Source of the DNA: Saprospira sp. CCB-QB6
GTDB taxonomy: Bacteria > Bacteroidota > Bacteroidia > Chitinophagales > Saprospiraceae
Length of the DNA: 64,000 nucleotides
Assembly (NCBI RefSeq): GCF_028464065.1
Contig: NZ_CP116808.1
Span: 1,071,886-1,135,885 of the forward strand
Direction of reading: 5' to 3'
In this document: piece by piece, positions 1-64,000 of the stretch
Position numbering within the stretch: the first letter of the stretch is position 1
How the letters are laid out: every line of letters begins with the position of its first letter
The notes under the pieces: generated by a model
Databases searched by the model: none
What the model saw: only the letters and a program-made list of their open reading frames with translations
Told to the model about the DNA's origin: nothing
Position numbers and translations under genes: made by a program

Positions 1-531
1 TGATTTATCATTACCAACTGCTAGTTTATAAAGATATTCAATCAACTTTTGGAATAGTATCATATATTCCCCCAATAATGCTGCATTCAGACTATTCGAA
101 TTAGTTGAATCAGAAAAGGCTAAATGAATAACTGTTGACTCACTCTCTATAGACTCCTTAATCAGCTGGCTACCTTCTACTACCCAAGACTCTTCTTCTA
201 TAAAAAAACCTTCATCAGGTAAATATGATTCAGGTATCATATCCCAGCCATGTCTAGTAGCTGAAAAATTATGTAGGTTTTCTTCTTCGCAAATTACATC
301 ATACCACTCTTTAACTTCAGGTTTCTCAAAAATAATTCTTAAATCAAGTTCTCCTTGTAATAATTTTATATAACGTTCATTAGAAATTTTAATCCCTAGA
401 TATTTTATCTCAGGAGATTCTTCTATGATCATGCATATATACTTACTTTGAAAAAGATCTTTAGCAGTAAAGACCTGTGGAACATCATAGTATACAAGCA
501 CATCTAATATTTTCAAATACAGCAAGCTCAT
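1..531 (-). CDS. Hypothetical acidic protein, 5'-partial at the window edge; its ATG (531-529) overlaps the TGA stop of the upstream ORF (ATGA overlap).
   Basis: Hand translation of the minus strand gives an uninterrupted frame from the window start to 531 (MSLLYLKILDVLVYYDVPQVF...IEEESWVVEGSQLIKESIESE...). The region is AT-rich. The next in-frame stop is at 547-549. Confidence 0.45.
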   Translation of the reverse strand, partial: MSLLYLKILDVLVYYDVPQVFTAKDLFQSKYICMIIEESPEIKYLGIKISNERYIKLLQGELDLRIIFEKPEVKEWYDVICEEENLHNFSATRHGWDMIPESYLPDEGFFIEEESWVVEGSQLIKESIESESTVIHLAFSDSTNSNSLNAALLGEYMILFQKLIEYLYKLAVGNDKS

Positions 532-926
532 AATACTTTTGAAGATTCAATGTTAAAAAGAGTACTCATCCACCATGAGTGATGTTCTTTATATCTTCCA
601 GTTTGTTTAATTAAACCATCTTTTGGAAAAAGTTCTACACTAAATACTACCTTTTTTTTATGTGCAGGTAGTTTTTTAAGATTATCACATCTGAATTTCT
701 CACTAAAAACTGATAAAGAACAAGCTATACACTCTGTTGTATTGAATTTCTTATTAGGAAACAATTTTCGATGCGAGAAAAAATCTTTTTCCACTATCGA
801 ACTAGAATGACCTAGTCTATAAAAAGTTTTTCCATTAACAGCATTAGCATCAGGGGGCGGGCAATCTTCAGGTAATTTTTCTTTGTAACTCATTATCAAT
901 GCATTTAATTTATCAGTTAATTCCAA
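528..926 (-). CDS. Hypothetical protein, 132 aa, basic and Cys-containing.
   Basis: ORF from the track in AT-rich DNA. No recognisable domain. Translationally coupled to the downstream ORF. Confidence 0.5.
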   Translation of the reverse strand: MELTDKLNALIMSYKEKLPEDCPPPDANAVNGKTFYRLGHSSSIVEKDFFSHRKLFPNKKFNTTECIACSLSVFSEKFRCDNLKKLPAHKKKVVFSVELFPKDGLIKQTGRYKEHHSWWMSTLFNIESSKVL

Positions 927-995
927 AAATTACAACTTAGGACAATTACAACCAAATTTTTTTTCAAAAAACGAGTCTCCACAAAAGGATCCTCC

Positions 996-1535
996 CTAAA
1001 ACCTTTTACTTCCCCCATAACAAAGGCAATCTTCATACTCTGGATAGTCTTTTAGCTTAGGGTGCTTAAACTCCCCCAACTTTTGTAGGCCAATTTTTTT
1101 CATGACTTGCTCGGACTTTTGGTTGTCTAGGGTGCAAACGGCAATCAGCTGCTCTATTTCTAGCTCCTCAAAGGCAAATTCCAGGCATTTTTTGGCCCCT
1201 TCTGTCGCAAAGCCCTGCCCCCAGGCCGCTTTTTTCAAGCGCCAACCAATATCTACCGCAGGTGTGTAGACGCTCTCATAATCCTGATAGGCTAAGCCGA
1301 TGAAGCCTATAAACTCTCCGCTCTCTAAAATGTCCGTGGCAAAATAACAGTAGCCATATTTCTCCTGATGCGCCTGTAGCCGCCGCAGAAAGGCCGCCGT
1401 TTCTTCTTCTGTTAGCGGACTGGGAAAATGTGCCATGACCTCTATATCGGCATTCATTTTTGCAAATTCAGGCAGATCGGCAGCGGTCCAAGCACGAAAG
1501 CCCAAGCGGGCAGAGCGAAAAAGATAGTTTTTCAT
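996..1535 (-). CDS. GNAT family N-acetyltransferase (RimJ/RimL-like).
   Basis: 179 aa with a GNAT-like core (IGFIGL...WGQGFATEG) and the typical length. Confidence 0.8.
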   Translation of the reverse strand: MKNYLFRSARLGFRAWTAADLPEFAKMNADIEVMAHFPSPLTEEETAAFLRRLQAHQEKYGYCYFATDILESGEFIGFIGLAYQDYESVYTPAVDIGWRLKKAAWGQGFATEGAKKCLEFAFEELEIEQLIAVCTLDNQKSEQVMKKIGLQKLGEFKHPKLKDYPEYEDCLCYGGSKRF

Positions 1536-1580
1536 TTTGATTGTTTTTATTGGTCCAAGATAGGGTTTAAAATTTTGTGT

Positions 1581-1905
1581 CTGCGCCTTTCTTGCGGCCT
1601 AGGGACATATATCTCCTCATCTATTATCTCTGCGCCTAGGGACAAGCCCCTAGGCTAGCTTTTTTAGACAGCCCTCTAAAGAGGGCCTTTGGATAAGGAC
1701 CTGCTCTGCAATAACCCCTTAGCTAAACTTAGGTAAGCTAGTTGACAGAGATCAAGGCCTTTAGGCGATTTAGCAGGCGGCGAAGCCGCCGCAGGCCTAG
1801 CGATGTGCAGCAGTGCGGCGCAGCCGCAGACCAAGGCCGTCAGGCCGCAGGGCCGAGCGAATAGCGAGCTGCGAAACGTAGCGCCCGCCGAAGGCGGGAG
1901 GCCCC
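1581..1905. repeat. Composite GC-rich intergenic repeat: a family B fragment (gcctagggacaagcccctaggc) plus a family A core.
   Basis: Segment 1631-1720 is nearly identical to 40108-40195. The GC-rich core recurs at about 20 loci. Confidence 0.8.
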
Positions 1906-1969
1906 AAAAAACAAAAAAGGAGCAGTAAAAAATTACTACTCCTTTTGCTATGCTATTAGGCCCAAAACA

Positions 1970-2791
1970 TTAGATAAAGAGGTCGGGCATCAATTTTTGG
2001 CTGCTATCTACGGCATATTGGCTAAGATCCTGAACGCCTTCGAACATCAAGACTTCATCATCGAGGAAGAAGTTGCCCGTACATTCTGCGGCGGGGCGTT
2101 GCAAGATGAAATAAGCGGCATCGGCCACGATTTCGGGCGTGCGGCTTTGGCTGACCATAGCCTCTCCGCCCAAAAGATTGCGCACGGCAGCTGTGGCGAT
2201 GGTGGTTCTGGGCCAAAGAGCATTCACGGCAATTTTGTCATCCTTAAACTCTTCTGACATGCCCAAAACGCACATACTCATGCCGTATTTGGTCATGGTA
2301 TAGGCCACGTGATTCGCGAACCATTTGGGGTCCATATTCAAGGGTGGCGATAGGTTGAGAATATGGCCATTTGCTGATTTTTTGAGGTGGGGCAAGCAAG
2401 TTTTGCTGACCAAAAAGGTTCCTCTCACATTCACGGAGTGCATCAAGTCATAGCGTTTGAGGCTAGTGTGCTCCGTGGGCGTTAGGCTGATTGCGCTGGC
2501 GTTATTGATGAGGATATCGATGCCACCAAACTCGGCCACCGCCTTATCTACGGCTTCTTGGACCAGCTCCTCGCTGCGTACATCTAGATAAACGGCTAGG
2601 CCTTTTCCGCCAGCGGCCGTCATTTCTTCGGCGGCGGTATAAATGGTTCCCTCTAATTTGGGGTGGGGTTCTGTAGTTTTGGCTGCTACAACGATGTTGG
2701 CGCCTTCTTTGGCCAAGCGGAGGCCAATTGCTTTGCCGATTCCTCGGCTACCGCCTGTAATGAAGACGGTTTTATTCTTAAAATAACTCAT
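1970..2791 (-). CDS. SDR family oxidoreductase, HSDL2-like (hydroxysteroid dehydrogenase-like 2 N-terminal domain).
   Basis: TGGSRGIGKAIG Rossmann motif with strong colinearity to the HSDL2 SDR domain (AAKTTEPHPKLEGTIYTAAEE...NNASAISL...WPRTTIATAA). Start moved to the internal ATG (MSYFKNKTVFITGG) rather than the ORF-track start at 2884. Confidence 0.85.
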   Translation of the reverse strand: MSYFKNKTVFITGGSRGIGKAIGLRLAKEGANIVVAAKTTEPHPKLEGTIYTAAEEMTAAGGKGLAVYLDVRSEELVQEAVDKAVAEFGGIDILINNASAISLTPTEHTSLKRYDLMHSVNVRGTFLVSKTCLPHLKKSANGHILNLSPPLNMDPKWFANHVAYTMTKYGMSMCVLGMSEEFKDDKIAVNALWPRTTIATAAVRNLLGGEAMVSQSRTPEIVADAAYFILQRPAAECTGNFFLDDEVLMFEGVQDLSQYAVDSSQKLMPDLFI

Positions 2792-2892
2792 TCGAATTGA
2801 TTTATTGGTGTTGCTCTTGCTGAGCGGCTTGAATTTGACCATTTTTTGGCAGTTCACAAAATATTGATTGGCCTTTTTGCGCAAAGCAAAGC

Positions 2893-3624
2893 TTAGTCTT
2901 TGAGGATTCGGAACTTCATCCAGATATCTTCTTGAGGGCGGCTATATTGGTCTTTGGCTTGAGCGGCAATGCTATCAATGATGTTGAGGCCTTCATAGAC
3001 CCGCCCAAAGACCGTATAATTCATATCTAATTGGGGGCTGCCGCCTAAATATTTGTAACGTTCTCGGTTGGCGGGGCTATAAACCATATCAAATTTGCGC
3101 TCATTTTGGTCCAGTTGCTCCATCCGAACTTGGCTGCCTTGCACAATATAAAACTGGCTGGCCGAAGACTTTTTTTCGGGATTGAGCTCATCGCCTTGGC
3201 GAGCCGCAGCCAAAGCCCCTTTTATATGGGGATATTGCGGAAGGATTTCAGCCTTTAACAATTGGCCATTGCCGCCCCAGCCCAAACGTTGCCCTTTTTG
3301 GGCTTGTCTAGAACTGGGATCTCCCCCTTGAATCATAAAGCCTTCGATCACGCGATGGAAAAGCAGGCTATCGTAAAAATTTTGGCGAATCAACTGCAGC
3401 ATATTTTCTCTATGGCCGCTGGGCTCAAAATAGAGTTCGATCTTCATCTCGCCATAAGGCGTTTCTAGAGCCACTAGAGAAGAGAAAGGGTCAGGGGCTG
3501 GAATGAGCAAGCTGCTATCTATCGCAGCAACCTTAGGGCTAGAGCGGTCCTCAATCTCTAAAGGGCGATGGCAGGCACAAAAAAGCAAGAGGAGGAGGCT
3601 AAGCGGGTATAGTTTCTGTATCAT
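2893..3624 (-). CDS. Peptidyl-prolyl cis-trans isomerase, cyclophilin type, secreted/lipoprotein.
   Basis: FHRVIEGFMIQGGDP cyclophilin signature with an N-terminal signal peptide. Confidence 0.85.
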   Translation of the reverse strand: MIQKLYPLSLLLLLFCACHRPLEIEDRSSPKVAAIDSSLLIPAPDPFSSLVALETPYGEMKIELYFEPSGHRENMLQLIRQNFYDSLLFHRVIEGFMIQGGDPSSRQAQKGQRLGWGGNGQLLKAEILPQYPHIKGALAAARQGDELNPEKKSSASQFYIVQGSQVRMEQLDQNERKFDMVYSPANRERYKYLGGSPQLDMNYTVFGRVYEGLNIIDSIAAQAKDQYSRPQEDIWMKFRILKD

Positions 3625-3658
3625 TAACGGTATTTTGGCCCTAAAATACTAAAGGCAA

Positions 3659-4039
3659 ATGCAAAGCAAATTATTTCTATTTAGCTTTTTTCTATCTCTT
3701 CCGTTTTCGCTGCTGGCCCAGAGCATCCAGCTGGTGGATGGTCCGGCGCCCGAACAGCCCTATGCGGAATTAGTGGCTGAAAGCTGGGATGAGCAAGGCG
3801 CCAATTTTGAGATCTTGATTGAAAACAAAGGAAAGGCGATGCTACAAATTGATAGCATCGCCCTAAGTTGCGATTGTTTGACCTTGCGGCCCTATCATCA
3901 GATTCCTCTTCCTCAAGATGGCCGCCGCCGCTTTTTTATTCAGTATAAAGGTCCAAAAAAGCCTTTTGATTTGATGGCTATCATATATAGTAATGCGGAA
4001 AATCATCCCGCTTATTGGTTGCGCCTAAAACAGGATTAG
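3659..4039 (+). CDS. Hypothetical secreted protein (DUF1573-like size and architecture).
   Basis: Signal peptide ending ...LLAQ. 126 aa. Confidence 0.5.
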   Translation: MQSKLFLFSFFLSLPFSLLAQSIQLVDGPAPEQPYAELVAESWDEQGANFEILIENKGKAMLQIDSIALSCDCLTLRPYHQIPLPQDGRRRFFIQYKGPKKPFDLMAIIYSNAENHPAYWLRLKQD

Positions 4040-5187
4040 TCCAAAGCCTCTTTGGGATAAACCGAACGCTGAATTACCTTCTCATAGTAGGCCTCATATT
4101 GGGGCAAAATATTTTCCATAGAAAACTTTTTGGCATGTTCTAGAGCCGCTTTCTGAAATGCTTGGTGCAAGGCTTCATCTTTAAGCAATTTGAGCGCATT
4201 GGCCGCCATTTCATCCACCTCCCCTAGTTCTGAACAAAAGCCCGTCACGCCATGCAGATTCACCTCGGGCAAGCCCCCCACATTAGTCGAAATCACGGGC
4301 ACCTCACAGGCCATAGCTTCTAGGGCCGAAAGCCCAAAACTCTCACTAGCCGAAGGCATAATAAAGAGATCAGAAACGGCCAAAAGCTCTTCCACGGCAT
4401 CTTGTTTACCCAAAAAGCGAATGTCTGCACAAAGGCCCAACTCTCTACACAACTGCTCCAATTTTTGCCGCTCTGGACCATCCCCCACCAAAAGTAGTTT
4501 AGCAGGTAATTCGGCCCGAACCTGCGCAAAAATCTTGATCACATCTTCTACCCGCTTCACTTTGCGGAAATTCGAGATATGAATCAAAATCTTCTCGCCA
4601 TGTGGGGCAATAGCTTTGCGAAAATGCTCTTTATTCGAGCGTTTAAAGCGATCAAAGTCAATAAAATTATAGATGACTTCAATATCTTGTTCTATCTCAA
4701 AATTCGCATAGGTATCCTGCCGCAAACTATCCGATACCGCCGTTACCCCATCCGATTTATTGATCGCAAAACTCACCACAGGCGCATAAACAGGTTGTTT
4801 GCCCACCAGCGTAATATCAGTCCCATGCAAGGTAGTCACAGTCGGAATATAAATCCCTTCTTGCAGCAATATTTTCTTGGCCATATAAGCCACCGAAGCA
4901 TGCGGCACCGCATAATGCACATGCAAAACATCCAACTCATCATATTTGACCACATCCACTAACTTAGAGGCCAAAGCCGTCTCATAAGGCGGATAATCAA
5001 AAAGCGGATAATCAGCAAAGCGGACCTCATTATAGACGATATTCTCATGAAATCCATCTAAGCGAGCCGGCGGCGCATAAGTAATAAAATGAACTTTATG
5101 GCCTTTATCGGCTAGCCCCTTGCCCAATTCTGTGGCAACCACACCGCTACCTCCATAGGTAGGATAACAAACTATTCCTATTTTCAT
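4036..5187 (-). CDS. bshA: N-acetyl-alpha-D-glucosaminyl L-malate synthase (GT4), bacillithiol biosynthesis.
   Basis: Near-colinear with Bacillus BshA (MKIGIVCYPTYGGSGVVATELGK...HVHYAVPHA...ILIHISNFRKVKRV...LLLVGDGPE...). Confidence 0.8.
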   Translation of the reverse strand: MKIGIVCYPTYGGSGVVATELGKGLADKGHKVHFITYAPPARLDGFHENIVYNEVRFADYPLFDYPPYETALASKLVDVVKYDELDVLHVHYAVPHASVAYMAKKILLQEGIYIPTVTTLHGTDITLVGKQPVYAPVVSFAINKSDGVTAVSDSLRQDTYANFEIEQDIEVIYNFIDFDRFKRSNKEHFRKAIAPHGEKILIHISNFRKVKRVEDVIKIFAQVRAELPAKLLLVGDGPERQKLEQLCRELGLCADIRFLGKQDAVEELLAVSDLFIMPSASESFGLSALEAMACEVPVISTNVGGLPEVNLHGVTGFCSELGEVDEMAANALKLLKDEALHQAFQKAALEHAKKFSMENILPQYEAYYEKVIQRSVYPKEALD

Positions 5188-5295
5188 AATGTCGCTTCTG
5201 TTCTGTATGCTTTGGCCTCAAGATAAGACCCGACTTATAATAATCAAAAGCCCAAAAAGGTTTTTAAGTCTTGTTTAAGCCTAAGATTGTGCATT

Positions 5296-5460
5296 TTTTG
5301 GGGCCTCCGCTGCGGCTTCGCCTTGCGGCGCTACGTTCCGCAGCTCGCTGCTCGCTCGGCCCTGCGGCGGCTTTGCCGCCTGGGTCTGGCCTGACGGCCA
5401 CTGCTGCACATCGCTAGGCCAAGGCGGCTGCGCCGCCTAAACGCAACCCTTTGGTCCCGC
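5296..5460. repeat. Family A GC-rich repeat in reverse orientation.
   Basis: ggggcctccgctgcggcttcgccttgcggcgctacg...ggccctgcggcggctttgccgcc core. Confidence 0.8.
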
Positions 5461-5482
5461 TAGCTGTTTAAACCCCAAAAAT

Positions 5483-5656
5483 ATGAAGAAAGAGCAGAGA
5501 AAAAAGCCCTGGAAAAAAGAGCAGCTTCCCTCTAAAATTTGCATACATTGCGGCCGCCCCTTCAACTGGCGGAAGAAATGGGCCAACAACTGGGAATCTG
5601 TCAAATATTGCTCTAAAGCTTGTCGTCATGGAAAAACGCCTACAACTTCAGGATAG
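5483..5656 (+). CDS. DUF2256-type small zinc-ribbon-like protein, 57 aa, below the ORF-track cutoff.
   Basis: Hand translation gives MKKEQRKKPWKKEQLPSKICIHCGRPFNWRKKWANNWESVKYCSKACRHGKTPTTSG. This carries the characteristic CxxCxRPFxWRKKW...VKYCSxxCR motif. Confidence 0.6.
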   Translation: MKKEQRKKPWKKEQLPSKICIHCGRPFNWRKKWANNWESVKYCSKACRHGKTPTTSG

Positions 5657-6074
5657 AATCATTAGCCAACAATGGGGATTTTATATCCTGCTTTTACTTT
5701 TGCTTTTGGGCGGCAGCTACCTCAGCCGCTTACTCAAAATGGGGATTTTTGGCTGGGGACTTATTGCCTTTGGACTTTGGCAACTCAGCCGCTCCTTTCA
5801 ACTCCAATTAAGATTGGACCAAGAAGAAATTATCTTGGAACGGCAGATTTTTGGCCTAAATTTCAAACGCCGACAATGCACCTTCTCTCAGTTAGAGTGT
5901 TTGGACCATGGCTGCCGCCTTCTCTTTTATCAAAAGGGCCAAAAATGCCTAGAGCTAAGCTTTGAAGAAGAGGGCCTCCGCTGGACAGAAAAAGGCTATC
6001 AAAGTTTGTTGGCCCGCCCAAAAATAGGACAGGCGCTCTGGAGTAAAATTATGCTGCATTATGGCTTTCTCTAA
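5628..6074 (+). CDS. Hypothetical membrane protein (two TM helices plus a cytoplasmic domain).
   Basis: 148 aa ORF with a poly-Leu TM helix. Overlaps the preceding small gene by 29 nt; an internal Met at 5739 is an alternative start. Confidence 0.45.
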   Translation: MEKRLQLQDRIISQQWGFYILLLLLLLGGSYLSRLLKMGIFGWGLIAFGLWQLSRSFQLQLRLDQEEIILERQIFGLNFKRRQCTFSQLECLDHGCRLLFYQKGQKCLELSFEEEGLRWTEKGYQSLLARPKIGQALWSKIMLHYGFL

Positions 6075-6080
6075 AAATGG

Positions 6081-6195
6081 CCGAAGCGCAGAGCTTTCAT
6101 TTGGCCTAGCGATGCGGCGGGGTGGCCCGCAGGGCCGAGCGAGCAGCGAGCCCCAAAGCATAGCGCCGCAAGGCGAAGCCGCAGCGGAGGCCCCC
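6081..6195. repeat. Family A GC-rich repeat.
   Basis: ggcctagcgatgcggcggggtggcccgcagggccgagcgagcagcgagcc...gcaaggcgaagccgcagcggaggccc. Confidence 0.8.
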
Positions 6196-6354
6196 AAAAA
6201 TTAGTGCTGATATTGAAACTTAACATTTTCTTGAAACAGCATAAGCTATATTATAGCTAGGAAAAAGCGACCTTTGGCAGCAATTTAAGCCTTTAAGTTG
6301 GTTCTTCTTGGACCAAAAAAAGGATTTCATCGAATCAATTTACTTGCAGAACCT

Positions 6355-7842
6355 ATGGATATCAAAACCACTGCTGCCCCTTTTGAGGAGCATTTGAGCA
6401 AATGGCGCGAAAATGAAAAAACGGCTTTAGAACTTCAGCGTTTAGTTGGAGAACTTCGCTTTGATCGCTCCATTGAGATTGTCCTTTTCCGTCGAGATAT
6501 TTATGATAGTCGCCCCAGTCAAATTATTAACGACCACCTTTTTGCCAAAAACTACGTAAAGAAGCCGATTACAGCTCAGATGAGTTTGGCGATTACGGAG
6601 GCGATTGCCAAATTGGATCTAGCTCCGTCTAAGATTGACATTGGAAAATTGGCTACTCAATGGCTAAGTTTAGAGCAAAACGAAGGGCTAAGTCTAGAAG
6701 ATTTTGTAGCGGATCAGCTAAAAGATTTTGTAGGTCAGGCGGCTAAAGATGCTCAAAATGTTAGCCCTAAAGATGTGGTTGTTTACGGTTTTGGTCGCAT
6801 TGGTCGTTTGGCAGTTCGCATTCTTACTGAAATGATGGGGCGTGGAGAGCAGCTTCGTCTTCGTGCTATTGTATTGCGTCCTCGTAAAGGAGGTGATTTG
6901 GTAGCAGAATTGAACAAGCGTGCTTCTCTTTTGCGCAAAGATTCTGTGCATGGCAAATTGAGAGGAACCGTACAGGTTTTGCATGAGGAAAATCAGTTAA
7001 TTATCAATAGCTGTAAGGTACAGATTATCTATGCGGGACAGCCCGAAGATATTGACTACCGAGAGTATGGCATCAACGAGGCCCTAGTTATTGATAGTAC
7101 TGGAGCTTGGAAGGATCGTGAGGGCTTGAGCCGTCATCTTCGTCCTGGTGTTGATCGCGTTCTCTTTACTGCGCCTGCCAAAGGCATTAAAAATGTGGTT
7201 TACGGGATTAATCAAAACGATTTGGACCTTAATAGTGAGGAAGACAAAGTAGTTTGTGCGGCTTCTTGTACCACCAATGCCATTGCGCCTGTGCTCAAGG
7301 TCCTCAATGACAATTTTGGGATTGAAAAAGGCCATATGGAAACCATCCATGCTTATACGAGCTCTCAGAATTTGTTGGACAACTACCACAAAAAAGAGCG
7401 TCGTGGACGTGGAGCGGCAACCAATATGGTCATTACTTCTTCTGGAGCAAGTTCTGCCTTAAAAGAAGTATTGCCTGCTTTGACGGGTAAAATTACGGGT
7501 TCATCTGTACGCGTACCTATTCCCGATGGTTCTGTGGCGATTATGACCCTCAACTTAGACAAGGCCATCAGTCTAGATGAGCTCAATCAAGCGATGCGTC
7601 ATGCGTCTTTGCATGGTGATCTTTTTGAGCAAATTCAGTACTCTACCTCTAAAGAATTTGTTTCTGCGGATGTAATTGGTGCTCAAGCTTGTTCGGTTTA
7701 TGATGCTCCTGCCAGCAAAATTTCTGCAGATGGCAAAACCATTACCATTTATGTTTGGTATGATAACGAATATGGTTATACTCGCCAAGTGCTTCGTCTA
7801 GCCAAATATGTGAGCCAAGTACGTCGCTACCACTACTACTAG
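6355..7842 (+). CDS. gap: Glyceraldehyde-3-phosphate dehydrogenase with an N-terminal extension of about 140 aa.
   Basis: NAD-binding VVVYGFGRIGRLAVR and catalytic ASCTTNAIAP motifs. ATG at 6355 chosen over the upstream TTG at 6298 in the ORF track. Confidence 0.8.
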   Translation: MDIKTTAAPFEEHLSKWRENEKTALELQRLVGELRFDRSIEIVLFRRDIYDSRPSQIINDHLFAKNYVKKPITAQMSLAITEAIAKLDLAPSKIDIGKLATQWLSLEQNEGLSLEDFVADQLKDFVGQAAKDAQNVSPKDVVVYGFGRIGRLAVRILTEMMGRGEQLRLRAIVLRPRKGGDLVAELNKRASLLRKDSVHGKLRGTVQVLHEENQLIINSCKVQIIYAGQPEDIDYREYGINEALVIDSTGAWKDREGLSRHLRPGVDRVLFTAPAKGIKNVVYGINQNDLDLNSEEDKVVCAASCTTNAIAPVLKVLNDNFGIEKGHMETIHAYTSSQNLLDNYHKKERRGRGAATNMVITSSGASSALKEVLPALTGKITGSSVRVPIPDGSVAIMTLNLDKAISLDELNQAMRHASLHGDLFEQIQYSTSKEFVSADVIGAQACSVYDAPASKISADGKTITIYVWYDNEYGYTRQVLRLAKYVSQVRRYHYY

Positions 7843-7871
7843 GCCTAAATCTAGTAGGAAAGATATCTCAA

Positions 7872-7900
7872 GGACTGTCGAAATCGGCAGTCCTTTTTTT
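7872..7900 (+). terminator. Rho-independent terminator after gap.
   Basis: ggactg-tcgaaatcgg-cagtcc hairpin followed by TTTTTTT. Confidence 0.6.
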
Positions 7901-8025
7901 GTGCTTTAGAGCAAACTAACGTTGTAAATACTTGTAAATACAAGAACACTAAGCTAACTTAGTCATACATAACAAAACAAGCCAGATAAATACTCCCCAA
8001 TTATTCTTCATCTTAGTCCCCCAAA

Positions 8026-8511
8026 ATGATGTATCCTTATATTTTCTCTTGTTTTATCTGCCTTTGGAGTTTTCCGCTTTGGGCACAGTTGCAGCCTTTG
8101 CCTGAAGAAGGAGGGCAATTAGTTTTAGCGCATGATAGTATTTTTTATTTGGCTCCCCAAGGAAGTTATTACTATAGATCGGGTCAATTTTTCCTTTCGA
8201 ATAGTTCGATAGATAAAGGGCTCCAGTTGGAACAGCTAGCTTGGGGTGTCCAAGAGCGGTACATTTTGGCTTTGAGCCAAAATTTTCGGGCTGGCTACTG
8301 GGCCAAGGATTTGGACCAAAGCGAGGCCCTGCTCGAACAAAAAAAAGCCGAAAGCTGGCAGAGCTTTCGGCTTTTACTTCCTGCTTATGAGGATGCTTAT
8401 ATCTATAGTATATTAGAAAGGGGTAATCAGCTATACCTTTGTATATATATAGATGGGCTGCATTATCTGCAACTTATTGAGGTAGGGCTGCAGCCTCTTT
8501 CTCTAGAATAG
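8026..8511 (+). CDS. Hypothetical secreted protein.
   Basis: Signal peptide (...FPLWAQ). 3' end converges on and overlaps the FMO gene by 38 nt. Confidence 0.45.
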   Translation: MMYPYIFSCFICLWSFPLWAQLQPLPEEGGQLVLAHDSIFYLAPQGSYYYRSGQFFLSNSSIDKGLQLEQLAWGVQERYILALSQNFRAGYWAKDLDQSEALLEQKKAESWQSFRLLLPAYEDAYIYSILERGNQLYLCIYIDGLHYLQLIEVGLQPLSLE

Positions 8512-9811
8512 AGCGATAAGTACTGGTATCTACGCAGAAAGGCATATTATCTTGTTTAAGGTAGGTATAACCTGCGGTCATATCGGGATTTGGACCAGTC
8601 TTTTTCTTTTTAAACTCGAGCGCTTCAGGACAAGCTTGATTAAGTCCAGTAATAAAGTTTGCGACTAGTCGAGCTTGTTCTGCGCGACCTTCCCAGCCTA
8701 GCCCAACAGCTTCCACCATTCCCAGAACGAAGAGATTATCATATTCGGGATGAAACATATTGAGATAGAGTTCGGGGGCTCGGCCTTGCCAGTTTAGCTC
8801 TTTTTTATCAATAAACGGGTAATCTAGTTTGTAGCCAGTGGCTAGCATGAGCATATCATACTCTTCTTTTTGACCATCTTTAAAATAGACTATTTGTCCC
8901 TCAAACTTTTCGACATCGCCACGGATAGTAATATCGCCTTGGCCAATATGTTGTAAGATAAGGGTATTCATTACGGGCCGAGACTCATAAACCTTATGGT
9001 CTGGGGCTGGGAATCCAAAATTTTGGAGATCGCCAACTACCCACTTGAGAAGTTTTCCTCCAATCCATTGTTGTAAGGGGCGAGGCAGGCGCCATTTTCC
9101 TCCCAAGGTATCGGAGGGTTTACCCATAATATACTTGGGCACAAAATAGTAGCCTCTACGGACAGAGACATCTACTTTTGGTGAACGGTGAGCAGCATCC
9201 ACGGCAATATCGCAACCGCTATTTCCCGCTCCAATAATGAGTACTCGTTTATCTTCAAAAATGGCGGCATTCTTATATTGCGAAGAGTGCCAAATTTCGC
9301 CCGAGAACTCTCCTTTAAACTTAGGGTAGCTTGGCTGGGCCAACATTCCATTGGCGATAATGAGTCCCTTGTATAGATGTGTAGAGCTTTGGCCATTTTG
9401 CTCTACCGTAATTTCCCAGCTTTCTCCTTTTCTTTCGGTCTTAAGCACCTTTGTTTGAAAAGAGTAGTGCGGGTAGAGATCAAACTCCTTAGCATAAGCC
9501 TGAAAATAGCTATACATTTCTCGATGAGAAGGGTAATCGGGCCAGTGTTCGGGCATTGGGAAATCCTTAAACTCCGTTTGCTTTTTAGAAGAAATCAGGT
9601 GAGCAGACTCGTAGACAATACTATTGGGATTATTAATATTCCATAATCCGCCAACATCTACACCTAGCTCAAAGCCATCAAAAGGAATTCCTTGTTCCTT
9701 AAGTGCTTTGGCCGCAGAAATCCCCGAAGGGCCGGCACCAATGATAGCATATTTTTCTTCTGTTTGCTCGAGGGGCTTGGGGCCGTATACATTATTCTTG
9801 CGATTGGGCAC
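8474..9811 (-). CDS. Flavin-containing monooxygenase (class B, NAD(P)-binding).
   Basis: IIGAGPSGISAAKAL and a second GAGNSG dinucleotide motif. 445 aa. Confidence 0.8.
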   Translation of the reverse strand: MPNRKNNVYGPKPLEQTEEKYAIIGAGPSGISAAKALKEQGIPFDGFELGVDVGGLWNINNPNSIVYESAHLISSKKQTEFKDFPMPEHWPDYPSHREMYSYFQAYAKEFDLYPHYSFQTKVLKTERKGESWEITVEQNGQSSTHLYKGLIIANGMLAQPSYPKFKGEFSGEIWHSSQYKNAAIFEDKRVLIIGAGNSGCDIAVDAAHRSPKVDVSVRRGYYFVPKYIMGKPSDTLGGKWRLPRPLQQWIGGKLLKWVVGDLQNFGFPAPDHKVYESRPVMNTLILQHIGQGDITIRGDVEKFEGQIVYFKDGQKEEYDMLMLATGYKLDYPFIDKKELNWQGRAPELYLNMFHPEYDNLFVLGMVEAVGLGWEGRAEQARLVANFITGLNQACPEALEFKKKKTGPNPDMTAGYTYLKQDNMPFCVDTSTYRSILEKEAAALPQ

Positions 9812-10060
9812 AAATATATCGTTTTAGTGAAAGCGTAAAATGCTAGGCATCTGCGCTATAATAGACTTTCGGCCAATAGATAACGGTTTTCAAAAAAAAA
9901 TGAAAATTTCTGCTGTTAAAAAAATCTAAGGAATTGAAAAAATCGTAATAGAAAGCTTTTTGAAAAAAATCATGCCTTTTAGGTAACAAAACATTAAGAA
10001 TTGTCATCAAGGAAATAGCTATCTTTATGAGGCTATTTTTTTTACCTAAAACTTAATCTA

Positions 10061-11110
10061 ATGTATAGATTTTTATTTCTCCCTCTATTTTTGTTGTTCC
10101 TCTATCAACCTGCAGAGGCTCAATTGATGAATCGCCTAAAAAACAAGGCAAAAGCAGGTGTTGCAGGTGTGAAGGCCCAAACAGAACAAGCTGTAGACAT
10201 CAATAGTCTGCCAGCAGAAGAGCGTCGAGCACTGTATGAAAAAAAAGGCTATCAAGTTGTTGTTGGCTATCTACACTGGGCCACTGAGCAAGGTGAGCTG
10301 GCAGAAGAAGTGACTGGTGCAGCGAAAGCTATGCAACACCCTAGCGCAACTTATGCTGAATTAACATCTCCCTTAGAGGATCGTAAGCTCCTTCAATACT
10401 CAGAACTTCCTGAATCTAGTGATTGGGTGGAAGCTGGAGATAAACTTTATGCTATTGTTGGACTTAGTGGTATCATTAAAAATCCTGAAACGAACAAGGC
10501 TTTCCGTTACCAAGAACTAGATAAGGCCACTGTTCGCAAACTTCTTTTTGAAGACGAAAGCTGGATTCTTTACCTAAACCGTCCTGGTGCAGAAGTTATG
10601 GTTATTGCTGCTGGAGCAGCAACTGTAACCAAAGCTCAAAATCTTTTTGAGGCAGAAAGTTCTTTAGCCAAAGCTAAAGCCGTTGAAGCTAAAATCAATA
10701 TCCGCTTAGAAAAAGAGAAAGCCAAAGAACTAGAAGAGCTCAATGCTGCGGCTGCCAAAGTACAAGTGCCTAAAAAAGGGGCTATGGATAAAAACAGCAA
10801 CCTCCGCGCTTTGTCTAAAAAATACTTGACCGAGCTTTGTGAAAAAGACGGTACTCCCCTACTCTACTTTCACCTAGAGTCTAATGATTGGACCCCTTAC
10901 ATGAACCAACGAACATCTAAGCCTTTTTACCGTTGGTGTAAAGGTGCTTTTGTTCAGAAAAATAAAGACGGAAGTTGCATGCTTCATGGCTATACGCTCA
11001 AGCAGCGTTATGTGGGTGGAAAATACCATACAGAAATTGAGTTTGGTGGAGTGATCCAGGGCCAAGTGCCTTATGGTAGCTACATCAGCTGCGATAATAT
11101 TCCGAAATAA
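10061..11110 (+). CDS. Hypothetical secreted protein.
   Basis: Signal peptide (...PAEAQ). 349 aa with no recognisable domain. Confidence 0.55.
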   Translation: MYRFLFLPLFLLFLYQPAEAQLMNRLKNKAKAGVAGVKAQTEQAVDINSLPAEERRALYEKKGYQVVVGYLHWATEQGELAEEVTGAAKAMQHPSATYAELTSPLEDRKLLQYSELPESSDWVEAGDKLYAIVGLSGIIKNPETNKAFRYQELDKATVRKLLFEDESWILYLNRPGAEVMVIAAGAATVTKAQNLFEAESSLAKAKAVEAKINIRLEKEKAKELEELNAAAAKVQVPKKGAMDKNSNLRALSKKYLTELCEKDGTPLLYFHLESNDWTPYMNQRTSKPFYRWCKGAFVQKNKDGSCMLHGYTLKQRYVGGKYHTEIEFGGVIQGQVPYGSYISCDNIPK

Positions 11111-11133
11111 TCATTTTTCGGTTTGATGTAAAA

Positions 11134-11157
11134 GGGAGCTTAGGCTCCCTTTTTTTT
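11134..11157 (+). terminator. Rho-independent terminator.
   Basis: gggagc-tta-gctccc hairpin followed by a T8 run. Confidence 0.6.
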
Positions 11158-11174
11158 GGTCCAATTTTGCGTTT

Positions 11175-11333
11175 AGAGGAGCGAAGCGACTGGCCCAGCG
11201 CTGCGGAGGGGTGGCCGTAGGCCAGACCGAGCCAGCAAGCTGGCGAAGGGCCGAGCGAATAGTGAGCCCCGCAGCATAGCGGCGGCCGCCCTAGCCGAAG
11301 GCTAGCCGGCCGCGGGCCCCAAGGCATAAAAAA
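11175..11333. repeat. Family A GC-rich repeat.
   Basis: Shares the gccagaccgagccagcaagctggcgaagggccgagcgaatag core with other loci. Confidence 0.8.
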
Positions 11334-11393
11334 ATAACCAACCCTAATTATAGAATTGGTTATTATTATTTCTAGCGAAATAGGAAGTTTATC

Positions 11394-12647
11394 CTAAAGA
11401 CCAAAAGCCTTTTTGATATCTTCTACGCGGTCCAAACGCTCCCAAGTGAAAGTTTCCACTTCGCGTTTTTCCCAACCTTGAGGCGTCAATACTTCCACCT
11501 CTTTCATTTCTGAAGGGCGGCCCATGTGACCATAAGCAGCAGTTTCAGAATAGATAGGGTTGCGTAGGCCGAGGTTGCGGATTACGGCAGAAGGGCGAAG
11601 GTCGAACAAAGTAGAAAGCGTTTTAGCGATTTCCCCATCGTTCATATCTACTTTGGCCGTGCCATAAGTGTCTACAAAAAGACCTACGGGCTCCGCTACA
11701 CCAATAGCGTAAGCGACCTGAACGAGTGCTTGATCAGCAACACCAGCAGCCACCAAGTTTTTGGCGATATGGCGAGTTGCGTAAGCAGCAGAACGGTCTA
11801 CTTTTGAAGGATCTTTACCAGAGAAAGCGCCTCCACCATGAGCACCTTTTCCACCATAAGTATCTACAATGATCTTGCGGCCAGTCAAGCCAGCATCACC
11901 ATGAGGACCACCAATTACGAACTTCCCTGTGGGGTTGACGTGATAGATGATGTTGTCATCAAAAAGAGCTTGGATGCGCTCGGGCAAGCTAGCTTTTACG
12001 CGAGGAATCAAGGTTTCGATAACATCCTTTTGGATTTGATTGCGCATCGCTTTTTCTTCTGCAAAATCGTCATGCTGTGTAGACAAAACGATAGTGTTGA
12101 TGCGGATAGGCTGATGATCGTCATTGTACTCGATAGTTACCTGAGACTTGGCATCGGGACGGAGGTAAGTCATTTCTTTACCCGCCTTGCGAATAGCCGC
12201 CAACTCTCTCAACAAACGGTGAGAAAGATCTAGGGCCAAAGGCATGTAGTTATCGGTTTCGTTGGTAGCAAAACCGAACATCATTCCTTGGTCACCGGCG
12301 CCCTGCTCTTCTTCTTCACGGCCCACATCTACGCCCTGCGCGATATCGGCAGATTGTTCGTGGATTGCAGACATGATTCCGCAAGAGTTGTAATCAAATT
12401 GATATTCAGCCTTGGTATAACCGATTTTATGCAATGTTTTGCGAATCGCTTTTTGGATATCTACATAAGCTTCTGAGCGAACTTCACCGCCCACAACCAC
12501 CAAACCTGTGGTCACAAAGCTTTCACAGGCTACCTTAGAACTAGGATCATTGGCCAAAAAAGCATCTAGGATAGCATCTGAGATTTGGTCGGCTACTTTA
12601 TCGGGATGCCCCTCAGAGACCGACTCTGATGTGAACAAATATGGCAT
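11394..12647 (-). CDS. metK: S-adenosylmethionine synthetase.
   Basis: [24 protein letters not shown] and [19 protein letters not shown] motifs. Confidence 0.95.
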
Positions 12648-13114
12648 TATTTCTCGCTAATTTAAAGTTGTTCAAAAAATATGCAAAGGGCCAAATTGAT
12701 CTTTTGGGCGGCCTTCGCTTCATAAATGCAGCAAAGATATAAATTTCTACAAAGGAAGTTAAACCCACCCCTATTTTGCTAGAAAAAAAGCTGAGAGACA
12801 AGCGCCAAGCTATAAGGCGTCAAAGATTGGCTGAATCCTACCCAACTAGCAGCTAGACCTACTCAGCTAGCAGCCAGCCCTAACTTTTGCCCTTTTTCAT
12901 TTTGTTACATTATTTTCATTTTTAACAATTGGGGTCCAAAATCCTGTTTCTGCAGCAAAAAGGGGAAAGACAAAATTTTAAACAGCTTCTACAACTAAAT
13001 GCCCCGAAAATCACTTCCCCTTGATGAAAATTGCATAGAAAACGGCTGTAATTATGAATACCACATACAATTTGTGGCTTAAGCTGTAAAACACTATCAT
13101 TAGTTTCTTTTTTG

Positions 13115-13440
13115 GGGGCTGCCCCTCGCCTGCGGCTCGGGTCGGGCTGTGTCAGGGCTCGCTATTCGCTCGGCCCTTCGCCAGCAAGCTGGCTCGGTCT
13201 GGCCTACGGCCACCCTTTTCCATCCCTCAGCCGATGCAGGCCCTAGCCTGCATAAAAGCGGCAGGCTATCGCCTATTTAATATAAAGCGGGCTTTAGCCC
13301 GCTTTGGATTGGACCAATTTTGCCCAGACAGCCCGAGGGATTCCGCAAGGAATCCCGTAGAGGGGTGGGTGGGCGGGTCATCAGTACGGATGACGAGCGA
13401 AGCGAGGAATACCGCTTTGGGCCAACCAAAAGCAGAAAAG
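13115..13440. repeat. Family A repeat, long form. Begins with the terminal motif TTGGGGGCTGCCCC.
   Basis: Homologous over about 250 bp to 29240-29470 (ttggggctgcccc...gtcgggtcgggctgtg...cccttttccatccctcagcc...gcgggctttagcccgc...attggacc). Confidence 0.8.
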
Positions 13441-13462
13441 ACTGTTTAAGGAAAAAAACGCC

Positions 13463-13858
13463 ATGAAAAAAGTAGAAAAAACCGAGGCTGAATGGAGAGC
13501 CCTACTTCAGCCAGAAGAATACCGCATTTTGCGGCAGGCAGGAACCGAACGCCCTTTTACAGGAGCCTACTACCAAGAAGAACGCCCTGGCCAATATAGC
13601 TGCAAAGCCTGCAATTGGCCCCTTTTTGATGCCCAACAAAAATATCATTCGGGCTGTGGTTGGCCCAGCTTCTGGACCGAGCTAGCCAGCGCCAATATCA
13701 TCCAACGGCCCGATTATAGCCATGGTATGCAACGCATCGAGCTGCTTTGCCCGCAGTGCGAATCGCATTTGGGCCATATTTTTAATGATGGGCCAGCCCC
13801 CACGGGAGTTCGCTATTGTATCAATTCGGCTAGCCTGAACTTTAGCCCAAAAGAATAA
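13463..13858 (+). CDS. msrB: Peptide-methionine (R)-S-oxide reductase.
   Basis: CGWPSFW and HLGHIFNDGP SelR motifs with CxxC pairs. Confidence 0.9.
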   Translation: MKKVEKTEAEWRALLQPEEYRILRQAGTERPFTGAYYQEERPGQYSCKACNWPLFDAQQKYHSGCGWPSFWTELASANIIQRPDYSHGMQRIELLCPQCESHLGHIFNDGPAPTGVRYCINSASLNFSPKE

Positions 13859-13861
13859 GGT

Positions 13862-14022
13862 CCTTGGCGACCTACAGGCGGCAAAGCCGCCGCAGGCTGA
13901 GGGGCTGTAGCAGGGCCGCCCTAGGCGGCAGACCAAAGCGCTGAAAGCGCTGCAGGGCCGAGCGATCAGCGAGCTGCGCAATGGCCCGACCCGACCGAAG
14001 GGAGGGGCAGCCCCCAATCATT
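13862..14022. repeat. Family A repeat in reverse orientation, ending with ...GGGGCAGCCCCCAA.
   Basis: With 13115-13440 it brackets msrB with outward-facing terminal motifs. Confidence 0.8.
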
Positions 14023-14502
14023 TTATAACTTAATTTCGGCTAACAACTCCCATTCATTGGGCCGAGGAGCCGTATGCACCAGCTGCAGGCGGTCAAAATG
14101 CAGAGGAATGCTTTGGTCCTTGGCCTCCTCCTTAAAAATGGGCAAGGCTCCATATAAAAAACTGAGTTGAGGGACAAAAGGGTGCAGCTCCAGATGTTCA
14201 AAAAGCGTTTGGGCCTCTGCTCGAAGCTGGTCAATTTTGGAATTTGCTTGTTTATTGAGGAATAGACAGCGATAATGTGCCTCTAGCTCGCCACAGGGAT
14301 GAAAATCTAGCGAAATGGGCAAAATAGCCTCGGCCCAAGCGGCTAATTTTGGAGCTAGCTGCTCGGCGGGCTCCGACAAGCCCGACAAAAGCGTCAGGTG
14401 GGGACAAAAGCGCGGAGAATCATCTAGGCTATATAGGCCCGTAATGAGTTGGGCCAGTTCCTGATAAGCCTGATGATTGGGGATTAACCAAAGAGAAAGC
14501 AT
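14023..14502 (-). CDS. Hypothetical protein, possible 2H phosphoesterase (LigT-like) fold.
   Basis: Two H-x-T/S-x motifs (CPHLTLL, LVHTAP) at an appropriate spacing. Weak evidence. Confidence 0.35.
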   Translation of the reverse strand: MLSLWLIPNHQAYQELAQLITGLYSLDDSPRFCPHLTLLSGLSEPAEQLAPKLAAWAEAILPISLDFHPCGELEAHYRCLFLNKQANSKIDQLRAEAQTLFEHLELHPFVPQLSFLYGALPIFKEEAKDQSIPLHFDRLQLVHTAPRPNEWELLAEIKL

Positions 14503-14625
14503 AGCAAATAGAGATTAGGGAAAGGAAGATACAAACTTATTAGGGAATTTTGGGGCTAGCTTCGGTCCTTAAAGAGTTTTGTTTAAATTTGCGGCAATTT
14601 TGCACGCTCAAATACAGGGATTTAT

Positions 14626-15825
14626 ATGCTCAACATCATTTTATTTAGTACAGAGACCAGCCGTATGCGGCTACGCCCATTTAGTTATAGCCGTCCGATT
14701 GGGGCATTTCGTTTAGGTATAGATAGCTTAGCGGAAAAATGGCAAGCTTTGCTTGGCGGACAGGTTTCTCATTTTACGGCTCCTTATTTGGCCCAAAAAT
14801 ATCCCTGCCAAGTTGAGGAAGAAAACTTATTGATTCGGGCTACCATTCTTCCCTCTGCAGATTTGATTGCGGCCATTGGGCAGCTACAGGCGGGCGAAAG
14901 TCTAGCTGATGCTCAGGGGCAATCTATTGCATTACGGTTAGGTAGCTTAGCGGCCCAACAATATTTGGCTGGACAGTTATTAGAGCCCTTAGTTCAGCAA
15001 GAATACCGGGCGGACTTAGTCGAGTTAAAAGGCCCATGGGATCTCTTTCAGCTCAATGATTATCAGCTTCGGCAAGACTTTGAGCGCTTGAAGGGCGAAG
15101 GGAAAAAACTTTCGGCCAGCAATCGTTTGATTGGGCCAGAAGATCAGCTGTATATTCATCCAACGGCCTATGTAGAAGGCAGTATTTTGAATACACAAAC
15201 GGGACCTATATATATTGGTCCAGAGGCCCAAGTTTTAGAAGGTTGTATGTTACGTGGACCAATTGCTTTAAACGAGGGAGCTGCCTTAAAAATGGGCACA
15301 AAAGTTTATGGCGCGACAACTTTGGGTCCTCATGCTAAGATGGGTGGAGAAATCAGCAATGTCAATGTATTTGGCTACTCCAACAAGGGACATGATGGCT
15401 TTTTGGGCAATGCCGTTTTGGGGGAATGGTGCAATTTGGGGGCAGATACAAATAGCTCCAACCTCAAAAACAATTATGGCAAAGTAAAAGTATGGAACTA
15501 TGCCCAAGAACAATTTGAGCAAACTGATTTACAATTTTGTGGGCTGCTTATGGGCGATCATAGCAAAACAGGCATTAACAGCATGCTTAATACGGCCAGC
15601 ACAGTAGGCTTTTCGGCCAATCTTTATGGAGCTGATTTTCCAGAAAAATTTATTCCCTCCTTTGCTTGGGGAAGCAAAGGCAACTGGCAAACCTACAGCC
15701 TTGACAAAGCCATGCAAACCGCGGAGCGCATGATGCAGCGTAGAAACATTCCCTTTGATGCAAATGAAAGCCAGCTTTTTGAGCAGCTTTTTGTCCGAAC
15801 TCAAAATTATCGAAAATGGGAGTAG
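14626..15825 (+). CDS. Putative sugar-phosphate nucleotidyltransferase with a C-terminal left-handed beta-helix (Bacteroidota GlmU-like protein).
   Basis: N-terminal nucleotidyltransferase-like region (ILFSTETSRMRLRPFSYSRPIGAF) followed by hexapeptide-repeat-like segments. Confidence 0.5.
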   Translation: MLNIILFSTETSRMRLRPFSYSRPIGAFRLGIDSLAEKWQALLGGQVSHFTAPYLAQKYPCQVEEENLLIRATILPSADLIAAIGQLQAGESLADAQGQSIALRLGSLAAQQYLAGQLLEPLVQQEYRADLVELKGPWDLFQLNDYQLRQDFERLKGEGKKLSASNRLIGPEDQLYIHPTAYVEGSILNTQTGPIYIGPEAQVLEGCMLRGPIALNEGAALKMGTKVYGATTLGPHAKMGGEISNVNVFGYSNKGHDGFLGNAVLGEWCNLGADTNSSNLKNNYGKVKVWNYAQEQFEQTDLQFCGLLMGDHSKTGINSMLNTASTVGFSANLYGADFPEKFIPSFAWGSKGNWQTYSLDKAMQTAERMMQRRNIPFDANESQLFEQLFVRTQNYRKWE

Positions 15826-16484
15826 CTGTCACAAGAAAACCTAATTTACTTAAAAAATTAGCGAGCTACTTTTATAGTTTTCGGTTAGAGCAGGAAGAAA
15901 GTTCGATTAGTGGCCCTTTAGAGCTTCAGTATAGAGAAGGGCGATATATGTTGAGTACTGAGCATGCAATTTACTCTTACCAAGACCTTTACCACAACTT
16001 TCGGCTTGCATTTGACTATCTAGAACCTGAAAAAAAAGGACTAAAATCAGTACTTATTTTAGGTTTTGCCATGGGGAGTGTCTGTCAACTTTTAGAGAAT
16101 AGAGGGCTCAATGCCAACTACTTAGGCATTGAAATAGATCCTGTAATTATTAAGTGGACCAAGCAATATATTTTGCCTGAATTGGCGGCTAACATTAGCT
16201 TAAAACAGACTGATGCCATTGCATTTTTGCAAGAAAATGCAGACAAGTTTGAGCTAATACTCATAGACTTATTCATTGATAATCAAGCCCCTGAGCAGTT
16301 CAGAACAAAGGATTTTCTACTGAGTATACAGGAACATTTAGCTCCTAATGGACGTATAATATATAATAGTATGTCCGATCAAAAGGGCCATTCAGCATTT
16401 TTGGAACAATTTCAGCAAGTGTTTCCCAAAATGCATAGTCTTCAAATAGGGAAAAATCAACTCCTATTTAATTTGCCCAAATAA
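15816..16484 (+). CDS. Spermidine synthase-like class I SAM-dependent methyltransferase-fold protein.
   Basis: LILGFAMGSV...LGIEIDP...LILIDLF motif pattern typical of aminopropyltransferase/MTase folds. Confidence 0.5.
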   Translation: MGVAVTRKPNLLKKLASYFYSFRLEQEESSISGPLELQYREGRYMLSTEHAIYSYQDLYHNFRLAFDYLEPEKKGLKSVLILGFAMGSVCQLLENRGLNANYLGIEIDPVIIKWTKQYILPELAANISLKQTDAIAFLQENADKFELILIDLFIDNQAPEQFRTKDFLLSIQEHLAPNGRIIYNSMSDQKGHSAFLEQFQQVFPKMHSLQIGKNQLLFNLPK

Positions 16485-16775
16485 ATTGTCACAAACATTA
16501 GGTATTTTACCTAGCAACAGATTAAAAAATTATTAGGCTAGTTTAAGCCCTTTGCAATTAGGCTTTTATTGCTTATTTTTATTTATATTAAAATAAAATT
16601 TCGATAAAATCCAAAGACAGATAGGCTAACAAGGCAGAGATAAGCAAGCTGATAAGAATTAATTTTCCAAAACTGTTAATTTTCACGATATTCATTGGCT
16701 AAACAGGCCTCAAGTCATTCTAAACCAAAGCAAAAGCAAAGATAAAAACTAGATACACTTAATATTTTAGGGAAT

Positions 16776-17861
16776 ATGAAAGCACTGTACAACCACTCAC
16801 TTTTTAGCTTGTTGTTTATCTGTAGCCTGCTACTTTTAGGAAGCAATGCAGAGCTAAAGGCCAACGACAAGTTTTTTGATTACCTGCCAAAGTACCGTAA
16901 GTTCAATTCCAATTATCAGATTGATAAGATTGAATACAGGGAGAAGCGCACAGTAATTTACTTCCGCTTTGTTGTTGAAGAAGATAATAATGTCGCCTTT
17001 TACAGCGGCTCACACCCCAATGCTTGGTACCTCCGTACACCTCCACGTATGCGCGGTATTGAGGTCCAGTTCAAACTTATGGAAATCACTGATATCCGCG
17101 TCAATAACGAAGTTAAGGTTGATATTCTCAAAGATATTCCAGAAATCGAATACGAAATGAAGAGAGGTGATGTGGTCACCTGCGAAATGCACTTTGCTCG
17201 CATTCCTCATTATATCCGTATGCTAGACCTTATTGAAGGAGCTGATGGTGATATGGACAATGATCGTTTCAACTGTTTTGATATTCTTATAAAAACGGCT
17301 CAGAGCCCTCTGCTCGGAAAAGAAAACGAGGCCCAAAAGAACACCCAACGCTTTGAGTCTACCTTCACTTACCTACAACCTCAAACGACTAGTCAGCCAC
17401 TAGCCACCACAACAGAAGATAACACTCCAGAACCAAATAACGGCAGCAGCCACATGGCAGAGCCTATCGACTACCGTCCTCAAGCAATGACAGACTTAGC
17501 CGATATTCGTTGTAATAAAAGAGTGATTCTTCCATCTATTTCCTTTAAAGAAGATGATGTAAACTTTAATGGACGAGTTCGAGCGATGCAAGATATCAAA
17601 ACACTTCGCCAGTATCTCGAGAACTATCCCACAGCAATGATTCGCTTACACGGACATACAGATATTTTTGGAGATGACCTTCGCAACCTTCAACTCTCTA
17701 GAGAACGAGCAATGGCCGTTAAACTAGAACTAGTAAAAATGGGAATTGAACGAGATCGAATTGAAATCTTGTTCTATGGTGGTCGCCAACCACTACAAGG
17801 CCTAGAAGAGGGCGGTATTGAAAACCGACGCGTAGAAGCAGAAGCTATCTGTACAGAATAA
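16776..17861 (+). CDS. OmpA family protein (signal peptide plus C-terminal OmpA peptidoglycan-binding domain).
   Basis: C-terminal HGHTDIFGDDLRNLQLSRERAMAV...NRRVE motif. Confidence 0.75.
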   Translation: MKALYNHSLFSLLFICSLLLLGSNAELKANDKFFDYLPKYRKFNSNYQIDKIEYREKRTVIYFRFVVEEDNNVAFYSGSHPNAWYLRTPPRMRGIEVQFKLMEITDIRVNNEVKVDILKDIPEIEYEMKRGDVVTCEMHFARIPHYIRMLDLIEGADGDMDNDRFNCFDILIKTAQSPLLGKENEAQKNTQRFESTFTYLQPQTTSQPLATTTEDNTPEPNNGSSHMAEPIDYRPQAMTDLADIRCNKRVILPSISFKEDDVNFNGRVRAMQDIKTLRQYLENYPTAMIRLHGHTDIFGDDLRNLQLSRERAMAVKLELVKMGIERDRIEILFYGGRQPLQGLEEGGIENRRVEAEAICTE

Positions 17862-17882
17862 CCCCTTCTGCTAATCAACCCA

Positions 17883-17918
17883 AAGCAGCTATTCCAGTCT
17901 TGGAATAGCTGCTTTTTT
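17883..17918 (+). terminator. Rho-independent terminator.
   Basis: agcagctattcca-gtct-tggaatagctgct hairpin followed by TTTTTT. Confidence 0.65.
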
Positions 17919-18032
17919 GTTTTAGGGAAACCCCTAAAAACAAAAAGACTAGGGGAAACCCTAACAAAAACTAGCTCCTCTCTGAATATATTTGTGACAT
18001 AAGCAAATCCCTATTACTTCAACCCTTTTGTT

Positions 18033-18383
18033 ATGCAACCTACTCCCAAAAGAATTATATACTCTCTTTTTTGTTCCCTCCAAAGCTATATTAAACAGCT
18101 CCAAAAAGTTATACAATTACAAACCAAAGTCTATCTAATAGATAATCAATCTGAACATAGACTTACTATTGTTGGCTCCCAAAAAGGCAATACAGAAGAT
18201 GTATTTATTCCTCTAGGCCCCAATAAATGTATAGACCTTTCTCAGAGTAATCGATATTGTAAAACAACAATCAGCCAATATATTCACCTATTTATCAATG
18301 GCTGCTACACCAGAAAACGCATTCAATACATTCATGGACAAGCCACCCTTGTTATTAAAAATACTGATATTTCATCCTTTTAA
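18033..18383 (+). CDS. Hypothetical protein, 116 aa, in an AT-rich block.
   Basis: ORF only. 9-nt gap to the next ORF. Confidence 0.4.
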   Translation: MQPTPKRIIYSLFCSLQSYIKQLQKVIQLQTKVYLIDNQSEHRLTIVGSQKGNTEDVFIPLGPNKCIDLSQSNRYCKTTISQYIHLFINGCYTRKRIQYIHGQATLVIKNTDISSF

Positions 18384-18392
18384 TCGTTAATT

Positions 18393-19202
18393 ATGCAGAT
18401 AAAAGAATATATCCAAGCTTGGAACGATATCCGAAATAGCTCCAAAGGCTTTCAATTTTTACAAGCTGGCAGTGGATTATGTGTTAGTAAAGAGGAGTTT
18501 GAACAATGGAATAAGCAATCAACTTGTGTTCACCTCTATTTAGCCAATAAAAATAATGAACCCTGCTTCTACCTCATTGATGAATACCACGACCAAGCCC
18601 AAGAATATATCCTCGGCCAAACTATTTTTGAAAAAAAATACATTAAACCTAGTCTTCCACCACAACAGCCTCCCCTAAAACAACATAAACCGAACGAACT
18701 ACTCCAACTGATTCAAAAGCTCCTCCAAGTACTTGATGATGAACCCAACACCTCTACTAATAAACAAAAAGAGCTAATCAAAGCAAGCTTTAACCAAATC
18801 ATTGATCAATTGAAGACGCCTGAAGAATTTGCCCAGTTTCACCAAAACCTACGCAACCATGTAGATGCCGTTATTCCAGGCTTCCGATGGCTGATGTATG
18901 CCCCCCAATGGTTCGAAGAATTAGCACAGGCCGAACAAGTAGTCCAAGCTTTTGAAATCCCCTTCCAAGACTTCGAGTTTCTTTTTAATCAAGAGAATTG
19001 CCAAGAAGTCTTCCTCTTTTTTGCCCTCAAAAACACTCCCAACGACAACTACCGCAACGCCATCGATGTCTTTTTGGCCCAATACGACCCCAAAAAAGAT
19101 TCTAGCGAAGAAATTAACTTTGTCTTAGCCAATCGTACCGCAGATATTAGTACCCCCTGCCCCCCATATAGCGCAATAACTAATTTCCCCTTGCTTTCCT
19201 AA
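18393..19202 (+). CDS. Hypothetical protein, 269 aa, in an AT-rich block.
   Basis: ORF only, with no recognisable domain. Confidence 0.45.
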   Translation: MQIKEYIQAWNDIRNSSKGFQFLQAGSGLCVSKEEFEQWNKQSTCVHLYLANKNNEPCFYLIDEYHDQAQEYILGQTIFEKKYIKPSLPPQQPPLKQHKPNELLQLIQKLLQVLDDEPNTSTNKQKELIKASFNQIIDQLKTPEEFAQFHQNLRNHVDAVIPGFRWLMYAPQWFEELAQAEQVVQAFEIPFQDFEFLFNQENCQEVFLFFALKNTPNDNYRNAIDVFLAQYDPKKDSSEEINFVLANRTADISTPCPPYSAITNFPLLS

Positions 19203-19306
19203 ATCCCCAGAACTCTGTAATCCCTCCCCAAACTTTTCCCCCAGTCTATCTAACTACGTTTAGATTTTAAGTACATTAGCCCCAATCAAATTGGGGCTAT
19301 TTACTT

Positions 19307-19951
19307 ATGATGGAGTTTATACAGTTAGTCGGTCGACTAATCGCCATTTCGGCTATTCTAATTCTTAGCATCGGCTGCTTAGTTCAACTTTTCGGAAAGA
19401 GATACAATGAAAAAACCTGGCTCAGCATTTACCTACTAGCCCTGCTCAGCACAGAAGGCCTAGCCAGTTATATCGGCTTCTACCGACAGGAAAGCGTCTT
19501 CTTTATGTTTATCCTCTCTTTTTTTATTCACTTTTCTTTCCTCAATATATATTATAACCACTACCTATTTAAACGCCCCCCTATACAAATACTACTGACC
19601 GCAAGCCTCGGCCTCCTCCCCTTCCTCATCTTCAGCTTGCCAGCCCCCTACTATCAGCAACTAAGATATTATGACCGACTCCCCTACTCGATCGCCATTA
19701 TGCTGGCTAGCTTATTCTACTTCTACTTACTAGTCAGTGGACTAAAACCCAGCAAAAAATCTAGTATTCTTCTCAACGCCAGTATCCTCCTCTTTTTTAG
19801 CCTAGACGCCTTTCTGGCCCTCGCCACTAAATACCTAATTAGCGAAAGCCTTACTTTAGTCTCTGGCTTCTGGACGATCAGAGCTATCTGCCTTCAATTA
19901 TTCTATATCGCCTTAATTTATTACGGATGGGTACGCAGCAAGACGCCTTGA
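19307..19951 (+). CDS. Seven-TM membrane protein, putative sensor module for the adjacent kinase.
   Basis: Seven hydrophobic segments. Overlaps the kinase ORF by 25 nt in a different frame. Confidence 0.5.
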   Translation: MMEFIQLVGRLIAISAILILSIGCLVQLFGKRYNEKTWLSIYLLALLSTEGLASYIGFYRQESVFFMFILSFFIHFSFLNIYYNHYLFKRPPIQILLTASLGLLPFLIFSLPAPYYQQLRYYDRLPYSIAIMLASLFYFYLLVSGLKPSKKSSILLNASILLFFSLDAFLALATKYLISESLTLVSGFWTIRAICLQLFYIALIYYGWVRSKTP

Positions 19952-20673
19952 CCATTTTTATCCTCCTTGCCGTAGGAACCCTCCTCCTTGGCTTCCTCCT
20001 CTTTCTCTTTTTCTTCTTCCTCCGCATCCACCTCAAAAGAATTAAAGCCGCCGAAGAAGAAAAACACCGACTCGAAATTAACCACCAAAAAGCCCTCGCC
20101 TCCGCTACCGTAGAAATCCAAGAAAGAGAACGCGCCCGAATTGCCGAAGAATTACATGACGACCTTATCGCCCAACTCTACCGCATTAAGCTCTCTAACT
20201 TTAATCCCCAAATTAACCAAATGCTTAAAACAAGTATCCAAAAAGCTAGAGGCCTCTCTCACGACCTGAGCCCCCCCATGATCGATCAAGTGAATATGGA
20301 AACAATTTTCCTCGACTTTATCGAACCCTTTCGACAGAAATATAAAATTATATCTAACCTCAATGCCGGTAATAATAAGGAGCTTTCTAAAGAAGCAAAA
20401 CTCCAACTCTTCCGCATCTTTCAAGAACTTATTACCAATATTGATAAACACGCCAAGGCTAGCCGTATAGATATTTATTATCGCTACCGAAACAACTATT
20501 TGGTCCTCCTCATCCAAGATGATGGCCAAGGCTTTAGCCCAAATAAACAAGCTGGCCTCGGCCTAAAGAATATCGCTATGCGCAGCCAAATACTCAATGG
20601 CCAATTTAAGTTTAAACCCCATTATCCACACGGAACTACTTTTATTTTCCTCAACTATGAGCCAACTCACTAA
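19927..20673 (+). CDS. Sensor histidine kinase, NarL/DegS type (HisKA_3 plus HATPase_c), with one N-terminal TM helix.
   Basis: H-box EELHDDLIAQL. ATP-binding DDGQGF...GLGLKNIAMR region. Confidence 0.8.
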   Translation: MGTQQDALTIFILLAVGTLLLGFLLFLFFFFLRIHLKRIKAAEEEKHRLEINHQKALASATVEIQERERARIAEELHDDLIAQLYRIKLSNFNPQINQMLKTSIQKARGLSHDLSPPMIDQVNMETIFLDFIEPFRQKYKIISNLNAGNNKELSKEAKLQLFRIFQELITNIDKHAKASRIDIYYRYRNNYLVLLIQDDGQGFSPNKQAGLGLKNIAMRSQILNGQFKFKPHYPHGTTFIFLNYEPTH

Positions 20674-21352
20674 TATCAACATTGCAATTACCGATGACGA
20701 CTCTCTAGTGGTCCAACTACTCACCGAATATCTAGAAAAATTCTCTCCGCTTCCCTGCACCGTCAGCCTAACCGCCAATAGCGGCCAAGAATTTATCGAA
20801 AAAACAAAGCTCCCTAGCTTTCAAGAGGTTGATATTATCCTCCTCGATATGCGCATGAAAGATGGCGACGGCCTCTGGGTCCTCGAACAATTGAACAAAC
20901 AGCAGTTCACCGCAAAAATTATTGTCCTAACTTCTTACTATAAAACAGCTTACATTGGCCAAATGATGAGCCTAGGCGCCCACGCCTTCTTACCCAAAGA
21001 AATTGATAAGGAACAACTGGTCGAAATTATGGAGGAGGTCCACAAAAAAGGCCACTATTTTACCTCCGAACAAATGCAATCCCTACGCGCCCAAATTACA
21101 GCCAAATCACCCAAACTACAACTCGACCCCACTACAGCAATTAGCCCCCGAGAATTGGAGGTCCTCCAACTCATCGCTCAACAATATACCACCAAAGAAA
21201 TTGCCGAAAAACTCTGCCTAACGGTCAAAACCATTGAGGCCCATAAAAGCAATTTACTCTCTAAAACAGGCTCTAAAAATGCCGTTGGCCTTGTCGTCTA
21301 TGCCATAGAACAAGGCCTAATTAAACCTAGCGACTGTATTCGGATGAATTAA
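20657..21352 (+). CDS. Response regulator, LuxR/NarL family (REC plus HTH).
   Basis: REC motifs (ITDDDSLV, ILLDMRM). LuxR HTH (ISPRELEVLQLIAQQYTTKEIAEKLCLTVKTIEAHKSNLLSKTG). Start at the internal ATG overlaps the kinase stop. Confidence 0.85.
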   Translation: MSQLTNINIAITDDDSLVVQLLTEYLEKFSPLPCTVSLTANSGQEFIEKTKLPSFQEVDIILLDMRMKDGDGLWVLEQLNKQQFTAKIIVLTSYYKTAYIGQMMSLGAHAFLPKEIDKEQLVEIMEEVHKKGHYFTSEQMQSLRAQITAKSPKLQLDPTTAISPRELEVLQLIAQQYTTKEIAEKLCLTVKTIEAHKSNLLSKTGSKNAVGLVVYAIEQGLIKPSDCIRMN

Positions 21353-21394
21353 CCTTCCCAAGCATTATTTCTTTTTTCCCCTCTTGTTTTTATT

Positions 21395-21880
21395 TTGGGG
21401 CCCGCGGCCAAGCCAGGCAGAATGCCCGGCTTGGCCGCCGCTATGCTGCGCGGCTCGCTCATCGCTCGGCCCTTCGCTTTTTCGCTGCGCTCAAAAGCTC
21501 GGTCTGGCCTGCGGCCACCGCTGCGCAGCGCTGGGCCGCTCCACTTTTGTTTTCACTTAATTCTTTCTGCTTCGGCCTTTTGTCTGCCCCTTTTAAGCGG
21601 TAGGCCTCGCTTCGCTCGGCCTGCTTCAATATGTCCCCGCCCACCCACCCCTCTACAGGATTCCTTACGGAATCCCTCGGGCTGGCTGGCCACTTGCTAC
21701 AATTTTCCCCAGACCAATTAGGCGGCGAAGCCGCCTCTGGCCCCAAGGGCCAGAACGGCCTAGCGATGCGGCGGGGTGGCCCGAAGGGCCAGACCCAGGC
21801 GGCAAAGCCGCCGCAGGGCCGAGCAGAACTGCGAGCCCCAAAGCGTAGCGCCGCAAGGCGAAGCCGCAGCGGAGGCCCCT
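21395..21880. repeat. Two family A repeats in inverted arrangement (forward 21395-21720, reverse 21721-21880).
   Basis: ggggcccgcggcc...gctcggtctggcctgcggccaccgctgcgcagcgctgggcc, and then its reverse complement. Confidence 0.8.
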
Positions 21881-21930
21881 CATCCTCCCTCAATAAAATA
21901 GCCTAGAACTAAAAAGGACTATCCCAAGCA

Positions 21931-23061
21931 CTAAGGCCGAACATAAGCCGCCAAAGCCTGCAACAAAGCCGAAATATCCTCTACATCCATATCTGCCCGT
22001 AGGCAAATGCGCAGGCGTTCTTGTCCCCTAGCCACCGTAGGATATCGGATTGGGCGCAGGTCAAAGCCCGCCCCCATCAAATGCGCAGAAAGGGCCATGA
22101 CCTCTGCATTTCCAGGCCAAAAAATAGCCTGAATCGGCCCCTGATTAGCCGTCAGATAATCGGATAGAGATAGTTTTTCTCTTAATGCTAAGTAATGCTC
22201 TAGCCGCTGCCTAAGTTCGGCTCGCAAGCGCGCTCCCTCCTGCTCCAAATAGCGATAAACCAAGGACAAATGCCCAATTTGGGGCAGAGACATGGCCGTG
22301 CTATAAATCAAGGGACGTGCAAAATTGATTAGATAATTACGCAGACTTGGGCTGCCCAAAATCACAGCCCCATGCGCGCCAATCGCCTTGCCAAAAGTAT
22401 GCAGACGAGCAAAAATGCGCTGACTCAAACCTAAGTCCTGAACCAAACCGCCCCCATTAGGACCAAAACAAGCCGTTGCATGCGCCTCATCTACCAAAAG
22501 GGCCGCCTCATAACGCTCGGCTAAATCGACAAGAGCCAACAAAGGCGCCTGATCGCCATCCATAGAATAAAGCGATTCGACCCAAATGTAGCGCAATCCA
22601 GCTCGATCTTGGGCCAACTGCCGCTCCAAGTCCTTTATATCATTATGGGCAAAGGCAAAAGCTTCCCCCTTGGCCAACTTCAGGGCATCATGCAGACTCG
22701 CATGGGCCAAGGCATCATAATATAAGGTATCGCCCCGCTGCAAAAGCGCTGAGACCAGGCCCAAATTGCCCAAATAGCCTGTATTGAAAAGCAAAGCCGT
22801 TTCTGCTTCATGAAATTGGGCCAGCTGCTGCTCCAACTCCTCCATAGCGGGGTGATGGCCAGAAAGCAAACGAGAGCCCGTGGCTCCCATTTGCTCATAT
22901 TTTTCTTGCCCCAAAGCAGCTAATAGCTGAGGATTCTTGGCCAGCCCCAAATAATCATTCGAGCTAAAGCTAATTAGGTCTGGCTGATAACGCAAGCTGC
23001 GCTGCATCCCCCGCTTAGCATAGGCGGCAAGGCGTTCTTGCAGCCGTTCTTCATGCTTCAT
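21931..23061 (-). CDS. bioF: Alpha-oxoamine synthase, 8-amino-7-oxononanoate synthase-like (PLP-dependent class I/II aminotransferase fold).
   Basis: 376 aa with a PLP-lysine region HTFGKAIGAHGAVILG and a BioF/Kbl-like layout. Assignment to bioF rather than a paralog is uncertain. Confidence 0.6.
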   Translation of the reverse strand: MKHEERLQERLAAYAKRGMQRSLRYQPDLISFSSNDYLGLAKNPQLLAALGQEKYEQMGATGSRLLSGHHPAMEELEQQLAQFHEAETALLFNTGYLGNLGLVSALLQRGDTLYYDALAHASLHDALKLAKGEAFAFAHNDIKDLERQLAQDRAGLRYIWVESLYSMDGDQAPLLALVDLAERYEAALLVDEAHATACFGPNGGGLVQDLGLSQRIFARLHTFGKAIGAHGAVILGSPSLRNYLINFARPLIYSTAMSLPQIGHLSLVYRYLEQEGARLRAELRQRLEHYLALREKLSLSDYLTANQGPIQAIFWPGNAEVMALSAHLMGAGFDLRPIRYPTVARGQERLRICLRADMDVEDISALLQALAAYVRP

Positions 23062-23064
23062 GAC

Positions 23065-25362
23065 TTACTCAATTCTGGCCACAGTATTTACCGCATCCAA
23101 GTTTTTAATCGACATAATGATTTGCTTGAGCTGGTCCTTATTCTGTACCATCAAACTAATTCGGCCCTCAAAATGACCCTCAAGGCCCTCCATAGAAAAC
23201 GAGCGCATATTCACGCCCAACTCATTGGTAATAATATTGGACAACTGCTGCACTACGCCCATATCATCCATACCTGTAATCAAGAGATCGGCTACAAAAG
23301 AGGTTTCCCCAGACTCTATCCATTCCGCCTTTTTAATCCGATAGCCATAAGTAGCCTGCATATGCTCGGCATTGGGACAGGTCGTCCGATGAATCTTTAA
23401 GCCATGTTTAGAGGTCACATAAGCAAAGATATCATCTCCCATTACTGGATTGCAACAGGTCGCCAAGGAATAAGTATAGTTGCTCGCATCTTCGCCATCA
23501 ACAACCAATTTGGGCTTCTTAAACTGTTTGCGACTAGCCAAGGGGCGTAATCTCGGGCCCTTGGGCTTTTCCATCTGTGCAATCTCCTCTTTGGGCGTAT
23601 CTGCTAACTCTGGAAATAATTTTCCTTGCTCTTGCCGCAAGAGCTTAATCTCATTTAGATTGTACTGCCCCTGATAAATCCCATAATAAAGGGCTGGCCG
23701 ATTTTCTAAGCCATAGTACTTGACTAGAACATCTATATTCTCGTCGGCATCTAGCTTGAGGGTTTTGAGTTTTCGCTCTAGGGTTTCTTTCCCCAAAGCC
23801 CCCAGCTTCATGCGCTCCTCTCGAAGCGCTTGACGGATCTTATGCCTTGCCCGTCCAGTTTCTACCATCTTCAACCAACCCTCTGTTGGCTTTTGATTGG
23901 GACTTGTTACTACTCTCAACTGATCTCCATTTCGGAGGCGATAGCTAAGCGGAACAATCTTTTCGGCCACCTTGACCGCCTTACAATGGTAGCCCACTTC
24001 AGAGTGAATATCAAAAGCAAAATCTAGAGCCGTGGCCCCTTTCGGGAAAAAGCGAAGATCTCCCTTAGGCGTAAACACATAAACCTCCTCGGCAAAAAGA
24101 TTTGATTTGAAGCTGTTCAAAAACTCAATAGCATTGGTTTCTGGATTCTCCAGCATTTCTCTTGCTTTGGTTAGCCAACGCTCAAAAGTACTGCTTTGAC
24201 TAGACTTAACCCCCTTGTATTTCCAGTGTGCCGCAAAACCCATTTCAGCAATCTCATCCATCCGCTCAGAGCGAATCTGCACTTCGACAAAGCGCCCTTT
24301 GGGCCCCATAACCGTCGTATGCAAAGATTCATAGCCATTAGTCTTTGGCATAGATACCCAATCCTTTAGGCGCTCGGGCACAGGGGTATAATAATCTGTA
24401 ATGATGGAATAAACATTCCAACAAGCCGCCTTTTCTCGCTCAATGGGCAAATCTAAAACAATCCGAATAGCGAAGAAGTCATAAATTTCCTCAAAGGCTA
24501 ATTGCTTCTTCTTCAGCTTGTTGTTAATAGACGAAATGGACTTGGCCCGACCAAAGATGCGGGCCTTATAGCCTGCGGCTTCTACAGCCTTGCGCACAGG
24601 AGCAATAAAATCTTCGATATAGGCCTCTCGCTCGTCCTTAGTTTCTTGAAGTTTCTTGACAATATCTTGGTACTCTTCGGGCTCAATGATCTTCATGACC
24701 AAATCCTCCATTTCCGTTTTAATAGAATAGAATCCCAGACGGTGGGCCAAAGGAGCATAGATATAAGAGGTTTCTGAAGCAATTTTTAATTGCTTATGAT
24801 GAGGCATAGAGCCCAGCGTCCGCATATTATGTAGACGATCCGCCATCTTAATGAGCACGACCCGCACATCCTTGGCAATAGTCAACAGGATTTTTTTAAA
24901 GTTTTCGGCCTGTGGGCTACTCATCTTGTCGCCCTGTACATTATTGGCATTGGCAATACCCGAAAACTTGGTCAAGCCATCTACAATAGAGCTGACCTTT
25001 TGCCCAAACAAAAAGCGAATTTGAGCCAAAGTTACCTCCGTATCTTCAACCACATCATGCATAAGGGCCGCCTTAATTGAGCGAGGCGCCAAGCCCAACT
25101 CATCGGCACAAATACGAGCCACCTCTATCGGATGCAAAATGTAGGGTTCGCCCGACTTTCGTCTCTGCCCAGCATGCGCCCGAAAAGCTAAGGTAAATGC
25201 TAAGCGCATTTCTCTTTCTTCCTCTGGGGGATAATCCATTCGCAGGCTGCCAAGCAAATGCTCAAAAGCTGCATAAACTTCTTTTTCTTCCTCTGCATTG
25301 AGGTCAGCGGTGGGATCTGGCAAATTTAATGGCGCCAGCTTTTCTTCTATATAGTCTACCAT
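23065..25362 (-). CDS. relA: Bifunctional (p)ppGpp synthetase/hydrolase of the RelA/SpoT family.
   Basis: HD domain (RKSGEPYILHPIEVARI), synthetase domain, TGS and C-terminal ACT regions. 765 aa. Confidence 0.9.
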   Translation of the reverse strand: MVDYIEEKLAPLNLPDPTADLNAEEEKEVYAAFEHLLGSLRMDYPPEEEREMRLAFTLAFRAHAGQRRKSGEPYILHPIEVARICADELGLAPRSIKAALMHDVVEDTEVTLAQIRFLFGQKVSSIVDGLTKFSGIANANNVQGDKMSSPQAENFKKILLTIAKDVRVVLIKMADRLHNMRTLGSMPHHKQLKIASETSYIYAPLAHRLGFYSIKTEMEDLVMKIIEPEEYQDIVKKLQETKDEREAYIEDFIAPVRKAVEAAGYKARIFGRAKSISSINNKLKKKQLAFEEIYDFFAIRIVLDLPIEREKAACWNVYSIITDYYTPVPERLKDWVSMPKTNGYESLHTTVMGPKGRFVEVQIRSERMDEIAEMGFAAHWKYKGVKSSQSSTFERWLTKAREMLENPETNAIEFLNSFKSNLFAEEVYVFTPKGDLRFFPKGATALDFAFDIHSEVGYHCKAVKVAEKIVPLSYRLRNGDQLRVVTSPNQKPTEGWLKMVETGRARHKIRQALREERMKLGALGKETLERKLKTLKLDADENIDVLVKYYGLENRPALYYGIYQGQYNLNEIKLLRQEQGKLFPELADTPKEEIAQMEKPKGPRLRPLASRKQFKKPKLVVDGEDASNYTYSLATCCNPVMGDDIFAYVTSKHGLKIHRTTCPNAEHMQATYGYRIKKAEWIESGETSFVADLLITGMDDMGVVQQLSNIITNELGVNMRSFSMEGLEGHFEGRISLMVQNKDQLKQIIMSIKNLDAVNTVARIE

Positions 25363-25681
25363 AGTTTTATCCTTTTTTTGAGCCAGCCTGCTTATCCATA
25401 AATTTGGCGCTAGGCCGCCACTTTATTTTTTGCTTTGCCCTACAAACAAAAAATGTTTATCCCAAAGACAAGAGCGCCCCTCTTCTAACTTCTAAGCGCA
25501 GAGGACAGCAGCAGCAAAAAAGAAATTTAGAGAGAAGCCCTTGCTTTTCCAAACTTTTTTAAGCTATTGTCCAAGGATCAAAGAATTTAAACGCCTTCCA
25601 CAGGCTTAGTCCCCCCCTTTTAGCCCACCTTAAGCTATCAGCAAGCATCAAGTTAGCTTTTGTAAGGAACTCTAGACTTGA

Positions 25682-26073
25682 ATTTAGCTCTGACCCCAAG
25701 CCAGAGGCGTCTGTATCGTTACATTTAGCTCTGGCCCCAGGCCAGAGGCATCTGTATCCTTACATTTAGCTCTGGCCCCAGGCCAGAGGCATCTGTATCC
25801 TTACATTTAGCTCTGGCCCCAAGCCGGAGGCATCTGTATCGTTACATTTAGCTCTGGCCCCAAGCCGGAGGCATCTGTATCGTTACATTTAGCTCTGGCC
25901 CCAAGCCGGAGGCATCTGTATCGTTACATTTAGCTCTGGCCCCAGGCCAGAGGCATCTGTATCCTTACATTTAGCTCTGGCCCCAGGCCAGAGGCATCTG
26001 TATCCTTACATTTAGCTCTGGCCCCAGGCCAGAGGCATCTGTATCCTTACATTTAGCTCTGGCCTCAAGCTAA
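25682..26073. repeat. Tandem array of a 41-bp unit, about 9.5 copies (atttagctctggccccaggccagaggcatctgtatccttac).
   Basis: Read directly from the sequence. Two variant types in blocks (A,A / B,B,B / A,A,A) with a divergent first unit and a truncated last unit. Confidence 0.9.
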
Positions 26074-26266
26074 AAGAGAGTTTTAAGCAGACACTACAAA
26101 TAGATACAACCTACTTTATCAACATCATTAAAAACAGCATTAAAATATCTACGTAAACAGCAACTATTAAAAAGTTATAGTTTTTCCACCAAAAGTCTTG
26201 ACATTATAAATGTGTATACGTATATTTATAACGTAACTCCTTTTCATCACCTCAAGTTTTTATACT

Positions 26267-27250
26267 ATGATAGAAATTACAGGCTGGATTAAGACGGAAA
26301 ACTTCGTCTATACCATCACCAAAGACAACAAAAAGAAGATGTACCTTTTAGCTAAGGATCATGTTCACAAATTGACCGAAAAAGCCGCTTCGGATCCTGT
26401 CATTCAAGACATCCTCAACTTTATTCTGCCCGCTTATGATGACTTTCTTCTTCAGTACCGCAAGAATACCATCGATCAAAGAGGCTACCATCAAAAAACA
26501 GCAGCATTTGAAGCCCTAATTGCACAATTGTCCAGCGTTGAAATTCGCCGTTGGGATATTGAAATCCAAATGACTTATGATGTCATCACTAGCGATTACA
26601 ACCGACTCCTCCCCGATGGCAGAAAGCCCTTCCAAAAAGGGACCTACGATATGCGCATCGAGGCGGTCATGACTTTGGGCGACCTCTTGAGCAATGACCC
26701 TCAACTTCAGGGACTAGGCGCAACAGTCCTCGCTTTTGGCCAGCAACTAGAAGACCTCCGCAGCCAACAACAAGGCGTAGAAGGCAATACCGATGATAAT
26801 GTGGACGACTTGGAAAGCAAGCGCGAAGAACTCGCCATTGTGCTCTATGGCGCCTTTGCTCGCCTTTTGGCCCATTACTACCGTAACCCAAAACGGGTAG
26901 ACAACTTCTATGAGCTCAAGTATTTCCGCAGAAGCAAGAACAACAATACAGAGCAAGAAGAGGAAGACGATAATTACAGCCATTTTGAAGTCGAACTCAG
27001 CCCAGGCAGCAACCAAACCCAACTAGAAGGCCTCCTCCTCGGTGGCGAACGAATTCGATTGCAACATATCCGTGGCGCAGCAGTCCTCTACTACTTTTTG
27101 GCCCAAGCTAATGATAGCCCCGACCAACAGTATGAACTACTGCCCAATCAAATGATTGAAATTAACGTCCCTCTAGGACAACGCCTCATTGTTTTGGATA
27201 ATCCCAGCAATCAGAATGCAGTCATAGAGCTTGAACTACTCCCTAACTAG
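26267..27250 (+). CDS. Hypothetical protein, 327 aa.
   Basis: ORF with its own AT-rich upstream region and downstream terminator. No recognisable domain. Confidence 0.5.
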   Translation: MIEITGWIKTENFVYTITKDNKKKMYLLAKDHVHKLTEKAASDPVIQDILNFILPAYDDFLLQYRKNTIDQRGYHQKTAAFEALIAQLSSVEIRRWDIEIQMTYDVITSDYNRLLPDGRKPFQKGTYDMRIEAVMTLGDLLSNDPQLQGLGATVLAFGQQLEDLRSQQQGVEGNTDDNVDDLESKREELAIVLYGAFARLLAHYYRNPKRVDNFYELKYFRRSKNNNTEQEEEDDNYSHFEVELSPGSNQTQLEGLLLGGERIRLQHIRGAAVLYYFLAQANDSPDQQYELLPNQMIEINVPLGQRLIVLDNPSNQNAVIELELLPN

Positions 27251-27266
27251 CCCCCAATGAAAAAAA

Positions 27267-27294
27267 GGAATCTCCTGTAGGAGATTCCTTTTTC
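27267..27294 (+). terminator. Rho-independent terminator.
   Basis: aggaatctcc-tgt-aggagattcct hairpin followed by TTTTT. Confidence 0.65.
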
Positions 27295-27320
27295 TTTGCC
27301 CGATCAACAGGCTTCTGATC

Positions 27321-27364
27321 GCCCCAAAAAACAAAGCGGCCTAGGAGAAATTCTCCTAGGCCGC
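27321..27364 (-). terminator. Rho-independent terminator for sppA (minus strand).
   Basis: Perfect palindrome gcggcctaggaga-aat-tctcctaggccgc with an A-run on the plus strand, which is a T-run on the minus strand. Confidence 0.65.
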
Positions 27365-27386
27365 TCGTTTTGGCAGCGCCTACGGC

Positions 27387-29201
27387 TTAATCTACCTTCA
27401 ATTCAAAAGGCAAACGCATTTGTGGCCCTTGCATGCTGCGCAAGTCTTTTACCTGCTGCATCCAGATTAAAAGCTCTGGATCAAGTCCCTCAAGCATTTG
27501 GTTTTTCTGCCATTCGCCAGGAGAAAACTCAACTTTTTTACCTCCAGTCAAACCTTCCATCAACTCCTCTTCAAAGCTTTTGATTTTGGGATAATGTACC
27601 TCATCATAGCTTTCGCCCAAATTGGCCAAGCTCGCGGCTTCCTTAACAGCAGCATCCAAGCCCGCTAGGCTATCGACCAATCCAATCTCCAAGGCAGCAG
27701 TGCCCAACCATACACGGCCCTGTGCAATACTGTCTACATCTGCGCGCTTGAGGCCACGGCCCTCGCTCACACGGTTTTTGAACAAGTCGTAAATCTCCTC
27801 AATTGATTGCGTAATGATGGCCCCCTCCTCTTCATTGAAGGCGTAATATTGCCCCATATCACGACTCATGATCGAGAATTTACCCGTTTTTACGGTATCC
27901 ATCGTCAAGCCCAATTTCTCTTCATAAAGCTCACGCATATTCGGAATCATCCCGAATACCCCAATAGACCCCGTAATGGTATTGCTTTCGGCAAAGATTT
28001 TATCCGAGTTGGAGGCAATATAATAACCGCCCGAAGCTGCTACGTCTCCCATAGAGGTCACTACCTTAATGCCCTGCTCTTTAGCCAACTCGATTTCTCT
28101 CCAGATCACCTCAGAGGCAAAGGCAGACCCCCCACCAGAGTTTACACGCAAAACGATGGCTTTCACCTTATCATCCTCACGGATTTCGCGGATGGTACGG
28201 GCATAATACTCGCCACCAATGCTTCCGCGCTCCCCTTCGCCATCAACAATGCTTCCCTCAGCAAAGATCACAGCTACCTTATCGGCATTAGCCGAGCGCT
28301 TCCGCAAGTTCTTCTTTTGCACATCATAGTAGCCAGAAAGGCCTACAAACTTTAATTTAGCCTCTTTATCATCCTGAATGCCCACTAATTCACGCAATTC
28401 CTTAATGACTTCATCCTTATACTTCAAGCCATCTACCAAACCATATTGTAGGGCCGCATCCGCATTGCGGATCTTAGCCTGATTGGCCAATTGATATAGA
28501 CTATCAGCAGAGATCCCACGGCTCTCGCCAATTACCTCCAAATACTGCTTATAAGCTCCAGACAGGTACTCCCGCACTTGTTTGCGGTTGGCTTCGCTCA
28601 TATCCGTTCTGCGGAAAGGCTCCGTAGCACTCTTAAATTTACCTGCATAATAGATCTGTGCTTTTACCCCCAGCTTATCCATTAGGCCCTTATAATACAT
28701 GATTTGTCCACCAAAGCCCATGAAATCAATACCGCCCATAGGGTGCACATACAATTTGTCTGCGGCAGAAGCCAGATAGTAAGTAGACTGTGAATAGTTA
28801 TCGGCATAACCCAACACAAACTTACCCGAAGCCTGAAAATCAGCTAGGGCTTCACGGACCTTCTTCATGCTAGCAAAACCACCTGGGCTGCTTTTGGGAG
28901 AAAGGTAAATCCCCTTGATATTTGGGTCCTCCTTCGCCATGGCAATCAACTGCAAAAGATCGGCTAGACCTACATTCTCGGCAAAGAGGCTTTCCAAATC
29001 AGTCGCCCCGTTTTTATTGATATTATTGCTCAATTCGGGAACAGCCGCCCCAAAATCCAACTTCAAAATGCTATTTTCCTCTACCTCTGGATCACCAGGC
29101 TGGCTCATTAAGACAATAGCCATCACAATAGCTCCCAAACCAAAAAGACCGACAATGGTCCCGAAGCAGGAAGCAAAAAACTCACGGATAAAATTCTTCA
29201 T
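27387..29201 (-). CDS. sppA: Signal peptide peptidase SppA, 67K type (protease IV, S49).
   Basis: 604 aa. N-terminal TM helix. Duplicated S49 domains. Confidence 0.85.
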   Translation of the reverse strand: MKNFIREFFASCFGTIVGLFGLGAIVMAIVLMSQPGDPEVEENSILKLDFGAAVPELSNNINKNGATDLESLFAENVGLADLLQLIAMAKEDPNIKGIYLSPKSSPGGFASMKKVREALADFQASGKFVLGYADNYSQSTYYLASAADKLYVHPMGGIDFMGFGGQIMYYKGLMDKLGVKAQIYYAGKFKSATEPFRRTDMSEANRKQVREYLSGAYKQYLEVIGESRGISADSLYQLANQAKIRNADAALQYGLVDGLKYKDEVIKELRELVGIQDDKEAKLKFVGLSGYYDVQKKNLRKRSANADKVAVIFAEGSIVDGEGERGSIGGEYYARTIREIREDDKVKAIVLRVNSGGGSAFASEVIWREIELAKEQGIKVVTSMGDVAASGGYYIASNSDKIFAESNTITGSIGVFGMIPNMRELYEEKLGLTMDTVKTGKFSIMSRDMGQYYAFNEEEGAIITQSIEEIYDLFKNRVSEGRGLKRADVDSIAQGRVWLGTAALEIGLVDSLAGLDAAVKEAASLANLGESYDEVHYPKIKSFEEELMEGLTGGKKVEFSPGEWQKNQMLEGLDPELLIWMQQVKDLRSMQGPQMRLPFELKVD

Positions 29202-29239
29202 AGATGATTGATTTATTAGATACTTTTCTTTGCTAATGA

Positions 29240-29470
29240 TTTGGGGCTGCCCCTCCCTGCGGTCGGGTCGGGCTGTGCCAGGGCTCGCTATTCGCTCGGC
29301 CCTGCGCGGGCTGCGCCCGCTGGGTCTGGCCTATCGACCACCCTTTTCCATCCCTCAGCCTCTGCGGCTAAAGCCGCAGCAAGTGGCATAGCGCTTCGCG
29401 CTATTCGCTTAAATAGCGGGCTAAAGCCCGCTATGAAGGCGGCCAAGCCGCCTAATTGGACCAAGATAGT
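29240..29470. repeat. Family A repeat, long form, starting with TTGGGGCTGCCCC.
   Basis: Homologous to 13115-13440. Confidence 0.8.
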
Positions 29471-29569
29471 CCTCTGCCTAAATCAGTTAGAGAAAATAGC
29501 TAAAGTTTTTGGGACAAAAAAAGGGCTGCCCCTAAAAGTCGACAGCCCCACAGATATTTCGGACAAAAC

Positions 29570-30346
29570 CTACTTCCCTTTAAAATTGGGCGCACGTTTC
29601 TCCAAGAAGGCCGAAGCCCCTTCCTTAAAATCTTCCGTATTTACCGCATTGGCAAACTCAATTACTTCTTTGCCAAAGCCAGTCTTGCTAAAGTGGCTGT
29701 TTACACATTCAATCACTTTTTGGATAGCAATAGGCGCTTTAGTCGAAATCTTCTCCAATAGGGCCTTAGCTTTGGCCACTTCCTCGCCTGCGGGCACTAC
29801 ATAATTAAGCAAGCCCAAACGATAAGCTTCTTCCGCCTTAATCATGTCGCCAGTCATAAGCAATTCTACGGCTTTCGTTTTACCCAAGTATTGGATCAAG
29901 CGTTGTGTTCCACCATAACCAGGAATAATCCCTAGGTTTACTTCGGGTTGGCCAAAGCGAGCCGTTTCGCTAGCCACGCGAAGATGACAAGCCATAGCTA
30001 GCTCGCAACCACCGCCCAAGGCAAAACCATTTACGGCAGCTACCACAGGCAGCTTAAACTCTTCAATCAAAAAGAAAATATCTTGGCCATGCTGGGCCAT
30101 CTCCAAACCTTCCTGAGCATCAAGGCCAGTAAACTCGCTAATATCGGCACCAGCAACAAAAGACTTGGGGCCCGCTCCAGTAAGAACCACCCCTTTAAGG
30201 CCTTCTACGGCTAGGGCATCTTGGCCAAAGAACTGCTTGAGCTCCTTCAAGGTCTGTTGATTGAGCGCATTGAGGGCTTTGGGCCGATTGATAGTCAAAG
30301 TAATAATGCCGTTTTCTTCAACGGCCAAAAGATTCTGATAAGTCAT
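29570..30346 (-). CDS. Enoyl-CoA hydratase/isomerase (crotonase) family.
   Basis: 258 aa (ITLTINRPKALNAL..., GGGCELAMACH). Confidence 0.85.
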   Translation of the reverse strand: MTYQNLLAVEENGIITLTINRPKALNALNQQTLKELKQFFGQDALAVEGLKGVVLTGAGPKSFVAGADISEFTGLDAQEGLEMAQHGQDIFFLIEEFKLPVVAAVNGFALGGGCELAMACHLRVASETARFGQPEVNLGIIPGYGGTQRLIQYLGKTKAVELLMTGDMIKAEEAYRLGLLNYVVPAGEEVAKAKALLEKISTKAPIAIQKVIECVNSHFSKTGFGKEVIEFANAVNTEDFKEGASAFLEKRAPNFKGK

Positions 30347-30374
30347 AATGATATCTGATTGATCAAATGGATAT

Positions 30375-30542
30375 TTTTCGATTTACTGCGTCTAGAGGCG
30401 AGCGCAGCGAGCCGGCCTAGCGATGGTAGGCAGTGCGGCGCAGCCGCAGACCTAGGCGCTGCAAGCGCCGCAGGGCCGAGCGAATAGCGAGCTGCTGAAC
30501 GTAGCGCCGCAAGGCGAAGCCGCAGCGGAGGCCCCAAACAGA
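30375..30542. repeat. Family A GC-rich repeat.
   Basis: gcggcgcagccgcagacc...cagggccgagcgaatagcgagctgc...gcaaggcgaagccgcagcggaggcccc. Confidence 0.8.
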
Positions 30543-30545
30543 AAG

Positions 30546-32951
30546 CTATCGCTTTCTTTGCCAGAACAGCAAGCCCCCAAAGATAAGAAAGCCGAGCAAA
30601 CTGCCCAAAAGAGCGGGCTGCCAATAAGGGGGCGAAAATTGCAGCTCGAGCTGATGTTGGCCCGCCGGCAGGGGAATGGCCATGAACCCTAGTTGGGCCC
30701 GATAAATCGGCTGCGCCTCTCCATTGACCAAAAGTTGCCAATTGGGATCAAAAGGAATGGAGAGGAAGAGGGCTGCGGGCTGCTCTAAGGCTATTTCGCC
30801 TTGGAGATGCTTTTGGCCCAGCTTACTCCAGCTAACGACTTTGCGGCTTCGGTTGGCCACATCTTGTCCCAGCTCATTTGGGCCATAGGCCTGAGGGTTA
30901 AGATGGTTCAAGGGGTTATCCTTCAGGGCGGCAAAAGCCGCTAGATCCTCTTGGGCCAGCACCAAAGTTTTGAGCAAAGCCATCTGTTTTTGAATGGCCT
31001 GATTATCATTGGGGAGCGCCTCCCATTGCTTTTCGGCGCATTTGCTATCGTAAGTGAAGCCTAGCGGGAGATACATGCTATTTTTCCAAATCTTGACGGG
31101 CCCCACACTATCTTGCAAAACATAGAAGAAAGGATTGACCGGCTCCTTGGCCAACCAATACTTACTGCTGGCCAAAACCTGCAACAAAGGCCGCTGGCGA
31201 ATACCGGGGGCCCAGCGGGTTTGGTTTTCGTCCTTGGGATCAATCACTGCTGTTTTGGCCAAAAAGCGGATATAATTCTTTTGGTTGAAAGAGTGATAAG
31301 AAGAGGAGCCCTTGAAGTTTTGGACCTTGGCATCATTGAGGCCATTGTGCATAGCGGGGCTAGAGCTATACATCTTCTCTATGCGGTAAAAGCCTTTGTC
31401 TTGGGCTTCAATTTTGGCCAAAGCGGCCATGCTCTCATCTTGGTAGCCTATGTTTTGGGACCATTCTTCTTTGCTGACTATTTGGCGGTCGCTGCTATAC
31501 ACCTGCTTAGCCGAGAAAATCAGCTCGCCCAAAAAGAGGAGGGCCAGAAAACCAAAGGCCTGCAAGCGATATTTTTCAATGGCTAGGGCCGCAATGGCTA
31601 GAGCAGCCCCCAGCAAAAAGATAAAGAGCAGATTTTGCAAACTCTGATCTACCTGCACCTCTTTGGCCGATAGAAAAGGGACATATAACAAGGCCGCCCA
31701 AAAGACAAAGCTAAAAATGAGCAGTCCGATATTGGGTTTGGCCCCTTGCAAAAGCTTAGAGAGTCCCTTTAGGGCCAGAAGTAGCAGGCCTGTGGCCACA
31801 AAAAGCGAGTAAATGCGGTAATAATTACCTGCGTACAGCCAAATGCTATATCGGAAAAAGGGCACAAAAAGCGGGAGCAAGAGTAAAATCAAGGCGGCCA
31901 AGCTTAGGTAGCGTTGCTTGCCCTTTTGAAAAAACAGGGCTTGGGGCAAGAGCAAGAGCAGCGGGAGGGCGATATAGAGGCTTGGAGCCTCTAGGTAATT
32001 ATTCCAGCCCTTATAGGCCAGTACATTTTGACCATTGGGCAATTGCTCGTAGGCTGCGCCAAAGAAAAAGTTGGGAGAAAAGAGTCGGCCGAGGATGGTC
32101 AGGGCTTCTGCCTTTTGGGTACTGCCGAGGCCTTCCTGCATCAATTGGGCAAAAAAGGCGGATTCTCCGCCGACTCGAGGGCTATTGAGAATTTGGTCAA
32201 TGGTACTAATCAAGAGGACCGAGCTCATGAGTAGGCCAGCAGCTCCCCAGATCATTAGCCCAAGATAGAGTTGGATAATGGCTTTTTTATCTTTTTGGTC
32301 TAGCTCCAAGAGGCGGAAAATGCTATAAACGCCTACAAAAAGGCCAATAATATAGAGATCCACAGGCATATTGAGGGCCAAAAAAAAGACCGAGAGGCCG
32401 AAAGTCTCTCCTTTTTGTTTGGCGAGCAAGCGCTCGAAGCCCCAGAGGCAAAGCGCCATAAAAACGGCTTGGGTGCTGAAGACATACCAGCCTGCGCCAA
32501 TGAGCAGAAAGCCAGAGAAAGCGAAAGCTAATCCCCCCGCCATTTGGGCCAGGGGCGCCAACTGTCTATAGCCTAAAAAGCGAAAGAAAAAGAAAGCGGC
32601 CAGAAAAAGCTTGAGCGCTTCCATCCAAGCGATGCCATAGGCCAGCTGTTTTGGACCGAGGAGATAGAGGGGCCATTGGAAGGGGTCGCCTAGGCTAAGG
32701 GGGAGAATATTTTGTCCCATCCCTTGTTGGAAAGACCAAGTAGGGAGTCCCTCTTTTTGGAGGTAATCGGCAACATGATGGAGTTGGGGGTAAAATACAT
32801 TGAGGGTATCGCTCCCAATATCTTTAAAAAGAAAAAGGTCTGGACCAAAGAGAAAAGCGCTAAAGGCCAAGAGTAAAAGGACTGAAGTCAGGCCCAAAAA
32901 GATATAAGTCTTATAGGGCAGCCATTTTTGGGGAATAAGCGAAGAGGACAT
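30546..32951 (-). CDS. Large polytopic membrane protein, YfhO-like (putative GT-C-type glycosyltransferase).
   Basis: 801 aa with more than 12 TM segments followed by a large C-terminal extracytoplasmic domain. Family call is based on architecture only. Confidence 0.4.
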   Translation of the reverse strand: MSSSLIPQKWLPYKTYIFLGLTSVLLLLAFSAFLFGPDLFLFKDIGSDTLNVFYPQLHHVADYLQKEGLPTWSFQQGMGQNILPLSLGDPFQWPLYLLGPKQLAYGIAWMEALKLFLAAFFFFRFLGYRQLAPLAQMAGGLAFAFSGFLLIGAGWYVFSTQAVFMALCLWGFERLLAKQKGETFGLSVFFLALNMPVDLYIIGLFVGVYSIFRLLELDQKDKKAIIQLYLGLMIWGAAGLLMSSVLLISTIDQILNSPRVGGESAFFAQLMQEGLGSTQKAEALTILGRLFSPNFFFGAAYEQLPNGQNVLAYKGWNNYLEAPSLYIALPLLLLLPQALFFQKGKQRYLSLAALILLLLPLFVPFFRYSIWLYAGNYYRIYSLFVATGLLLLALKGLSKLLQGAKPNIGLLIFSFVFWAALLYVPFLSAKEVQVDQSLQNLLFIFLLGAALAIAALAIEKYRLQAFGFLALLFLGELIFSAKQVYSSDRQIVSKEEWSQNIGYQDESMAALAKIEAQDKGFYRIEKMYSSSPAMHNGLNDAKVQNFKGSSSYHSFNQKNYIRFLAKTAVIDPKDENQTRWAPGIRQRPLLQVLASSKYWLAKEPVNPFFYVLQDSVGPVKIWKNSMYLPLGFTYDSKCAEKQWEALPNDNQAIQKQMALLKTLVLAQEDLAAFAALKDNPLNHLNPQAYGPNELGQDVANRSRKVVSWSKLGQKHLQGEIALEQPAALFLSIPFDPNWQLLVNGEAQPIYRAQLGFMAIPLPAGQHQLELQFSPPYWQPALLGSLLGFLIFGGLLFWQRKR

Positions 32952-33066
32952 AAGGCAAATAATTAAGGAAGTGATCTATTTAAGGGACTTCCGTTTAACT
33001 AAATTTGACTAAAAAAGGCTCTTCTCAGCTAAGAGAAGAGCCTATAGAAAAGATTGCTTGTTATAA

Positions 33067-33534
33067 CTAGTTAGAGCGTTTGTTGGCCAAATAGCTTACT
33101 CGGCGGAAGTTGGCTCTACGCAGCTCTGTTTTTACATCGGTGATGAGTCCCATTTTCACTTCCCCATCAATTTTCATGGCACAAGTCATTTCGTTGTGGC
33201 GTTCGGGGTTAATAGCCGAACGTTCTACATTGACAAATTGCATGATATCATCAGGAGTAGCAAAAGCATCGTTGAGTTGGATCTTAGGAGCTGAACCAAA
33301 CTGAGCTTGATAAATGGGTGAAGGAGGACCGATGAAGATGTGGCTCACCATAGATTTTTTCTCCAGCTTTTCCAATTCGGTAGCTTGGGGAATTCTCACC
33401 CGCACTTTTACATCCGCATCACGCATTTTGGTTACTACCATAAAGAAGCAGAGCAACATAAAAACGATATCGGGTAAAGAGGCAGTGGTGATACCGGGGG
33501 CATCCTTCTTTTTATTCTTCTTAAATTTAGACAT
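33067..33534 (-). CDS. exbD: Biopolymer transport protein ExbD/TolR.
   Basis: Single N-terminal TM (LPDIVFMLLCFFMVV) and a size of about 150 aa. Confidence 0.75.
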   Translation of the reverse strand: MSKFKKNKKKDAPGITTASLPDIVFMLLCFFMVVTKMRDADVKVRVRIPQATELEKLEKKSMVSHIFIGPPSPIYQAQFGSAPKIQLNDAFATPDDIMQFVNVERSAINPERHNEMTCAMKIDGEVKMGLITDVKTELRRANFRRVSYLANKRSN

Positions 33535-33552
33535 GGTCTAGTGGTTTAAGAT

Positions 33553-34086
33553 TTAATCAAATCGAGTGGGCTCCGCTTCAGAGAGGAATTTTGGATAATC
33601 CTCACGGATAGCCATACGGTCCTCTTTTTCTAGAGTTTTGTATGGGCGGCCAAAGCGGCGCTGGGCTTCTGACTCCCAAATGGCGTTATAGGCAGCTTCT
33701 AGTTCGTTGTAGACTCCTAGGTAGGTAGTATAATCAGTTCCATCATCATTTTGCAGCGAAATCACTGCTGCTCTGGGGTTATCTGACATACTAGGGTCAG
33801 AGCCATTATTAGTGATAAAACGAATTGCTTTTTCCTTAAGGCTTTCTACAGGAAAGCCAGGCTCTCCTTCTACAGCAAGCTGATTAGCCCCATTGATCAC
33901 CACCTCTAAAACGTTACGAGAGTTTTTATCCTGTGGGTCCACGGGTTCATCTACCCATTGGGGGAGAGTCACCTGTAGTCCAGAATCCGTTTGAATAGTC
34001 GTAGTAACGAGGAAGAAAACCAAAAGCAGGAAGGCGATATCGGCCATAGAGCCTGCGTTGATTTCTGGGATTTGTCTTTCAGCCAT
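33553..34086 (-). CDS. exbD: Biopolymer transport protein ExbD/TolR, second copy.
   Basis: [19 protein letters not shown] followed by a periplasmic domain. Confidence 0.75.
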
Positions 34087-34104
34087 AATTCTTGATTTCT
34101 ATGA

Positions 34105-34587
34105 TTATGATTTAATGGTGTCCCAAACTGCAGAGAAGACCCAGGCAGCAATACTGAGGAAGATCATGACCACAGCAAAGAGGAGAAGGCCATCGACAAA
34201 AGCGACATCGGCTCCTTCTAGGTGGTGGTTATGGTTTCCTTGAAAGACGACCAATTCTTCGGCAGTGGGAGTAGTGCCCATTGCTTTAGTGACAAAGAAA
34301 ACAACCAACATTGCTCCGGCGATAGCTAGGAACTTGATTGATTCTTTGATATTGAAGGCCATATAAAGAATAGGGCCTACAATAGCTACAAGAGTACAAA
34401 TAGCAATGAGTAGATAAGTAATATTTAGCGCAGGGTTGAAGATTCCTGAAGCATAAAGCGTAGGCTTATCTGCTTGCTCTGGAAAACCTCCAACAATGGC
34501 GAAGATAGAGATGAGAGACAATAAGGCACCTAAAGAGAAGCTAATTGTCACCCCATGTTTCTTCAAAAACTGATATGCACCGTTCAT
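34105..34587 (-). CDS. Hypothetical membrane protein inside the exb cluster.
   Basis: 160 aa with four hydrophobic segments. Confidence 0.45.
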   Translation of the reverse strand: MNGAYQFLKKHGVTISFSLGALLSLISIFAIVGGFPEQADKPTLYASGIFNPALNITYLLIAICTLVAIVGPILYMAFNIKESIKFLAIAGAMLVVFFVTKAMGTTPTAEELVVFQGNHNHHLEGADVAFVDGLLLFAVVMIFLSIAAWVFSAVWDTIKS

Positions 34588-34627
34588 AAGGCATTTCTGA
34601 TTTTTGGATGTGAATGGAGAAAATCAA

Positions 34628-35491
34628 TTAGGCTTTTTTGCCTTTATTGTTGTGACCGTTATCTAGAAGGATGTCAATCATAGAGATTGTAGCATCTTCC
34701 ATTTTGTTAGATAGAGAGTCTACTTTGTTGGTAATCAAGTTGTAGAAAATCTGAAGGATAATCGCTGTGATTAGACCAAATACAGTAGTCAAAAGGGCTA
34801 CTTTAATACCACCCGCTACATCAGAAGGACGGATATCACCAGCGGCTTCGATCGCATCAAAGGCTGAGATCATACCGATTACCGTACCCATAAAGCCCAA
34901 CATGGGAGCCAAGGCGATAAATAGCGCCAACCAAACCAAACCTTTTTCCAAAAGGCCCATTTGTACGCTACCGTTAGATACGATGGCTTTTTCTACAGCA
35001 TCCAAACCACCGCCTACGCGGCGGAGGCCTTCTCCAAGTACTTCTGCAGTGGGGCCAGGTGTAGCTTTGCAAAGCTCATGAGCACCTGCAATATCATTGG
35101 CGCGAACATGCTCCTCAATTTTGGTCAACAACTTTTTGGTGTTGATGGTCGCCAAGCTAAGGGTGATGATACGCTCAATAGCTACAGCCAAACCAAGGAT
35201 CAAACAAACCAATACGAAGGTCATGAATTCCCAACCTCCATCAATATAGTATTTCTTAATTTGCTGGTAGAATGTTACTTTCTCAGTTTCAGCATCTACA
35301 GTTTCTACATCAGCGCCAGTTTCTTCTTCGGGGGCAGCTTCAGGAGTAGCAGCAGGATCAGTTTCTGCTTCAGGATCTACTTGTGCAGTAGAGTCGCCAT
35401 TATCAGCGGGAGGATCTTGGGCGTAAAGTGCCGTGGTAGAAATCGTTGCTCCCAAAACAAGCACAAGCAACAAAGCAAACAATCTTTTCAT
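34628..35491 (-). CDS. exbB: MotA/TolQ/ExbB proton-channel protein with an acidic low-complexity N-terminal extension.
   Basis: C-terminal MotA_ExbB core (MLGFMGTVIGMISAF). Signal peptide followed by an acidic, Asp/Glu/Pro-rich stretch. Confidence 0.75.
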   Translation of the reverse strand: MKRLFALLLVLVLGATISTTALYAQDPPADNGDSTAQVDPEAETDPAATPEAAPEEETGADVETVDAETEKVTFYQQIKKYYIDGGWEFMTFVLVCLILGLAVAIERIITLSLATINTKKLLTKIEEHVRANDIAGAHELCKATPGPTAEVLGEGLRRVGGGLDAVEKAIVSNGSVQMGLLEKGLVWLALFIALAPMLGFMGTVIGMISAFDAIEAAGDIRPSDVAGGIKVALLTTVFGLITAIILQIFYNLITNKVDSLSNKMEDATISMIDILLDNGHNNKGKKA

Positions 35492-35636
35492 AATAGATGT
35501 GCGATTTAACAGTTTTTCGGAAAATTACTTTTCGTCTTTGCCAAGAAGTAATTAAATGCTTCTTAGAAAGCAGCTGTAAAGTTAAAGTGTAGTTGAAAAT
35601 TTGAGCGCCCAAATAACTTTAGGCGCTCGAAAATTA

Positions 35637-35724
<88 letters not shown>

Positions 35725-35932
35725 TGTTACTTCCTACTGCCCTCGGGGCTTTCGGAACCGCACAAAATTTGTAAAATAAAGTTATAAAACAAAATTTTTT
35801 TTAGGCCTAAATTAACAAGGCCCTTTTTTTAGCTTCTGTTTTGCTTTATTTCCCTCATTTTCAGCAGCCGCCTAATTTCCTCTTATCCTTGACCTTTTGG
35901 GCCAATATTTGTTTTCTAGACGCCTCTTTTTC

Positions 35933-35962
35933 AAAAAGGGGTGTGCGCACTCCCTTTTTTTT
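35933..35962. terminator. Bidirectional terminator-like hairpin (A-run, ggggtgtgcgcactccc, T-run), probably terminating hppD transcripts.
   Basis: Seen directly in the sequence. Confidence 0.45.
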
Positions 35963-35984
35963 CTAATAAATTTGACCTTAAGTG

Positions 35985-36172
35985 AATTTGGAGCAGGTCC
36001 TAAAGGGCCAAAGGCCCAACGGCTGAGGGATGGAAAAGGGGGCGGCGAAGCCGCAGACCAAGCAAAAATGCGCAGCATTTTTTGCGAAGGGCCGAGCGAA
36101 CAGCGAGCCCTGACACAGCCCGACCCGAGCGTAGCGAGGGGCAGCCCCAAATTAAAAACGACCTGCTCCAAA
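35985..36172. repeat. Family A repeat in reverse orientation, ending GAGGGGCAGCCCCAAA.
   Basis: Contains gctgagggatggaaaaggg, the reverse complement of the cccttttccatccctcagc segment. Confidence 0.8.
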
Positions 36173-36179
36173 TATCCCC

Positions 36180-37274
36180 TTAAAGGGTTCCTCTTAGCTC
36201 TTGCTCGCGCTCAATGGCTTCAAACAAGGCCTTGAAGTTTCCTTTGCCAAAAGATTGAGCCCCACAACGCTGAATGATTTCATAAAAAACGGTGGGACGA
36301 TCCTGTACCGGCTTAGTGAAAATCTGCAACAAATACCCATCTTCATCGCGGTCGATTAAAATATTGAGTTTCTTCAACTCTTCCAAATCTTCCTCAATTT
36401 CGCCTACGCGATCCAAAACCGTATCATAGTAGTTATCGGGCACATAAAGGAAGTCTACCCCATTGGCTCTCAACTGACTAACAGTCTCGATGATATTTTC
36501 TGTGGCTACGGCAATATGCTGCACGCCGCCCCCCTGATAAAAATCAATGTACTCCTCAATCTGCGACTTTTTGCGACCTTCTGCGGGCTCATTAATCGGA
36601 AATTTCACATAGCCATTGCCATTAGAAACTACCTTGCTCATCAAGGCGGTGTACTCTGTAGAAATATCATTGTCATCAAAGGTGATGAGCAGGTTGAATC
36701 CCATCACTTTCTGATAGTATTCTACCCATTTATTCATCTCGCCCCAACCTACATTGCCCACGCAATGGTCAACATATTTTAGGCCGACAGACTGCACTTT
36801 CATAGGACTTTCCTTAGCAATATAACCCGGCATAAATGCCCCCTTATAGTTTTTGCGCTCTACAAAGGTATGAATGGTTTCGCCATAGGTATAAATCCCC
36901 GCTAACTTCACTTCCCCATGCTCATCGGTCAAGGTTTTTGGCGCAAAAGCCGATTTGGCCCCTCTTTCTACCGCTACTTGATAAGCATTTTCTGCATCAT
37001 CTACCCAAAGCGCCAAGGTTTTTACCCCATCGCCATGCTTTTTCACATGCTCCGCTACAGGATGATCGGGCACTAGGGCCGAAGTCAAAAGCAAACGAAT
37101 TTTACCCTGCTCCAATACATAGGTGCAAAGCTCTTTATCGCCAGTTTCTAACCCTCTATAAGCCACCAACTTGTAGCCAAAGGCCGTCTGATAATAGTGG
37201 GCCGATTGCTTGGCATTTCCCACATAAAACTCCACATGATCGGTCCCCAATAGGGGCATTGCATCTTGGTTCAT
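36180..37274 (-). CDS. hppD: 4-hydroxyphenylpyruvate dioxygenase.
   Basis: 364 aa with a duplicated VOC fold (HVEFYVGNAKQSAHYY..., GVQHIAVAT...). Confidence 0.9.
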   Translation of the reverse strand: MNQDAMPLLGTDHVEFYVGNAKQSAHYYQTAFGYKLVAYRGLETGDKELCTYVLEQGKIRLLLTSALVPDHPVAEHVKKHGDGVKTLALWVDDAENAYQVAVERGAKSAFAPKTLTDEHGEVKLAGIYTYGETIHTFVERKNYKGAFMPGYIAKESPMKVQSVGLKYVDHCVGNVGWGEMNKWVEYYQKVMGFNLLITFDDNDISTEYTALMSKVVSNGNGYVKFPINEPAEGRKKSQIEEYIDFYQGGGVQHIAVATENIIETVSQLRANGVDFLYVPDNYYDTVLDRVGEIEEDLEELKKLNILIDRDEDGYLLQIFTKPVQDRPTVFYEIIQRCGAQSFGKGNFKALFEAIEREQELRGTL

Positions 37275-37351
37275 GTTACTGTTTTTTTAACGTATTTAGA
37301 TGATCTTGCTGTTCTGCGCCTAAACTTAAGCAATTTTTAGCTCTTTTTATT

Positions 37352-37565
37352 GCTTTTTGGGGCTGCCCCTTCCGCCGGGTTGAAACCCAGCGCAAAGCGG
37401 CATCGCTTTGCGAGCTTATACAAAATGAGGGTTAAAACCCTCATGAATTATCGGTCGGGTCGGGCTGTGTCGCAGCTCGCTGTTCGCTCGGCCCTTCGGC
37501 GCTTGCAGCGCCTCGGTCTGGCCTTCGGCCACTGCTGTCCATCCCTCAGCCAGATTTAATTGCGC
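37352..37565. repeat. Family A repeat with embedded family C hairpins (gggttgaaaccc, gagggttaaaaccctc).
   Basis: Inverted homologue of 43335-43420. Confidence 0.8.
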
Positions 37566-37737
37566 TGCTTTGGCCATCCTTTGCTATGATTTTTTGGCTA
37601 GGCCAGCTATTTTTTAAGGGCATAACCTTCGATATGGCCGAGAAAAATAGGGCCGACTAGCGGGAAATTGCTGCAAACTATAAAAGTGAGTGCGTTTAAA
37701 TCTGGCTATTGCCTGCGGCCCTCCGGGCCTGTAGGAC

Positions 37738-39393
37738 CTAAAAATCTTGCCTCCGCTCTAGCATATTCCAACGCAAGCCTAAGCGGCCCCAAACTGCCTG
37801 CGGGCTTTCTGTTAGGCCAGTTATCTTTTCTTGGCGGAAAGATAGCCCCAGATCTACATATAAATTATGATAGAGCTGATAGCTGCCCAATAAATCCAAA
37901 TACAATAAATGAGTGGCCAGCCCCTGCCCTATTCGGTTGCCATATTCCTGCTCTCTCGTAATATAAGAGAGGTGGATGTTGCTGCCCCAGTTACTCCCGC
38001 TGCTATCCTGTCCATAAAAGGCATAAGTGCATTGGGCCCTAAGCTGTAGCTTGGGCATCGGCTGATAGCGAATAATGGCCAAAAACTCTCTAAAGTTGGC
38101 CCCTAAGGGATGGGCCAAGGGCTGATTATAATGGGTATAACTAGCTGAACTATCTCTAAAGGTATAGGTATAGGGACGGACCGTATTGAACTCCAATTGC
38201 AGATCTAAATGATTGATATTGGCCACATTTCGGTATTTGAGGCCCAATTGTAGACCCTGCTTGTTGGCCCACCAGCCCCCATTGGCCGCAGAAGGCGAAC
38301 GGAACACCTCCGAAAAGGCAAACTCATCAATCACAACTTGCCCATAAAAGGCAAAACGCCGCAGAAAATCCCAACGGAAGTTGAGCCCCAGCATGGCATT
38401 ATCTGGGCTGCCCAAACCCTGCTCTACCGCCCGATAGAAAATAATTGGATTAAGATATTGCAACTCAAAACCTTGCTCTCGACCAAAAACGATGGCCTCA
38501 AATAAGCCAATTTGTAGGGTTTTACTCAGCTTGAGGTCCAGATAATGCGCCGCCAAATACTTTTTGGGATAGAGCCCATTGGCCACTGGTGCATGATCCT
38601 GCGTCAATTCCGCAAAGATATTGCGATAGTGGAAGCGCCAAATCCGAGTATCTAGTTGTAAGTAAAAGTAGTTGTTCGAGAAATCAGACAATAATAAGGA
38701 GCGGTGCCCATCGCCAATGAAATGGCGCCCATGGCCCAAACGGGCAGAGATATAAGGCATAAGCTGAAAGCCAATATGTCCCTGGGCCAATAGATAGTCT
38801 ACTCCATCTTCTGGCGCATCCGTCAACTGGCTATCATATACCTTATAAAAGCCCGCCCCGGGCACTGCCCCAAATTCGCTAATCCGGTTTTGGATATGAG
38901 CGGGATAAGCCGCCTGGTTTTCGGTTAGGGTCGTCGAGAAGAACAGCCGCTTGGCAATATCTCCCTCCAAATGCAGGCCTCTGCGGTTGAGGAAGAGCAG
39001 GTTTTGGGTTCCATCTTCTAGGCGCTCGCCTCCAGCTTGCAAATGCAATAAGGGATTGACCGAAAAATAGAAGTCGCCCGCTTGCAAGGCATATAGATTG
39101 GCCTTCTGCTGATAGAAATGCGACCAAAACCCCTGGGGCGCAGGGGCCAAGCTATCCCAAAGGGCATTATCAGCCAGAAGATAGCTAGAATCTGCACTTT
39201 GGGCGACCAACTTACGCAGATCGCTGCGCAAAAAGGGCCGCAGACTCGTATGTGCGCCCTCTACTGCTGGTTGAAGCGTCTGCTCTCGGTCCAAATAATC
39301 ATCTGAAGGGCCTTGCAATGGGCTATATTGGCTAGTCTGCGCCCAAAGATTAGCCGAAAGCAAAAGGGGAAAGAGATAAATCAGCTGTTTCAT
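37738..39393 (-). CDS. Hypothetical outer-membrane/secreted protein, probably a beta-barrel.
   Basis: Signal peptide (LLSANLWAQ). 551 aa rich in aromatic/Gly alternation. Confidence 0.45.
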   Translation of the reverse strand: MKQLIYLFPLLLSANLWAQTSQYSPLQGPSDDYLDREQTLQPAVEGAHTSLRPFLRSDLRKLVAQSADSSYLLADNALWDSLAPAPQGFWSHFYQQKANLYALQAGDFYFSVNPLLHLQAGGERLEDGTQNLLFLNRRGLHLEGDIAKRLFFSTTLTENQAAYPAHIQNRISEFGAVPGAGFYKVYDSQLTDAPEDGVDYLLAQGHIGFQLMPYISARLGHGRHFIGDGHRSLLLSDFSNNYFYLQLDTRIWRFHYRNIFAELTQDHAPVANGLYPKKYLAAHYLDLKLSKTLQIGLFEAIVFGREQGFELQYLNPIIFYRAVEQGLGSPDNAMLGLNFRWDFLRRFAFYGQVVIDEFAFSEVFRSPSAANGGWWANKQGLQLGLKYRNVANINHLDLQLEFNTVRPYTYTFRDSSASYTHYNQPLAHPLGANFREFLAIIRYQPMPKLQLRAQCTYAFYGQDSSGSNWGSNIHLSYITREQEYGNRIGQGLATHLLYLDLLGSYQLYHNLYVDLGLSFRQEKITGLTESPQAVWGRLGLRWNMLERRQDF

Positions 39394-39402
39394 GAAAACG
39401 AA

Positions 39403-40023
39403 TTAGAGCGTAAAGATGGCCCGCAGGCTAAACATATAGGGATTGAAATAAGTATCCTTGCGGATGTTCATCGGAGCCCGCTGCCAACGAGCATTGATGC
39501 CCCAGTTTTTGGTGATATAAAAGGTCAGATCGGCCATTAGCATGACATAATCCTTGCGGAACTTATCAATTACGGCAGGATCATCTTGCCCATTGATTTC
39601 TACCGTGGCATTGAGGATGCGATTATAGGAAAGTCCCGCCCCAAAGTGCATGCGGTGGTAGCTGTCCTTCCCATCTGTAGAGACCTCCCAATCTTTGAGA
39701 AAGATGAGGACTGGCACCTCTATATTATTAAGATGTAGGTAGAAGTTGCGGGGCGCCCCCTGAAGAGAAGGCGACTGGCTGCCTTGCTGAGAAAAAAGAA
39801 TCTCTACGCCTAGGTCCCAAATAGGCGCCAAACGGGCCGTTCCCCTAGCCCCAATGTTTAGGCCGGGCTTGGTATAGCCTGCAGCCTCATCCCCATCTAT
39901 TTGGGCCATATTGATCCCCGCTATAATACTAGCCGAAAAGCGATTCTGATAATCTGAAGATTGCGCCTGAAGCTGTAGCGCTCCAATCCATAAGGCAAGA
40001 AAGCATAAGATATTAAGTCGCAT
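39403..40023 (-). CDS. Outer-membrane beta-barrel protein (PorT/OmpA-like barrel family).
   Basis: Signal peptide. 206 aa. C-terminal ...LRAIFTL aromatic terminus typical of OMPs. 9-nt gap to the upstream gene. Confidence 0.45.
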   Translation of the reverse strand: MRLNILCFLALWIGALQLQAQSSDYQNRFSASIIAGINMAQIDGDEAAGYTKPGLNIGARGTARLAPIWDLGVEILFSQQGSQSPSLQGAPRNFYLHLNNIEVPVLIFLKDWEVSTDGKDSYHRMHFGAGLSYNRILNATVEINGQDDPAVIDKFRKDYVMLMADLTFYITKNWGINARWQRAPMNIRKDTYFNPYMFSLRAIFTL

Positions 40024-40084
40024 AATACATTTTATTTAATGTGAAGGGCTCAAAATACTGCGCTTTTAGGGGATTGGAAAGGCG

Positions 40085-40915
40085 GGGGCTGTTTTTTATT
40101 GATGGTTTTGCCTTCTCTGCGCCTAGGGACAAGCCCCTAGGCTAGCTTTTCAGACAGCCCTCTAAAGAGGGCCTTTGGATAAGGACCTTCTCTGCAATAA
40201 CTACTTAGTACGGTAATGTACATCAACCTTTGAGGCCCTTTAAGGCGGACTCCATTTGATTAGCCTAGGGGCTTGTCCCTAGGCCATTATTGGCCTTTTA
40301 TAATAACTGTAGGTTAAAACCTACAGCCAGATGGTATTGCTGCGCAATGATGTATGAATGAGGGTTAAAACCCTCATAAAATTAAACAGCCCAAATTTTA
40401 TTCAGATACACAAAATCCTGACAGTCTCTTACCCGACTTTACAAATGCTATTTCACAAATCCCGAATAGCTTTCCCTTTGAATTGTTTGGGGTTTGGCTC
40501 CGAAATCACGCTATTATATATACCTGTGGGTTGAAACCCACAGCAACAAAAGAGGCCATACTAAACGCAATAAAATGGGCTGAAGGTTAAAACCTTCAGC
40601 CCATAGCTAGAAAAGGATTGATTAACTAAGTGAGAAAGATAAAAGGCCAAAAGATTTCAATCCATGCGGGTTTCAACCCGCATTCCATAAAAAATATTGC
40701 GGAGCAATACCTTGCTTGCTGTAGGTTTCAACCTACAGTAAACGGCCTAGCGATGTGGAGGGGTGGCCGAAGGCCAGACCAAGGCGGCGCAGCCGCCGCA
40801 GGGCCGAGCGACCCGACCAACGGGAGCCGACGCAGCGAAGCAAGTAATAGCGAGCCCCGCAACGTAGCGCCGCAAGGCGAAGCCGCAGCGGAGGCCCCAA
40901 AATATCTCAATAAAC
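40085..40915. repeat. Repeat hotspot adjacent to tRNA-Pro containing nested family A, B and C elements.
   Basis: Family B MITE at 40118-40288 with 25-bp inverted ends (gcctagggacaagcccctaggc). Family C two-hairpin modules at 40310-40390, 40500-40620 and 40660-40740. Family A GC-rich copy at 40740-40910. Confidence 0.85.
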
Positions 40916-40920
40916 ACAAA

Positions 40921-40955
40921 AAAAAAGCTGAATAACTGTAAAGTTATTCAGCTTT
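40921..40955. terminator. Bidirectional terminator hairpin just 3' of tRNA-Pro.
   Basis: aaaaaa-gctgaataact-gtaa-agttattcagc-tttt. Confidence 0.6.
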
Positions 40956-41031
40956 TGGTCGGGATGACTGGACTTGAACCAGCGACCACTCGCCCCCCAG
41001 ACGAGTACTCTACCAACTGAGCTACATCCCG
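40956..41031 (-). tRNA. tRNA-Pro (anticodon GGG), CCA encoded.
   Basis: Reverse complement reads CGGGATG-TA-GCTC...-CTCGT-CUGGGGG-GCGAG...TTCAAGT...CATCCCG-A-CCA. Anticodon loop has U33-GGG-G37. Confidence 0.85.
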
Positions 41032-41061
41032 ATTCGCTAGTAGCGTTGTTGTTTGTGGTCA

Positions 41062-41092
41062 CAAATATAGGGCGATATTTTTAAGATCCAAA
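41062..41092 (-). promoter_or_regulatory. Bacteroidota-type sigma-A promoter for tRNA-Pro (-33 TTTG, 19-nt spacer, -7 TATATTTG).
   Basis: Reverse complement reads tttg-gatcttaaaaatatcgccc-tatatttg. Nearly identical architecture upstream of tRNA-Phe. Confidence 0.55.
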
Positions 41093-41111
41093 CTTCTAGC
41101 GATTATTTTTC

Positions 41112-42290
41112 CTAATTCCCTCCAAATACATCACGGAGACGGTCTAAAAAGCCCTTTCTACCGCCTTTTTCTTTAGCATTGGGGATGAAATTTTTGCTGT
41201 CGCGCATTTTTTCTAAGGCGCGGCGTTCTTCTGAAGAGATATTTTGAGGCACCCAAACTTTGACGTGAATGAGTTGGTCGCCTTGGCCATAGCCTCTTAG
41301 AGAAGGGAGGCCCTTACCTCTTAGGCGGAACACCTTGCCGCCTTCGGTTCCGGCGGGTAGGGTAACTTTCACCTTACCGGTTAGGGTGGGCACTTCGACA
41401 GCGGTACCTAGTACTAGGTCGGCAAAATTGACATCTAGTTCATAGTGAATATTGTTGCCATCGCGGGCAAAGAGCTCATGTTCCTTTTCTTGGATATTGA
41501 TGAGTAGATCGCCTGCGGGGCCACCGTTCATGCCAGAATTCCCTTTGCCGCTCATAGAAAGTTGCATTCCTTCTGATACGCCAGCGGGGATTTCGAGTTC
41601 TAGGGTTTCTTCGCCATAGGTACGGCCTTCGCCTTTACAGCTTGTACATTTGCTGGTAATGCTTTTTCCAGAGCCGTTACATTGGGGGCAAGCGACCGTG
41701 GTTTGCATTTGGCCCAAGAAGGTATTTTGCACCTTGCGGACATATCCGCTACCATTACAGCCGCTACAAGTCTTGATTGAGCTGCTATCTTTGGCCCCAG
41801 AGCCGCCACAGCTTTGGCAATTTACATATTTCTTGACCTTAATCTTCTTTTTGGCTCCCTTAGCAATTTCTTCTAGGGTCAGGCCAACGCGAATACGGAG
41901 ATTAGAGCCTTTTTGGCCACCGGCTGCTCTGCGGCCGCGGCCGCCTTGCTGTTGGCCAAAGAAGTCGAAACCTCCTCCGCCGCCACCACCAAAGATGTCG
42001 CTAAATTGAGAGAAAATATCCTCCATAGAGAAGCCCCCTGCACCACCTGGTCCAGCTCCTTGATTAACGCCAGCATGACCGTAGCGGTCGTAAGCTGCAC
42101 GTTTTTGGTCATCATTGAGCACCTCATAGGCTTCTGCTGCTTCCTTAAATTTTTCTTCTGCCTCGGGGTTATCGGGATTGCGGTCAGGGTGGTATTTCAT
42201 AGCCACCTTGCGGTAGGCTTTTTTGAGTTGCGCCTTATCCACATTCCGATCTACGCCCAACACTTCATAATAATCTCTTTTCTGCGCCAT
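41112..42290 (-). CDS. dnaJ: Molecular chaperone DnaJ.
   Basis: J domain (YYEVLGV...KYHPDRNP), G/F-rich region and four CxxCxGxG zinc-finger repeats. Confidence 0.95.
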
Positions 42291-42308
42291 GACTCTTTAT
42301 CTTCTTTT

Positions 42309-42863
42309 TTATTGGCCCACTACAACCTTGGCGTAGCGGATGATTTTTTCATTCAAAATGTATCCTTTTTCCACCGTATCAATCACTTTGCCCTTGAGCT
42401 CTTCTGTGGGAGCGGGCACTTTAGTGAGGGCTTCGTGGAAATCGGGATCAAAGGCTTGGCCAGTAGATTCCATTTCTTCCAATCCTTTTTGGGCCAAGGC
42501 TTTTTTCATTTTTTCATAGATGAGCATAATGCCATCGTCTAGGTCTTGGCCTGCTTTTACGGCCCGATCAAAATCGTCGAGTACAGGCAAGAGCGACTTG
42601 ATGGTATCGGCTGCGGCAGTTTGGATGAGCTGCAATTTTTCTCTGGCGTTGCGTTTTCTGAAGTTGTCGAATTCGGCATAAATACGCAGGTATTTATCCT
42701 TCATTTCGGCTAATTCTTGGGCCAGTTTTTCTTTTTCATCTTTGGGGGCTGCGGTTTCCTTTACAGTCTCCTCTTGAGTTTGTGCATCTGCTTGCAACTG
42801 TTCTTCTTGCTGCTGTTGCTCCTCCTGAGGATCTAGTTGTTCCTCCTGCTTCTTTTCTTCCAT
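42309..42863 (-). CDS. grpE: Nucleotide exchange factor GrpE.
   Basis: 184 aa with an acidic N-terminus and a GrpE core (YLRIYAEFDNFRKR...). Confidence 0.9.
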   Translation of the reverse strand: MEEKKQEEQLDPQEEQQQQEEQLQADAQTQEETVKETAAPKDEKEKLAQELAEMKDKYLRIYAEFDNFRKRNAREKLQLIQTAAADTIKSLLPVLDDFDRAVKAGQDLDDGIMLIYEKMKKALAQKGLEEMESTGQAFDPDFHEALTKVPAPTEELKGKVIDTVEKGYILNEKIIRYAKVVVGQ

Positions 42864-42950
42864 GATAGTATATAATATATAGTAAGACGGTTTTTAAACG
42901 ATTTCACTTTGGCCCTTTTCAAGTTTTTTGCCAGCCGCAAGATAAAGACA

Positions 42951-43000
42951 TCTTGTCAGTTTTTTCTTGCTTTTTGGCAGTTTGTCAGTTTAGTCTGACA
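42951..43000. promoter_or_regulatory. Candidate operator: CTTGTCAG twice plus an inverted CTGACA upstream of grpE-dnaJ.
   Basis: Motif seen in the sequence. The same 8-mer plus an inverted half-site lies upstream of dnaK. Confidence 0.3.
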
Positions 43001-43061
43001 GGCTAAGGCGGGGCGATTATTTTTTTATTGATTTTTTGGGGCGTTACTCCTTACAGTCGTC

Positions 43062-43440
43062 GAACTGCGGCTTGTAGCCTTGTTGTCGTTCCGCAGCTCG
43101 CTATTACTTGCTTCGCTGCGTCGGCTCCCGTTGGTCGGGTCGCTCGGCCCTTCGCCAGCTAAGCTGGCTCGGTCTGGCCTGCGGGCCACTGCTGCACATC
43201 GCTAGGCCATGAAGGAGCGAAGCGACGCGGCTGAGGGATGGAGAGGGTGGCCCACAGGGCCAGACCGAGCAAAAATGCGCAGCATTTTTTGCGAAGGGCC
43301 GAGCGAGCAGCGAGCCCGGAACAGCCCGACCCGCCCGATAATTCATGAGGGTTTTAACCCTCATTTTGTAGAGCTTCGCAAAGCGATACCGCTTTGCGCT
43401 GGCGTTCAAGCTGGCGGAAGGGGCAGCCCCAAATCATTAT
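43062..43440. repeat. Family A repeats with a family C hairpin module, ending GGGGCAGCCCCAAA.
   Basis: Homologous to 37352-37565 in inverted orientation. Confidence 0.8.
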
Positions 43441-43487
43441 TAAAAAGGCAAAAAAAAACCTCCAAGCCAAAAGCTTGAAGGTTGAAG

Positions 43488-43560
43488 TGGTTTCGGGCGG
43501 ACTCGAACCGCCGACACACGGATTTTCAGTCCGATGCTCTACCAGCTGAGCTACGAAACC
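43488..43560 (-). tRNA. tRNA-Phe (anticodon GAA).
   Basis: Reverse complement reads GGTTTCG-TA-GCTCAGCTGGTAGAGC-A-TCGGA-CUGAAAA-TCCGT-GTGTC-GGCGGTTCGAGTCCGCC-CGAAACC-A. Confidence 0.85.
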
Positions 43561-43581
43561 CGCTGTTTTGTTTTGCGTGGC

Positions 43582-43613
43582 ACAAATATAAGGCAGTTTT
43601 TTAAAATTCCAAA
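43582..43613 (-). promoter_or_regulatory. Bacteroidota-type sigma-A promoter for tRNA-Phe (TTTG, 19 nt, TATATTTG).
   Basis: Reverse complement reads tttg-gaattttaaaaaactgcct-tatatttg. Confidence 0.55.
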
Positions 43614-43764
43614 GCTTTGCTAAAAAAAAGTGATTTTTTATTCTGTGTGGTTCTTCGGACTTAAAGTTTTTTAAAAATTTAAGAATAGCGGGCCCTTTTA
43701 TTAAATTTGCCCGATTGCTTTTTTGCCCAAAAATGTTTGGTCTCATCCTTAGAATTTAAAATCT

Positions 43765-44982
43765 ATGTATTTAAAAAGATGGAGTGTATTGGCCCTGCTC
43801 CTTTGTTTTGGCCTTTTGACGAATAGCTGCGATAATGAAGTAGATGTGGTTGGGGACTGGAAAGAGGTGCCTGTTGTTTATGGGGTGATTAACCCGCTAC
43901 CTCTTTTTGAGCCGATGGAGCCGCATTATATTCGCATTGAGAAGGCCTTTTTGGATCCTCGCACCGATGCTTTTCAGATTGCGCAACGGCCAGACTCCCT
44001 ATATTATGGTCCTTTTGATTTGGAGGTCATTCTTTTTCAGCAAAGCTTACAGGGTTCGCAGGTTATTAGTACTGCTTTAGATACTTTAGAGCGTGTTAGT
44101 GCGGTAGATGAAGGATTTGGAGACCGGGAAGAGGGCATTTTTGCGGCTAGTCCCAACTATATATATAAGAGTGATGCGGTTGTACCTGTGGGGGCATACT
44201 TGATGTTAAAAGTAAAAAATTTGAGTTCGGGAAAAGAGTATGACATCTATACAAAAGCTATTCAAGCTGGTGATCTCGACCTTACGGGTCAGACTTTTCG
44301 CAACTTTAGAGTTAACACGCCATCTACCTCTTTAGGGGTAAAGTGGGTCAATTATGATCAAGGTTCTCAGGATTGGATTTTCAGAGACATCAATTTTAAT
44401 TGGGCAACACCAACTGATGCTGCTGTTTACGATTTATCTTTAGATATCCACTATTATGAATTTGAGGTAGATGAAAGTCAAACTGGAGAGCCTGAGATAG
44501 CGGGTACTCGTGTACTCAAAACATTAACTTGGACCCCCTTCCGCTCTATTATGGCTTCTGGTTCTTCTGAGCCCAAGGGGCTTTGCAGTGCTTGTCCAGC
44601 CACCTATGAGCGTTTTGTAGAAGGTGATGGAAGTGTAGCGCAAGAGATTAATGGCGAAAACTTCTTCCGTTATTTGGCCAGTAATCTATCTAGCACAACA
44701 GACAATAACATTCGTCGTTGTTTTAGCCACTTTGATGTTCAGGTAGATGCTGCGGGGGTTGATTTGGCTAACTATCTAAAAGCCAATGCGGCGAATCAGA
44801 CTTTAGTGGGTGGACTATTTCCCGCAGAGCCCTATACTAATGTACCTGATGGTTATGGTATTTTTACTACAAAGATGTTTACCAATAAAAAAGGCTATGA
44901 TTTAGATGATGAGGTTTTGGAGTATCTTAAATTTGGGGAGATTACTCGTGATCTAGGATTTAGAGATTACAGTTGTAACTAA
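43765..44982 (+). CDS. Hypothetical lipoprotein.
   Basis: Signal peptide with an LTNSC lipobox-like cysteine. 405 aa. Confidence 0.5.
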   Translation: MYLKRWSVLALLLCFGLLTNSCDNEVDVVGDWKEVPVVYGVINPLPLFEPMEPHYIRIEKAFLDPRTDAFQIAQRPDSLYYGPFDLEVILFQQSLQGSQVISTALDTLERVSAVDEGFGDREEGIFAASPNYIYKSDAVVPVGAYLMLKVKNLSSGKEYDIYTKAIQAGDLDLTGQTFRNFRVNTPSTSLGVKWVNYDQGSQDWIFRDINFNWATPTDAAVYDLSLDIHYYEFEVDESQTGEPEIAGTRVLKTLTWTPFRSIMASGSSEPKGLCSACPATYERFVEGDGSVAQEINGENFFRYLASNLSSTTDNNIRRCFSHFDVQVDAAGVDLANYLKANAANQTLVGGLFPAEPYTNVPDGYGIFTTKMFTNKKGYDLDDEVLEYLKFGEITRDLGFRDYSCN

Positions 44983-44990
44983 AAATATAA

Positions 44991-45017
44991 AGGCCCTCTT
45001 GTTAGGGCCTTTTTTTA
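44991..45017 (+). terminator. Rho-independent terminator.
   Basis: aggccct-cttgtt-agggcct hairpin followed by a T7 run. Confidence 0.65.
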
Positions 45018-45064
45018 TGTCCTCAAACAACTCGATTCACTAAGCCTTCAGCTAGCTTCTTTAA

Positions 45065-45110
45065 CTGACAATAAAAACAGAGAAAACTGTAAAAATGGCA
45101 GCTTGTCAGG
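45065..45110. promoter_or_regulatory. Candidate operator upstream of dnaK: CTGACA, 31 nt, then CTTGTCAG.
   Basis: Same motif as the grpE upstream region. Confidence 0.3.
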
Positions 45111-45262
45111 CTGAAAATGACATCTAAACAGCCGATTTGGCAAAAAAAAGGGCAAAAAAGAAAAAAAATTGTGTTGGTACAAGCCTTGATCTTAGGGCAG
45201 TGTCGCTCAATGAGGCGAACAATAATTGACTATCAAACTAACAAATTCAATATCTACAAGTT

Positions 45263-47170
45263 ATGGGTAAGATTATAGGAATCGACTTAGGAACTACCAA
45301 CTCCTGCGTATCTGTAATGGAAGGAAACGAACCTGTAGTGATTACCAACGAAGAGGGTAAGCGCACTACGCCTTCTGTTATTGGTTTTTTGGATAATGGC
45401 GAACGCAAAATCGGAGATCCCGCTAAGCGTCAAGCTATTACCAACCCACACAAAACAATCATGTCTATCAAACGCTTTATGGGCTTGCGTTATAGCGAGG
45501 CTGGCGATGATGTGAACCAGGTCCCCTACGAAATTTTGAAAGGGGCCAATGATACTATTCGCGTAAAAATTGACGATCGTGAATATAGCCCACAAGAAAT
45601 TTCGGCCATGACGCTGCAAAAAATGAAGCGCATTGCAGAAGAGTATTTGGGCCAAGAAGTGACTGAAGCTGTAGTTACTGTACCTGCTTACTTTAACGAC
45701 TCTCAGCGTCAAGCCACTAAAGAAGCTGGCGAAATTGCCGGCCTTAAAGTTCGTCGTATCATCAACGAACCTACTGCTGCAGCACTTGCTTACGGTATGG
45801 ACAAAGCTGATGAAGATGTAACTATCGCTGTTTATGACCTTGGTGGAGGAACTTTTGACGTTTCTATCCTTGAATTGGGCGGTGGTGTTTTCGAAGTAAA
45901 ATCAACTAATGGTGATACTCACCTTGGTGGTGACGACTTTGACCGCGTGATTATGGACTGGCTCATTAGCGAGTTTAAAGATCAAGAAGGTATTGACCTT
46001 AGCAAAAATGCAGAGGCCATCCAACGTCTAAAAGAAGCTTCAGAAAAAGCTAAAATTGAGCTTTCTGGTGGTTCTTCTACAGACATTAACCTTCCTTATA
46101 TCTCTTTCAATGAAAGTGGCGCTAAGCACTTGGTTCGCCAATTGAGCCGCTCTAAATTTGAGCAACTCATTAGCAACTTGGTACAGCGTACCCTTACTCC
46201 TTGCCAAAAAGCATTGGATGATGCGGGTCTTTCTATCAGCGATATTGATGAGATTATCCTAGTGGGTGGTTCTACTCGTATTCCTGCTATTCAGGAAGCT
46301 GTAGAAAAATTCTTTAACAAGAAACCCAATAAGAGTGTAAACCCTGATGAAGTAGTTGCCGTAGGTGCTGCTATCCAAGGTGGTGTATTGACTGGTGAAG
46401 TGAAAGATGTTCTTCTCCTAGACGTTACTCCCCTTTCTTTGGGTATCGAAACTTATGGCGGCGTATTCACTCGCCTAGTAGAAGCCAACACGACTATTCC
46501 TAAACGTGCCTCTCAGGTATTCTCTACGGCTCAAGACAATCAGCCTTCTGTAGAGATCCACGTTTTGCAAGGAGAGCGCCCTATGGCTAATCAAAACCGC
46601 ACAATCGGTCGCTTCCAACTAGAGGGTATCCCCGCTATGCGCAAAGGCGAACCTCAAATTGAAGTAGTTTTTGACATTGACTCTAACGGTATCCTTAGCG
46701 TTTCTGCTAAAGAAAAAACTACCGGAAAAGAACAGAAGATCCGTATCGAGGCTTCTACTGGTCTTTCTCAAGAAGAAATTGATAAAATGAAGCAAGAAGC
46801 TGAGGCAAATGCCGAAGCTGACCGCCAAGCTCGCGAAAAAGTAGATAAGCTTAATGAGGCTGACTCTATCATCTACCAAACTGAACGTCAGATGACGGAG
46901 TATGGCGATAAATTGCCCGAAAACCTCAAAGGCGATATCGAAAAAGCAGTAACCGAACTAAAAGCTGCTCACCAAGCACAAGATCTAGATGCTATCAACA
47001 AAGGTATCGAGGCTGTAAATAACGCTTGGGCTGCTGCTAGCCAGCAAATGGGTGGACAACCTGGCGCTGGAGGCCCCGAAGCTGGTCCCCAAGGTCCCGC
47101 TAACGAAGGCCAAACCGGTGGCGATGATGTAACCGACGTAGAATTTGAAGAAGTAGATAACAACAAATAA
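45263..47170 (+). CDS. dnaK: Molecular chaperone DnaK (Hsp70).
   Basis: [19 protein letters not shown] and the full-length 635-aa Hsp70 architecture. Confidence 0.97.
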
Positions 47171-47197
47171 TCTTCTTCTCAAAAGACGCTAATACTG

Positions 47198-47229
47198 GCG
47201 AGTCAACAATTGTTGACTCGCCTTTTTTT
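47198..47229 (+). terminator. Rho-independent terminator after dnaK.
   Basis: gcgagtcaacaa-ttgttgactcgc hairpin followed by a T7 run. Confidence 0.7.
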
Positions 47230-47341
47230 ATCTCTAACAAGAACGGCCCAAGCAAGCCTAAAAAATTAGCGCAATGCTGTTTTTAAATCAGTTCTTCCCC
47301 GCATTTCTATTCTTTATTATCTTTGAGCCAAAATCTAACTT

Positions 47342-47992
47342 ATGGCGACATCCCCCCGGCTCCGCTACTTTCTGCTTATACCTATGCTGCTTTATTTTCT
47401 TTTCCTTTTTTGGTTCCATTGGATTCAACCCAAAACAGCTAGCAAAGCTGAACAAATTGCAGCCAATAATGAGGCTATTGCCGCCTACGTAGATCGCTTC
47501 CACCCCCTCGCCATTGCCGAAATGCAAAGAATGGGCGTGCCCGCTAGCATTACCCTCGCCCAAGGAATCCTAGAATCTCGTTACGGTAAAAGTGAACTGG
47601 CCCAACAAGCCAATAACCACTTTGGAATGAAATGCGGCGGCAACTGGGAGGGCGATAGCTACTCCAAATTTACCGGAGAATGGAATAATGAAGCCCAATC
47701 TTACCGACAATTGGCCTGCTTCCGCGTCTTCGAATCCGCCGAAGCCTCTTTCCGTGCCCATTCCGATTTCCTCCGCTACCGCAAATACTACCAAAAACTC
47801 TTTCTCCTCCCCTCTGGCGATTATAAAGCCTGGGCCAAAGGCCTACAAGCCGCTGGCTATGCCACCGACCCCAAATATCCCGATAAACTCATTTCTCTGA
47901 TCGAACGATTTAAACTCGACCAATACGATCAACTCCTGCTCCGCCCAGAATCCCCCTGGGTCGTAGCTCCAGATACCCTTTCTTTCGACTAA
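47342..47992 (+). CDS. Glucosaminidase-domain protein (GH73 / mannosyl-glycoprotein endo-beta-N-acetylglucosaminidase-like).
   Basis: ITLAQGILESRYGKSELAQQANNHFGMKC motif. N-terminal TM/signal. Confidence 0.75.
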   Translation: MATSPRLRYFLLIPMLLYFLFLFWFHWIQPKTASKAEQIAANNEAIAAYVDRFHPLAIAEMQRMGVPASITLAQGILESRYGKSELAQQANNHFGMKCGGNWEGDSYSKFTGEWNNEAQSYRQLACFRVFESAEASFRAHSDFLRYRKYYQKLFLLPSGDYKAWAKGLQAAGYATDPKYPDKLISLIERFKLDQYDQLLLRPESPWVVAPDTLSFD

Positions 47993-48004
47993 TCTCTCCT
48001 CTCT

Positions 48005-49699
48005 ATGCGCCTGCTCTATATCTTTGCCCTTAGCCTACTCCTCGCTTGCCAAAATGAAGCCCCCAAAGCCGAACTCCTCATTTTTAATGGCCCCATCTAT
48101 ACCCTAGATAATAGCCAAGCTCAGGTCGAAGCCCTAGCCGTAGCCAATGGAAAAATTATCGCCCTCGGAAATTGGACAGATATCCAAAAATACCAAAGCC
48201 CAAATACCGAACTGCTTGACCTCAATGGAAAAACCCTGATTCCCGCCTTTATTGAAAGCCATGCCCATATTCTGGGCCTCGGACAATTTAAACGAGAACT
48301 GGACCTTAGCCAAGTCAAAAGCTATGAGGAACTCATCAAAATAGTCCAAGAACAAGCCCAACATACTCCCAAAGGAGAATGGATCATCGGCCGTGCCTGG
48401 CACCAAAGTAAATGGGACTCCCTCCCCTTTTCTATCAAAGGCTACCAAACGCATGATGCCCTCAGCCAAGCTGTCCCCGATCATCCCGTTTTGCTGATGC
48501 ACGCTAGCGCCCACGCCCTAATGGCTAACGAAAAAGCTATGCAGTTAGCTGGCCTCAGCCCCGAAACCCAAATGAATGAAGAAGGCGAAATTATCCGCTT
48601 TCCCAATGGCCGCCCCACAGGCATTTTTACCGAAAATGCCATGTCTATTATTAAAGAGGCCCTTCCCCCAGCCGACGAAAATAGCCGCTACCAAGACCTA
48701 CAAGCCGGTATCCAAGAAGCCCTCAGCTATGGCATCGGCAGCCTACAAGATGCAGGCTCCGATTCTGCCGCTATCGCACTTTACCGAAAAGCCCTGGCCC
48801 AAAATGAACTCCCCCTCCGCCTTTGGGTCATGCTGGCCTATAATAATTATGCCGCCGATGTCCAAGGCCAAGAAGACCCTTTCCTGGAAAAATGGCTGCA
48901 AAAAGGCCCCGAAAAAGGCGACTTTCTCAGCATCGGAGGCATTAAACTCTATGCCGACGGCGCCCTAGGCTCTAGAGGCGCCTGGATGCTCGAAGAGTAT
49001 AGCGACCGCGCCGGCCATTTTGGCCACCCTACCCTCCCCCTAAAAACAATTGAAGAAATTGCCGAAAAAGCCCTGCTGGCCGACTTCCAACTCTGTACCC
49101 ACGCTATCGGCGATCGCGCCAACCAAGAACTACTCAATATCTATGAACGAGTCCTAAAAACACATCCCCAAGCCGCCAAAGACCACCGCTTCCGAATTGA
49201 ACACGCCCAACATATTGCCCCCCAAGATATTCCCCGATTTGCCAAACTAGACGTTATTGCCTCCATCCAAGGCATCCACTTTTCTTCCGACCGCCCCTGG
49301 GCCCAAAGCCGCCTCGGCCGCCTGCGCATCGCTATGGGCGCCTACCGCTGGAAACAATTGCTGGCCTCTGGCGCTAAACTAATTAACGGCACCGATGCCC
49401 CCGTGGAATCTATCAATCCCATCGCCTGCTTTTATAGCCTCGTCAGCCGCCAAGCCAATGATGGCCAAATCTATGAAGCCGACCAAAAACTTAGCCGCCT
49501 ACAAGCCCTAAAAGCCTATACCCTAGATGCCGCCTATGGCGCCTTTCAAGAAAAAGAAAAAGGCAGCCTAGAACTCGGAAAGTTTGCCGATTTTGCCATC
49601 CTCTCCCAAGATATTATGCAGGTCCCCCTCCAAGATATTCCACAAACTAAGGTCCTCCAAACTATTGTAAATGGCAAAACAGTCTATTTGAGGAAGTAG
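48005..49699 (+). CDS. Amidohydrolase family protein (Amidohydro_3-like), lipoprotein.
   Basis: FIESHAHILGLG metal-binding motif. Lipoprotein-type signal (LLLACQNE). 564 aa. Confidence 0.75.
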   Translation: MRLLYIFALSLLLACQNEAPKAELLIFNGPIYTLDNSQAQVEALAVANGKIIALGNWTDIQKYQSPNTELLDLNGKTLIPAFIESHAHILGLGQFKRELDLSQVKSYEELIKIVQEQAQHTPKGEWIIGRAWHQSKWDSLPFSIKGYQTHDALSQAVPDHPVLLMHASAHALMANEKAMQLAGLSPETQMNEEGEIIRFPNGRPTGIFTENAMSIIKEALPPADENSRYQDLQAGIQEALSYGIGSLQDAGSDSAAIALYRKALAQNELPLRLWVMLAYNNYAADVQGQEDPFLEKWLQKGPEKGDFLSIGGIKLYADGALGSRGAWMLEEYSDRAGHFGHPTLPLKTIEEIAEKALLADFQLCTHAIGDRANQELLNIYERVLKTHPQAAKDHRFRIEHAQHIAPQDIPRFAKLDVIASIQGIHFSSDRPWAQSRLGRLRIAMGAYRWKQLLASGAKLINGTDAPVESINPIACFYSLVSRQANDGQIYEADQKLSRLQALKAYTLDAAYGAFQEKEKGSLELGKFADFAILSQDIMQVPLQDIPQTKVLQTIVNGKTVYLRK

Positions 49700-49700
49700 T

Positions 49701-49832
49701 ATTTGGGGCCTCCGCTGCGGCTTCGCCTTGCGGCGCTACGTTCCGCAGCTCGCTATTCGCTCGGCCCTGCGCCGCCAAAGGCAGCTGGGTCTGGCCTGAC
49801 GGCCACTGCTGCACATCGCTAGGCCGCTCATC
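49701..49832. repeat. Family A GC-rich repeat.
   Basis: ggggcctccgctgcggcttcgccttgcggcgctacgttccgcagctcgctattcgctcggccc... Confidence 0.8.
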
Positions 49833-49959
49833 CATTTTTTTCTATTAACTTTTTTCTTCGGCAGTTTGGCTTTCGTTTTTTATTCCCCATAATTTTCATA
49901 GGAACCCAAGGGCCTTGGCTATAGAATCATCGTCATCCCCTCCTTCGAGGGGATTTTTT

Positions 49960-50060
49960 TTTGAACCTGTGGGTTGAAACCCACAGCAACAAAAGAGGCC
50001 ATACTAAACGCAATAAAAATGAGCCGATGGTTGAAACCATCGGCCCATATCATTTATAGC
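49960..50060. repeat. Family C two-hairpin module (gtgggttgaaacccac ... gccgatggttgaaaccatcggc).
   Basis: Homologous to 40510-40615. The second stem differs by compensatory changes. Confidence 0.8.
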
Positions 50061-50334
50061 AAACAAGGGCTTTAGCTCGCCAGTTTGCACAGCCCTACAA
50101 CCATGGGCTTCAGCCCATGGCCCTAAACAACTTCTTGCTGTTGAAGAACAAGCCGCTAAGCAATGATTGGCTAAATCGCCCCCAATTGTTAGGGAGTTGT
50201 TAAAAATAAAAATAATGTAACAAAATCAAAAAGGGCAAAAGTTATGTTCCAGACATAACTGGCTATGTCTGGGAGCTAACTAGCTAGGTAAAAAATATAA
50301 CCGGCTGATACTGTTCAGAATTTTGTGTATCCGA

Positions 50335-50440
50335 ATAAAATTTTGGCCTTTAAATTTTATGAGGGTTTTAACCCTCATTCATACATCATTGCGCAGCAAT
50401 ACCACATATGGCTGTAGGTTTTAACCTACAGTTATTATAA
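50335..50440. repeat. Family C two-hairpin module (gagggttttaaccctc ... gtaggttttaacctac), inverted copy of 40310-40390.
   Basis: Reverse complement matches 40310-40390 almost base for base. Confidence 0.85.
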
Positions 50441-50514
50441 AAGGCTAATCATCGCCTAGGGCCAAGGGCGCACACAAAATTTTAAATAGTCCCACCTACA
50501 AATAAAAAAGCCCA

Positions 50515-50635
50515 TCCATCCCAAGGGATTCCGTAAGGAATCCCGTAGAGGGGTGGGTGGGCGGGTTATATTGCGAATGAGGAGCGCAGCGACGAATACC
50601 GCTTTTTGGCCTCCTCAAGAGCAGGAAATTAGGCT
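50515..50635. repeat. Family A GC-rich repeat fragment.
   Basis: cccgtagaggggtgggtgggcggg...gagcgcagcgacgaataccgc, the same segment as at 13370-13420. Confidence 0.7.
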
Positions 50636-51810
50636 AATTTTTGGACGGCAGTACTTTCATCCCCATAGTTTTGGCCAGGAGCTACGGTGAGTAGATTAAC
50701 GCCAGGTTTTTTGCCAGGGGCAAAGCTACCCAACTCCTCTTCAAAGCCCAGGGCTTCGGCACCATTTAGCGTGGCCCATTGCAAGAGCGTCTCAAAAGGG
50801 ACATAAGATTGGTAGCGGCGGATAGTCTTGATTTCGTCTAGGATAGAAAGGGCCCAATTAGAGGTGAGGCTATCGGTACCTAGGCAAACTTTGGCGCCTT
50901 TTTTCAAAAACGCTTGATAATTGGGGAGGCGATTTTCGATATAGAGATTGGCATTGGGGCAACTGGCCCAATAGACTGCCTTGCCCCAGCTCTTGGCGAA
51001 AGCAATATCTTGTTCAGAAGTGAGGGTGTTATGAACAAAGAGCGTTTTTTGTTCTGGGTCCATTTGCGAGAGGGCGTAATGGATGGCTGTTCTTCCGCTG
51101 GGTTGGAACTGGTCCAAAGAGAAGCCAAATTGGCCATAAAAATCGACAAAGCCGCCTGTTCCCTTGAGGAAGAGTTCTTGTTCTGGAGGCGTCTCTTGGT
51201 TATGAATGCTTACCGTATGGGCTTCTCCTTGATTGGCGGCATTGATGCGTTCGAACAATTGGGGAGAAACGGAATAAGGTGCGTGTGGCACCATGACTTT
51301 TCTGCTGCCTTCCGCTAGGGGAAGTGCGTCATAGACGGCCTTGTATTTTTCAAATTCGGTTTCGGCATTGGCGGCTTGTAGGAAGTCGAAACATTCTACA
51401 AAGCTATAATAGCGCAGGCGGCCTTTGGCCTTTTGGGCAAAGGTATCGGGAACATTAGTAATATCGCCTACGGCCACAATACCATTAGCGATCATTTGGT
51501 CCTCGGCCCAAGCGATAGCATCGGCAATAATTTCTTCGGGGGCATTGCGTCTAGAAACCACCTGTTTAATAAAGTCGATTAGGCCAGTGCCTGTTTCCAC
51601 TTTTCCGAGCATATGAGAAAGCTCTAGGTGGCAGTGTGCATTGATAAAGCCGGGGACCAAAATCCCCTTATGGATTTCGATTTCTTCTTGGGGGTAATCT
51701 GTACGTTGGCCTATTTCTAGGATGCGGCCCTCTTCATCAAGGACCAAAACGCCCTCTTTGATGGGGGCATCGCTAATGGGATAGATATAATCGGCGCTTA
51801 TTTTTCTCAT
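50629..51810 (-). CDS. Amidohydrolase family protein (deaminase/chlorohydrolase-like subgroup).
   Basis: [15 protein letters not shown] metal-ligand motif. Start trimmed to the internal ATG ([11 protein letters not shown]) because the first 79 codons of the ORF-track model lie inside a GC-rich repeat. Confidence 0.7.
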
Positions 51811-51860
51811 GGTATATGTCTTTAATTTAGGGGCCAAAAATAGAAAAAACTGTTGATTTA

Positions 51861-52042
51861 TCTTTAGAAATCTCTGAGACAGGCGGCGAAGCCGCCGCAT
51901 AGGAGCGCAGCGACTGGCTGAGGGATGCGCAGCAGTGGCGCAGAGCGCCAGACCCAGCCGCCTAAGGCGGCGCAGGGCCGAGCGAACAGCGAGCTGCGAG
52001 ACAGCCCGACCCGCCCACAGGGCGGGGCAGCCCCAAAATAGC
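51861..52042. repeat. Family A repeat ending GGGGCAGCCCCAAAA.
   Basis: Located inside a minus-strand operon between mvaD and the amidohydrolase gene. Confidence 0.8.
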
Positions 52043-52083
52043 GGCATAAAAAAAGCCTCCTAGAGGAAGCTTTTAGTTGGTGG

Positions 52084-53127
52084 TTAGACCAGCGTTAATT
52101 TTTCGGGTCCACAGCCTAATTCGTCGGCTAAGTAGCCGCCCTTTTCGCAGAGGGGGAGTAATTCCTCTTCAAGGAAGGGTTGGACCTTTGGCAGGATCGA
52201 TTTGGGGTAGAGCAGGTGTAGATTGGGGCCTGCGTCTAGGGTAAAATAGAGGGGGAGTTTTGTTTGTTGGCGCCAGTCGCGAATCTTTTCGATCAGGGCG
52301 AGGCTATTCGGTTGCATCAGTAGGTAAGAAGGGCGAGAAGTCATCATGAGGGCGTGTAGCATCAGGGCTTCTTCCTCGGCAATTTGGCCGAAGGTTTCCC
52401 AATCGCCAGATTGGAGGGCGGGTAAAAGTTTGCCTAGATTTTCCTCGGCTAGTTGGTAGCGAAGGGGGGCGAAGGGGTTGCCTTCCATGAGTTTGTGACC
52501 AGCGGTACTAGAGACAGATTTCTCGGCACGGCTCACAAGTAGGATAGTATCTTGGACCGTCTTAAAATCATCGTGTAGGAAGTTGGCACAGGGGCTTGCC
52601 CAGAGGTTAGCGCTATCTTTTAGCTGGCTAGATTCGCCCCAAGAGGCAGCCATAGGGTAGAGGGATCGGCAGGCGGAGCCAGAGCCTAGGCGGGCAAAAT
52701 AGCTAGCCTTCTGCCAAAACTCGGCTTGATCGGATTGGGGACCAAGGTTTAGTTCGGCGGCCATATCGCAGAGGCAGAGGGCTAAGGCGCTCATGCTAGA
52801 AGCGGAGGAGGCAATGCCGGCAGAATGGGGAAAAGAGTTCTTAGAATCTAGTTCGAGGCTATATTCATCGAGAAAAGGGAGCTCATCGAGGATACTTTCT
52901 AGGAAACCCTGGATACGTTGGGCAAAAGCTGGTTTTTCTTGACCTTCAAACAAAAAGCGCAATTGGATACCGCCTTTTGTTTTGGGGCTATAGCGGAGGC
53001 TGGTTTGGCTATAGGCTTCAGAAAGTGTAAAGCTGAGGGAAGCGTTTTTGGGAAGTTGGCGACCATACTTCCCCCAATACTTAATGATGGCGATATTGGA
53101 GGGGCTTTTCCAGCAAATTTGATTCAT
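52084..53127 (-). CDS. mvaD: Diphosphomevalonate decarboxylase (GHMP kinase superfamily).
   Basis: N-terminal SNIAIIKYWGK motif characteristic of MVD. 347 aa. Confidence 0.8.
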   Translation of the reverse strand: MNQICWKSPSNIAIIKYWGKYGRQLPKNASLSFTLSEAYSQTSLRYSPKTKGGIQLRFLFEGQEKPAFAQRIQGFLESILDELPFLDEYSLELDSKNSFPHSAGIASSASSMSALALCLCDMAAELNLGPQSDQAEFWQKASYFARLGSGSACRSLYPMAASWGESSQLKDSANLWASPCANFLHDDFKTVQDTILLVSRAEKSVSSTAGHKLMEGNPFAPLRYQLAEENLGKLLPALQSGDWETFGQIAEEEALMLHALMMTSRPSYLLMQPNSLALIEKIRDWRQQTKLPLYFTLDAGPNLHLLYPKSILPKVQPFLEEELLPLCEKGGYLADELGCGPEKLTLV

Positions 53128-53134
53128 GATAGAA

Positions 53135-54637
53135 TTATTTTGATGTTGATTCTGGGGCCTCTATAAAGCTTTGGGGCTCTAGAAAACCAAATTGATAATA
53201 TCTGAAATAGAGAGATTGCAGGCCGATAAACAGGCGACCATCTTGAAGAGGGTAGCTCAATTCGGGGCAGAGCAATTCGTCCTTGAATTCGTAAGATAGT
53301 AACTGTTTTTCTTTTAGCTGTCCTTGGGCATCAATTTGGGCCAGATAGGCCCCTGACTCTCGGCCGTAGAGGCCTCTATTGAAGAGCAAATAGATCTTTC
53401 CAGCTTTCTCCCAAAGATAGGGACGTAAAAAGGTAGCCTTAGACTTAGGAAAAGAGTTGTGTTTGAGAATACTTTGTTCCCAAAGTAACTCTCCAGCTTC
53501 AGAGAAGCAGAGCACAAAAATATTATGGCTTTTGAAGTTGTGGATGCCGTAGGGTCGTTGTTCGGCCAGTAGGATAAGGCGGCCATCGGCCAGTTGGCGG
53601 AAGCTAATACAGTTATAATTGCGTAATTCTGTTTTTTCTTTGATTTTGCTAGCTTTTCGGTGGAGCAACTGACCTTTTAAAGCCTTAGAAAAGGCCTGTT
53701 TCTTTTTGGCCAAAACCTGGCTGCGTTCCGCATTGATTTTGATGAGAAAATAGCCGCCTTGTTTATAGTATTTCTTTTGAGAGTAAAAGCCCGTCCAGTA
53801 AATATTTCCTTCTGCATCAAAGAGAAGGTCCATTTCATTGTAGAAAAAATCGCCCAATTTGGGACTAAAGCGGACAAATTCTTGAGGTTTTTGGCCTACA
53901 AAAAAGACTACGGGATCTGCGGTCACTTTTTTAAGCTGATAAGAGCGTTTTTCTCGAAACTGATCACTGAGAATAGCCACCACTCCTTCGTTGCTGATTT
54001 TAAGTTTTTGAATGGCGATCACTCTTTTTCCACTTTGGTTGGGAGAAAGATCCAGTTTGCGTTCCCAAAGCAGATTTAAATCCATATCCAATACTCTAAG
54101 GCGAATGCTATTGGTTAGTCCTCGGATATCTTCAATGTCGCCTTCTTCTTCATAGTCATAGAGCAATAATTTACTGCCATCAGGAGAAAGAACAAAATTT
54201 CCCCGATAGAGACGCTCTTTCATATCAAAGGGAGGAATTAGGGTAATGCTATCTGGAGTCAATTGAAAACTATCGGGTACAATCTCCTTAGCATAAAGAC
54301 TCACCTCCTCATAGCGTTTGAGTACTTTATTATCTATATAATAAGAATAGAGTAAGTAGTTTTTGCCATGAATGTGCATAGCGCCTCCATATTTTCGCTT
54401 TTTATCGCTCGATATATAACGCCCTTTTAACTTGAGCTGACCATCGTAAATTTCGGTTTCGGCCTTATCGAATTGCTTATTAAAACGCAAGATTTGAAAG
54501 CGATCTTCCTCATATTCTAAGAGCGCATAGGTTTTATAACCGCCTAGTCGCTCTTGGCGATCGCCCAAAAACAGACCTTGTGCACCCAAAAATAAAGGGA
54601 AAAAACTGATCAATAATAGAAGTATAATTTTATGCAT
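53135..54637 (-). CDS. Hypothetical secreted protein.
   Basis: Signal peptide. 500 aa. 7-nt gap to mvaD. Confidence 0.5.
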   Translation of the reverse strand: MHKIILLLLISFFPLFLGAQGLFLGDRQERLGGYKTYALLEYEEDRFQILRFNKQFDKAETEIYDGQLKLKGRYISSDKKRKYGGAMHIHGKNYLLYSYYIDNKVLKRYEEVSLYAKEIVPDSFQLTPDSITLIPPFDMKERLYRGNFVLSPDGSKLLLYDYEEEGDIEDIRGLTNSIRLRVLDMDLNLLWERKLDLSPNQSGKRVIAIQKLKISNEGVVAILSDQFREKRSYQLKKVTADPVVFFVGQKPQEFVRFSPKLGDFFYNEMDLLFDAEGNIYWTGFYSQKKYYKQGGYFLIKINAERSQVLAKKKQAFSKALKGQLLHRKASKIKEKTELRNYNCISFRQLADGRLILLAEQRPYGIHNFKSHNIFVLCFSEAGELLWEQSILKHNSFPKSKATFLRPYLWEKAGKIYLLFNRGLYGRESGAYLAQIDAQGQLKEKQLLSYEFKDELLCPELSYPLQDGRLFIGLQSLYFRYYQFGFLEPQSFIEAPESTSK

Positions 54638-54785
54638 GTATAGATGGTTTGATGTAAAATTACAGACTAAAAAATTAGGTCCAAATGAAATAGATGAAAC
54701 TTAAAGCTAAGTTGACGGTTTAAATTTATTTCTTATATAACTCCACAGTCCTTTTTATCTAAAACCAAAACGCTATTTTCGATTC

Positions 54786-55091
54786 ATGATCTCATTAATT
54801 TTACTCCTAATTATTCTACGCTATTACTGGAGATTAGCAAAAAAAATAGACCAAAACCCTTATTTATGGGCATTTTTAGCTTTTTCTATTTATGCTATTC
54901 TAGCTTCTGGCCTCATGTTTCTATTTGTCTATTTACTAGAAGTAGACCTAAATGTCAGCACTAAATCAGAAACGAGTATTAAGCTGATCGCTTCTTTGCT
55001 CGCTTTAATCTGGACTTACTTGATGGCCCCTCTTCTACTAAAAAAGAAAGTATCAACTACAAAAGACGACATCTTAGATGCTGGCCTTTAA
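54786..55091 (+). CDS. Small membrane protein, paralog 1 of 5, with C-terminal DDILDAGL.
   Basis: 101 aa with three TM helices. Carries an N-P-x-x-W motif after TM1. Confidence 0.55.
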   Translation: MISLILLLIILRYYWRLAKKIDQNPYLWAFLAFSIYAILASGLMFLFVYLLEVDLNVSTKSETSIKLIASLLALIWTYLMAPLLLKKKVSTTKDDILDAGL

Positions 55092-55100
55092 ATTATCATT

Positions 55101-55424
55101 ATGATCATACTCACTATTATCCTTGCGGGCGCCCTAGCCATTGGCAAATGGTATTGGGATAGCGCCGCCGAGCAATCCCTGCCCAAACTCAAATGGCTCC
55201 TCATTGGTATGGGCCTATTTATTGGCAGCTATATCTTAATTGGAATAGTTGTCTCCCTAGTTTTTGAGTTCGTTTTTGGCGATTTGGCCATTGGTATACA
55301 TGAAATTGGCAAAATTCTTATTACCGCCTCTTTTGCTATTAGTGTCTGCAAATGGGGCAACAAACGCTGGCTAGAAAATTATAGCCCTCCCCAAAAATCA
55401 GATATCTTAGACGCGGATATCTAA
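55101..55424 (+). CDS. Small membrane protein, paralog 2 of 5, with C-terminal SDILDADI.
   Basis: 107 aa with three TM helices. 9-nt gap from paralog 1. Confidence 0.55.
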   Translation: MIILTIILAGALAIGKWYWDSAAEQSLPKLKWLLIGMGLFIGSYILIGIVVSLVFEFVFGDLAIGIHEIGKILITASFAISVCKWGNKRWLENYSPPQKSDILDADI

Positions 55425-55435
55425 ACCATTTTTCT

Positions 55436-55747
55436 ATGCAGTTGACTATTTACTTACTCCTGTTCTTTTTTTTTCTGGCCTTAGTCCTTTACGGACATTA
55501 CCGCCTCAAAGCTCAAGCTGCTAGACTAAATCCAGAAGTATGGGGCCTAGCTGGCCCCATTCTTTTCTTTGGGCTTAGCCATTATCTCAGCCGGCTCACT
55601 ATTGCCCTTAGCGAGAGCATCAGTAATGAAAATTTATTTCTGGCCCTCAGTCTGGCAGGCAGCCTCATTAGCTTTGCAGCCATTTTCTTTATGGCCCCTT
55701 ACCTAATTTCTACGGTCCAAACAACAGCAGAACATGAACGCGATTAG
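55436..55747 (+). CDS. Small membrane protein, paralog 3 of 5, without the C-terminal motif.
   Basis: 103 aa. Carries the NPEVWG motif. Confidence 0.55.
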   Translation: MQLTIYLLLFFFFLALVLYGHYRLKAQAARLNPEVWGLAGPILFFGLSHYLSRLTIALSESISNENLFLALSLAGSLISFAAIFFMAPYLISTVQTTAEHERD

Positions 55748-56084
55748 CCCCCATCTCCTCACTTATATCCTCAGCCTGCTCAGCCTATTTTATTATGCTT
55801 CTCTTGCCCGTAAACACAGCAAGAATACCTTGCTATGGGCGGCTTTTGGCTTTCTTTTTCAGACGGGCCTCTCTATCCTTTTCATCCTATTCAGTAAGGT
55901 ATTTTTTGGCCTATTCAAAATCCTTTCTTGGCCCATCAATGATTATTGGGCGATTGGCCTACTCCTTCTCCCCCTAATCGCCTGCGTCCTTAGCCTTAAG
56001 CTAACCCCTTCTTTTGTTGCTCCCCAAGCAAAAAGACCCGCTCCTTCCTCCTCCAATTCAGATATTCTAGATGCGGATATTTAG
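55734..56084 (+). CDS. Small membrane protein, paralog 4 of 5, with C-terminal SDILDADI.
   Basis: 116 aa. Overlaps paralog 3 by 14 nt. Confidence 0.55.
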   Translation: MNAISPHLLTYILSLLSLFYYASLARKHSKNTLLWAAFGFLFQTGLSILFILFSKVFFGLFKILSWPINDYWAIGLLLLPLIACVLSLKLTPSFVAPQAKRPAPSSSNSDILDADI

Positions 56085-56087
56085 GGG

Positions 56088-56262
56088 CCCGCGGCCGCCC
56101 TTTATAGGGGGCAGCCGCCGCTATGCTGCGCAGCTCGCTGTTCGCTCGGCCCTGCGCCGCCTTAGGCGGCTGGGTCTGGCGCTCTGCGCCACTGCTGCGC
56201 AGCGCTGGGCCATTTGGCCCAGCGGGCCAAGGGGGCTTCGCCCCCTACATCCCTAAACCTAT
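56088..56262. repeat. Family A repeat inserted between paralogs 4 and 5.
   Basis: ggggcccgcggccgccc...gctcgctgttcgctcggccctgcgccgcc...ctgcgcagcgctgggcc. Confidence 0.8.
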
Positions 56263-56276
56263 CATAAAACACGCCC

Positions 56277-56660
56277 ATGACAACCTACTACATCTATCAT
56301 AGTACTCTTTTTCTTACGCTTGGCCTCAACTTTTATCTCTACAGAAAGAAAGCCATTCGCCACAATAAAAATCCACTAACTTGGGGCCTTATTGGTCTTC
56401 CTATCTACTACTTCTGCGAAGAGCTCTTTGTTCTGCTAGCTGATCTACTATATCGCACGATTAGATTAGGCTACTTCTTTTACCTAGAGCAGTTTTCAAT
56501 AGAGGGGACCGTAGAGGAAGCAGAACTATTTGGATCCATTTTACTCTATTTTTGCCTAGCCCTTAGCTTCCTTTCCGCCTTATGGCTAAGTTTGCGCATA
56601 GGAGAATTCCTTATCCGCCCTAGTAAAAATCAGCCTAATGCCGACAATCAACAGCCCTAG
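56277..56660 (+). CDS. Small membrane protein, paralog 5 of 5, without the C-terminal motif.
   Basis: 127 aa. Carries the NKNPLTWG motif. Confidence 0.5.
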   Translation: MTTYYIYHSTLFLTLGLNFYLYRKKAIRHNKNPLTWGLIGLPIYYFCEELFVLLADLLYRTIRLGYFFYLEQFSIEGTVEEAELFGSILLYFCLALSFLSALWLSLRIGEFLIRPSKNQPNADNQQP

Positions 56661-57795
56661 GCCATCTGCCGCTATCGTGTTGGTCCTTGCGCTTTTTGGC
56701 CTAAGTTTGGGCCTTTTTTGGTTTCTGCAATATCAAACCGATACCAATAGCTACATCCAAGCAGTAGAAATTATTTTGGGCCAAAAAGATATTGGCCTAG
56801 ATAGCTCGCACCGCCTCGCCAAATTTTACCCCTTCTACCCTATTGCCCTTTGGGCCAAATTAGGCTTGCCCATTTATTGGGGAATCCTGGGGCAGCAATG
56901 GCTCTGCTATTTTCTTTCGGCCTTGGCCCTCTATAAAATTGCAAAATTACTCTATCCCCAGCAAGCCTGGGCCCCTATCCTACTACTTAGCACTAGCCTG
57001 ATGGCCCCTCCCTACGCTATTTTCTCTACCGTCTGCATGACTGATGGCAGCGGCTGGGCCATGCAGCTTTGGGCCAGCTATTGGGCGTTGAGGCTAATCC
57101 AAAAAGCAAGACCTAATTATAGCACCGCCTTTTGGCTGGGCTGTTTTATGGGAGTCGGTATTCTAGTCAAAGAATCTATCCTGATGGCGGGTTTACTTTG
57201 GGCCTTGCTCCTCCTCTTTAAAACCAATTTGCTCTGGACCCAAAAATTACGTCTCTACCTAGCTACTGGCAGCGGTTTTCTGCTGCTATTTCTCACTGGC
57301 TCCGCTTGGGCCGAATGGCAATTTGGAAAATCACTTTTTAGTTGGTGGCGCTTTGCGCATACCGACCCTATTGAATATACAATTCCAATCATTGGCTATT
57401 TCCAGCAATTGGCCAGAACCTTAGATCTCTTATTTTTCCCTTTCGCTTTTGTCCTACTCAGTTACTTTAAAAAACAATTTCAGTATTGGGAATGGGCCAT
57501 TTTAACTACCGTCGGCCTAGCTTATTTGCTTTTCCCTTTTGCTTGGCCCTACTATATGGACCGCATCCTGATGATGTGCAGCCTCCCTCTTCTATTCTTA
57601 TATCCTCGACTTTTGCAGTATTTCTCAGGACGAAGTAGTTTTGCCCTACTCTTTCTAGCAGGCAGCAGCAGCCTGTTTATCTGCTACCGCATTTATAAAT
57701 ATGCAGAAAGCGGTTGGTTGCTCTGGGGCTATCTTCTTTTTGCTGCACTCCTATCTATTTTGCTCTTTCCTAAGGTCCGTAACAAACTCCCATAA
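56638..57795 (+). CDS. Polytopic membrane protein, about 10 TM helices, possibly a GT-C-type glycosyltransferase.
   Basis: 385 aa. Overlaps paralog 5 by 23 nt. Family call is speculative. Confidence 0.45.
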   Translation: MPTINSPRPSAAIVLVLALFGLSLGLFWFLQYQTDTNSYIQAVEIILGQKDIGLDSSHRLAKFYPFYPIALWAKLGLPIYWGILGQQWLCYFLSALALYKIAKLLYPQQAWAPILLLSTSLMAPPYAIFSTVCMTDGSGWAMQLWASYWALRLIQKARPNYSTAFWLGCFMGVGILVKESILMAGLLWALLLLFKTNLLWTQKLRLYLATGSGFLLLFLTGSAWAEWQFGKSLFSWWRFAHTDPIEYTIPIIGYFQQLARTLDLLFFPFAFVLLSYFKKQFQYWEWAILTTVGLAYLLFPFAWPYYMDRILMMCSLPLLFLYPRLLQYFSGRSSFALLFLAGSSSLFICYRIYKYAESGWLLWGYLLFAALLSILLFPKVRNKLP

Positions 57796-58748
57796 GCAAA
57801 AGCCGACTTTAATTTTTGCTCCACTGGCCGTATCCGCATTTCTTCCATCGGAAAACGCTGTATATGCTGGCTCAATTGCATTTCTTCCTTAATCCCCGCC
57901 CCACCAAAACTAAGGTCCAAATTGGCCCGCTCAAAAAAGGCCAACTCTACTTCATGGTCTGTAAAGGGAAAAGCAAAGGCCCGAATAGGCTGCGGCAACC
58001 AAGCCGCCAACTGCTGCTGATTTTTCTCTGTCTGAACCAATTGCTCTTCTAAAGAGAGCTTTTTGTATAAAGGATGATTCCAACTATGCCCGCCTATGCT
58101 AAAGCCCATAGTTTGCAAGGCTTTCAGCTCTTCTAGCTTTAAATAAGGCTGTTGTTGGACCAAAAAATTATCTACTGAACAGCCCACACGCTCCGCCCAA
58201 ACCAAAAGCTCATCCTCCTGAGCATAGCCCGCAGAAAAAAGTAAGTCCGCATCTTTTTGGCCCAACTCTTTTCGCTCTTCCAAATGGCTATAAATCAGGG
58301 CCGCCAAATGCCTAAACATCAAACGCTTGTTATCGATAAAAGCCCCATTGATAAAAAAAGTAGCTGGAATCCCTAAGCGCAACAAAATAGGCGCAATGAT
58401 ATGATAACAACTACTCAAGCCATCATCAAAACTCAAATGAAAAAATGGCTTTCGAGCTGGGCGCCCCGCTTCAACCCAAGCCAGTACCTCCCCTAAATCA
58501 ATGGGCTCAAAATGAGCCAAAATCAACTTTAACTCCACCTCAAACTGCTGAGGCGAAATCAAGGGATAAAGGGGCGAAATATGTGGCTGCGGCTCCGCTT
58601 CTACCGCATGATAAAAGGGAAAAAACGCTTCTACCTTTGCTTTTTCTTGCCAAAAAGAAAGGGAAAAGGCCTGAGCCAATTGGTCCAGACCTTTTTTCAT
58701 ATTATTCTTCATCCAAGGACCTAAGCCTTGTCTTTGGGCATAGTACAT
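57729..58748 (-). CDS. Polysaccharide deacetylase (NodB homology domain).
   Basis: HLSFDDGLSSCYHII...GIPATFFING motifs. Confidence 0.75.
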   Translation of the reverse strand: MYYAQRQGLGPWMKNNMKKGLDQLAQAFSLSFWQEKAKVEAFFPFYHAVEAEPQPHISPLYPLISPQQFEVELKLILAHFEPIDLGEVLAWVEAGRPARKPFFHLSFDDGLSSCYHIIAPILLRLGIPATFFINGAFIDNKRLMFRHLAALIYSHLEERKELGQKDADLLFSAGYAQEDELLVWAERVGCSVDNFLVQQQPYLKLEELKALQTMGFSIGGHSWNHPLYKKLSLEEQLVQTEKNQQQLAAWLPQPIRAFAFPFTDHEVELAFFERANLDLSFGGAGIKEEMQLSQHIQRFPMEEMRIRPVEQKLKSAFAYGSLLRTLGKSKIDRSAAKRR

Positions 58749-59071
58749 TGGCCATTAAATATTGCTCCTTGTTCAATCTGCAATCGCTCACAATCTATAT
58801 CTCCCGTCAACTGAGCCGAAGCCTGCAAATACACCAACGACTTGGCCTTTACATTCCCCTTGCTCTCCCCTTCCGAAATGAGCTCCTTACAGTTAATTTG
58901 GCCCATCACCTTACTTTTGGGCGCCATTACCAAACGGCCACCACATCTTAGCTCGCCATGCAATTCCCCCTCCAATCGGATATTAGAATTGGTTTCCAAA
59001 CTCCCCTCGATAATCGTACCCTGCGCCAAAATACAAACCTCTTTGGCCGCAATTGCTTTCTTTTCTTCCAT
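58721..59071 (-). CDS. Bactofilin family cytoskeletal protein.
   Basis: 116 aa with a beta-helical repeat pattern (G.I.G.L...G.L.G...V.G.I) of the DUF583 type. Confidence 0.6.
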   Translation of the reverse strand: MEEKKAIAAKEVCILAQGTIIEGSLETNSNIRLEGELHGELRCGGRLVMAPKSKVMGQINCKELISEGESKGNVKAKSLVYLQASAQLTGDIDCERLQIEQGAIFNGQCTMPKDKA

Positions 59072-59139
59072 AAAATTGTTTCTAATTAGGCCTTCAAGAT
59101 AATAACTTCTACTTAATAGGCCAAGTTTTTTCTTTTTTT

Positions 59140-59292
59140 GGGGCTGCCCCGCCCTTCGGTCGGGTCGGGCTCTCCGCAGCTCGCAGGTCTGCTCGGCCCT
59201 GCGCGGGCTTTGCCCGCTGGGTCTGCCGCCTTCGGCGGCCCTGCTCCCATCCCTCAGCCTGCGGCCCTTCGGGCCTGCAAAACGCAGTTGGA
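59140..59292. repeat. Family A repeat starting TTGGGGCTGCCCC.
   Basis: Located within a minus-strand operon between djlA and bactofilin. Confidence 0.8.
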
Positions 59293-59293
59293 C

Positions 59294-60049
59294 CTATTTC
59301 AAGCCTCGCTTTTCACAGATCGTATCATAAGCCTCTTGCAAACGCTTAAACTTAGACTCCCCCACTTTCTGAAACGCTTCCCCCAAACTCGCCAAACTAT
59401 CTGGATGATATTTCTTGACCATCTTCCGATAAGCCGCCTTTAACTGAGCATCTGAAGCCGATGGCGGCAACTCTAAAATCTTATAATGACTATCCATCTC
59501 ATCATAAAACATCGCTTTGATTGAGACAAAGTCACTATGTGGCAAATCCAACTCTAAACTAATCCGCTTAATAGTATCTACCTCCACCTGATCGATACTA
59601 TAATCTGCATTGGCAATACCAAAAAGGAAATAAAGCATCTGCAGGCGGGTTTCATAATTGCTACTCAAATAAATTTGTCGACAAATTTTAGAGAGCTCCC
59701 AATCTTGCTCCAAAGCAGCACTAAGGATTCCCATATACTCCTGCAAGTTATCTTGCCCAAACTGCTCTACCAAAAACTTCTGAATATAACTCAACTCCAA
59801 ATCTTCTACCTCTCCATCGGACTTAACAACAGCAGCAGCCAAAATTAGGGAACTGAGGATAAAGTTCGTACTATCATTCGGTTGAGGTAATTGTTTCTTG
59901 CGTCTTTTTGGCGCCCCCCCTCCTTTTTGGAGAAACATATCTATAAAAAAGCCAATTCCAAGGCCCAATAAAATACCTATTGGAAAATAAAGCAATCCGC
60001 CTAACAGCAGCCCCAAAAGCTTCCCAATATGTTGTTTCAGTAAATTCAT
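59294..60049 (-). CDS. djlA: DjlA-like membrane co-chaperone (N-terminal TM helix, TerB-like middle domain, C-terminal J domain).
   Basis: C-terminal J domain (YKILELPPSASDAQLKAAYRKMVKKYHPD) with a Gly/Leu-rich N-terminal TM. Confidence 0.6.
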   Translation of the reverse strand: MNLLKQHIGKLLGLLLGGLLYFPIGILLGLGIGFFIDMFLQKGGGAPKRRKKQLPQPNDSTNFILSSLILAAAVVKSDGEVEDLELSYIQKFLVEQFGQDNLQEYMGILSAALEQDWELSKICRQIYLSSNYETRLQMLYFLFGIANADYSIDQVEVDTIKRISLELDLPHSDFVSIKAMFYDEMDSHYKILELPPSASDAQLKAAYRKMVKKYHPDSLASLGEAFQKVGESKFKRLQEAYDTICEKRGLK

Positions 60050-60056
60050 CTACGCA

Positions 60057-61088
60057 TTATTTTTTACCCAAGGGCCAGCTTTGCTGTAACCACTCACTAC
60101 TTTTTTGCCACCATTCTAGCATAGGGTGGTTATTCTCTTCTGTTGTTGACAACTGCTCTAAAATTGGATCCTCAGCTTTAGGCGTTTGTTTTTCACTCAA
60201 AATGGCTAAAAATCGAGCAATTTTATCAATAGCTTGTTGGGCTTCGGGCACATAAGCCCAGGCAAACTGCCAAACATGCGGCATACCCTCCCAGAGGTCC
60301 ACCCAAATTTTGGCCCCAGCTGCGGCGGCTTTTTCGCCTAGGCGGCGGCTATCATCTAAGAGAATTTCGGCAGTACCTACCTGCACCAAAATAGGGGCTG
60401 TATCCTTCCAATCGCCAAACAAAGGCGAAACCAAAGGCGAATTGGGAGCCAACTCTCCATAATAAGATTTGGCCCAATCCCCAGCATGTTCAGCCAATAG
60501 GATTGGGTCATTTTTTTGGCAACTTTCTAAGCTTTCGCCAGACAAGGTCAAATCGGTCCAAGGAGAGAGCACCACCGCCCCCAAAGGTTGGGGCAAATGG
60601 ATCTCTTTAAGTTTTAGGAGTAAACTGAGGGCCAAACCACCTCCAGCAGAATCGCCCATCACAAAAATGGATTGAGGAGAATAGCCTTGGTCCAATAAAT
60701 AGCGGTAAGCCGAAAGCGCGTCATTTAATCCAGCTGGAAAAGGATGTTCCGGCGCCAAGCGATAATTTACACTTAGGGCGGGAATGCCTGACTGATCTAC
60801 AATTTTGCCCACCAAAGCCCGATGTGCCCTAGCCGATCCCAACACAAAGCCCCCGCCATGTAGGTATAAAATTATCTTGGGGCTATTATTCTCTTTTGGG
60901 CGACAAAACTCTGCCGAGCAGTTGGGCAGTTCTATTTCCTCATAATTGAGCTCTTTTGGAGCCGACAAGCGGGCCAAGGCTTTATCGTGTTCTTTTCTCA
61001 TTCGCTCAATATCATCTAAATAATTGAGGCTCACTTGGCGCATGGCGCGCATAGCGTATTTGACAAAGGTCGATTGTATACTTGGCAT
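60057..61088 (-). CDS. Alpha/beta hydrolase, HSL-family esterase/lipase.
   Basis: HGGGF oxyanion motif and GDSAGG nucleophile elbow. Confidence 0.8.
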   Translation of the reverse strand: MPSIQSTFVKYAMRAMRQVSLNYLDDIERMRKEHDKALARLSAPKELNYEEIELPNCSAEFCRPKENNSPKIILYLHGGGFVLGSARAHRALVGKIVDQSGIPALSVNYRLAPEHPFPAGLNDALSAYRYLLDQGYSPQSIFVMGDSAGGGLALSLLLKLKEIHLPQPLGAVVLSPWTDLTLSGESLESCQKNDPILLAEHAGDWAKSYYGELAPNSPLVSPLFGDWKDTAPILVQVGTAEILLDDSRRLGEKAAAAGAKIWVDLWEGMPHVWQFAWAYVPEAQQAIDKIARFLAILSEKQTPKAEDPILEQLSTTEENNHPMLEWWQKSSEWLQQSWPLGKK

Positions 61089-61127
61089 AGTTCTGACTTA
61101 ATTAAACGCGTGATGACCAAAGAAAAG

Positions 61128-61268
61128 GGGGCGCAAATGGCCCAGCGCTGCGCAGCGGTGGCCGCAGGCCAGACCCAGCGGGCAAAGCCCGCGCAGGGCC
61201 GAGCAGACCTGCGAGCCGCGAAGCATAGCGGCGGCCAAGCTAGCCTTTGGCTAGCTGGCCGCGGGCCC
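61128..61268. repeat. Family A GC-rich repeat.
   Basis: gcgctgcgcagcggtggccgcaggccagacccagcgggcaaagcccgcgcagggccgagcagacc. Confidence 0.8.
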
Positions 61269-61546
61269 CTAAAGAACAAAATAAGGAGCTGCTTTAAGCC
61301 TTTGGAAACAGAAAAATAACAAAGATAAAGGAGGAGCAGCTAAAAAATCAGTTATTTTACTTTTTAGGGAATCGTTTCGTTCCCGAACGCATTAAAAAAC
61401 GCCTAAAAGGGGCAAATTTATTAGTCTGCTGCTGCCAAAAGGTCATTTTTAAATGAGTTCCTCGTATTTTCAGCCTCAACTCCTAATTTAACTGAAGAAC
61501 TTACTGGGCAGTGCGGCCAGAGGTTTAATTTAATCTAAGATATCTT

Positions 61547-63553
61547 ATGCCAAAATTATTGAAACTTACCATGATGGTCCTATTTCTTTTGCCGCTTAGT
61601 TTGGGGGCTCAAGATACTGATGGGCTATACAATGTAAACATGAAATTTTATCATTTGGACCTTGATATAGACATTGACAATCCTAAAATCAAGGGCAAGG
61701 TCTATATGGAATTTGTAGCGGTTAAAGACCAGGTAGAAACGCTTTATTTGGACCTTGGCGAGGGGATGGAAATAACAAAAATCGATGGTGCGGCCTCTTT
61801 TGAACGAGAAGGGGAGGAAGTCTTGGTTAAGCTATCGAGCCGTCCGTTGCGCAAAGAAGAAAGAGGTAAAATCACGGTGCATTATGAGGGTGTTCCAGAA
61901 AATGAGCAGGTTAATGTCGATGGAGAAACCGTAACCAAAGGGTTACTAGTCAAAAACCGTGGAAAGGATAAATTTCAGAGTCGCTTAGTTGCCTTAGCGG
62001 CTTATCCTCAGGCGGGTTATCGTTGGTTTCCCTGCCGCAGAGGTATTGGGGACAAGGTAGATTCTGTTTATGTAGATGTGAGCATCCCCGTTCGTTTTAG
62101 TACGGCTATGGTACAAGAAAAAGAGCGAAAAATTCCCTATACAGCCATATCTAATGGTGTTTTGGAAGGGACAGAAATTATCGAAGATGGCAAAAAGCGC
62201 AAATTTAAATGGCGTCACCGTCATCGTATTGCGCCCCACCACTTGACCATTGCTATTTCTAATTTTGCCAAAATGGAAGTGGAGTACAAAGCCAAAGGCT
62301 ATAGCTTCCCGATCAACTTTTATATCTTTCCAGAGCATTTGGAAGAAGCCAATGCAACGATCAATCGCTCTAAGGAAATCATGGCTTGTTTGAGCCGCAC
62401 TTTTGGCCCCTACCCCTATAAAGATGAAGGCTTTAGCGTCATTGAATTGGGCTTGCCTTTAGGTCTAGATGGTATGCCCACCCAAACAGCAGTTTTGGTA
62501 GAAGACCTCAAGAGCTTTCATATGTACCAAGTGGTGCACCAAGCAGCCAATATGTGGTTTGGCAACCATATTTCGCCAGAAGCTTGGCAGGATGCCTGGA
62601 TCACGGAAGCCCTAGCCACCTATGCCGAAGCCACCTGGCAAGAGTATAAGCGTGGACTAAACGTTTACCAAATTATTTTGGACCAAAAGGAATACTACGA
62701 AGGCGGAAAACTCTATTTGGATAATATCAATGAGTACTCTCAAGAACGCCTCTCTAAAAAGGGCATGTATGTAATTCACATGCTTCGCGGCATTATGGGC
62801 GACGAATATTTTTACGAAACCCTCAAGGGAATTACCGAACTCAAAAGAGGCAAAAGCACCTATTTGAGTACCGAGCGCTTTAGAGAAATTTGCGAATATT
62901 ACGCTAGTGAAAATGAGCCCAAAGACTTCAAATACTTCTTTGATCAATGGGTATTTGGCGAATATTACCCCACCTATAAAGTAGAGTATGAAAAAAGCCG
63001 CAACGGCATCAATCTACGCATCCTACAAGAAAAAGTAGAAGGCCAAGAACAATTCTTTGAAATGCCCGCCCGCCTTCGCTTTACCCTAGAAGATGGCAGC
63101 ACAGTAGAAAAGGTCGTGCAACTCAAGGCCCAAGCCGATCAAAGTATAGAAGTCGAGCTAGAGCAAAACTTTAATAAACTCGAATTCGATCCCTTCAACT
63201 GGATTTTTAAAGACCTACAATATACCCGAGAGATTCTCTCTAGCCGCAGCCCCATCGAAAACATGAGCATTACGACTAGCCAAGGCCGTCGAAAAATTGC
63301 CCTTAGCTTCGATAGCCCCAAAAAACAAAATATCGAAATCCAACTCATCCAAAAAGCCAATGGAGTCGATATCCTAGAAGATAAGATACTTCAAAGCCAA
63401 GAGCTGAAAAAAATCAAGGGCCAAAAAGAACTGAGCTTCAAATTGCCCGTTCCGCCCAAAAGCCGAGGCGTTTTCGAACTCAAAATTATCGGAAAATCAG
63501 ATGTCTTTTCTAAGGTCATCCGCGTCACTCAGCTAGAAGAACGCTTTAAATAA
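61547..63553 (+). CDS. Secreted M1-peptidase-family homologue with a degenerate zinc site.
   Basis: Region HQAANMWFGNH...WITEALATYAE aligns to the M1 HEXXH-x18-E motif (HELAHQWFGN...WLNEGFATY). The catalytic Glu and second His are replaced (HQAAN). Confidence 0.55.
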   Translation: MPKLLKLTMMVLFLLPLSLGAQDTDGLYNVNMKFYHLDLDIDIDNPKIKGKVYMEFVAVKDQVETLYLDLGEGMEITKIDGAASFEREGEEVLVKLSSRPLRKEERGKITVHYEGVPENEQVNVDGETVTKGLLVKNRGKDKFQSRLVALAAYPQAGYRWFPCRRGIGDKVDSVYVDVSIPVRFSTAMVQEKERKIPYTAISNGVLEGTEIIEDGKKRKFKWRHRHRIAPHHLTIAISNFAKMEVEYKAKGYSFPINFYIFPEHLEEANATINRSKEIMACLSRTFGPYPYKDEGFSVIELGLPLGLDGMPTQTAVLVEDLKSFHMYQVVHQAANMWFGNHISPEAWQDAWITEALATYAEATWQEYKRGLNVYQIILDQKEYYEGGKLYLDNINEYSQERLSKKGMYVIHMLRGIMGDEYFYETLKGITELKRGKSTYLSTERFREICEYYASENEPKDFKYFFDQWVFGEYYPTYKVEYEKSRNGINLRILQEKVEGQEQFFEMPARLRFTLEDGSTVEKVVQLKAQADQSIEVELEQNFNKLEFDPFNWIFKDLQYTREILSSRSPIENMSITTSQGRRKIALSFDSPKKQNIEIQLIQKANGVDILEDKILQSQELKKIKGQKELSFKLPVPPKSRGVFELKIIGKSDVFSKVIRVTQLEERFK

Positions 63554-63607
63554 AAAAGCACTTTTGCAATACATTCATAAGGCTAGTCCATTTTTGGGCT
63601 AGCCTTT

Positions 63608-63742
63608 TTTTGGGGCCTGCCGCCTTCGGCGGCCGGGCCCCTACAAGGCTCGCAGGCCTGCTCGGCCCTGCGCGGGCTTCGCCCGCTGGGTCTGGCCTGC
63701 GGCCACCTTTTTGGGCCCCTAGGCCTGCGGCCCTTCGGGCCT
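63608..63742. repeat. Family A GC-rich repeat.
   Basis: gggcctgccgccttcggcggcc...ctcggccctgcgcgggcttcgcccgctgggtctggcctgcggccacc. Confidence 0.8.
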
Positions 63743-63868
63743 GTAGTGTCCTGAAATTCATATTCAGAATAATTTCAAATCAGAACTTAAAATAAGAAAA
63801 AGCACAATTCAACTAATAAAATTTTAAATTAGAGGGCAAACCAATTCTTCATTACAACCTTACAATGT

Positions 63869-64000
63869 ATGCGTATACTTTATGCTTTTGCCGCTGCCTT
63901 GCTGCTCTCTAGTTTTGGGCTTCAGGCCCAAACAGGAGCAGGAGACTGGCTAGAACTCAAGTCAGGCAGAGAATTTATTGCTGCTGATCTCAGTAGTTTT
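63869..64000 (+). CDS. Secreted hypothetical protein, 3'-partial at the window end.
   Basis: Hand translation gives MRILYAFAAALLLSSFGLQAQTGAGDWLELKSG..., a signal peptide with the AQ cleavage motif. Confidence 0.4.
   Translation, partial: MRILYAFAAALLLSSFGLQAQTGAGDWLELKSGREFIAADLSSF

What the first reader, a model, noticed from the sequence alone, without database searches (positions are those of the whole stretch)
54786..57795. Operon of five paralogous small membrane proteins with a conserved C-terminal SDILDADI motif, followed by a polytopic membrane protein.
Five tightly packed ORFs of 101-127 aa, each with three or four TM helices, have gaps of 9-11 nt or short overlaps. Three of the five end in an almost identical extreme C-terminal motif: DDILDAGL, SDILDADI and SDILDADI. 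Four of the five share an R/K-x5-N-P-x-x-W-G/A motif after the first TM. The array runs directly, with a 23-nt overlap, into a 385-aa protein with about 10 TM helices. Tandemly diversified small membrane proteins with a conserved terminus resemble immunity-protein arrays of polymorphic toxin or bacteriocin systems. They also resemble substrate families recognised at their C-termini by a dedicated protease or PDZ-type partner. A family A GC-rich repeat is inserted exactly between paralogs 4 and 5. I do not recognise this family.
Basis: seen in the sequence. Interest (0 to 1): 0.8.

Follow-up and report, generated by a model that had tools for sequence, protein, structure and literature searches.

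The report
Uncatalogued small membrane protein array
Five neighbouring genes in a Saprospira genome encode related small three-helix membrane proteins from a Bacteroidota family that no database describes; most carry a conserved acidic tail motif that probably faces the cytoplasm, and their function is still unknown.

Summary
Five tightly packed ORFs (101-127 aa) lie at 54786-56660, followed by a 385-aa polytopic protein that overlaps the last one by 23 nt.

The five are real genes (dN/dS 0.09-0.35). All are homologous to one family: profile-profile P values are 6e-18 to 1e-6, against 0.008 or more for reversed controls.

The family has no match in Pfam, NCBIfam, PADLOC, PHROGs or PDB. A profile search of 1.84 billion proteins found only 20 representatives. 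Those with a named source are Bacteroidota.

Distant members keep the three-helix plan, the loop-1 signature ([YF]-x3-A...K-N-x2-L-W-x3-G) and the tail motif D-[IL]-L-D-x-[DN]-[ILF]. Tandem pairs and a triple occur outside Saprospira.

Charge distribution predicts N-terminus out and C-terminus in, so the tail motif is cytoplasmic. In several homologues it is not the extreme C-terminus. This argues against recognition by a periplasmic PDZ or tail-specific protease.

No toxin, bacteriocin, phage or defence gene lies nearby. The array has five genes in the same order in all six Saprospira lineages, so an immunity array is not supported. However, p1, p3/p4 and p5 exist as deeply diverged alleles that recombination has reshuffled.

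The 385-aa protein is a borderline PMT_2 (GT-C-like) protein. It is deleted in two S. grandis genomes, so it is dispensable. The function of the array is unresolved.

The parts
54786..55091 (+). p1, 101 aa. Three-TM family member with tail KDDILDAGL. It is the paralogue closest to the wider family.
   Evidence: ORF. AF2 gives three helices plus a short tail helix. hhalign against the non-Saprospira profile gives P=6e-18 over the full length. There are two allele classes 61-64% nt identical. dN/dS is 0.24-0.29.
55101..55424 (+). p2, 107 aa. Three-TM member with tail QKSDILDADI. Loop 1 is the variant L-P-K-L-K-W.
   Evidence: hhalign P=1e-10 over the full length. It is 86-96% nt identical across lineages. 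In L006 the tail is replaced by a p5-like PSKNQNIPNADL.
55436..55747 (+). p3, 103 aa. Three-TM member with an N-P-x-x-W loop and no DILD tail (it ends TTAEHERD). Its last 14 nt overlap the p4 start.
   Evidence: hhalign P=2e-6. The L006 allele is only 63-66% nt identical to the others.
55734..56084 (+). p4, 116 aa. Three-TM member with a Pro/Ser-rich linker and tail NSDILDADI.
   Evidence: hhalign P=5e-9. blastp p1-p4 gives E 0.002. The L006 allele is 64-65% nt identical to the others but keeps SDILDADL.
56085..56276 (.). GC-rich, strongly folding dispersed repeat between p4 and p5. It is present at this site in all lineages and forms the left edge of the p5 replacement cassette.
   Evidence: RNA fold -120.7 kcal/mol, z=-6.0. 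At least 20 related copies in the 64-kb window. Collinear in L001, L006 and L009. Identity between the window and L038 drops inside it.
56277..56660 (+). p5, 127 aa. Divergent member: the N-terminal TM1, loop 1 and TM2 are family-like, the middle carries an insertion, and the tail is PSKNQPNADNQQP (no DILD). It overlaps the start of the next gene by 23 nt.
   Evidence: hhalign P=1e-6 over the first 32 columns only. The window allele is 72-78% nt identical to all others, although the flanks are 94-100% identical to L038. It is split by an IS3-family element in S. grandis Lewin.
56638..57795 (+). 385-aa polytopic membrane protein, a borderline PMT_2 (GT-C-like glycosyltransferase) match. It is a facultative neighbour of the array.
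   Evidence: Pfam PMT_2 E 9e-6, 26.4 bits against a cut-off of 26.1, covering profile positions 7-160 of 160. The only homologues found are from Saprospira. It is present in the window, L006, L038 and L039, and cleanly deleted (window 56670-57747) in L001 and L009. dN/dS is 0.09. The AF2 model is unusable, pLDDT 45.

Best explanation
The five ORFs are ancient tandem paralogues of an uncatalogued family of small inner-membrane proteins. All family members with a named source are Bacteroidota. Each protein has three TM helices and is predicted to lie with its N-terminus outside and its C-terminus inside the cell. A conserved cytoplasmic turn joins TM1 and TM2 ([YF]-x3-A-x4-K-N-x2-L-W-[AG]-x2-G-x3-Y-Y). 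After TM3 comes a basic juxtamembrane patch, a flexible linker, and in most members the short acidic-hydrophobic motif [DE]-[IL]-L-D-x-[DN]-[ILF]. Elsewhere the family is usually a single gene in unrelated housekeeping contexts. In Saprospira it has expanded to a fixed five-gene co-oriented array. p1, p2 and p4 carry the tail; p3 and p5 do not. Inferred mechanism, not shown: the proteins act as membrane anchors or scaffolds, possibly hetero-oligomeric in Saprospira. Their tethered tail would be a docking motif for a cytoplasmic partner. This design is comparable to the C-terminal NWETF pentapeptide of chemoreceptors, the SSB C-terminal tip or the FtsZ C-terminal peptide. The conserved cytoplasmic face (loop 1 plus tail) would be the functional surface. 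The membrane and periplasmic middle part is free to diverge. The GT-C-like gene is a translationally overlapped but dispensable neighbour.
For: The genes are real and under purifying selection: dN/dS 0.09-0.35, with 1:1 orthologues in six lineages. Homology of all five to one family: hhalign P from 6e-18 to 1e-6, against 0.008 or more for reversed controls. The profile search of 1.84e9 representatives found 20 hits with E<1e-3, including 14 non-Saprospira proteins of 96-216 aa, all but one (P0024, a 216-aa fusion) at most 133 aa, with the same plan and tail motif. A further 15 metagenome loci were found. Named sources are Saprospira, Chryseobacterium and Splendidivirga. Topology: loop 1 +74/-18, loop 2 +22/-55, membrane-proximal K/R in the tail. 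The AF2 model of p1 has pLDDT 80.5, with three helices and a low-confidence short helix at DILD. The peptide is the selected unit: the p2 and p4 tails are identical in amino acids with 4 synonymous differences. Between allele classes only 46-54% identical in protein, loop 1 and the tail stay conserved while the middle diverges. No conserved neighbour appears across about 20 unrelated loci. The glycosyltransferase is absent from two genomes whose arrays are otherwise intact.
Against: No partner for the tail has been identified, and nothing here shows binding. p3 and p5 lack the motif, and p2 in L006 has lost it, so the tail is not essential to every member. Topology rests only on the positive-inside rule and hydrophobicity. 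The family is rare (20 representatives with E<1e-3 in 1.84e9), so generalisation rests on few sequences. The fast, allele-class evolution of p1, p3/p4 and p5 is not what a plain housekeeping scaffold would be expected to show.
Confidence: 0.45

Rival explanations
1. The array is a set of immunity-like or exclusion proteins. They would protect the inner membrane against membrane-acting toxins or phage proteins, and conflict would drive their diversification.
For: They are small polytopic membrane proteins in tandem paralogous arrays, and tandem duplication has recurred in unrelated lineages (L013, L019, L023/L024). Array genes evolve faster than their neighbours (dN 0.21-0.46 between allele classes against 0.04-0.09; omega 0.2-0.35 against 0.03-0.12). 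There are discrete, deeply diverged allele classes, and the grouping of lineages differs from gene to gene. A roughly 500-bp p5 cassette differs (50-70% identity) between the window and L038, which are otherwise 92-100% identical there. Divergence is concentrated in the membrane and periplasmic half.
Against: No toxin, bacteriocin precursor, secretion-system, phage or integrase gene lies next to the array in six Saprospira loci. Distant relatives sit among housekeeping genes. Array number and order are invariant. There are no PADLOC or PHROG hits. No relatives were found in phage or viral collections. Omega is well below 1. Recombination mosaicism also affects flanking genes: the upstream 500-aa gene is 85% identical between the window and L038 while the deacetylase is 99% identical.
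Confidence: 0.15
2. The small proteins are accessory or flippase-like subunits of an envelope glycan modification pathway. They would work with the GT-C-like protein and the adjacent polysaccharide deacetylase, by analogy with ArnE/ArnF plus ArnT plus ArnD, or with GtrA.
For: p5 overlaps the PMT_2-like gene by 23 nt, which suggests translational coupling. A Polysacc_deac_1 gene lies immediately downstream on the opposite strand. The sizes (101-127 aa) resemble those of ArnE/F and GtrA; this comparison rests on my own knowledge of those families.
Against: The glycosyltransferase is deleted in S. grandis Lewin and WH, while all five small-protein reading frames are intact in WH. Lewin's p5 is broken only by an IS element. 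None of about 20 distant loci has a GT-C neighbour. No EamA, SMR or GtrA hit appears at E<=1 for any of 33 members. The proteins have three TM helices rather than four. The deacetylase is convergent, so it is not in the same operon.
Confidence: 0.12
3. They are holin-like or other small pore-forming membrane proteins. This would match the class I holin architecture: three TM helices, N-terminus out, C-terminus in, charged C-tail.
For: The predicted topology and size match class I holins (the holin architecture is from my own knowledge). There are weak sub-threshold hits to holin models: Phage_holin_3_6 in 2 of 33 members with best E 0.013, and PHROG holin models at E 0.18-0.26.
Against: All hits are far below threshold and typical of generic TM similarity. 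No endolysin, spanin or prophage genes lie nearby. No viral relatives were found. The genes are stably chromosomal and under purifying selection in all lineages. The distal tail is acidic, unlike the basic tails typical of holins.
Confidence: 0.05
4. The C-terminal motif is a recognition tag for a C-terminal processing protease or PDZ protein, or a degron for a cytoplasmic AAA+ protease. The array would then be a family of regulated proteolysis substrates.
For: The motif ends in a hydrophobic residue at the extreme C-terminus in p1, p2 and p4 and in several homologues. The tail is predicted to be flexible (pLDDT 43-52).
Against: The predicted cytoplasmic location excludes periplasmic Tsp, Ctp or DegP-type PDZ proteases. 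In P0019, P0021, P0023, P0025, L026-L028, L033/L034 and the second gene of L019 the motif is followed by 1-30 more residues, so a free carboxylate is not conserved. No protease or PDZ gene is a neighbour in any locus. A cytoplasmic degron is not excluded.
Confidence: 0.08

Closest known systems
Immunity-gene arrays of polymorphic toxin or bacteriocin systems
   Same: Small, often membrane-embedded proteins occur as tandem diversified paralogues. There is allelic hyper-divergence and recombinational cassette exchange.
   Different: No cognate toxin, orphan toxin fragments, secretion genes or mobile-element context are present. The array number and order are invariant across six lineages. Single-copy relatives lie in housekeeping neighbourhoods. 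There is no hit in PADLOC.
ArnE/ArnF (SMR-like) and GtrA small flippase subunits next to GT-C glycosyltransferases
   Same: Membrane proteins of about 100-130 aa are encoded immediately upstream of, and overlapping, a PMT_2/ArnT-like polytopic protein, with a polysaccharide deacetylase gene nearby.
   Different: There are three TM helices rather than four. No EamA, Multi_Drug_Res or GtrA similarity appears at E<=1. The GT-C gene is dispensable and is absent from all non-Saprospira loci.
Class I holins
   Same: The predicted topology is three TM helices with N-terminus out and C-terminus in, the size is about 100 aa, and there is a charged cytoplasmic tail.
   Different: There is no phage context, no endolysin, no significant PHROG or Pfam holin match, and an acidic rather than basic terminal motif.
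Tethered C-terminal docking peptides (chemoreceptor NWETF pentapeptide, SSB C-terminal tip DDDIPF, FtsZ C-terminal peptide, CheZ C-terminal peptide)
   Same: The design principle is shared: a short conserved acidic or hydrophobic peptide at or near the C-terminus, held on a flexible linker. This analogy rests on my own knowledge and was not tested here.
   Different: There is no sequence homology. The carrier is a three-TM membrane protein, and no partner is known.

Membership tests
Polymorphic-toxin or bacteriocin immunity array | A cognate toxin or bacteriocin gene (or orphan toxin C-terminal fragments) lies adjacent to the immunity genes. | tested here: not met
   Neighbours in six Saprospira loci are mevalonate diphosphate decarboxylase, a 500-aa protein of unknown function, the PMT_2-like protein, a polysaccharide deacetylase, bactofilin and a DjlA-like protein. 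Distant loci show unrelated housekeeping genes.
Polymorphic-toxin or bacteriocin immunity array | Array content and size vary between strains. | tested here: inconclusive
   Number and order are fixed at five in six lineages. However, alleles fall into deeply diverged classes that are exchanged by recombination.
Known anti-phage defence systems (PADLOC) | A match to a defence-system protein model. | tested here: not met
   There were zero hits at E<=1 for p1-p5, the 385-aa protein and the upstream 500-aa protein.
Substrates of periplasmic C-terminal or PDZ proteases | The C-terminus lies in the periplasm. | tested here: not met
   The positive-inside rule over 22 members gives loop 1 +74/-18 (inside), loop 2 +22/-55 (outside) and K/R directly after TM3. 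This predicts a cytoplasmic C-terminus. It is a prediction only.
Substrates of periplasmic C-terminal or PDZ proteases | The motif must be the free extreme C-terminus. | tested here: not met
   The motif is followed by 1-30 residues in P0019, P0021, P0023, P0025, L026, L027, L028, L033/L034 and the second gene of L019.
ArnE/ArnF (EamA/SMR) or GtrA flippase subunits | Sequence membership in EamA, Multi_Drug_Res or GtrA_DPMS_TM, and four TM helices. | tested here: not met
   No such Pfam or NCBIfam hit at E<=1. The proteins have three helices.
ArnE/ArnF (EamA/SMR) or GtrA flippase subunits | Conserved co-occurrence with the glycosyltransferase. | tested here: not met
   The glycosyltransferase is deleted in L001 and L009 while the array is retained. 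No GT-C gene is present in any non-Saprospira locus.
Class I holins | Three TM helices with N-terminus out and C-terminus in, and a charged C-tail. | tested here: met
   The topology is a prediction.
Class I holins | A phage or lysis-cassette context, or a match to a holin model. | tested here: not met
   No PHROG hit better than E 0.18. No match in phage records or viral contigs. No endolysin neighbour.
GT-C glycosyltransferase, PMT_2 (for the 385-aa protein) | A Pfam PF13231 match above the gathering score. | tested here: met
   26.4 bits against a cut-off of 26.1, E 9e-6, profile positions 7-160 of 160. This is marginal. The orthologue P0056 carries a precomputed PF13231 annotation.
GT-C glycosyltransferase, PMT_2 (for the 385-aa protein) | A GT-C fold with an acidic catalytic motif in the first periplasmic loop. 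| tested here: inconclusive
   The AF2 model has pLDDT 45 and cannot be used. There is no PDB sequence hit. D35-x3-Y39 after TM1 is conserved in three orthologues, but its role is untested.

The most novel reading that the evidence does not exclude
The family is a new class of Bacteroidota membrane adaptors whose cytoplasmic D-I-L-D-x-D-I tail recruits a conserved intracellular machine. In this reading the Saprospira five-gene array is a recombining, allele-swapping recognition or protection locus. Its variable membrane and periplasmic halves would sense or block diverse external agents (toxins, phage proteins or kin signals). Its conserved cytoplasmic face would signal inward.
Probability: 0.15. 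Interest if true: 0.8.

Novelty: categorically new. Interest (0 to 1): 0.5.

Why it matters
This would define a protein family absent from Pfam, NCBIfam, PADLOC, PHROGs and PDB. The family carries a clear, testable short linear motif on a predicted cytoplasmic tail. Conserved tethered peptide motifs are easy handles for finding partners, for example by peptide pull-down or co-folding. That could expose an unknown membrane-associated pathway in Bacteroidota.

The Saprospira locus also offers a compact natural experiment. It holds five ancient paralogues, three with the motif and two without. It shows tail swapping between paralogues, discrete allele cassettes exchanged between species-level lineages, and a glycosyltransferase that is present in some lineages and absent in others.

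The novelty is at the level of an uncharacterised protein family. Nothing here shows a new biological mechanism, and the family may turn out to have a mundane structural role.

Tried and rejected
1. Pfam, NCBIfam, PADLOC and PHROGs scans of the five paralogues, of 10 distant relatives and of 33 family members found no family at or near threshold. The most recurrent match was Peptidase_U4 in 5 of 33 members, best E 0.003, which is generic TM similarity.
3. A PDB sequence search with the family profile gave nothing meaningful.
4. The word-index homologue search with family alignments added almost nothing beyond Saprospira. For the 385-aa protein it returned only two Saprospira orthologues.
5. 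The structure prediction of the 385-aa protein failed (pLDDT 45), so no fold search was run on it.
The narrower A5 found one genome locus (Splendidivirga) and 15 metagenome loci.
7. Phage record and viral contig searches were empty.
8. A literature search for the motif string returned only irrelevant matches.
9. I considered an RNA-level explanation for the tail. GATATC...GATATC forms an inverted repeat in p2. I rejected it because p4 and p1 use different codons and distant homologues conserve the peptide rather than the DNA.
10. A motif scan of all window ORFs found the motif at a C-terminus only in the paralogues; the one other match is an internal chance match in the upstream 500-aa gene.
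11. 'Fragments of one degraded gene' is rejected by the dN/dS values and the 1:1 orthology.


Full report
**Source of the window.** The window comes from a Saprospira genome (Bacteroidota, Saprospiraceae). Paralogue 5 is 100% identical to a protein of Saprospira sp. CCB-QB6. The other paralogues have orthologues in S. grandis str. Lewin (CP002831) and S. grandis WH (CP110854).

**Observation.** The ORF listing confirms five co-oriented ORFs:
- p1, 54786-55091, 101 aa
- p2, 55101-55424, 107 aa
- p3, 55436-55747, 103 aa
- p4, 55734-56084, 116 aa
- p5, 56277-56660, 127 aa

A 385-aa polytopic ORF at 56638-57795 overlaps p5 by 23 nt. Spacing is 9 nt, 11 nt, a 14-nt overlap, then a 192-nt gap.

The 192-nt gap holds a GC-rich element. 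It folds with z = -6.0 and has at least 20 related copies in the window.

p1, p2 and p4 end in DDILDAGL, SDILDADI and SDILDADI. The p2 and p4 tails are identical in protein but differ at four synonymous sites and in the stop codon. Selection therefore acts on the peptide.

The AF2 model of p1 (pLDDT 80.5) shows three long helices and a short low-confidence helix on DILD. The proteins therefore have three TM helices, not four. N-P occurs in p1, p3 and p5 only. The columns invariant across paralogues and orthologues are Y14, A18 and W28.

**Are they real genes and true paralogues?** Each ORF has a 1:1 orthologue, in the same order, in six Saprospira lineages: the window, L001, L009, L005/L006, L038 and L039. 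Pairwise dN/dS is 0.09-0.35. The genes are therefore under purifying selection, though less constrained than their neighbours (0.03-0.12).

Pairwise blastp between paralogues is weak (p1-p4 E 0.002; p3-p5 E 0.2; p2 only through the tail). Orthogroup profiles compared with a profile of non-Saprospira relatives give P values of 6e-18 (p1), 1e-10 (p2), 2e-6 (p3) and 5e-9 (p4), all over the full length. p5 gives 1e-6 over the N-terminal third only. Reversed-sequence controls are all at 0.008 or above. All five thus belong to one family, and p5 is the most derived.

A full HMMER profile search of 1.84 billion representatives found only 20 proteins with E < 1e-3. Six are the Saprospira orthogroups. 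Fourteen are distant relatives of 96-216 aa, and all but one (P0024, a 216-aa fusion) are 133 aa or shorter. They share three features:
- an N-terminal TM helix starting at residue 1-3;
- the loop signature [YF]-x3-A-x4-K-N-x2-L-W-[AG]-x2-G-x3-Y-Y;
- in most cases, a tail motif.

Tail examples are SDLLDSNL, KILDADLMK, NLLDENI, ADILDDNFFAKD, DDILDEDFLV..., NLLDSDFR and SDILDDDII.

A metagenome scan added 15 more loci. Named sources are Saprospira, Chryseobacterium and Splendidivirga, and several metagenomic contigs carry T9SS-tagged neighbours. The family therefore appears to be confined to Bacteroidota.

In a 54-sequence alignment the Ala is invariant. The D-x-L-D core is present in 30-35 of the 41-44 sequences that have residues in those columns.

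**Tandem organisation elsewhere.** Two adjacent paralogues, both ending SDILDDDII, occur in L013. The same lineage has three in a row in L023/L024. Two occur in the MAG contig L019, ending NLLDENI and DLLDDDAW.... Most other loci have a single copy.

Neighbours differ in every locus, and no conserved partner emerges:
- a LytS-type kinase and LytTR regulator in L016
- RecQ in L031
- TruB and UppP in L025
- a diadenylate cyclase in L018 (Pfam DAC) and apparently also in L034 (read from the ORF sequence)
- a MarR/GNAT-like gene and a sulfatase in Splendidivirga
- T9SS cargo in L020

Apart from the two cases with Pfam calls (L016 and L018), these neighbour identities are my own reading of raw ORF translations, not family-search results.

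**Topology.** Over 22 members, loop 1 carries +74/-18 charges and loop 2 carries +22/-55. The N-terminus is essentially absent. TM3 is followed at once by K/R before the acidic motif. The positive-inside rule therefore predicts the N-terminus outside and the C-terminus in the cytoplasm.

In many relatives the motif is followed by further residues. Together, these two points argue against recognition of a free C-terminus by a periplasmic PDZ or tail-specific protease.

**The 385-aa protein.** It matches Pfam PMT_2 just above the gathering score (26.4 against 26.1 bits, E 9e-6, whole profile). That makes it probably a small GT-C-type glycosyltransferase. Only Saprospira homologues were found, there is no PDB sequence hit, and the AF2 model is unusable.

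The gene is present in the window, L006, L038 and L039. It is cleanly absent from S. grandis Lewin and WH, where window positions 56670-57747 have no counterpart. The first roughly 11 codons, which overlap p5, remain, so this is a deletion. The array therefore does not depend on it. In Lewin, p5 is also split by an IS3-family element.

**Evolutionary pattern.** Flanking genes are 79-88% nt identical between the four species-level lineages. Within the array:
- p1 falls into two classes only 61-64% identical.
- p3 and p4 of L006 are 63-66% identical to all the others. Those others are 91-99% identical to each other, which is closer than their flanks (dS 0.13-0.20 against 0.5-1.2).
- The window's p5 is 72-78% identical to all the others.

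The window and L038 are 98-100% identical through p3 and p4 (p2 is 93%) and 92-100% for the first ~200 nt after the break, 56611-56850 (GT is 94% overall, with windows of 78-88% further in). Between them, 56240-56610 is only 50-70% identical. This is a discrete cassette replacement, bounded on the left by the GC-rich repeat and on the right by the conserved end of p5.

Between allele classes, loop 1 and the tail stay conserved while TM2, loop 2 and TM3 diverge. In L006 the p2 tail has been replaced by a p5-like tail: PSKNQNIPNADL compared with PSKNQSNADNQQP.

Recombination mosaicism is not unique to the array. Between the window and L038, the upstream 500-aa gene is 85% identical while the deacetylase is 99% identical. 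The pattern is therefore suggestive of diversifying or balancing selection, not proof of it.

**Interpretation.** What is shown:
- a real, ancient, fixed five-gene array of paralogues from an uncatalogued family whose named members are all Bacteroidota;
- a conserved cytoplasm-facing turn;
- a tethered acidic-hydrophobic tail motif.

What is inferred:
- The conserved cytoplasmic face, meaning loop 1 plus tail, is the functional surface.
- The tail is a docking peptide for a cytoplasmic partner.

The design is comparable to the chemoreceptor NWETF pentapeptide, the SSB C-terminal tip or the FtsZ C-terminal peptide. These analogies rest on my own knowledge and were not tested here.

Four rival explanations were considered:
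- **Immunity or exclusion array.** Allele-class evolution and tandem duplication favour it. The absence of any toxin, phage or defence context and the invariant array size count against it.
- **Accessory or flippase-like partner of the glycosyltransferase.** The gene overlap favours it. Loss of the glycosyltransferase, the lack of a glycosyltransferase elsewhere, and the lack of EamA or GtrA similarity count against it.
- **Holin-like protein.** Only the predicted topology fits.
- **Proteolysis tag.** The periplasmic version is disfavoured; a cytoplasmic degron is not excluded.

**Verdict.** Interest is moderate. The motif and the array make a clean experimental target, but no function or mechanism is established.

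Noticed in passing
window 56085-56276; related copies at e.g. 1794-1883, 5326-5421, 11191-11291, 21434-21537, 21719-21853, 49731-49825, 51915-51998, 59172-59275, 61129-61235: A dispersed GC-rich, strongly self-folding intergenic repeat family (REP- or MITE-like) has at least 20 copies in 64 kb. The copy between p4 and p5 is conserved at that site in all Saprospira lineages. It marks the left breakpoint of the p5 allele replacement.
   Followed up: partly
L001 11384-12553 (S. grandis str. Lewin): An IS3-family element (rve plus HTH_Tnp_1 ORFs) is inserted inside p5, splitting it into 67-aa and 70-aa pieces.
   Followed up: partly
window 56670-57747 compared with L001 and L009: The PMT_2-like gene is cleanly deleted in two S. 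grandis genomes. L039, whose flanks are S. grandis-like (94-97% identity), still has it. This is a recent presence/absence polymorphism of a putative envelope glycosyltransferase.
   Followed up: partly
L006 3665-3991 (p2 orthologue): The SDILDADI tail of p2 is replaced by PSKNQNIPNADL, which resembles the p5 tail PSKNQSNADNQQP. This suggests tail exchange between paralogues.
   Followed up: no
window 53135-54637 (-): A divergently transcribed 500-aa protein has a signal-peptide-like N-terminus and no Pfam, NCBIfam or PADLOC match. It is conserved next to the array in all Saprospira loci. An internal segment (about 53584-53808) is unusually divergent between lineages, at 65-69% identity.
   Followed up: no
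window 57729-57795: The 3' ends of the PMT_2-like gene (+) and the polysaccharide deacetylase gene (-) overlap convergently by 67 nt. Where the glycosyltransferase is deleted, the deacetylase is 341 aa instead of 339.
   Followed up: no
window 50629-52047 (-): The longest ORF for the amidohydrolase gene has an N-terminal extension of about 79 aa that reads through a copy of the GC-rich repeat ([26 protein letters not shown]). The orthologues are 393 aa, so this is probably an ORF-calling artefact.
   Followed up: no
L016 4528-6812; P0024: One distant family member (P0023) sits 34 nt upstream of a LytS-type histidine kinase and a LytTR response regulator. Another (P0024, 216 aa) is fused to an extra N-terminal membrane domain.
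   Followed up: no
window 58721-60049 (-): Bactofilin and a DjlA-like (TerB plus DnaJ) membrane co-chaperone gene lie just downstream of the deacetylase. They are conserved in all Saprospira loci, and no link to the array was shown.
   Followed up: no
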